NCBI GenBank assembly: GCA_002794465.1
Contig: MTSL01000142.1
Location: 11,928 to 43,927, forward strand
Direction of reading: 5' to 3'
Origin: Paramicrosporidium saccamoebae KSL3
Taxonomy: Eukaryota; Fungi; Cryptomycota
DNA length: 32,000 bases
A program made the translations under genes and the position numbers. The notes beneath the pieces were generated by a model. It saw only the letters and a program-made list of their open reading frames with translations. It was not told the DNA's origin and ran no database searches. Shown here in pieces: positions 1-32,000 of this stretch. The first letter of the stretch is position 1; every line of letters begins with the position of its first letter.

Positions 1-438
1 TCCGATTGTGGCCACCATTCCACCGCGTCCCCAAATGTCCTTAACTACCTGTGCCACGCGTCGACCGGCAAAATCAAACATTGCTCCGGGACCTCCCACG
101 AAAACAACTGCCTGGAACCGACCCAAATCAAAGGCGCCCATCCGATCAGTGCACTTTGTCCATTGCATCGCACACGGGTCCGCCAGGAATGCCTGCACTT
201 CCTCCTCGTGCTCCGAGGCTTTAAGGGAAGAGGGATCGATAGTGCATTCCCCACCTGACGGGCTTGCCAAGTTCACTTCGAGACCCAATGTCTTTTGGAA
301 GTACTGATAGGCAAGGGCGGCCTCTTTGACGTCATAGCCAGTGCGACGGGATTCGTTACTGGTAGGGTCGCCGGCGGGTTGCAGCTCTTTCGTGTTTGTC
401 AGAACAATCAATACAGCCTTTCCATGATCAACCGTCAT
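1..438 (-). CDS. DJ-1/PfpI (Hsp31-like, class I GATase fold) protein, paralogue A; 3' end runs off the window
   Basis: Missed by the ORF track because it has no stop in the window. Manual translation from ATG 438: MTVDHGKAVLIVLTNTKEL...RTGYDVKEAALAY...LASPSGGECTIDPSS...AVVFVGGPGAMFDF...MVATIG. Collinear with the paralogues at 4029-4907 and 5105-5830. Confidence 0.9.
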   Translation of the reverse strand, partial: MTVDHGKAVLIVLTNTKELQPAGDPTSNESRRTGYDVKEAALAYQYFQKTLGLEVNLASPSGGECTIDPSSLKASEHEEEVQAFLADPCAMQWTKCTDRMGAFDLGRFQAVVFVGGPGAMFDFAGRRVAQVVKDIWGRGGMVATIG

Positions 439-564
439 TGCCACAGTCAACAATGGCCGTAATTGTGGTCGTGGATCTGCCCTCTTATGGGATTCTCAAA
501 GTCTATCATGTTTATTAAAAAACTGATCGATCCCCCTTGGTAAAAGTCTTTTAGATTAAATCGA

Positions 565-1691
565 ATGACTGAGGTTGTCTGTACTGCTCCTGGAAAAGTA
601 ATCTTATTTGGTGAACATTCAATACTCTACGGCAGTGTATCAATATTACAGCAACATTGATATTTCGGTAGAAAGCCATTGCCTGTGCAATAGACTTGAA
701 GACTACTGTCAAAGTGTCGTCTCTTGGGAAATTGCGGAATGCAGAGATTCATTTACTTGACCTGACTGCTGACCCAGTTATACTATCTTTTGACGCTGCC
801 GAGCCAAACCACGAAAAATATGAGAATGACATGGTCAAGTCGTCTTGTCTGTCCATCCTCCATCTGATTCATGCTATCAACATAAGGTAGAAATTGCATC
901 CCAGCGGTCATTTCAGATGTGGCATAAAGATTATTGTCTCCTCTGAAATACCTATCGGTTCTGGACTTGGTTCGTCTGCCGCATTCAGCGTGGCACTCTC
1001 CACCGCCCTCCTTACTCACCACCACGGCGACATTGTCGATCAGAGTAAAGTCACCCTGTTGGCGAGGGAGGCGGAGCAGTTTTTCCATGGTAGGCCTTCT
1101 GGCCTGGATACAAGCACCGTGGAGAATGGTGGTATGACAGTAGCCGAGTCGGGTGTATTTCGAAAGATTCATGGCCATGACTTGGACTTTAATATTCTGA
1201 TCATAAATACCGCACTCCCAAGGGATACCAAATATATGGTCAACAAGGTGGCCAAATCGCTTCAGGTCGCACAGTTTGCAATTATAATGATTTAGAATTG
1301 CACCAACACTTCGGACGCAATGAAGAATTTGACGTCTGTGGCAAATAGTGGAGTAGATTGTATTCTCAACCACGACTATCATAGTCTTCCCCCGCTCATA
1401 GAGGCAAGTCCATGCGCAAGACTCATCCCTTAGGCTGCTCAGAAATTTCTTGGCAAAATTGGAGCCTCAAACTCGGATATAGACGAGTTATGCGGGACGC
1501 TCAATAACAAGTTTGATCTTTGTTGCAAAATATCTGGGGCTGGAGGGGGTGGGTGTTTGATATCTGTGGCCATCCCTAAAAGTCTCACAGTGAACGAGAT
1601 TCGACAGGAGACTGTCAAAATACGTTCCAATTCTTCAGTCTATATATTAGAGCCCACTCCTGTTGGTGTTTCTATCACAATAACTAAATAA
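565..1691 (+). CDS. ERG12: Mevalonate kinase (GHMP kinase), 5 exons, about 333 aa
   Basis: APGKVILFGEHS, PIGSGLGSSAA, HGRPSGLD and KISGAGGGGC motifs. Introns 637-671, 887-916, 1273-1302 and 1404-1433 (GC-AG) restore one reading frame. Confidence 0.93.
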
Positions 1692-1700
1692 AACAAAAAG

Positions 1701-1727
1701 TGCGACTTCTGTGGATTGAACACAGGG

Positions 1728-1766
<39 letters not shown>

Positions 1767-1773
1767 AAGTCGC
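1701..1773 (-). tRNA. trnF-GAA: tRNA-Phe (GAA), intronless
   Basis: Reverse complement GCGACTT TA GCTC AGTTGGGA GAGC G TCAGA CTGAAGA TCTGA AGGCC CTGTG TTCAATC CACAG AAGTCGC A forms a full cloverleaf. A T5 Pol III terminator follows at 1695-1699. Confidence 0.97.
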
Positions 1774-1814
1774 AACTGACAATGTAAAATTGTAATGTTG
1801 ATATAAATTATTTT

Positions 1815-3161
1815 TTATAGCAACGCAGTTCCATTGACAAATACCGTGCGTATCCATCTGTCGTCACCCAAGAATACAAATCGATGTAGGGATTGTTCAA
1901 GAGTTTCGTGCTGATGACGTATGGATGGACAATTGGTCATATCGACCAATAGGGCGTCAAAGAAGTTGCCCTCTTCAAAGCTGCCCACATCTATACTCAA
2001 GGCTTCTGCTCCGCCCCGAGTTGCCAAAAAGAAGGCCTCACTTACTGTGAGCGGCTTACTCTTTTGATCGCTAAAGTGCAGCGTCTTGGATGCAATGATG
2101 GCTTGACGCATGGCGTCCAAGATGGAGAGACCATATCCACCGGATACGTCACTGCCCAGTCCCACAGGGATACCTGCGGCGGCCAACGCTCTGAGATCTG
2201 CAACACCACTGTTCAGAGCAAAGTTGGACGTGGGACAGTGTGAGACGGCGGTTCCGCTGTTTGAAAGAAGCGCGCGTTGAGCTTCATTCAAGTGTACACA
2301 ATGGGCGAGGAATGTTTTTCTTGTTAACAATCCGACAGAAGAGTAGATGGAGGCATAGTTGTGGCACTCGGGGAATAACTCTTTGGAAAACTGAATCTCG
2401 TCAAGGTTTTCCGACATGTGTGTTTGGATGTGCACGTCTGTCGAGATGGCAATTTCAGCCAACTTTTCCATAGAATCACGTGAACAAGTCAGTGCAAAGC
2501 GCGGCGTCACTACAGGCAGAACTCGGCCCGGGATCTCAAGAGATGCGTCGCACTTTTTCACGTATTCGACAAATTCACGAGTAGCCTGGACAGAGTCTGC
2601 AGTGCTCTCCACATAGTCTGACGGGGAGTTGCAATCCATGCAGGTTTTTCCTATGAGTGCACGTTGTCCCAGCTGGACGACCTGCTGCACCAACACTCGA
2701 TTTGCTTCAGCATGCAACCCACCAAAATAACAGCATGTGGTTGTTCCGTATCGTAGATAGTGTCGCACCATGTGTCCATAAATGTGTGCGACACGGGCAT
2801 TGTGTTCCGAGGGCGACTCGTGGGGCTGACGGGCGTAGGAGCGTTCTTCAGGAAAGGTCACCTTTTGCAGCCATTCAAGGAGAGTGTAATCGAGTCCTAG
2901 GCCGAGGTTCCGATATTGCGGCGCATGAGTATGCATATCAATGAATCCTGGTGTCAGGAACTGTTCGGGAGACAATTTTACCAGCTTGTGGTCAGTGGAA
3001 AGTGTAGTGATGGCAGTCTGAAGGGCCTCGGCGGATTCAAATTGCTGAACGCTGTTTATTCTCCCCGTCTGGTCATCAACACTAACCATTCCATGGTTGA
3101 TAAAGTCCACTTTGGAAAATGACTTTGGATTGATAAAGGCTCCCACATAGACTGTAATCAT
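1815..3161 (-). CDS. GUD1: Guanine deaminase (amidohydrolase superfamily), 448 aa
   Basis: PGFIDMHTHAPQY, VTPRFA, HIQTHMSEN, LAHCVHL, HCPTSN and GLGSDVSGG motifs in a single ORF. Confidence 0.95.
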   Translation of the reverse strand: MITVYVGAFINPKSFSKVDFINHGMVSVDDQTGRINSVQQFESAEALQTAITTLSTDHKLVKLSPEQFLTPGFIDMHTHAPQYRNLGLGLDYTLLEWLQKVTFPEERSYARQPHESPSEHNARVAHIYGHMVRHYLRYGTTTCCYFGGLHAEANRVLVQQVVQLGQRALIGKTCMDCNSPSDYVESTADSVQATREFVEYVKKCDASLEIPGRVLPVVTPRFALTCSRDSMEKLAEIAISTDVHIQTHMSENLDEIQFSKELFPECHNYASIYSSVGLLTRKTFLAHCVHLNEAQRALLSNSGTAVSHCPTSNFALNSGVADLRALAAAGIPVGLGSDVSGGYGLSILDAMRQAIIASKTLHFSDQKSKPLTVSEAFFLATRGGAEALSIDVGSFEEGNFFDALLVDMTNCPSIRHQHETLEQSLHRFVFLGDDRWIRTVFVNGTALL

Positions 3162-3306
3162 TCCAATATTCTGACTGCTCTATCGCTGATATCCCGGTTA
3201 TCGGGCCCAATGCTCCTAAATCCGGCTCGAATAATCACATCCGGTTTTAAATCATAACTCTCGGGTTAAAATCATAATAGCTGGCTTATAAGACCCCCTT
3301 TTAATG

Positions 3307-3360
3307 CCTGACTTGTAACACCCGACTTGTAGTGCCCGACTTTTAATAGCCGACTTGTAA
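3307..3360. repeat. Degenerate 14-bp tandem repeat (core CCGACTTGTAA) x4 in the GUD1/DTD1 divergent promoter
   Basis: Units start at 3307 (cctgacttgtaa), 3321 (cccgacttgtag), 3335 (cccgacttttaa) and 3349 (gccgacttgtaa). Confidence 0.8.
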
Positions 3361-3384
3361 TCATAATACTTTGCTATTTACATT

Positions 3385-3396
3385 AAATCCCTGGCC
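3385..3396 (+). promoter_or_regulatory. Candidate core-promoter motif AAATCCCTGGCC directly before the DTD1 ATG; recurs at other gene starts
   Basis: AAATCCCWGG also at 16364, 19291 and 31287 (minus). CCCTGGCC or its reverse complement also at 6914, 10311, 12283, 19295 and 19361. All lie upstream of start codons. Confidence 0.55.
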
Positions 3397-3880
3397 ATGC
3401 GGATCGTCCTGCAACGTGTCTCTCGTGCTTCCGTCACCGGTACCCCCCCAGTTGTCCTCTTATTTTTCAGTCAATGAACAGGTGGTTGGATCCATACAAA
3501 AGGGCGTTTGTTTGCTGATAGGAATACATCGTCAAGACACTCTCGAAGATGCCTCCATACTGGTCAAAAAGATTCTCAAACTGCGTCTCTGGCCTACAGA
3601 CCGGCAATGGCAAGCCAACTTGAGCGAAATTGACGGTTCAGTCCTGGCAGTGTCCCAGTTTACGCTGTATGCCATCACAGACAAGGGAGCCAAGCCGAAT
3701 TTCTACGATGCGATGGGGACAGAGGAGGCACGCACAATGTTTAACCAGATAGTCCAGATGCTCAGAGAGAGTCTTCCGGGAAGGGTGGAGACGGGCGCGT
3801 TTGGCGAGCTAATGAACGTAGACATTTGCAACGACGGACCCGTCACCTTGGTCCTAGAATCCAGATGTAACGCTCAGTGA
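3397..3880 (+). CDS. DTD1: D-aminoacyl-tRNA deacylase, 2 exons, 150 aa
   Basis: MRIVLQRVSRASVTV after removing intron 3440-3470; SQFTL and NDGPVT motifs. Confidence 0.95.
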
Positions 3881-3917
3881 GAGAATTAATAATAATAAAT
3901 GATCATATCCCCAACCT

Positions 3918-3982
3918 CAAGTCCCAATGGCAAGCTCCAATGGCAAGTTCCAGTGACAAGCTCCGGTGGCAAGTTCCAATGG
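3918..3982. repeat. 13-bp tandem repeat CAAG(C/T)TCCARTGG x5 between convergent genes
   Basis: caagtcccaatgg / caagctccaatgg / caagttccagtga / caagctccggtgg / caagttccaatgg. Confidence 0.85.
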
Positions 3983-4028
3983 CAATGGGCATTTATTGAA
4001 GCAAGTCTTTTACGTCGATTCGTGGCGG

Positions 4029-4907
4029 TTAGCGACGGATCTGTTCGATAATCTTGCTGACAAACTCGTGGATAGAGGGCGCATTCTGGGCCGTGATTAA
4101 ACGCTCGTCAATGACAACATTGGTCTCGAACGGCTTCTTGATCTCAGTCTTGGCACCACGCTCCTTCACACGCTCTTCTAGATAGAAAGGCAGATACTTT
4201 TCATAGCCCGTCTGTCGCTCCTCCTCCTTGGAGAAGCAGGTGATCCGCTTACCCTTAATCAACCAATCGCCACGTCGCTCCATGCGCACATTGAGCAGGC
4301 CAGCAACTCCATGCCCAATGGCTGCCACAACACCATTGCGCTTGTAAATCTCGGCAATGGTACAGGCAACATCGTCATGTTCTGGAAGATCAAACATGGC
4401 TCCATGACCACCGGGGAGGATGACCATCTTGAACTCTTCAGGCTTCACCCAACTGATGGGAACAGTATGGCCCATCTTGGCGATAAAGTCGCGCTCATCT
4501 CGCAGATTATCACGGAGCTTAGAGTCCTTCTCAATACGTTCCATGGAGAGCGGATCGGCAGCAACGGGTCCACCACGAGGGGTAGCAAAGACAAGCTCCA
4601 TGTTGTACTGCTTCTTCAGTGTCATCCAAATGTAGCCCAACTCAAAGACATCCACACCAGTAGGCTGATGGCTGGCACCAAAGGTCGTCTCAGTGCCCTG
4701 GATGGCAGAGTAGTTGGTGGGCGGATCCATAATGGTGGGCTGCGAGGGCAGCCACGCAGAGGGAGATCCAGGCACAACGGGTCCGTTTTCGTTGTTCATA
4801 GAGGTCGTTCCATCCTGGGAAAGACGACGTCCGCCACGGCCCGACTTGGGCAAATAGGCCTCGTTGGTGAGGATAATTAGGGCCTTCTTGTTTGCTAGGT
4901 TTTCCAT
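4029..4907 (-). CDS. DJ-1/PfpI (Hsp31-like) protein, paralogue B, with about 50-aa N-terminal loop insertion
   Basis: ATG at 4907 (MENLANKKALIILTN; the track start 4931 is TTG). TGVDVFE, ATPRGG, LPGGHGAMFDL, AAIGHG and LITAQN motifs. Confidence 0.92.
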   Translation of the reverse strand: MENLANKKALIILTNEAYLPKSGRGGRRLSQDGTTSMNNENGPVVPGSPSAWLPSQPTIMDPPTNYSAIQGTETTFGASHQPTGVDVFELGYIWMTLKKQYNMELVFATPRGGPVAADPLSMERIEKDSKLRDNLRDERDFIAKMGHTVPISWVKPEEFKMVILPGGHGAMFDLPEHDDVACTIAEIYKRNGVVAAIGHGVAGLLNVRMERRGDWLIKGKRITCFSKEEERQTGYEKYLPFYLEERVKERGAKTEIKKPFETNVVIDERLITAQNAPSIHEFVSKIIEQIRR

Positions 4908-4940
4908 TTGGTATCTGGATGGCTCAGCCAAGCACGTCCC

Positions 4941-5024
4941 TTTATATGCCTCGACTCATATACAATCACTGCATTTATCACACTGATTTCAATGTACACT
5001 GATAAATTGCCGTGGAGTATAAAA
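4941..5024. promoter_or_regulatory. Divergent promoter with two TATA boxes serving DJ-1 paralogues B and C
   Basis: TATAAA on the minus strand at 4941-4946 and TATAAAA on the plus strand at 5018-5024, each pointing at its gene. Confidence 0.6.
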
Positions 5025-5104
5025 GGCGTCTTGTTCAGACCCTCCCGTACCCGAGCCAAGCTCGATAATTCACCACGAACTACCTAAAAAGCTTTGTCGA
5101 CAAA

Positions 5105-5830
5105 ATGTCCCACTCCCACAGCCACGTTCTCGTCGTCCTCACCAACACCCGTGACCTGCCCTCCACCGGTCGTGATACTGAAGATGCCAACCCCCGCACC
5201 GGTTTTGATGTCAAGGAAGTCGCTTATCTTTACGAGTGTCTGACCAAGGAGCACAAGATTGAGCTCATCTTTGCCTCCCCCAAGGGTGGTGAGGCCTACA
5301 TTGATCCCTGCAGCATGGATGCCAGTCGCAATGACGAGATTGTCGCAAAGTTCATGAAGGATCAGGACGCCATGCAGAAGATCAAGAACACCAAGAAGCT
5401 CCGTGATGTCCGCAGTCAAAAGTTCCTGGGTGCCGTCTTCCCCGGCGGTGCTGGTGTGTTGATCGACTTGCCCAACGAGTCCATGGTCAACGACATTGTC
5501 CAGGAAATCTATCCCCGTCACGAGGGATTCATTGCTGCCATTGGTCACGGTCTTGCCGCCCTGTTGAACGTCAAGAGCGAAAAGGGCGACTTGTGGCTCC
5601 GGGGCAAGCGCGTCACCTGTCAGACATTAGAAGAAGAGAAGGAGCTGAAGCTGGAGCGTGCCCTCCCCTTCATGATCGAGGACAAGCTCAAGCAGATTGG
5701 TGCCAAATTTGAAAAGGCCACCAAATTCCAACCTTACGTCGTTGAGGATGAGCGTCTCATCACTGCCCAGAACAACTACTCGGTCAAGGAGTGGGTTACT
5801 GCAATTAAGCGCCATTGTCGTATGAACTAA
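5105..5830 (+). CDS. DJ-1/PfpI (Hsp31-like) protein, paralogue C, 241 aa
   Basis: TGFDVKE, ASPKGGEAYIDP, FPGGAG, AAIGHG and LITAQN motifs. Many C-ending codons suggest high expression. Confidence 0.93.
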   Translation: MSHSHSHVLVVLTNTRDLPSTGRDTEDANPRTGFDVKEVAYLYECLTKEHKIELIFASPKGGEAYIDPCSMDASRNDEIVAKFMKDQDAMQKIKNTKKLRDVRSQKFLGAVFPGGAGVLIDLPNESMVNDIVQEIYPRHEGFIAAIGHGLAALLNVKSEKGDLWLRGKRVTCQTLEEEKELKLERALPFMIEDKLKQIGAKFEKATKFQPYVVEDERLITAQNNYSVKEWVTAIKRHCRMN

Positions 5831-6050
5831 ATAGTGGCTCTTACTTGCCAATAAACGCCCACTAGCCATCCCTAGGAGTGTAAAGCGAAGAATGTGGAGA
5901 GGGGTTCGATGGTAATTTTTTGATCCGATCACGGGTTGATGTTAAGTAAACTTCCCTCCGTCTTATCCAAAGAATGCATCCTCGGTTATGCCTTCACTGC
6001 GCAACAGATGACAAAAGATTTTGAGCACACACTCTAGACTACAGCACGCA

Positions 6051-6923
6051 TTAGATTGCAACTTGCTTGCTTGTCACCAAATAATCAGCAGTCTTGCCAA
6101 GCTCACTTAATAATGAGTCGTAGTATTTTCGATACAGTTCGCTGTCGATATCGACTGGCTGATCTGACCTCATGAGCCAAACATGGCACAGCTCGAGATT
6201 ACCAATAAGCGAGTCTCTCAAAAAAACGGGACAATTGGGTTGAAGAATAATTTTGTTACAGGCCGAGGCAATATGCTGTTTCGCCTTGAGATTAGATGTC
6301 GTCATTAGGGCTTGACCAAGTCGAAGACAGAGCTTGGACCAGCTGATATGCTCCAATTCAAAGGTAACAACCTCGCTCATGGCATCTGCAAGTGTCCACA
6401 GAACCTTTCCGGGGAGATCAGATCTCTTCAGAATCATATCTGCTAGGCTAGTAAAACAATCAAGACGCTCGGCTGGCAATTTCGCACTCAGGCGGGTCAG
6501 AGCAGGTAGCAATTCAAACCTCACACTGCCTCCAATCCTCATAATGCGATCTACTACAGTTTCGAGAAAGTCGATCATCTGAGGGGATGAACAGTCCTCC
6601 TTGGTCGCCATCTCCGCGAGCACCCAAAGTACTTTTTCAAGAACCTCCACATTCATTTCCGCCAGTGAGATTCCAAGAACTGCACGGACAACATCTCCTT
6701 TGATATATTCTCCAAGTTTACTCCATACTTGAAACATTATTTGCAATGCAGACAAACAAAACGCCCTCTCTCCAACCAGATTGGCCATCCTCCCCAACCA
6801 CCTCACCGAATCCCTCCAATAATCCACATCCTGCACTCCCCCCGCCAGGACCGACAGTGCCTCTCTGATAGTCTCCAATCCCTTTTGATATCCATCCATT
6901 TTGGCGGGCTTCACCCTGGCCAT
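6051..6923 (-). CDS. Unknown alpha-helical (HEAT/ARM-like) protein; true start may be ATG 6899
   Basis: Uninterrupted 290-codon ORF with Leu-rich amphipathic helices, filling the gap between known genes. No family recognised. Confidence 0.65.
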   Translation of the reverse strand: MARVKPAKMDGYQKGLETIREALSVLAGGVQDVDYWRDSVRWLGRMANLVGERAFCLSALQIMFQVWSKLGEYIKGDVVRAVLGISLAEMNVEVLEKVLWVLAEMATKEDCSSPQMIDFLETVVDRIMRIGGSVRFELLPALTRLSAKLPAERLDCFTSLADMILKRSDLPGKVLWTLADAMSEVVTFELEHISWSKLCLRLGQALMTTSNLKAKQHIASACNKIILQPNCPVFLRDSLIGNLELCHVWLMRSDQPVDIDSELYRKYYDSLLSELGKTADYLVTSKQVAI

Positions 6924-6925
6924 TC

Positions 6926-7271
6926 ATGCAACCCGAGGTGGACCCAGCTATCGCGGCAGTGCCCGTGGTGAAGGAAGAGGCTCGAGTGCAAATTAAGAAT
7001 GTGGATATGCCAGAGGAGATGCAGCAGCGGGCTGTGGAGCTAGCAAAGGAAGCCGTACAGCCAAATGCCAGCCCCAGAGAGATTGCAGGAACCATCAAGC
7101 GCGAGTTTGATAAAATTTACGGCCCTGCCTGGCATTGCATTGTAGGCAAGGCCTTTGGTAGCTTTGTTACCCACGGTACACGGTCTGGGTTATCCTGAGT
7201 TTATAGAATCGCACTGCTTTATATTTTTCTACCTCGATAACTGGGCCATCATGTTGTTCAAGACTGCTTAA
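6926..7271 (+). CDS. DYN2: Dynein light chain LC8, 2 exons, 104 aa
   Basis: IKNVDMPEEMQ...IKREFDKIYGPAWHCIVGKAFGSFVTH|ESHCFIFFYLDNWAIMLFKTA; intron 7176-7206. Confidence 0.95.
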
Positions 7272-7718
7272 TTATTAACTGTGGGGGTTTGTAGTAAAGA
7301 TCCTTTATTGAGGGTTTTGATCCATTACATATTGTGACGTTAGTAATTATTGCGTGATGAACCAATTTGCGTCCAGGAGATGATAATCTATAGTGAAAGT
7401 ATGACCGGATGAAATAATTTACCATATAAAACACGATCTATATTGAATAAAAGCTCTCGCTAGGCGGATGCGACGGCAGGTAAAAGAGCCCTCCCGTCAT
7501 ACCTGGTCCATAGTTGTACTATTTCAGTAATAAAAATCTTTATATGTAAACCATGGATACGATAAATGGTGATACGTGATGGCATGTGATTATTAACTCA
7601 TTATCTCACAACAAGGCATGATATACTCTCATATTATCGCATCCCCACAGTCTCACACACTCACGCTGCATTTCCAATGTTTATTCATCTTATTGATACG
7701 TTTATATTATAAGCGCGC

Positions 7719-9310
7719 TCACCGCAGTAAACCCTCACGCCTGGCTTGCATGATTGCGGCGGATCGGATGGCTGACAGGATAAAGTATGTCATCATCAGC
7801 GCCAAAAACACATGCCAAACAGTACTAATCTTGTCCATTATCGGATCAGGCCGACGTTCTTGGAATACAGCACGTTGGGTCAAGAGCCAGTCATGGAATG
7901 CATGTCCCCACGAAGGGAGGCGCGTTTTGACAAGAGTGATTGCTTGTTCCAGGTAATCTCGCGAAAATAGAAAAATGACAAACGACGTCTACAGATCAGT
8001 CATGATAGCAGGGCTGTACTTGAATTCCCGCCTTGATAATGGCCTTTCCGAGAATTGTGGCCAAGGCAAATGTGCAGAATGGAATCATGTAATATCCACA
8101 GGTAATTCCGGTCAAATCGAAAAATGGATTCGGAATCTACAAAATTCAGAGCACAAAAAGATGTACCGATGCGCAGAGGAGGATACCAAAAAATCCAAGC
8201 CGAGTAACAGTCTGATACGAGGCCAACTGCAATGTCTCGAATAGCGTCTTTTTTCCCTTCTTCTTCGTGATTCTCTCGACAGTCTGCATCTCTCCACTTG
8301 CTTTTCCTGCCAGTGCAGCTAAAAGTTAGCCAGCCAGCGTAATAGTACATGCACGAGCAACAAGATAAGGTGGGAGTTCGCCGATAGCAGTACCAAGCCC
8401 CCACGCAAAAGCCTCCCATTTAATCTTGTTTAGAATTGTCAAAAGAGTGACGTTGAGCTCTTCAGACGGCTCGGTGGGACAGAGAAGACTATTGAGGCCG
8501 TACAGAGGGAAATCGGTCGATTTGCAAATATATGCAGCAGTAGTGACGCGAGCAATGAAGGGGCCGAGGAAGAGGAGGAATGTGTGTGCTCCGGTGCCAA
8601 GTCCTACCGAAGAGAGGATCCCCAGGACTACCCAGCGACCATACCACATGACTGCCTCTCGTACTGGTGCCAAATACGCCTGTTGAGGTCCGTCGAACAG
8701 GAATAGGGTGATAACGAGGAAAATGCAAACGACCACATTGGCCATAATGAGGGGCGAGTTGCGGGCCATGCCAGCTCCATCTTTTCCTAACGATACAGCG
8801 CATCTAAGTGCCAACATAATGGTCGTAATCGGGCTAGTCATGAATCCAATGTCCTCCGAGGTCATTTGGGACGATGTCTTGCTCAGAGGCTGTTCTTTAT
8901 GCTTAACTGGCGTCTTGGAGGGAGTTTTCCTTCGACCCGGGGAGACACTCAGTCCCTTGGGATTCTCCACAAACGGATTTGCCGCTGACTGAGCCTCCTG
9001 AAGACGCTGCACTAACGCTCCTTTGTTCCCGACCGGCGACATGCCCAGACTCGCAAGCTCATCCTTTAATTGGTTGACGCTCATCTTGGCGGGGCTCTCC
9101 GAACGTACAATAGTAGGTGGAGATGATCTACAAGTCAGTCACCCGAGGCACGTGCTACCGAGGAAATGCTGGAAGCTCGGCCTCTTCCAAGCGCGCAATT
9201 AGCTCACTCTTCTTCCCCATAGGGGAGAGATTGCGATTACGAAGCTCGTCTTTGAGCTTGGTGACGGTCCATGCGCCCATTTGGTATTGTGATTGAGGTG
9301 TTCCAGACAT
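7719..9310 (-). CDS. VMP1: VMP1 (DedA/VTT-family ER membrane scramblase) with two N-terminal SAP domains, 5 exons, about 489 aa
   Basis: VMP1 motifs [32 protein letters not shown] and [24 protein letters not shown]. Introns 9128-9158, 8319-8348, 8137-8166 and 7989-8019 give one open frame. Confidence 0.9.
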
Positions 9311-9516
9311 TTCTGGTGGATTCAAAACGACGAAAAATGTGAGGCTTGTCTCACTACCTGAACGAGGTCCAATACCCCAGTTGGCGCCATATAAGGAGTG
9401 TATCCGATTGGCCGGCAAAGGAAGGTGGAGGACGGTGAAATGTATAGAGTAAATCAATGCACAACTGCGTAGCGAGGGCCTGGTATTAGTGCTGTGTGGT
9501 GTTTCTACGACCTTTT

Positions 9517-9600
9517 TTAACGAGAGCTATTCTGGCTAAACTACATACTCTAAACAAGAGCTGCTTTGGTCGACGTCTATACTCTAAACGAGAGTTGCTT
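9517..9600. repeat. Degenerate 34-bp tandem repeat, about 2.5 copies
   Basis: ttaacgagagctatt (9517), taaacaagagctgct (9551) and taaacgagagttgct (9585); the first two units both end in atactc. Confidence 0.6.
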
Positions 9601-9804
9601 ATTGGACTACTGACCCTCATCGGATTATCCTTTCAAAGGGGGTCGCACATATGGCTGGCTGGCTCATCACGAGCTACTAGTCATCAAAATTACCCTGTAG
9701 TCGTCTGTGGTATGCATATCTCATGTATAGACCTTTGTCAACCCGGATTTTTTATTGTTGGTCCTGTTAGGACTTTTATTGCGCGTTAATTTGTCATGCA
9801 AGGT

Positions 9805-10284
9805 TCAGTGTGGGAGGCCTTGTTGTTCCATTTTCCAAGCTCTCACATGGAGAAGCGCATCTGATTCCATCGGGACGAAGTAAGGTACTGCACACACGAT
9901 GGACATGAGTGCGAGACGAAAATCTTCCCGCATGTAACCGAGTCCTAATCCTCCCAACGCTAGGATTACACCAGTGATCCTATTAAACAGATTCGATGCC
10001 AAAGGTGTGAGGCTTAGGACCATCATGATAGTACCCACTGCAAAGAAAGCATCACATGCGATGTACTGGAGCAGCACACGCCACAAGTATGATAAAAGTC
10101 TTGGATCCTTTTCAACTAGCGGTGCCATGTGCTCGCTATAAGCTTCATAACTGTCGAAAAAGTGAAATGCCGATATGACAATACGACACAAGATTATCAA
10201 GCCCAAAGCAACAGTACCGGCAGTGTGGCGCACTTTGGTTTTGGTAGGGGCATTGCTATGATGATGAAAGACGGCCGGCTGCAT
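9805..10284 (-). CDS. Small multi-pass membrane protein (possibly DoxX/SURF4-like), 159 aa
   Basis: Clean ATG ORF with about 4 hydrophobic segments and a CCCTGGCC motif 26 bp upstream. Family assignment is weak. Confidence 0.6.
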   Translation of the reverse strand: MQPAVFHHHSNAPTKTKVRHTAGTVALGLIILCRIVISAFHFFDSYEAYSEHMAPLVEKDPRLLSYLWRVLLQYIACDAFFAVGTIMMVLSLTPLASNLFNRITGVILALGGLGLGYMREDFRLALMSIVCAVPYFVPMESDALLHVRAWKMEQQGLPH

Positions 10285-10919
10285 GCTTGTAACGTCGGCT
10301 CTTTTTGTTGCCCTGGCCGTTATTATTCTGTAAACGTTATCTCTCTAAGTTGATTGGTCGCCTTGGTAAATATCTCAAACAACAATCCAGGGCCACATTA
10401 GTGGCCAGTGATACATAATGTCACTTTGTTGTATAAAAGACGGATAACGCTCAATAAATTAAGCTCTTGTGCGGAGCATCCGATAGTGAGGCCCTGAACA
10501 TAGGGGCTGTACAACCACATCGCAGTCGACAACCTGATCAATCCATCTCTCATCATCGAAATCGCGCCAGAGATGACCCGATCAACTCGATAGTGCCACT
10601 CCTGGGCGTCGCCAAAAAAGATAATACCAGCATTGGAAGTAGTTGTTTTAAGCTCGATAACGATAGATTCCATTGTTTTCATTGATCGGTCTGCATGTTT
10701 TCTTACTGGGTCCGGAGCATGAAAGTTGACTCCCTAAAACCCACGCAGCAAACAGTCTTGATGATCTGGACTACACCGGTAAATCTCTACAGCATATATT
10801 ATCTATATATGATACTACAAACAAGCCTTTTTACTTTCGCTTCTGCTCCATATTTTTATCACAGAAATATAGTCAGTGGCCCCGCACTCGCCTATTAATT
10901 CCCGACAGGGGGTCTCTAC

Positions 10920-11985
10920 ATGGAAATGACAGTGGACGTAGAGAGCAAAATCCTCAAGCAGGTCGAGTTTTACTTTGGAGACGCTAACCTCCCCCGTGAC
11001 AAGTTTATGCTGGAGCGCGTCCAGGAGAATGAGGGTGGATGTATGTGTTGATACAAGTTGCTCATATATAGGGGTTCCCCTTGACACCATTGCCACTTTT
11101 GGCCGTATGAAGCAGCTTAGTGAGGATTTTGAGCTCATCAAGGCGTCTCTTGAGAAGGAGAGCGATCTTATTGAGCTCAACGAGGACAAGACTCTTGTGC
11201 GCCGCAAAGTGCCAATGCCAGAATCCCGCGAAACTCTCGGATGCACTGTCTATGTAAAGGGCTTCCCCCAGACCGCCACTCTTGACGAGCTTGAAGAGTT
11301 CTTCTCTCAGCATTCAGAGCACGTCCAGGCCATTCGTTTCCGCCGCTTCCCCAAGGATCGTGTCTTTAAGGGATCCGTCTTTGTGGAATTCACCACTGAG
11401 GAAGAGGCCACTCGTTTTGCCGGCCTGTCTCTCTCTTACAATGAGACGCCGTTGGTGATCAAGTCCAAAATGGCCTACTTTGAGGAGAAGAATGCGGAAA
11501 AGACGCAGAAAAGCCAGGCGATGGACACTCAACTTTTGGAAAAGATGGGCCGTGGTCGTCTCTTGAAGATTTCCGACTTTCCCTCCGAGGGCATCACCCA
11601 TGAGAACCTCAAGGAGACCCTTAAGGAATCCTTCCCAGTCGCCTATGTCGACTTTAACTATGAGTCGGGCTGTGCCTGGATCCGTTTCCGGGAACCTGTC
11701 GCCGAAAAGTTTGTTGAAGAGTACAAGGAGAAAGCTTTGGAAATTGGTGAACACAAGCTGTCCTCTTTCCATGTGGCCACGGAAGAAGAGCAAAGCAACT
11801 ACTACAAGGTTTCCATGAAGCCCCGCAAGCCTGAAGGCGGCCGTGGAGGGCAGCGTGGCCGTGGAGGTCGTGGAGGCCGTGGCGGGCGCAGTGACCGTAG
11901 TTCTAGCAAGCGCTCCGCTGATGAACCTGCTGAAGATGCTGAAGCCGAGGTGAAAAAAGCCAAGGAAGATGAGGCTGACAATTAA
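10920..11985 (+). CDS. LHP1: La autoantigen (La motif, RRM1, second RRM, RGG tail), 2 exons, 344 aa
   Basis: KILKQVEFYFGDANLPRDKF...GG|WVPLDTIATFGRM across intron 11041-11071; FKGSVFVEF RNP1. Confidence 0.95.
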
Positions 11986-12314
11986 AGGTAGTTGCAATAA
12001 AAGTGACTTAAAGATATATTAATATTGGGAATGAATATAGTAGAAGAGCATGACGACAGATCAGGTCCCCCTACCAGACAGTTTCTGCTTGTTACTATTG
12101 GCGATTCAATCCCTAATGACACTATATACGTTGATAATGGCACTACATGCGCTAATAATGACGCTGCATACGTTTCTAAAGACATCTTTTTTATTCACCA
12201 ACACCCCCAATCAAGAGTGCCTGTTATAAACCCAAGCTTCATACCCTCTCACCTGTCAATTCCATGTCCACTTTACAAGTGCGGCCAGGGTAGTAAACTT
12301 TAGTGTTGAGTCTC

Positions 12315-13977
12315 ATGAGTGAATCTTCCGAGTCACTACTATATAAACGTGCGCGGCATTTGCCAGACATTGCCGAGCCTTCCTCTTCCAATCTGGATGT
12401 TGACGCTCTAGTTGACGAGGTCCTCCGTGAGGATGTAGAGGGGTTTGAAATACGCAGCACTCCCCTAGGGGAGACTACTGCTAGCTCGGATGACGGCAGT
12501 TTTGATTCCTTTGGTAGTGAGTCAGAGGCTGTTTTGGGGGCTGATGATGAAGATGTTTGCATAATTGTCTCAGAAGACGAGATGGGGTCTAACCAATCCA
12601 CAGCTACAACTACGACTACAGAAACAGAGACAGAACTGAGGTTGGCCGAATCCCCACTCATTATATCGGATTCGGAAGTTGAGATCCCCAATATAGAATT
12701 GACAGATATTATTCAGGAGATAATGACGTACGGACCAAACCTTTTTGTGACCCGCCAGATGGAGAAGCAAATGTCTCCGGATATGCTGATGGAGTCCTTT
12801 GGGCACCCTATGCCTATAGGCATGATCCATGCAGATTTCGTAGGAAAATGGAACTTTGTGCGTAGATTCCTCCTTAAATATGTGTATGAGCGGCCTCGGC
12901 TGGGTGTCTCCTCAGTGGATGATGCGGTAAAACTTGTTCGTTCGGCGAAACGGATCCTAGTACTGACGGGTGCGGGCATTTCCGTCAGTTGTGGTATTCC
13001 AGATTTTCGTTCCGAGAATGGTCTCTATGCGCAAATACAGGAGAAATATTCTCTGCCAGAGCCAGAGTGTATGTTTGACATTGAGTACTTTCGCATAGAC
13101 CCTGAGCCGTTTTATTCCTTTGCAAAGGTACAAATTTGACGGCTGCATAATGGCTTAGGAGTTGTTGCCCAGAGAAGAATTTAAGCCATCATTCAGTCAC
13201 CATTTTATTCGGCATCTGGAACAGAGTGGCAAATTATTGCGCCAGTTTACCCAAAATATTGATACCTTGGAGGCTACCACTGGGATTGATCGTGTCGTCT
13301 ATTGTCATGGTAAACAATATCAGTCCATCTCATCTATAGGCTCATTTGCATCGGCGTCCTGTTTGGACTGTAGCAAGACAATTGACGTTGGGCAGTTAAG
13401 ATTGGCAATGGACAAGGACTCGATCCCCACGTGTAGGAAATGCGGTGGGATTGTTAAACCCGACATTGTGTTCTTCGGAGAGTCACTACCAAAAGCTTTT
13501 GATGATCACATTGCTACTGATTGTAATGAGGCAGATTTAGTCTTGGTGATGGGATCATCTCTAAAGGTCCATCCTGTCTCTTCAATTCCAGGTAATATCG
13601 CATTTGGCCCTACTTGACTTTTTCCAGATCTCATTCCGCCATATGTTCCCCAGATATTAATCAACAGAGAGTCCCTGGATCATAATTTTGATATTGAGCT
13701 GTTGGGAGACTGCGACATTATCCTGGCGGAGCTGTTCCGGCGATTACAATGGACCATAGATGACGAGACCATATTGGAGAGGTTTACCCCTCTTCTTGAG
13801 ACTACGACCAATTGTCGGTTTATCGAACCAAATTATCACATTTTCCCTGGCTCCAAGGTCGGAGCGGAGCCTGACGAGCCTCCTAGAGCTGCACCGGGTA
13901 GTCCCGCCAGCTCTGAAGGACTTGTTGGCCAAGATGAGGGGGATGATTTGCTTGCTATGGAGATGGCATTTGTTTAG
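12315..13977 (+). CDS. SIR2: Class I sirtuin (Sir2/SIRT1-like NAD-dependent deacetylase), 4 exons, about 521 aa, acidic N-terminus
   Basis: [27 protein letters not shown]|SF, CxxC...Cxx[16 protein letters not shown] and INRE motifs. Three introns of 31, 30 and 36 nt. Confidence 0.93.
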
Positions 13978-14306
13978 TTGTGAGGTGTTGTGATTGCAAA
14001 TCATGCTGCTGTCAAGGTAAGTTTACTAATCTTCTTGTAGTATGTTGTTGTAAAGAGTTCTGGCCATCTTTGAATAAATTTAGCCACATTATGAAAGAGC
14101 ATTCAACCGACCAGGGGCGATTAAAAAGAGACCAGCAGTCTATTGCGATCTATCTTAGCGTACGAAAAAGGGCGCGTGAATAAGTGCTTAGTATTTGTGA
14201 GATGGCATAATTACGGACTCGGATATCGATAAAGAGTCTACTCACAACCTCGCAATATTATATATTTTTATTACGAACCAGGGACAATGGGTCTTTACTA
14301 TAGACT

Positions 14307-15338
14307 TCATCTACGTCGTATTCCCTTTGCCATGTCACTTGAGCATTTCTGCGAGTGTCTCCACCATTGTGGATTGCAACACTCTGTTTGTTTCTCTCCC
14401 AGAGGGACTTTTTGCAACACGACCCATTTATCGCATTGCCCACATCTCCCCTCGAATTGCTTTATGACAGCCCCGTTGTGAGCGCAGAATTGCTTTTCGC
14501 GTGTCGCCAAGGGGGGCTCATAGGGTCTACCCGTGTTTGCTGAAATGCCATGGATGAAATTCATGTGATACCAATAGGCACTCTGTTTGATCTTTAACCA
14601 GACTCCTGGCTTGCAGATCTGGCAAAGCCCCTCCCGCGTCATACCGCTACCACGGACAATCCGCGGAGTATACATGTCCTCGGCGAAACGCTCGTTCCGT
14701 ATTTCGTAAGACTTTAGATCAATCGAGTTGAACTCATCATTGGCCGGCGGCGGTCTCTTTCCGAGCGTCTTGCGCTTTACCGCCGAGTTTTGTGCTTTTG
14801 CGCTTGTTGGAATCATTAAATGTTCAACTGTAATGCCACTTGAGGAGTGATCGATTGCGGTACCATTCTGAAACATTGAGTGTTCCATTGCAGCACTGCT
14901 GGATAATATCGATCGCTCAGCGATCAAGTCTTTAGCTGTTGAACGTTTCGTCGTAGTCATCGAGTTTTCGACTTCTTGCTCTAGCTGTTTGTCAATGGTC
15001 AAAAGTCCGTTCCCGAGGAACAGGTTGCTAAGATCCCTCAAGGCAACCCGTGCATTTGGAGGCGAGTCCGTTTGATATATTTCTTGCATCCCATCGTATT
15101 CATTCTCATGAAAGACAATGACAGGCTCCTCATCCCATATGCTCTCGTCAATGATGGGCTGCTTGTTGACACACGGCACAAATCCAAACTCTTCCAACAG
15201 CATCTCTGAAGTGGGACGGCTGGCGCCAAAGTACGCATCTTCGCCCTTCAACGGCGATGTATCCTCGCCATGCTTTCCGTGATCTGAATACTCGGCACCC
15301 ACGCGTGCTCTCTTGTTAGACAAGCGGAACGGCAACAT
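14307..15338 (-). CDS. Rua1/Meu26-like (DUF4451-type) fungal transcriptional regulator, 343 aa
   Basis: C-terminal DMYTPRIVRG...EGLCQIC...WLKIKQSAYWYHMNFIHGISANTGRP...C..C matches the Rua1 C-terminal domain as I recall it. Confidence 0.75.
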   Translation of the reverse strand: MLPFRLSNKRARVGAEYSDHGKHGEDTSPLKGEDAYFGASRPTSEMLLEEFGFVPCVNKQPIIDESIWDEEPVIVFHENEYDGMQEIYQTDSPPNARVALRDLSNLFLGNGLLTIDKQLEQEVENSMTTTKRSTAKDLIAERSILSSSAAMEHSMFQNGTAIDHSSSGITVEHLMIPTSAKAQNSAVKRKTLGKRPPPANDEFNSIDLKSYEIRNERFAEDMYTPRIVRGSGMTREGLCQICKPGVWLKIKQSAYWYHMNFIHGISANTGRPYEPPLATREKQFCAHNGAVIKQFEGRCGQCDKWVVLQKVPLGEKQTECCNPQWWRHSQKCSSDMAKGIRRR

Positions 15339-15412
15339 ATCCCCCTACGGCCGCCATTCATGCTTTATAGCGCGCATTACCGAACAAGTTCCATATATGG
15401 CAAGTGTCTTTC

Positions 15413-16189
15413 ATGAGCTTAAGAGGGACGCACCTTCCGTTTTGGGATAGTACCATGAATAGACTGAGATTCATGCGGTACCAAAGCAAGAAGTGTGAAA
15501 CGGCTGGAATGACTGGAATGGCTGGAATGACTGGAATGGATGCAATGAAGAGTCCTGAGCGGAAAAAGAACAGGCGTCGGATAGTGTTGAGGCCAAAGAT
15601 GTCATATGTTGAGCTCATCCAGGAAGCAATCTCAAGTAGCAAAAGTGGCAAAATGATTCTTGGTGAAATATACGAGTATCTGTCACTCCGATATGAGTAC
15701 TTTCGTCTGGCCGACAAAGGCTGGAAGGTATAGAGACAGCTGTTGCAATTGAATGTCTAGAATTCCGTGCGACACGCCCTTTCCGCATCCCGAAACTTTA
15801 GCCGGATTCCGGTTACATCCAATCGTCGGCGCTTTGAGTGGAAGCTCTCTGATGATTACTGTACGCCACGTCGCGGTCGGAACAACCAGTCCACTCCCGA
15901 GACTCTGGAGACAACAGAGCCAATGCCACACTATCCCCACAACTCTCCATGCCTCAAGTTTTTCAATTACATACCAGCTGAAGACTTTGATCGTTCTTCC
16001 TTTACGCTATCCCAGAATTCGCACGTGTCTATCGGTGTGGAGACTGACCGCTACCATGGCTGGATACCGCTGCCCCGCGATCCCCTCTCAGACTGTACAT
16101 TCTTACCTCCAATTGTAGTTCCCGAAAGCTCAGCGTTTGGGAGCCATCCGACCCTGTTCAACAGCTGGGCACCCAAGCCTTGGCCCTGA
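15413..16189 (+). CDS. Forkhead (winged-helix) transcription factor, 2 exons; start codon uncertain (15413 or later)
   Basis: RPKMSYVELIQEAI...IYEYLSLRYEYFR...GWK|NSVRHALS across intron 15728-15760; NxxRHxxS recognition helix intact. Confidence 0.9.
15502..15537 (+). repeat. 9-bp coding repeat G(G/A)CTGGAAT x4 encoding (G-M-T/A)n upstream of the forkhead domain
   Basis: ggctggaat gactggaat ggctggaat gactggaat. Confidence 0.75.
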
Positions 16190-16426
16190 GAGTTGTGTTG
16201 TGGGATGCGAGGTTAAGATGACAAATAAAGCAGCTCTGTAAATAGTTTGAAAGATTTAGTTTTAAAAGCTGCTTTGGGAGTGAATTTATAGATCAAAATC
16301 CGCAGTTTACGGATCAAAGCATAACAGTCTTTACTATCACCAGTCTCCCCAGTCTACAAATCAAAATCCCAGGCTTTAACCTTTATAGTTAAAAATATTT
16401 TTAAAGTATTACAAAATAACGTTGGC

Positions 16427-17941
16427 ATGCTAGACGTGGGGCCCAGCGAGTTTCGCGACTTGCTGTTGCTCAAACTGTTTAGTTTAATAGATGAATCAAG
16501 ACGCTATCTGTCTGCAGTCTCTTCCATAGAGATAGAGTCTAGTGCAGCTCTTGAAGAATTCGAAGATACTTGCAACGAGAACAACAGCAAGTGGGAAAAC
16601 GAAATCCGACATCGAGTTGAGACAATATTCGACTGCACCTGCAAGGAACTTGAGGAAAAATATGATGGAGCTCGGCTGGTTAGAGCGCATAGCCCATATG
16701 CAGACGATGAACTTAAATGTACTATTTTGTTTCGTCTCTTTGCCATAACGATACCTGATTTCGGCTATGACGCCCGCACTGGCGTAATCATGGACCATCT
16801 TCGGCTAATGCTTCGCATATCCAAGGAATTATATGTCCGCGATGTGGAACGCAACATGGCTGAGCAGATAAAGAATGGTTACCTGAGCGAGCAGCAAGAC
16901 TTGAATGCACAGTCAACTTTGAACGGAAGACTGAGGAAAAGGCTTCTAATCGGATTGGGAGCTGTAACAGGAGGAGTAGCTCTGGGTGTGACGGCGGGAT
17001 TTGCCGCACCAGTCGTGATTCCCTTTTTTGGGTCGCTTCTTGGACTATCTGCGGGTGCAGCCTTCCTCACCGGAACCACGGCTACGGCCATTTTTGTTGT
17101 AGTTTTCGGTGCCGGTGGTGCTGGACTTGCGAGCTACAAAGTAGAGCGCCGCTATCAAGACATAAACAGCTTTCATTTTCGGCCTGTCACGTCGCAAGAT
17201 CAAATGCGGGTGGCTGTTGGTATTTCGGGATGGATCACTGAGGATGCAGATATTTACCGTCCCTGGATGGGACTAGCCGTTCCGGGAGTTGATCTTTTCG
17301 TGTTGGAGGTGGAAAAGGAGTCTTTCAAGACGCTCGGATCAGCGCTGTCGAATCTTATACGGACCTCTGCCGTGGGATATGCAGCGTCCGAACTCTTGAA
17401 AACTACAGCGCTGGCCACCGCAATGGCGGCCCTATCTTGGCCAGTAACGGTGCTTCAGGCTGGTTCTTTGATCGACAATCCTTGGTCAGTGTGTGTGAAT
17501 ATTGCAGAAAAGTCTGGACTTGTCCTTGCCGACGCAATCAGAAAGCGTGTTCATGGACACCGACCGATCACTTTGGCCGGGCATTCACTAGGCGCTCTAG
17601 TCATTTTTACGTGTTTGAGAGAATTGGCCAAGGATCCCGACATTAACATGGGAGTAATTGAAAATGTGGCTCTCTTTGGTCTTCCTGAAGTCATTTTTCC
17701 TCTGGAAGACTGGGTCCGCATGAGAATGCTAGTTGCTGGCCGCTTCGTCCACTGCTACAGCCGAAATGACTGGGTATTGCGTTTCCTGTATCGCTCCACT
17801 GCCTTAACATCAGCAGACATTGCAGGATTAAATCCCATTTCCGTGACTGGAATTGAAAATGTCAACATGAGCAATTTTGTCAAGGGGCACTTAGAATATG
17901 CAGAGAAGACTGCCGAAATGTTGGAAATGTTCAATCTCTGA
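16427..17941 (+). CDS. DUF726/TMCO4 (yeast Mil1-like) membrane protein with lipase-like fold, 504 aa
   Basis: Gly-rich TM stretch LIGLGAVTGGVALGVTAGFAAP, then IDNPW, GHSLGA nucleophile elbow and YSRNDWVL. Confidence 0.85.
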   Translation: MLDVGPSEFRDLLLLKLFSLIDESRRYLSAVSSIEIESSAALEEFEDTCNENNSKWENEIRHRVETIFDCTCKELEEKYDGARLVRAHSPYADDELKCTILFRLFAITIPDFGYDARTGVIMDHLRLMLRISKELYVRDVERNMAEQIKNGYLSEQQDLNAQSTLNGRLRKRLLIGLGAVTGGVALGVTAGFAAPVVIPFFGSLLGLSAGAAFLTGTTATAIFVVVFGAGGAGLASYKVERRYQDINSFHFRPVTSQDQMRVAVGISGWITEDADIYRPWMGLAVPGVDLFVLEVEKESFKTLGSALSNLIRTSAVGYAASELLKTTALATAMAALSWPVTVLQAGSLIDNPWSVCVNIAEKSGLVLADAIRKRVHGHRPITLAGHSLGALVIFTCLRELAKDPDINMGVIENVALFGLPEVIFPLEDWVRMRMLVAGRFVHCYSRNDWVLRFLYRSTALTSADIAGLNPISVTGIENVNMSNFVKGHLEYAEKTAEMLEMFNL

Positions 17942-18183
17942 GCATTGAGTATTGTAAATAGAGTTTTAGTATTACGAGATGATGGGGTTTTAAGGCTAGG
18001 GTGATGTGTTTTTACTAATGTTGGCAATTTGGAAAGGAGAAATTCAGGACACGCAAACATTGAAACATACTCAACCTCAATTTTGGCCATTGAGTATTAG
18101 AAGTAAAAAATTTGCGATTGTGATACAATAAAGTACTTTTTCGTTTCGCTAACAATATTATTTCCAGTTAAATAGTTGTTGCA

Positions 18184-19103
18184 ATGCAGGATGGATATGG
18201 GAGAATTTTAAGAGTACTATCTTCCAGAGCATTTGCGTTCATCTCCTGCTTGGCTCTCGGAATACTTGCTGGAATCCATTTCTATGATAATGGTAGACGG
18301 CCGTCCAAATCTCCCACTGCCTTTCATAGACAAGTACACACAGTCTTTTGTTTACATTTCAGGTGAACGAAATTCATTTAGTGACGCAGTGGTACTCTGA
18401 CTCTGACAGTGAGCGACATGTCGAACTCATGGAGTCTGTTTGTCAAAACCTTCATAATCCGCATATTAATCGGATCCATTTTATCGAGAGCGAAGCCCGT
18501 CATGTCTACAATCAGCTTGGACCGCATTGTAATGTAACACTAGCCCAACTTGGCAGAAAAGCGCGTTTCTATTCGTCTCGAGGATTACGATCAAATGTAG
18601 AATGGAGTGATCGTCTGACAGCGGGATCTGCCTTCCGGTTTGCCAGCAGATATCTCCCCGGTAAGACGGTGATCCTCGCAAACCTCGACATTTATTTTGA
18701 CGCCACGCTCCGTCTATTGAAATCGGACCAGTGGTTGTCTGTCTCGGCAATGTATTTTTTGTCGCGCTACGAATCAGATGAGCGGATCTCTATTGGAACC
18801 CAGTGTGGTCCTGCTTACATGGGCAGTCATGATTCCTTTGTTTTTGTGCCGCCTCTTCCGAGAGCGCTGGTAGAGCGGACAAATCAGCTAGCCTTGGGAA
18901 TGCCTGGAATGGAAAATCGCATGATTCATGACTTTAGACGTGCAGGTATTCGGATCCTGAATCCGTGCAAATCAATTCGATCATGGCACTCGCATCGGAG
19001 TGGCGTCAGACATCTGGTGCTGCCGCTTGCTAATACGAATAATCAAAGCGGGATTGTGAGGCCCTCAAAGTTGATACGCAATCCGACCGCCGATGACTAC
19101 TGA
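18184..19103 (+). CDS. Putative type II membrane glycosyltransferase-like protein (GT-A-like, DxxxD/DxD-type motif), 2 exons, 296 aa
   Basis: N-terminal TM (AFAFISCLALGILAGIHF); intron 18334-18362 joins it in frame to IHLVTQWY...ILANLDIYFD...LSRY...SHDSFVF...LGMPGMENR...NPC...WHSH. Confidence 0.65.
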
Positions 19104-19171
19104 TGGTTTCTCCTGTACATATTGACAGTAGCTCTTAGAGATAAACGATTTGTGAGCAACTAGGTCTTTTC

Positions 19172-19230
19172 CAAACTAATCAACCCTCTACGTCAAATAC
19201 CCAACTAATCAATCCTCTACCTCTACGTCA
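19172..19230. repeat. About 30-bp direct duplication AACTAATCAA(C/T)CCTCTAC...GTCA
   Basis: caaactaatcaaccctctacgtca followed by ccaactaatcaatcctctacctctacgtca. Confidence 0.65.
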
Positions 19231-19322
19231 CACAACAACTACATGTCCGTTGTGAGGTAGTAGTAAAGGCCCTTTATTGGCCGGCTACTAAAATCCCTGG
19301 CCCGTGAGTATACCGCCTCGCA

Positions 19323-21155
19323 ATGTTGCGTTCATTAATGTATGAATGCGATCATAGTATGGCCAGGGCCATGAAGACATTGCTTAATGCTCTCCTTTTT
19401 GTTCTCGCGAGCCAAGGAGCTTGTGTAGCTAAAGGCCCTAATTTAGGAGATGGCGACAACGGCGTAGGTACTAAAGTGGGGAGCTTAGCCGACCTGCTTG
19501 AGCGTGGCAATAGACTAGAGTTGAAGGAGCTGGACGTCGAACTTGGAAAAGCACTGGGAGAAGACATTAGCGTACAGGATGCCTGGATCATCATGTCCAA
19601 CAGCGCAACGTTTCACAAAGATGCGATTCCACTCATCAGGGAAGCCGTGAAAATGGGCTATAATAACTACCTAAAATGCATGCTGAATGTCAGTTTTCCC
19701 TGGTGGCAGAATGAAAATGATCGCCATTGGTTCTTGGCATTGTCATACAAGGCGAGCTGGTACAACAAAGATTTGTGGACTGCACATCGACCAACTTTAT
19801 ATTGGAGGGAGCATATGGATGCCGCAATCAGGGCGGATAATCTGGTGTTTACACTATCTCGTCCCAGAACATTTGGAGCAGCTCTTAAAAACCCCGAAAT
19901 GGTTGACAAGTTTATTGAACACGATTCTGCCAAGCTGGTGGGGCACTATATCAATGATTTGAGTGTATTTACTGACAAGGTACAAGACTTGGTGTCTGCT
20001 GGTTCCGTTAACATTCTGCGTTTTTTAACAGAACAGGACATTCCGCTGAATACAGTTAGCATCCCTATGGAGGATGCCTGCCGTGATGTGGAAATCTTGC
20101 GTTTACTGTACGGGTACGGATATCAAGTAAAACTGGAAAAGAGTGTGCTTAATACTTTTATGGAGGAGGGAAAGCTTGCGTACCTTGAATTCTTCTACCA
20201 GATCAGTGTGGAAAATCTTCCAAGTCATTATAGTGTTTTCGACGCAGCTATAGCAGGACACTTTGAGGCCGTCAAATGGGTAGCAAGCAAGTCTCGAGAG
20301 CTAATTCCGTCATATTTCACCCCGCGTGACAAAGTTGAAAGCGGCCATCTGGCGGTGCTACAATGGATATTTGAGCAGGACCAGATAAAGGAGATTCCCT
20401 GCTATATAATGGCGCAAGCTATTTTCAAGGAACAAGTGGACATTATGAACTGGGCATACGGAATCGATCCAGATATTTTAGAACGCTGCAAAGGATCGTT
20501 CCCATTAGCCAATGAAAGCCTCTGTGCGGACGGAAGTAGTGAAAGTTTGAAATGGCTACATGATCATGACAAGGACCCAGCATTCCTTCTCAAAGAGTCT
20601 TGCTTATCTGCTGCCGCGAGAAACGGACGGCTAAATGTACTTACACTGGCCCGTCTCATAGGTTCCAATGCCCTTCCAACTGTCAGAGATCTTGATTGTA
20701 CTGCTGGCCGGGGACATTTGGGTGTGCTCACATGGGCGTATTCTATTGACGAGAAACTTATTCCCACTACAACCGGTGCGAATCACGCAGCGAAAAAAAA
20801 TCACGTTGCAGTCCTCGATTGGTTGGCCTCAAAGAAGGTGTATCCCAGCCAGAAAGCTCTCGATAAGTGTGTTGAGCGTGGCAAATTGGAAACGGTGCAC
20901 TGGATGATGAAAAAGTTCCCTACCATGGAGCCATCCTACTCGTCCACCCTTCAGGCTGCAGCTACTGGCCGCATAGGAGTCATCAGGCATATTGACAAAA
21001 CCAGGCCAAATTTACTCAAATATTCAGCGCTATTGGATGCAGCGAGAGCCAAAGGCTGGGATAGAACTGTTGAGTTCTTAAAGGCAGCCGCATCAAGGTC
21101 CAAAGATGCTGCAGCCCCCGAATCCCGACTAGGATCGACGTATTGCTTAGTGTAG
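19323..21155 (+). CDS. Putative secreted protein with about 10 divergent ankyrin-like repeats; start may be ATG 19371
   Basis: Signal-peptide-like MKTLLNALLFVLASQGACVA. Repeats such as AAIAGHFEAVKW, VESGHLAVLQW, TAGRGHLGVLTW and AAKKNHVAVLDW with 27-29 aa period. Intronless. Confidence 0.8.
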   Translation: MLRSLMYECDHSMARAMKTLLNALLFVLASQGACVAKGPNLGDGDNGVGTKVGSLADLLERGNRLELKELDVELGKALGEDISVQDAWIIMSNSATFHKDAIPLIREAVKMGYNNYLKCMLNVSFPWWQNENDRHWFLALSYKASWYNKDLWTAHRPTLYWREHMDAAIRADNLVFTLSRPRTFGAALKNPEMVDKFIEHDSAKLVGHYINDLSVFTDKVQDLVSAGSVNILRFLTEQDIPLNTVSIPMEDACRDVEILRLLYGYGYQVKLEKSVLNTFMEEGKLAYLEFFYQISVENLPSHYSVFDAAIAGHFEAVKWVASKSRELIPSYFTPRDKVESGHLAVLQWIFEQDQIKEIPCYIMAQAIFKEQVDIMNWAYGIDPDILERCKGSFPLANESLCADGSSESLKWLHDHDKDPAFLLKESCLSAAARNGRLNVLTLARLIGSNALPTVRDLDCTAGRGHLGVLTWAYSIDEKLIPTTTGANHAAKKNHVAVLDWLASKKVYPSQKALDKCVERGKLETVHWMMKKFPTMEPSYSSTLQAAATGRIGVIRHIDKTRPNLLKYSALLDAARAKGWDRTVEFLKAAASRSKDAAAPESRLGSTYCLV

Positions 21156-21542
21156 ATAACAATATGGACCTTTTTATTTGTGCGAGACGATGGGAAACTT
21201 TGCTGCTAATAATTGGTAAAACGTAAGGTTTATAACAAAGATCCTGCCGGCCAATATCCGCCTATGATTGGTAACCCTGTTAGCTACCCTACAATCCGGT
21301 GTGTTAAGGATGGTAGTTTATTTGCCACATACCTTGCTAAAGTTAACTCGCTCATCAATAGGCCCTTTACCGACATTTTGGAATTTCCGATTTGTAGATG
21401 TACTCTCACACAAGTATCGGCGTGGCCTGTCACGTGCAGTTGTCCTTGCCGATAGAGTACCGCACCAACCTCGATGAATCCACCATACCAGATCGTCACC
21501 ATATAGAACCGAGCTATCCCCATGCAACAATATAATACTGAA

Positions 21543-22196
21543 TTATCGCCGCAAGAATCCCAAGGCAAAGGTGGCAGCAGACATGAGATACCACGTTACA
21601 ATGTACTCAAAGTGACGATTTGGAATGTCAATCTGTGGAGGACCAGCAATGGGTATCTCTTCTGTGCGTCGACTGATCCTCCGGAATATGATCGGTTGGC
21701 ATCCGTAGTGTTTCGCCATTGCCTCTACATCGCGGTATGACCATCGTCCTTCGGCAGGATCATTCTCACTAACAGCAATGCTTTTCTTCTCTTCCCGATC
21801 CAGCATTACCTCCACATACGGCTTCTCCTCTAACCGTATCTCACCTTCTCTCCCTCTGGGCACCCGTCCGTAATCCACAAGCACTGTGCCGTCAGCCATC
21901 TGAAAGGGGAGGATGAAGGACATGGCAAAGTCAACATCCAGGTCACGAGCTCCGCGAGGACCCAGGAAAATGGGAGACATGCAGTTCGGAGTGCCGTACA
22001 ATTTGAGCCGTCGGAAGCGGAGCGACTCGAGATCGATGGGCACATTGGTCAGTTTGAGGGCTGCACGAGAGAGGCCCCGCTCTAGGTCACGTATCAGGTC
22101 CTGCTTTCGATTTAGGCGATAAACCTGCCATGTCCCCAAGCTGAAAAAGACTGCGGGAATGCCGTATCGAAACCAATTCGGAAATGGTCGGCCCAT
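21543..22196 (-). CDS. SHY1: SURF1/Shy1 cytochrome c oxidase assembly factor, 217 aa
   Basis: LGTWQVYRL..K, VLVDYGRVP and IPNRHFEYIVTWY motifs. Confidence 0.9.
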   Translation of the reverse strand: MGRPFPNWFRYGIPAVFFSLGTWQVYRLNRKQDLIRDLERGLSRAALKLTNVPIDLESLRFRRLKLYGTPNCMSPIFLGPRGARDLDVDFAMSFILPFQMADGTVLVDYGRVPRGREGEIRLEEKPYVEVMLDREEKKSIAVSENDPAEGRWSYRDVEAMAKHYGCQPIIFRRISRRTEEIPIAGPPQIDIPNRHFEYIVTWYLMSAATFALGFLRR

Positions 22197-22254
22197 CCTG
22201 GCACAGCGAAAGGATAATTTGTGGGTTTATAGTAATGACCCTTCCAACTGCTGC

Positions 22255-22827
22255 AATCCCTGGCTTGCAAATATATTATATCGCAATGCCACTTTCATTA
22301 ATACATGGATGCGATCGGAGTATGGCCGGGGCCATGAAGACATTGCTGGGTACTCTTCTTTTCGCTTTAGCGAGTCAAGGAGTGCATGTGGCCAAGGCCC
22401 TAATTTAGGGGAGAGTGGCAGCGGCGCAGGCAATAAGGGGGCAAGCTGAGTCGACCTGCTTGAGCGTGGTAATGGACTGGCGTTAAAAGGGCTGGAGGTA
22501 GAGCTTGGAAAAGCACTGGGAGAAGGCATCAGTATACAGGATGCCTGGATTATCATGTCCAATAGCACAACGTTCCACAAGGATCCCATTACGCTTACCA
22601 GAGAGGCCATAAAATGGTCTATAATCATTAACTGAGATGCATGCTGATTTCCAGCCGCTCCTGGTATTGCCATATAAAGCCCCCTGTTATGACAAAGATT
22701 TATGAAATGGTCATCAATCACAGCTGAATTGGGAGAAAAACATGGACGCAGTGATCAAGGCGGACAATGTAGAATTCACAAAGACCCTCTCCGAGATACT
22801 AAAAGCCACGCTCCAAGATCCCGCAAT
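22255..22827 (+). pseudogene. Degenerate 5' copy (promoter, signal peptide, N-terminus) of the 19323 ankyrin-like gene
   Basis: DNA collinear with about 19292-19900. 1-bp deletion near 22394 (TAG at 22406), TGA at 22447 replacing TTA, second 1-bp loss near 22610, about 30-bp deletion near 22655, and no repeat region. Confidence 0.88.
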
Positions 22828-23042
22828 CCGGTGTTTTGAAAGTGGTCTATAAAGAAGCCCTTGGTAAAGACACTTTTGATAAAGAAACCCTCTCGCTCAC
22901 CAACAGGTCCTTTGTTGGAACCTGGTTGTAGATATAACTTTGTGCATCTAGTCCCACAAATGTAATCTTTTTCAATTCCTAGTTTGCAGAGACGCCACAG
23001 TAGAATCTCTCACATGCCATATGTCTCATATAACTGTATTAT

Positions 23043-24056
23043 TTATAAAAAATATTCGGGAGGAGGCTTCTTGGAAGGGACCACTGAAGCTTCCTGGGGA
23101 GCAGCTTCAAATAATTTAAATGAATGGTTCAGCTCGGAATCAACCACCATGATCGACGCAACGTTGCCGCATCGGTAACAATAGTTCGGTGCAGACCAAA
23201 TGGTTACCAGAGTCTCGTCCCAAATCATCTTGTAGCCCTCCATGACCAGCTGATGGGCACGGGCAATCATGCCAAGCCCGTTGTCGTGAAGAAACTTTTC
23301 TGCAACATCTGCGCCGAATTGGAAACCAGCTCCCCGGGGACTAAGACCCCAACCGACAATCTCTTCAGGATCGGACCAGAGCAAGTCACACATGGCTCCT
23401 TCGTGGGGTACCTCTCTCTTCCGGTCAATTTGACGGATCTGGTCCAAGGTATTGATGAGAGGAGAGAGACCGCCGTGGACAGCTAGGATCCGACCGTCAA
23501 TAATGGCTGAAAGACTGAGATAGTCAAAGATGTCACAGCAATATCTCCACACGTTGGCGTTTCCGTATTTCCGGATACATTCGTCGTAAAAGCCGTATAT
23601 CTGCGTAATCTGTCTGCTCTCATGGTTGCCCCTTATTAAGGTAATCCTACTCGGATAACGAACCTATGGATTACCAAAGTACAATGGACGGACGTACTTT
23701 AAGGGCGAGGAGGAGGAGAAAGGTCTCGACACTATTGAAGCCGCGGTCGACAAAGTCGCCGAGGAAGAGGTAGTTGGTCTGTGGACACTCTCCACCGACT
23801 TTGAACAATTCCTTCAAGTCGTAGAATTGGCCGTGTATATCTCCGCATATCTACAAGCATTAGCAGACTTAAAATGGGTACAGTGACGGGTGCATCCACT
23901 CGCTGAACGTTGCTCTCCTCGACCAATATCTCACGTGCCAGTTGACACAGTTCTCGCACCTCTTCCTCCCCAATTAATTCACCATTTTTCAGCTGCTCCA
24001 GCACCCTACACCATGTGACGCAACTTTGGAGGACAATACCTGTCAAGGTGACTCAT
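23043..24056 (-). CDS. PPH3: Ser/Thr protein phosphatase 4 catalytic subunit, 4 exons, 304 aa
   Basis: MSHLDR|VLEQL, GDIHGQF, GDFVDRG, RGNHES, HGGLSP and SAPNYCY motifs; PP4-type C-terminus [11 protein letters not shown]. Introns of 34, 31 and 34 nt. Confidence 0.9.
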
Positions 24057-24074
24057 CCCTGGGAGCCCGGTCCA

Positions 24075-26845
24075 ATGCGCCGATGGTTCGTCACTGCTAA
24101 GGAGCTAGCAGGGACACTCAATTTGCCCAAAACGACATTTCCGCAAAGGGTGGATTATGCAGCAGTGGAGGAGAGATACAGAAGTATCATATCGACAGAA
24201 TTATACCAGGCACAGGTGGCGATCCGAGTTGGTCTGACTGTGGTAGCTCAATAAGGAGGGGCCTACGTTTCTTATCCATGATGGGCCGCCCTTTGCCAAT
24301 GGAAACCTCCACATTGGCCACGCCCTGAACAAGTTACTTAAGGATACCATTTTGAGGTCCAAAATCGAAAAGGGCTATCGAGTAGAGTAACCATCTCGGC
24401 ACTCTTTTTGATCCATAGATTCCGACCTGGATGGGACTGCCATGGTCTCCCCATTGAAATCAAGGCGCTTGCAAAGGCTCAAGGAAAATCCCTCACGCCG
24501 CTTCAGATCCGCAACATTTCTCAGCAATTTGCCCAAGATGCAATAAGCAGCCAAGCAGCAGAGATGAAGAGATGGGGTTTGTTGGCTGACTATGAGCACC
24601 CGGTCCGTACCTTGGATCCAAGCTATGAGGCAGCCCAATTGCGAGTCTTTGGTCAGTTAGTGCAGCGAGGCTTGGTGTACGCTGACAAAAGACCGGTTTA
24701 TTGGTCGCCTTCGTCAAGGACAGCGCTGGCAGAGGCTGAATTGGAGTATGTGGATGGTCACATTTCAAAAGCCTGTTTTGTAAAGTTTCCTATTGTGGGC
24801 ACTTTGGATGAATATTTGCTGATTTGGACCACCACTCCATGGACAATCCCTGCAAATCAAGCGATTGCAGTCAACCCAATGCTCAATTATGTACGTGTTA
24901 ATGCGGGACGGGAAAAATACATTGTCGCCCAATCCAGGATGGATGATTTAAAGGACATGTTTGAAACTGCACATGCCGCTGAAGCAGTCTCAATTGAAAG
25001 TCTATTGAACACTAAATACAAAAATCTATCAGGGAACTGCAATCCAGTGGTAGTTGGCGATTTTGTCACAAATGACGTTGGCACTGGGCTAGTCCATCTA
25101 TCTCCTGCATATGGACAGGATGACTTTGCCACGTGTCGAAAGCATGGAATAGTTGAGCAGGAGATTGTTGACATGAATGGAATGTACACTGACGCTGCTC
25201 CAGCAGAGTTGGCAGGAAAAAGCATCACGGATGTGGACGTACAGCTAGAGTTGTTGCGGACAAAAGGCCTATTGCTCCATAGCTACGACCATCGCCACCG
25301 ATATCCATATGACTGGCGCACCAAAAAGCCTGTCATCCAAATGGCCACACGCCAATGGTTTATCCGAACTGGCCCCATATTGGCTGAACTCCATGCAGCT
25401 TTGGAACCGGTGCAGTTCCTACCCGCATCGGGAAAGAAGCGTCTAGCAAACATGTTGGATGCACGGCAGGAATGGTGCATCTCGCGACAGAGAGTGTGGG
25501 GTGTCCCAATTCCAGTGTTTTACGACAAGGAAACCGATTCTCCCCTGTTGGACGTTGCTGTAATTGAACATTTTGCCAATCTGGTAGCTCAAAATGGTAC
25601 GAATGCGTGGTGGGAACTAGACAATATCGATTTGCTGCCTGACCAGTTTAAACATCTAGCCGATAGACTTGTACGTGGAAATGACACTATTGACGTTTGG
25701 TTTGATAGTGGCACCTTTTGGAGCTCCACTACCGACCCATCCGATATCTACATTGAGGGAACAGATCAGCATCGTGGATGGTTCCAGTCGTCACTTATCA
25801 CCTCGGTCGTGTCTCGTGGGATATCGCCATTTAAAAAGCTAGTCTCCCACGGGTTTGTGCTGGACGAGCGGGGCAATAAAATGTCAAAATCAGTGGGCAA
25901 TGTCATCGCACCGGATGAAATCATCAAGGGCACGGGAAAGCTTCCAAGGGGAACTGATGTTCTTCGTCTCTGGGCCGTCTCTTCAAATTTCCTAAGCGAT
26001 GTGACAGTGGGGCCGATTTTGTTGGAGCGCACTGTCGAACTCCATCAAAAGTTGCGGAATACTTTTAGATTCATTTTGGGAAACTTGGTGGCGTTTCCTG
26101 GATCATTAAAATGGGAAGAACTAAAGGATGTTGATCGTTTGGTCCTGTCCAAATGCGAAACCATCAAGCAGCAGGTACAGCAAAAATATGACGAACTGGA
26201 TTTCAGTGGTGGCATTGCTGTATTGCAAGCGTTTGTCATTGAGGATCTCTCGGCTTTTTACTTTGATGTGATTAAGAATCGGCTGTATATAGACACTGCC
26301 CATTCCTTGGGTCGCCAAAGTGCACAAACTGCGCTGGGTCAGATTGCATTACGGCTGTTGTCTTTATTAAGACCGGTTTCACCATATCTCTGTGCAGAAG
26401 TCACAGCGCATCTTCCCAACAGAAAAGAAATGCCGATTACTAACTCTGACGATAGTTTGGCACGGTTGATGCAGGTTCGGTCTGCAATGAGAATAGAATT
26501 GAACCGTCTCAGAAAAGAGCAGTAATTCGCCATGTTGAATGTGGTCTTGATGTTTATAGATTGTTGGAATCGACATATCAGGCGGACATTGAACTCTCCG
26601 ACACAGAGGCGGGCTGGGACGATTTGGCAGAGATATTCATGGTCAATTCTGTCCGTCGACATTATGGTAACCAACCTGCATTGTCAGTAGTGGAGATTGA
26701 GGGATTGGGACTAGTTCGTATATTGAGGGCAGAGCATGGAAAATGTCCCCGATGCTGGATGTATCGCTTGGAGACTGACGAGGAGATTTGCAGACCCTGC
26801 AATAGGGTTCTCAACCTTGGCGAGGTGTTGGCTAATGAGAATTAA
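24075..26845 (+). CDS. ISM1: Mitochondrial (bacterial-type) isoleucyl-tRNA synthetase, 4 exons, about 889 aa
   Basis: [55 protein letters not shown] and KMSKS motifs; C-terminal CPRCW...C..C. Introns of 31, 32 and 38 nt. Confidence 0.93.
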
Positions 26846-27020
26846 GGAACGACTAAACCGCAAGAGTGCTTTGTCTTAGCGTCTCACATCTTGATGGCGC
26901 ATCTGTAGACCAGAGATTTTAACAAAGGGACTGTTAAATAGTATCCGTTTATAATTGGTGCCTCCCCCAATGCAGATGGCGATCCTAAACACCATCTCAA
27001 TTGCATTGAGGTCGACAGCC

Positions 27021-27026
27021 TATAAA
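27021..27026 (+). promoter_or_regulatory. TATA box upstream of the quinone oxidoreductase gene
   Basis: cctataaaggc about 110 bp before the ATG, in the same context as the DJ-1 TATA boxes. Confidence 0.4.
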
Positions 27027-27135
27027 GGCGCCACATTAGTAAAACTAATTCGCTCACCACTGGGGGGGCTTGCTTCCAGCCGCAAGATTAAATCTCATAA
27101 ATGACACTAAATTGAAATTACTGGCTCGTTAATTA

Positions 27136-28107
27136 ATGAGAACATCAATGAAGGCCGTCCGCGTGCACACTACGGGTGGAATAGATAAACTGACTATAGA
27201 GGAGATTCCTGTGCCTGTTGCAAAACCCGGGGAGGTTGTGGTCAAGAATGCGTTCATCGGAGTCAACTACATTGACATTTACCACCGAACTGGACTGTAT
27301 CCGCTGGCGCTGCCGGTCGTGCTGGGACGCGAAGGCTCGGGAGTAGTGGAATCAGTGGGTGAAGGCGTTTCGGACCTCGCCGTCGGCGATAGAGTTGGCT
27401 ATCTTGGCTCGCATTCATATGCCGAGTACAACGCCGTGGCTGCGATACATGTCGTCAAATTGCCCGCTGGAATGGAGCTTGAGAAGGGGGCCGCGTGTCT
27501 GTTGCAGGGTCTGACGGCGGGATATTTGGTATTTGACTCTTACAAAGTGCAACGGGGCGATTTCGTCGTTGTGCCCGCGGCGGCTGGCGGCACGGGCAGT
27601 CTGATTTGTCAATTGGCAAAATTGCAAGGCGCCACTGTGATTGGCATCGTCTCCACTGAGAAAAAGGTGCAGATTGCCAAGGATAACGGTGCAGCTCATG
27701 TCCTTTTAACGTCTGCGGACATTACTGCTGAGATCCTAAAAATCACTGGCGGTCGTGGAGCGCATGTCGTGTACGATGGAGTGGGCATGGCTCTCTACGA
27801 GCAGCTGAGAAAATCGCTTGGGAAGCGGGGTATGTATGTGAGTTTCGGGAATGCAGGTGGTCTGATCGAAAAGGTGAATCCCGCCGATCTCATTCCGAAA
27901 TGTCTTTCATTCATGCGGCCAGTCCTCTTCCAGTACCTTGAGACCCGAGAGGAGGTTTTGGATCTCACCTCCAGGGTGCTCCCATTGATTGAATCTGGCA
28001 AGTTGAACATTCAAATTCACAAGATTTACGATTTTGACAATGTTGCCCAAGCTCACCAAGACTTGGAGGGTCGTGGCACCACCGGCAAGCTACTTTTAAA
28101 GCTTTAA
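27136..28107 (+). CDS. ZTA1: NADPH:quinone oxidoreductase (zeta-crystallin/Qor, MDR family), 323 aa
   Basis: GVNYIDIYHRTGLY, LGREGSG, LLQGLTA, AAAGGTG, YDGVG and GTTGKLLL motifs. Confidence 0.92.
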   Translation: MRTSMKAVRVHTTGGIDKLTIEEIPVPVAKPGEVVVKNAFIGVNYIDIYHRTGLYPLALPVVLGREGSGVVESVGEGVSDLAVGDRVGYLGSHSYAEYNAVAAIHVVKLPAGMELEKGAACLLQGLTAGYLVFDSYKVQRGDFVVVPAAAGGTGSLICQLAKLQGATVIGIVSTEKKVQIAKDNGAAHVLLTSADITAEILKITGGRGAHVVYDGVGMALYEQLRKSLGKRGMYVSFGNAGGLIEKVNPADLIPKCLSFMRPVLFQYLETREEVLDLTSRVLPLIESGKLNIQIHKIYDFDNVAQAHQDLEGRGTTGKLLLKL

Positions 28108-28430
28108 CGAATGTCTTGGATGTAAAGTGTTGGGTTAGCACGGACAGGCTAATCTTGCACCATAAACAGAAACAATAAACACGATACCTTTATAACGCGT
28201 CGCGTGGATTTAATGACCTGGTCTCAAGACATGAATTTAGCCAACCGATACAATCTGTCGGTATTTGTCAATTGAGAGGCCTGTTAGAATCGTGAAAAAG
28301 GAGCCCCATTTATAATAAAGGATTCACCTTTTATAATGAAAGATTCCTCTTTTGTAGTAGAGAGACTCTTTCTGCAGGTCGGTGGTAATATCTTTTCTAT
28401 GTAAACATTTAATGAAACGAATAAATCCAA

Positions 28431-29117
28431 ATGTGGCCGTTTGATACTTCGGCCTGGTACTTGCGACCTGTCAGTGTGCTGGAGGAATGCAAAGACTTTG
28501 AGCAGCAGCGTCACGAAGCGTGTGATTTTATTGCCAAAGTGGCACGTCGGCTCAACTTTCCTTACCGAACAATCGCCAGCGCGCAGTTGTACTTTCATCT
28601 CTTCTTTTCGCTCCATCCTCACACTGATTATCCCTCTATGGATATTGCCCTCACCACGCTACTCGTCGCATCAAAAGCAGAGGAGACTTTTCAGCGAATA
28701 CAACAAATTTTGGTAGCAGCCTACCGGACCCTAAACCCACAAGCAGAAGGTAAAGTGCGCATCATTGAAGAACACAGGGTGCGGGTCACTCAGTACGAGC
28801 ATCTCGTTTTGGAAGCCATTGACTACAACTTTGCGGTGCGTCATGCCCACGAAGTCTTAGCAAGGATAGGGGCTGAACTAGACTTGACGTCAGAGTCTAT
28901 GAGCAGTGCCTTTCGGTTTTGTAAGGATTGCTACTACACGCCAATTGTGTTGTGTTATCCTCCCGAGTTTATTGCAGCGGCAGCAATAATTTGGATGCGA
29001 ACAGCTGAGGGGAGCAAGACGGAAGAGATGCGCGTACTAGAAAAGCTTGTAGGATCGAGTCAGGAAAAGATTCTAAAGATTATCGACTTTGTAAAGCAAT
29101 CGAATAAAGCAATGTAG
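28431..29117 (+). CDS. Transcription-type cyclin (cyclin K/Ctk2-like), 228 aa
   Basis: Cyclin box FIAKVARRLNFPYRTIASAQLYFHLFF...LLVASKAEET...EHLVLEAIDYNF. Confidence 0.85.
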   Translation: MWPFDTSAWYLRPVSVLEECKDFEQQRHEACDFIAKVARRLNFPYRTIASAQLYFHLFFSLHPHTDYPSMDIALTTLLVASKAEETFQRIQQILVAAYRTLNPQAEGKVRIIEEHRVRVTQYEHLVLEAIDYNFAVRHAHEVLARIGAELDLTSESMSSAFRFCKDCYYTPIVLCYPPEFIAAAAIIWMRTAEGSKTEEMRVLEKLVGSSQEKILKIIDFVKQSNKAM

Positions 29118-29121
29118 ATAC

Positions 29122-29198
29122 GATGCAGGATACATGATACATGATACATGATACAGGATACAGGATACATGATATAGGATATAGGATATAGGATACAG
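29122..29198. repeat. 7-bp satellite GATA(C/T)A(T/G) x11 between convergent cyclin and SAS-6 genes
   Basis: gatgcag, gatacat x3, gatacag x2, gatacat, gatatag x3, gatacag. Confidence 0.92.
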
Positions 29199-29231
29199 GT
29201 AGTGGTTCCGATTGCACAAAAAAATCAAGGT

Positions 29232-30559
29232 TTATTGGAGCTGTTCCGGGAGGGTGGAGGAAGAGGAGCTATGCGGCTCGCCAATCTTTGTCTTTCCCAT
29301 CCACGTTTCTGGGGACAATCTCGGACTCTGTGGGAAGAGTATTGGGTTACTCATGTATTTGCCACCATTGCGACCCAACATCCTGCTTATGGAATCCTCG
29401 TTGATTTGATGATGGAGCCACTCAATCACCTTTTCATTCGCCTCCACCAGTTTCCTACTTTCCGCCAGCTCAACAGCAAGCCGATCCCGTTCCGCATGCG
29501 TCTCGCCCAATTGGCCCTTCAACTCACCCACCTCTTTCCGAAGCGTATCGTATGAACCCTGTGTCTCCTTTCCAATCCTATCGACTTGTTTAAGGGCACT
29601 TTCTGCAGAACGAGCACGATGTCGCAGCGACTTTACCTCATCTTGGAGTTTCCGAATAATTTCGTTGGCCTTGTTAATGTCGCTTTGTATTCCGTGGGAT
29701 GTGCTATGACCGCTACCAAGACGCTGACGAAGATCATTCACTTCGGCCTCCAATGCCGTCTTTTGGTTTATCAGTTGTTGATTCTGAGTCTCCAACCACC
29801 GCAACTATGGCATTAGTTGATCTTTGCGTGTACCTGTTCGTCCAATGTTGTGGATGGCGGCATATATGGCATGGAAGGTTGTTTCCCCAAGTCGAGCCTA
29901 CCGACACCATACTCTTGTGGTCTATTCAATGGAACATTTCCCATTTTTAGTCCTTCAATTTCATCCTTGTAATGACGGACAACACTCCCAAGGTGCCTCT
30001 TTAGGTCCTGTTCGGATGGCTGCGTAAACCGGAGTACCAAGTGTACAATCTGTCGAAAGGAGGTAGATTCCAAAATTGAGAGCGCCGCTCCCGCCGGCCT
30101 CCCCGTTCCAGTGTCCTCGGCTTGAACTTGCAATGTGGTCGCAAATCTATCAATTAGCTACGCTACCCAAATGCTACAGGGGACGATCCTCCCTTCCATG
30201 GGCTATGCACTGCTGGACCAGTTCGACCAGTTTGTACGGGAAACGGTGGTAATCCACCAGCAAGTTTTGTTCCCTTCGCAATACGTAAAATTCTTCCTCG
30301 CTCAACACGCAGGTCCAGAGAAAGAATGGATCCTTGACATCGCTTAATCTCACCTCTAGAACCTATCCATTATGCCAACTGTCTCAGTTACCCTCCTCCC
30401 ATTGATACTGGGAGTGCTGCAAAGCTCTACCAACACCGAGTCGGTCCTCCGGCCCAATTCACCTCCGCTACATGGTGCACCAAGTTGCGAACCGGCAACT
30501 CCATAACCTCCAGTGCGGATGAAGATGGGCACGACCGAGCTGAACAGACACTCGGACAT
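29232..30559 (-). CDS. SAS6: SAS-6 centriolar cartwheel protein, 4 exons, 412 aa
   Basis: MSECLFSSVVPI...VLEVRLSDVKDPFFLW...EEEFYVLRREQNLLVDYHRFPYKLVELVQQC...ILESTSFRQIVHLVLRF head domain. Distal coil motifs KANEIIRKLQ and NEKVIEWLHHQINE. Introns 30363-30391, 30147-30177 and 29805-29833. Confidence 0.88.
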
Positions 30560-30602
30560 GCCAACAACCCAACAGGCCAATCATATTACGCGCCGCCATG
30601 TA

Positions 30603-31271
30603 TTAGAGCAGCATCAAGTATGGATCGCTAATGTTATCAGAGAGAGTAGCAATGAAGCGTGTCATGTCCAAATCAGTGTCGTTTCCACTAAATTCAAAAG
30701 AATACTGTGCATCCTTCTCATTGATCCGCACCGTGAAGCCCGGTTCTGCCGGGATATTATTACCGACGACGATCTGGATGAAAATGGGCGCGGCTTGTTG
30801 AATGTTTCTAGTGGATGCTGGCTCACCCACCTTGATGGTCCTCTTTCCCCTCGAATCGTGAATTACCGCTACCGCATCTGGCCTGGCACATCTCGCGATT
30901 GCCGCACATACTGCCTTTACTAGCATTAGCTCTGCTATCCCACCCGGGTCAACCATCTTTACAAATTCTCTCAGTCCGTTTGCGTGTTCCTTAGTGACCG
31001 TAAATCTAGACGGTTCCGCAGGTGCGGGAGGAGGTTTAGAGGCAAGGTAGGAGAGGACATCGCTCTTGAGAATGTGTCGCTTGGGACCAGTGGCAGGGAG
31101 AATGGATGGCTCCAGATGATACGCCTTCACCCTCCACAAGACGGCGGGGGACAATGTCCGTGGATGAGATGTGGAGAATAGACGCTTCTTATGAGCCGTG
31201 GAAAATAAACTCTTTAGATGAGCCGCGAAAAATAGACATTTCCGATGAGACAGTCTCGCTAAAACGGTCAT
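30603..31271 (-). CDS. Mitochondrial E3-binding protein (Pdx1/protein X)-like, with no lipoyl domain, 222 aa
   Basis: Basic presequence, then a peripheral-subunit-binding domain LSPAVLWRVKAYHLEPSILPATGPKRHILKSDVLSYL, a Pro/Ala linker and an E2-like C-terminus F...L...DPYLMLL. Confidence 0.7.
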   Translation of the reverse strand: MTVLARLSHRKCLFFAAHLKSLFSTAHKKRLFSTSHPRTLSPAVLWRVKAYHLEPSILPATGPKRHILKSDVLSYLASKPPPAPAEPSRFTVTKEHANGLREFVKMVDPGGIAELMLVKAVCAAIARCARPDAVAVIHDSRGKRTIKVGEPASTRNIQQAAPIFIQIVVGNNIPAEPGFTVRINEKDAQYSFEFSGNDTDLDMTRFIATLSDNISDPYLMLL

Positions 31272-31504
31272 GTTAATTTTAATATTCCAGGGATTTTGAA
31301 TAGATCTTTAATTATACTACTTGCGTATAAACTATTGCAAGATTCCTAATTTCTCTAGCGACCAAATAACAGACTAACACTTTTAATAATGTTACGTTGT
31401 ATGGCGAATGCTATAAGACCGACTTGAAGACAAAAGTCCTGAGGACGAATGTGGAAAACCCACAGATCCAGCTTCTTTAAGGGCCGCTGGAGAACTGCAG
31501 GTCG

Positions 31505-32000
31505 TCACCGCAGGGTGAACTTGGGGTTACTTCCGCGGTACGAACAACGAGATCCCCATTGCAGGATTACTCTACATTCCCTAGGCCTTGCGACGCTATT
31601 GGACTCTGGAATTTTGTTCTTCAAAAAGTCAGCTATCTCTTGGAACCCAGCAGCCCCAGCAGCTACTTGGAATACGGAATCATCCAAGCATGCTGGTTTG
31701 GTTTTGTAAAGGTGTTTGATAATCTCTAGACGGCCGGTCTTTACACTATCAATAATGGCATCAAATGATGGTTCCAGTGCAGGCAAAGTCCGAATAATCC
31801 AACGCACAACAGCCAATCTTCCAGATGCAATGGAACTGTTGAAGCCTTTTTGGTCAGGATACAGACCAATGGAGGCCAGCCATTGCAAGACTTGGATACG
31901 TCCGCTACCAGCTGCTGTATTTGCGATTCTAACGTCAAGAACTAGGCCTTCATTTTTGGAAAATACCCACTTGAGCAGATCCAAATGTCCGAGACCAGCT
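31505..32000 (-). CDS. C-terminal part of a second ankyrin-like repeat paralogue of the 19323 gene; 5' end outside the window
   Basis: Frame is open to the window edge (AGLGHLDLLKW...AAGSGRIQVLQWLAS...YP...GRLAVVRW...EPS...TGRLEIIKHL) and aligns repeat for repeat with the 19323 C-terminus. Confidence 0.82.
   Translation of the reverse strand, partial: AGLGHLDLLKWVFSKNEGLVLDVRIANTAAGSGRIQVLQWLASIGLYPDQKGFNSSIASGRLAVVRWIIRTLPALEPSFDAIIDSVKTGRLEIIKHLYKTKPACLDDSVFQVAAGAAGFQEIADFLKNKIPESNSVARPRECRVILQWGSRCSYRGSNPKFTLR

Follow-up and report, generated by a model that had tools for sequence, protein, structure and literature searches.

VMP1 is a lipid scramblase of the endoplasmic reticulum (ER) that belongs to the DedA/VTT superfamily, and the canonical proteins of this family, known as VMP1, EPG-3, Tango5 or KMS in mammals, nematode, fly, plants, Dictyostelium and apicomplexans, share with the protein described here an orthologous membrane core. 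The yeasts S. cerevisiae and S. pombe have no VMP1. The SAP domains of SAF-A, Ku70, PIAS and Tho1 bind DNA, and most characterised SAP domains belong to nuclear proteins, while some of them bind RNA or proteins rather than DNA. A related fold is found ahead of the transmembrane segments of the HeH/LEM proteins (Heh1/Src1, Lem2 and MAN1), which are located at the inner nuclear membrane, and diffusion followed by retention is the usual targeting route of small proteins of this membrane.

Both the ER localisation and the phospholipid scramblase activity of human VMP1 were shown experimentally (PMC8077175), as were the ER localisation and scramblase activity of apicomplexan VMP1 proteins (PMC12749514); neither work deals with a SAP-bearing form. 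In the literature that we searched, no relevant paper joins VMP1 or "vacuole membrane protein" with a SAP domain: the VMP1 papers on mammalian, Drosophila and apicomplexan systems are silent on such a domain, it goes unmentioned in a study on the evolution of the DedA superfamily, and no searched paper puts VMP1 in the inner nuclear membrane. The organism considered here, Paramicrosporidium saccamoebae, is a rozellomycotan and an intranuclear parasite of amoebae (PMC5701793); the paper that describes its genome mentions a sequenced transcriptome and contains nothing on introns, autophagy or VMP1.

The window, i.e., the whole stretch of DNA that was analysed, comprises 32,000 nucleotides of a P. 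saccamoebae KSL3 contig. Three-frame translation and inspection of the junctions resolve positions 7719-9310 of its minus strand into one protein-coding gene of five exons, whose spliced coding sequence of 1470 nt is in frame and encodes a protein of 489 amino acids. The features of this gene are given below, with P0001-P0003 standing for close relatives of the window protein, P0004 and P0005 for metagenome relatives with 50% identity to it, and L001 and L002 for metagenome loci.

7719..9310, minus strand: complete SAP-SAP-VMP1 coding region, from ATG (9310-9308) to TGA (7721-7719), aligned end to end with VMP1 homologues
9159..9310, minus strand: exon 1, with the start codon and SAP1; N-terminus conserved in P0004, P0005 and L002
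9179..9277, minus strand: SAP1, aa 12-44 (Pfam PF02037, 45.7 bits, E=4.5e-12 with exon 1 alone)
9128..9158, minus strand: intron 1, 31 nt, GTAGCA...CTGACTTGTAG; an intron at the same position in L001 and L002
8349..9127, minus strand: exon 2, with SAP2, the basic linker and the first half of the VMP1 core (from translation)
8986..9090, minus strand: SAP2, about aa 64-98 (Pfam PF02037, 40.6 bits, E=1.8e-10)
8854..8985, minus strand: basic linker, aa 99-142 (44 aa), pI 10.3, probably disordered
8905..8952, minus strand: cluster of three S/T-P-x-K/R sites (S113, T119 and T123)
7722..8853, minus strand: VMP1 membrane core, aa 143-489, spanning introns 2-4; motifs GLGTG.HTF, GELPPY and IPNP.FDL.GI.CG; Pfam VTT_dom at aa 295-394
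8319..8348, minus strand: intron 2, 30 nt, GTACTA...CTAACTTTTAG; P0001 lacks it and reads through the junction
8167..8318, minus strand: exon 3 (from the gene model)
8137..8166, minus strand: intron 3, 30 nt; P0001 is uninterrupted over the same junction
8020..8136, minus strand: exon 4 (from the gene model)
7989..8019, minus strand: intron 4, 31 nt; junction spanned by the alignment of full-length homologues
7719..7988, minus strand: exon 5, including the stop codon TGA at 7721-7719 (from the gene model)

The initial annotation, which was made from the letters of the sequence, had described a VMP1 scramblase fused to tandem SAP domains within exactly these limits from stop to start, and all peptides quoted in it are present on the minus strand. 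The core of its description, two SAP domains at the N-terminus followed by a complete VMP1, agrees with our analysis: both SAP domains score well above the PF02037 gathering cut-off of 23.9 bits and the motifs of the VMP1 core are intact. Pfam accepted SAP twice, and VTT_dom reached 29.2 bits, below its cut-off of 33.9 bits. Other SAP-VMP1 proteins that were scanned likewise score 22-31 bits with VTT_dom, and the assignment of the window protein to the VMP1 family thus rests on full-length similarity and motifs and not on the score of this domain. In a Pfam scan of the window protein at E<=1, the matches were SAP, SAP_new25 (weak) and VTT_dom only; PF27639, which a precomputed table places beside PF09335 on most homologues, was unmatched in the local scan and is probably absent from that copy of the database.

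The full-length similarity is extensive. A homology search with the window protein yielded 1847 matches at E<=1e-5, the best with an E-value of 1e-116. The best named matches come from chytrids, a nucleariid-type entry (Nk52), molluscs, insects and a marsupial "vacuole membrane protein 1-like" protein, with 35-46% identity, and the matches that bear the name VMP1 (from molluscs, insects, the marsupial and Gigaspora) have E-values between 1e-71 and 1e-81, the aligned part being aa 143-489. In an alignment of 58 sequences, G300, E301, L302, P303 and P304 are invariant and Y305 is nearly so, and the second re-entrant-loop motif of the window protein agrees with the family consensus IPNPLFDLAGITCG. 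The marsupial protein (P0090) has 45% identity to the window protein over the core and carries both re-entrant-loop motifs, GELPPY and IPNPxFDLxGIxCG, but lacks SAP. A search of PDB sequences did not find a solved relative of VMP1 and returned only weak matches to SAP, of which the best for SAP1 was Tho1 (E=0.11). Taken together with the comparisons described below, the gene is almost certainly the P. saccamoebae orthologue of VMP1, equipped with the N-terminal SAP module of many lineages on the fungal and animal sides, which is doubled here as it is in Rozella and aphelids.

The closest public counterparts of the window protein are those with two SAP domains. The Rozella allomycis protein EPZ33300.1 (UniRef100_A0A075ASZ9, "SAP domain-containing protein") contains, like the window protein, two Pfam SAP domains, a linker and the VMP1 core, and the same SAP-SAP-linker-core arrangement is found in Amoeboaphelidium occidentale (KAI3657548.1) and A. 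protococcarum (MP228_004670). All of these belong to the deep fungal lineage of the window protein or to one next to it (Rozellomycota and Aphelida), but their identity to the window protein is about 35% or less outside the core, and a SAP profile built from the matches gives the second SAP of Rozella a weak score. Altogether, Pfam detects tandem SAP in ten further proteins: those of R. allomycis and the two Amoeboaphelidium species, P0004, P0005 and five metagenome proteins. The tandem form is rarer than the form with a single SAP, and its occurrence in both Rozellomycota and aphelids may be due either to common descent or to repeated duplication.

A single SAP followed by a variable linker and the core is present in VMP1 of Batrachochytrium dendrobatidis (BATDEDRAFT_37041), Spizellomyces sp., molluscs ("vacuole membrane protein 1-like isoform X1"), Leptinotarsa (VMP1 isoform X2) and Macrostomum lignano (A0A1I8F3U9), which share 35-39% identity with the window protein over 85-99% of its length and differ from it in having one SAP instead of two and linkers that mostly lack S/T-P-x-K/R sites. 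When compared over some 35 residues, 29 single SAP domains of other lineages resembled SAP1 more closely and 21 resembled SAP2, and on this short comparison either copy could be the original one.

The distribution of SAP among VMP1 proteins is wide. Of the 120 best VMP1 homologues, 61 show an N-terminal SAP with the profile built from the matches, in agreement with the precomputed PF02037 column. In the Chytridiomycota, it is present in Batrachochytrium, Spizellomyces, Geranomyces, Powellomyces, Phlyctochytrium, Polychytrium and others; elsewhere in Holomycota, in Sorochytrium (Blastocladiomycota), the Mortierellomycota (where the scores with this profile are weak), the aphelids Amoeboaphelidium and Paraphysoderma, and the nucleariid-type entry Nk52. 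On the holozoan side, two EukProt holozoan entries, the sponges Corticium and Oscarella, molluscs, annelids and insects (Leptinotarsa and Polyplax) contain it, and so do the crinoid Antedon and the flatworm Macrostomum. It is absent from the matches of Mucorales, Glomeromycota and Zoopagomycota, from the marsupial protein, which is the sole vertebrate protein among the matches examined, and from SAP-less isoforms or paralogues of several molluscs. In a library of representatives clustered at 50% identity, the product of exon 2 found 1049 representatives at E<=1e-3, and SAP was detected in 25 of the best 150 of them, many of the others being N-terminally truncated fragments.

Dozens of public proteins are annotated with SAP as well as VMP1, and several SAP-VMP1 proteins have already been named "SAP domain-containing protein" in UniRef. 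The proposal of the initial annotation that the architecture is new is therefore refuted by the SAP found in about half of the best homologues and by the tandem form that is public in Rozella and Amoeboaphelidium, and its premise that animal VMP1 proteins lack SAP is wrong in view of the SAP domains of sponges, molluscs, annelids, insects, an echinoderm and a flatworm. Judging by the literature searched, the architecture has been present in databases but not studied, and it is an old feature rather than a new fusion. Since SAP occurs in both Holomycota and Holozoa, SAP-VMP1 must date back to the ancestor shared by fungi and animals or earlier, an estimate that covers fungi, animals and their unicellular relatives. 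The pattern of occurrence indicates that SAP was lost in several lineages, including that of the sole mammalian match. Its absence from this match, Mucorales and Glomeromycota means that SAP is dispensable for the core function of VMP1. At the same time, the SAP consensus and its G-x-K turn have been maintained in lineages as distant as sponge and chytrid, and this conservation speaks for a function under selection.

The linker that joins SAP2 to the core was described in the initial annotation as basic and as containing three S/T-P-x-K/R sites, and the three sites are indeed there. Composition-preserving shuffles of residues give a mean of 0.27 sites in a linker of 44 amino acids, which the three observed sites exceed with P of about 0.001; a fourth site, at S62, lies outside the linker. 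The cluster recurs in the close relatives P0001-P0003, each of which has three sites (P 0.0002-0.005 in shuffles), and P0017 has two (P about 0.06). Five other members of the clade have one site or none, which is the level expected by chance, and the close relative P0005 has none. Across the family, at least one such site is present in 20 of the 62 SAP-VMP1 linkers and none in the other 42, the length of the linker ranges from 10 to 186 amino acids, and its charge also varies widely. A classical nuclear localisation signal (NLS) consensus is not visible in the linker of the window protein. The cluster of sites with the consensus of cyclin-dependent kinases (CDK) would thus be at most a feature of a lineage and not of the family. 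Judging by these motifs, regulation of the linker by some proline-directed kinase is a reasonable guess at the level of this lineage.

What SAP domains may do at the N-terminus of a scramblase can be imagined in more than one way. The reading that we tentatively prefer, which is possible but far from assured, is that the SAP domains bind nucleic acid and keep some of the scramblase at the nuclear envelope, from which it might be released when the linker is phosphorylated. The part of the protein that precedes the first hydrophobic segment (aa 1-142) has a mass of 15.5 kDa and a pI of 10, contains no signal peptide and is positively charged just before this segment. In TMEM41B, a paralogue of VMP1, both the N-terminal region (at S35) and the C-terminus were found to be cytosolic by cysteine accessibility (preprint 10.1101/2020.12.18.423352). 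Given that SAP-VMP1 has no signal peptide and is positively charged ahead of its first membrane segment, and given the topology of TMEM41B, its N-terminus is probably cytosolic or nucleoplasmic, and the entire 142-amino-acid part would face one of these compartments. There, the two helix-extension-helix motifs would attach to nucleic acid, with double-stranded DNA or chromatin as the most likely ligand. Passage along the pore membrane has a limit of roughly 60 kDa, and since the extramembrane part stays well below it, SAP-VMP1 could diffuse from the ER to the inner nuclear membrane and be retained there; alternatively, it may be captured on chromatin as the envelope reforms. In either case, scramblase activity would be placed at the nuclear envelope. 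A proline-directed kinase of the CDK or MAPK type acting on the cluster beside SAP2 would add negative charge and thus weaken the binding, and the remaining pool of SAP-VMP1 would serve the usual functions of VMP1 at the ER.

The initial annotation had drawn an analogy between SAP-VMP1 and the HeH/LEM tethers of the inner nuclear membrane, and we judge this analogy to be reasonable; its further proposal, a CDK-regulated scramblase that would couple chromatin to lipid remodelling of the envelope or to nucleophagy, is a plausible hypothesis. By this analogy, SAP-VMP1 would resemble Heh1/Src1, Heh2, Lem2 and MAN1 in carrying an N-terminal helix-extension-helix motif of the DNA-binding type on the nucleoplasmic or cytosolic side of a membrane protein. 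The two groups have no homology beyond this small fold, however: SAP-VMP1 is a multi-pass scramblase as opposed to a protein with two plain helices, and it does not have a strong NLS combined with a long linker. Membership of the HeH/LEM family itself was considered and rejected: Pfam reports SAP and no HeH or LEM match, there is no MSC or winged-helix domain, and the C-terminal part is the VMP1 core. Several points speak against a role at the nuclear envelope, namely the variability of the linker, the lack of a visible NLS, the missing CDK-type sites in 42 of the 62 linkers and in P0005, and the existence of SAP domains that do not bind DNA.

In the main rival reading, the SAP module would act instead on the cytosolic face of the bulk ER, binding either RNA, such as ER-associated mRNA or ribonucleoprotein, or else a partner protein and in this way positioning or regulating the scramblase at ER subdomains or contact sites. 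A variable linker fits a flexible tether to a soluble ligand, some SAP domains, such as those of Tho1/SARNP and ERI1, are established RNA binders, and Tho1 is also the best, albeit weak, PDB match of SAP1. [quoted passage not shown] It is the predominance of nuclear proteins among carriers of characterised SAP domains that goes against action at the bulk ER, a reading that we regard as only slightly less probable than the one at the nuclear envelope. The two possibilities differ only in the ligand and in the location of the protein, and sequence cannot separate them because topologically there is no difference between the nucleoplasmic and the cytosolic face.

It is also conceivable that the SAP domains have no nucleic-acid ligand at all and are a structural or regulatory appendage, involved in oligomerisation, auto-inhibition or turnover, or a decaying remnant. 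This would agree with the lack of SAP in P0090, Mucorales, Glomeromycota, Zoopagomycota and some mollusc isoforms or paralogues and with the weak scores of SAP in Mortierellomycota. Against it, both SAP domains of the window are far above the Pfam cut-off; the maintenance of the consensus with its G-x-K turn over very distant lineages and the duplication of the module in Rozellomycota and aphelids, with both copies kept, also count against this idea, and we consider it quite improbable.

All of the above concerns a single protein, and the initial annotation had already pointed out that SAP2 and the VMP1 membrane region share one exon, so that their fusion does not depend on the prediction of splicing. 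This holds true: an open reading frame of 252 amino acids at 8326-9084 connects SAP2 through the linker with the first half of the VMP1 core. The join of SAP1, which was proposed to occur in frame through a 31-nt intron, is corroborated by the relatives. In P0004 and P0005, SAP1, SAP2 and the VMP1 core form a single open reading frame. In L001, there is a candidate in-frame intron of 39 nt (GTAC..TAG) at the position of intron 1 of the window, and L002 has a conserved SAP1 exon upstream whose frame is different and which therefore must be spliced on. Conservation among the relatives extends to the start codon and to the N-terminal motif PQSxYxxGxWTVTKLK.

The tiny size of intron 1 is not exceptional. 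All four introns of the gene begin with GT and end with TAG and contain a branch motif, similar to CTRAY or TGAC, shortly (a few bases) ahead of the 3' end, and the sirtuin gene of the same window has a 31-nt GTAC..TAG intron at about 13128-13158. Retention of intron 1 would lead to an immediate TAG stop. P0001 has neither intron 2 nor intron 3, and its continuous reading (ARASAEAG... at one of the sites) is identical to the junctions of the spliced window protein. A regular-expression scan for tiny introns over the whole window gave a flat distribution of lengths. The observation of a SAP-SAP-VMP1 gene is thus confirmed at the level of sequence, relatives backing every splice junction.

The idea that SAP1 or both SAP domains make up a separate small gene and that the true start of VMP1 lies further downstream, for which one could invoke ATG 9084 as a start of a SAP2-VMP1 protein if intron 1 is retained, and a public annotation that may miss the protein or model it differently, is very unlikely and is rejected in view of the exon common to SAP2 and the core, the single reading frame of P0004 and P0005, the conserved position of intron 1 in L001 and L002, the norm of 30-31-nt introns in this gene and in a neighbouring one, and the same architecture of orthologues in many independently annotated genomes.

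The genomic surroundings of the gene consist of housekeeping genes, including those for a dynein light chain, a La/RRM protein, a sirtuin, a DUF726 protein, SURF1 and an ankyrin-repeat protein. The order of genes around VMP1 is common to the window and two metagenome contigs, with the dynein light chain gene in both and a La/RRM-type gene on the other side, and L001 additionally contains a DJ-1 pair, a D-Tyr deacylase and an amidohydrolase near VMP1, as does the window. An IleRS open reading frame of the window (24408-26522) is 100% identical to P. saccamoebae PSACC_02091, a partial hypothetical protein. No 100% identical protein was found for SAP-VMP1 in the protein collection that was searched. 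The public annotation may therefore miss it or model it differently, for which the 30-31-nt introns of this genome are a likely cause, and the possibility that such introns have kept the gene out of the public protein set bears on comparisons of gene content in Rozellomycota and Microsporidia.

Among the best-matching VMP1 proteins, about one in two has a SAP of the nucleic-acid-binding type, in organisms ranging from sponges to chytrids, and a SAP that is ancestral and widespread would probably come as a mild surprise to VMP1 specialists. If it does not act as a tether, it is still a conserved feature, without an assigned function, of a much-studied protein of autophagy and lipid metabolism. 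If it does tether VMP1 to chromatin or the envelope, there would be a nuclear-envelope role of VMP1 beyond the reach of work on vertebrates. A bolder extension of this, which we offer as speculation and hold to be unlikely, is that SAP-VMP1 represents an ancient, unnoticed class of nuclear-envelope proteins, a chromatin-anchored scramblase of the ancestor of fungi and animals that was kept where the envelope needs local scrambling, was doubled in Rozellomycota and aphelids and was lost elsewhere, as in the lineage of the mammalian match and in several fungal groups. An ancient scramblase anchored to chromatin would, if this were true, link the biology of VMP1 to the growth or repair of the nuclear envelope or to nucleophagy.

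The gene order around SAP-VMP1, the window gene with two SAP domains and a VMP1 core, at window positions 1815-11985 recurs on ERZ27237304 k141_477122, a metagenome contig of 22.5 kb from ENA, and is matched in part by the Logan contig ERR11523675. The order runs through the genes for an amidohydrolase, D-Tyr-tRNA deacylase, two DJ-1/PfpI proteins, an unknown protein, a dynein light chain, SAP-VMP1 and a La/RRM protein. Protein identity between the window genes and those of the two metagenome contigs is only 50-55%, and the probable source of these contigs is uncultured organisms resembling Paramicrosporidium. Features mapped in the window include the following.

Features of the window
1700-1773, minus strand: tRNA-Phe (GAA) gene, between a GHMP-kinase-like ORF and the amidohydrolase gene
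4029-4931, minus strand: DJ-1/PfpI-like gene
5105-5830, plus strand: DJ-1/PfpI-like gene, paralogue of the preceding one
6051-6923, minus strand: longest ORF of a 290-aa protein; no match in the Pfam scan
6926-7198, plus strand: longest ORF of the dynein light chain
19323-21155, plus strand: ankyrin-repeat gene
26400-26455: 56-nt intron of the IleRS gene, with a TACTAAC branch site
31505-31984, minus strand: ankyrin-repeat gene

The DJ-1/PfpI-like paralogues stand head to head, and L001, a metagenome locus carrying a SAP-VMP1 relative, likewise has a neighbouring pair of DJ-1_PfpI genes, one on each strand. The longest ORFs of the 290-aa protein and the dynein light chain, read from opposite strands, have starts separated by only 2 bp; the real start codons may lie within the ORFs, or a very short bidirectional promoter may serve both genes. 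The dynein light chain reaches its conserved C-terminus only via a short intron near 7175-7200.

Introns of P. saccamoebae can be as short as 30-31 nt, both in the SAP-VMP1 gene (7719-9310) and in the sirtuin gene (at about 13128-13158), and most introns of this size at these places begin with GTAC at the 5' end and finish with TAG. Nothing in the protein collection that was searched matches the SAP-VMP1 protein at 100%, although a neighbouring gene on the same contig does have such a match; the 30-31-nt introns may have defeated public gene prediction at SAP-VMP1. For the IleRS gene (24408-26842), the public gene model, PSACC_02091, is labelled 'partial'; it begins at 24420 and lacks the enzyme's N-terminal portion; the intron at 26400-26455 is the sole one mapped in this gene.

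Both ankyrin-repeat genes contain similar repeat wording ('...VLxWLASxxxYPxQK...'), a likeness in sequence which suggests that the family has expanded in a lineage-specific way.

Among homologues of SAP-VMP1, P0329 and its cluster from a JGI metagenome are tandem-SAP VMP1 proteins of about 765 aa, in which the linker from the SAP domains to the core is roughly 300 aa and thus far exceeds that of the window protein. In molluscs, SAP is present in the VMP1-like isoforms (NCBI names) Argopecten X1 and Littorina X2 and absent from Dreissena X2, Pomacea X2 and Babylonia X2 (P0020, P0026, P0062, P0071 and P0077). Because some of these isoforms have SAP and others lack it, the comparison, made across species, hints that in animals SAP-plus and SAP-minus VMP1 arise from one gene via alternative first exons.
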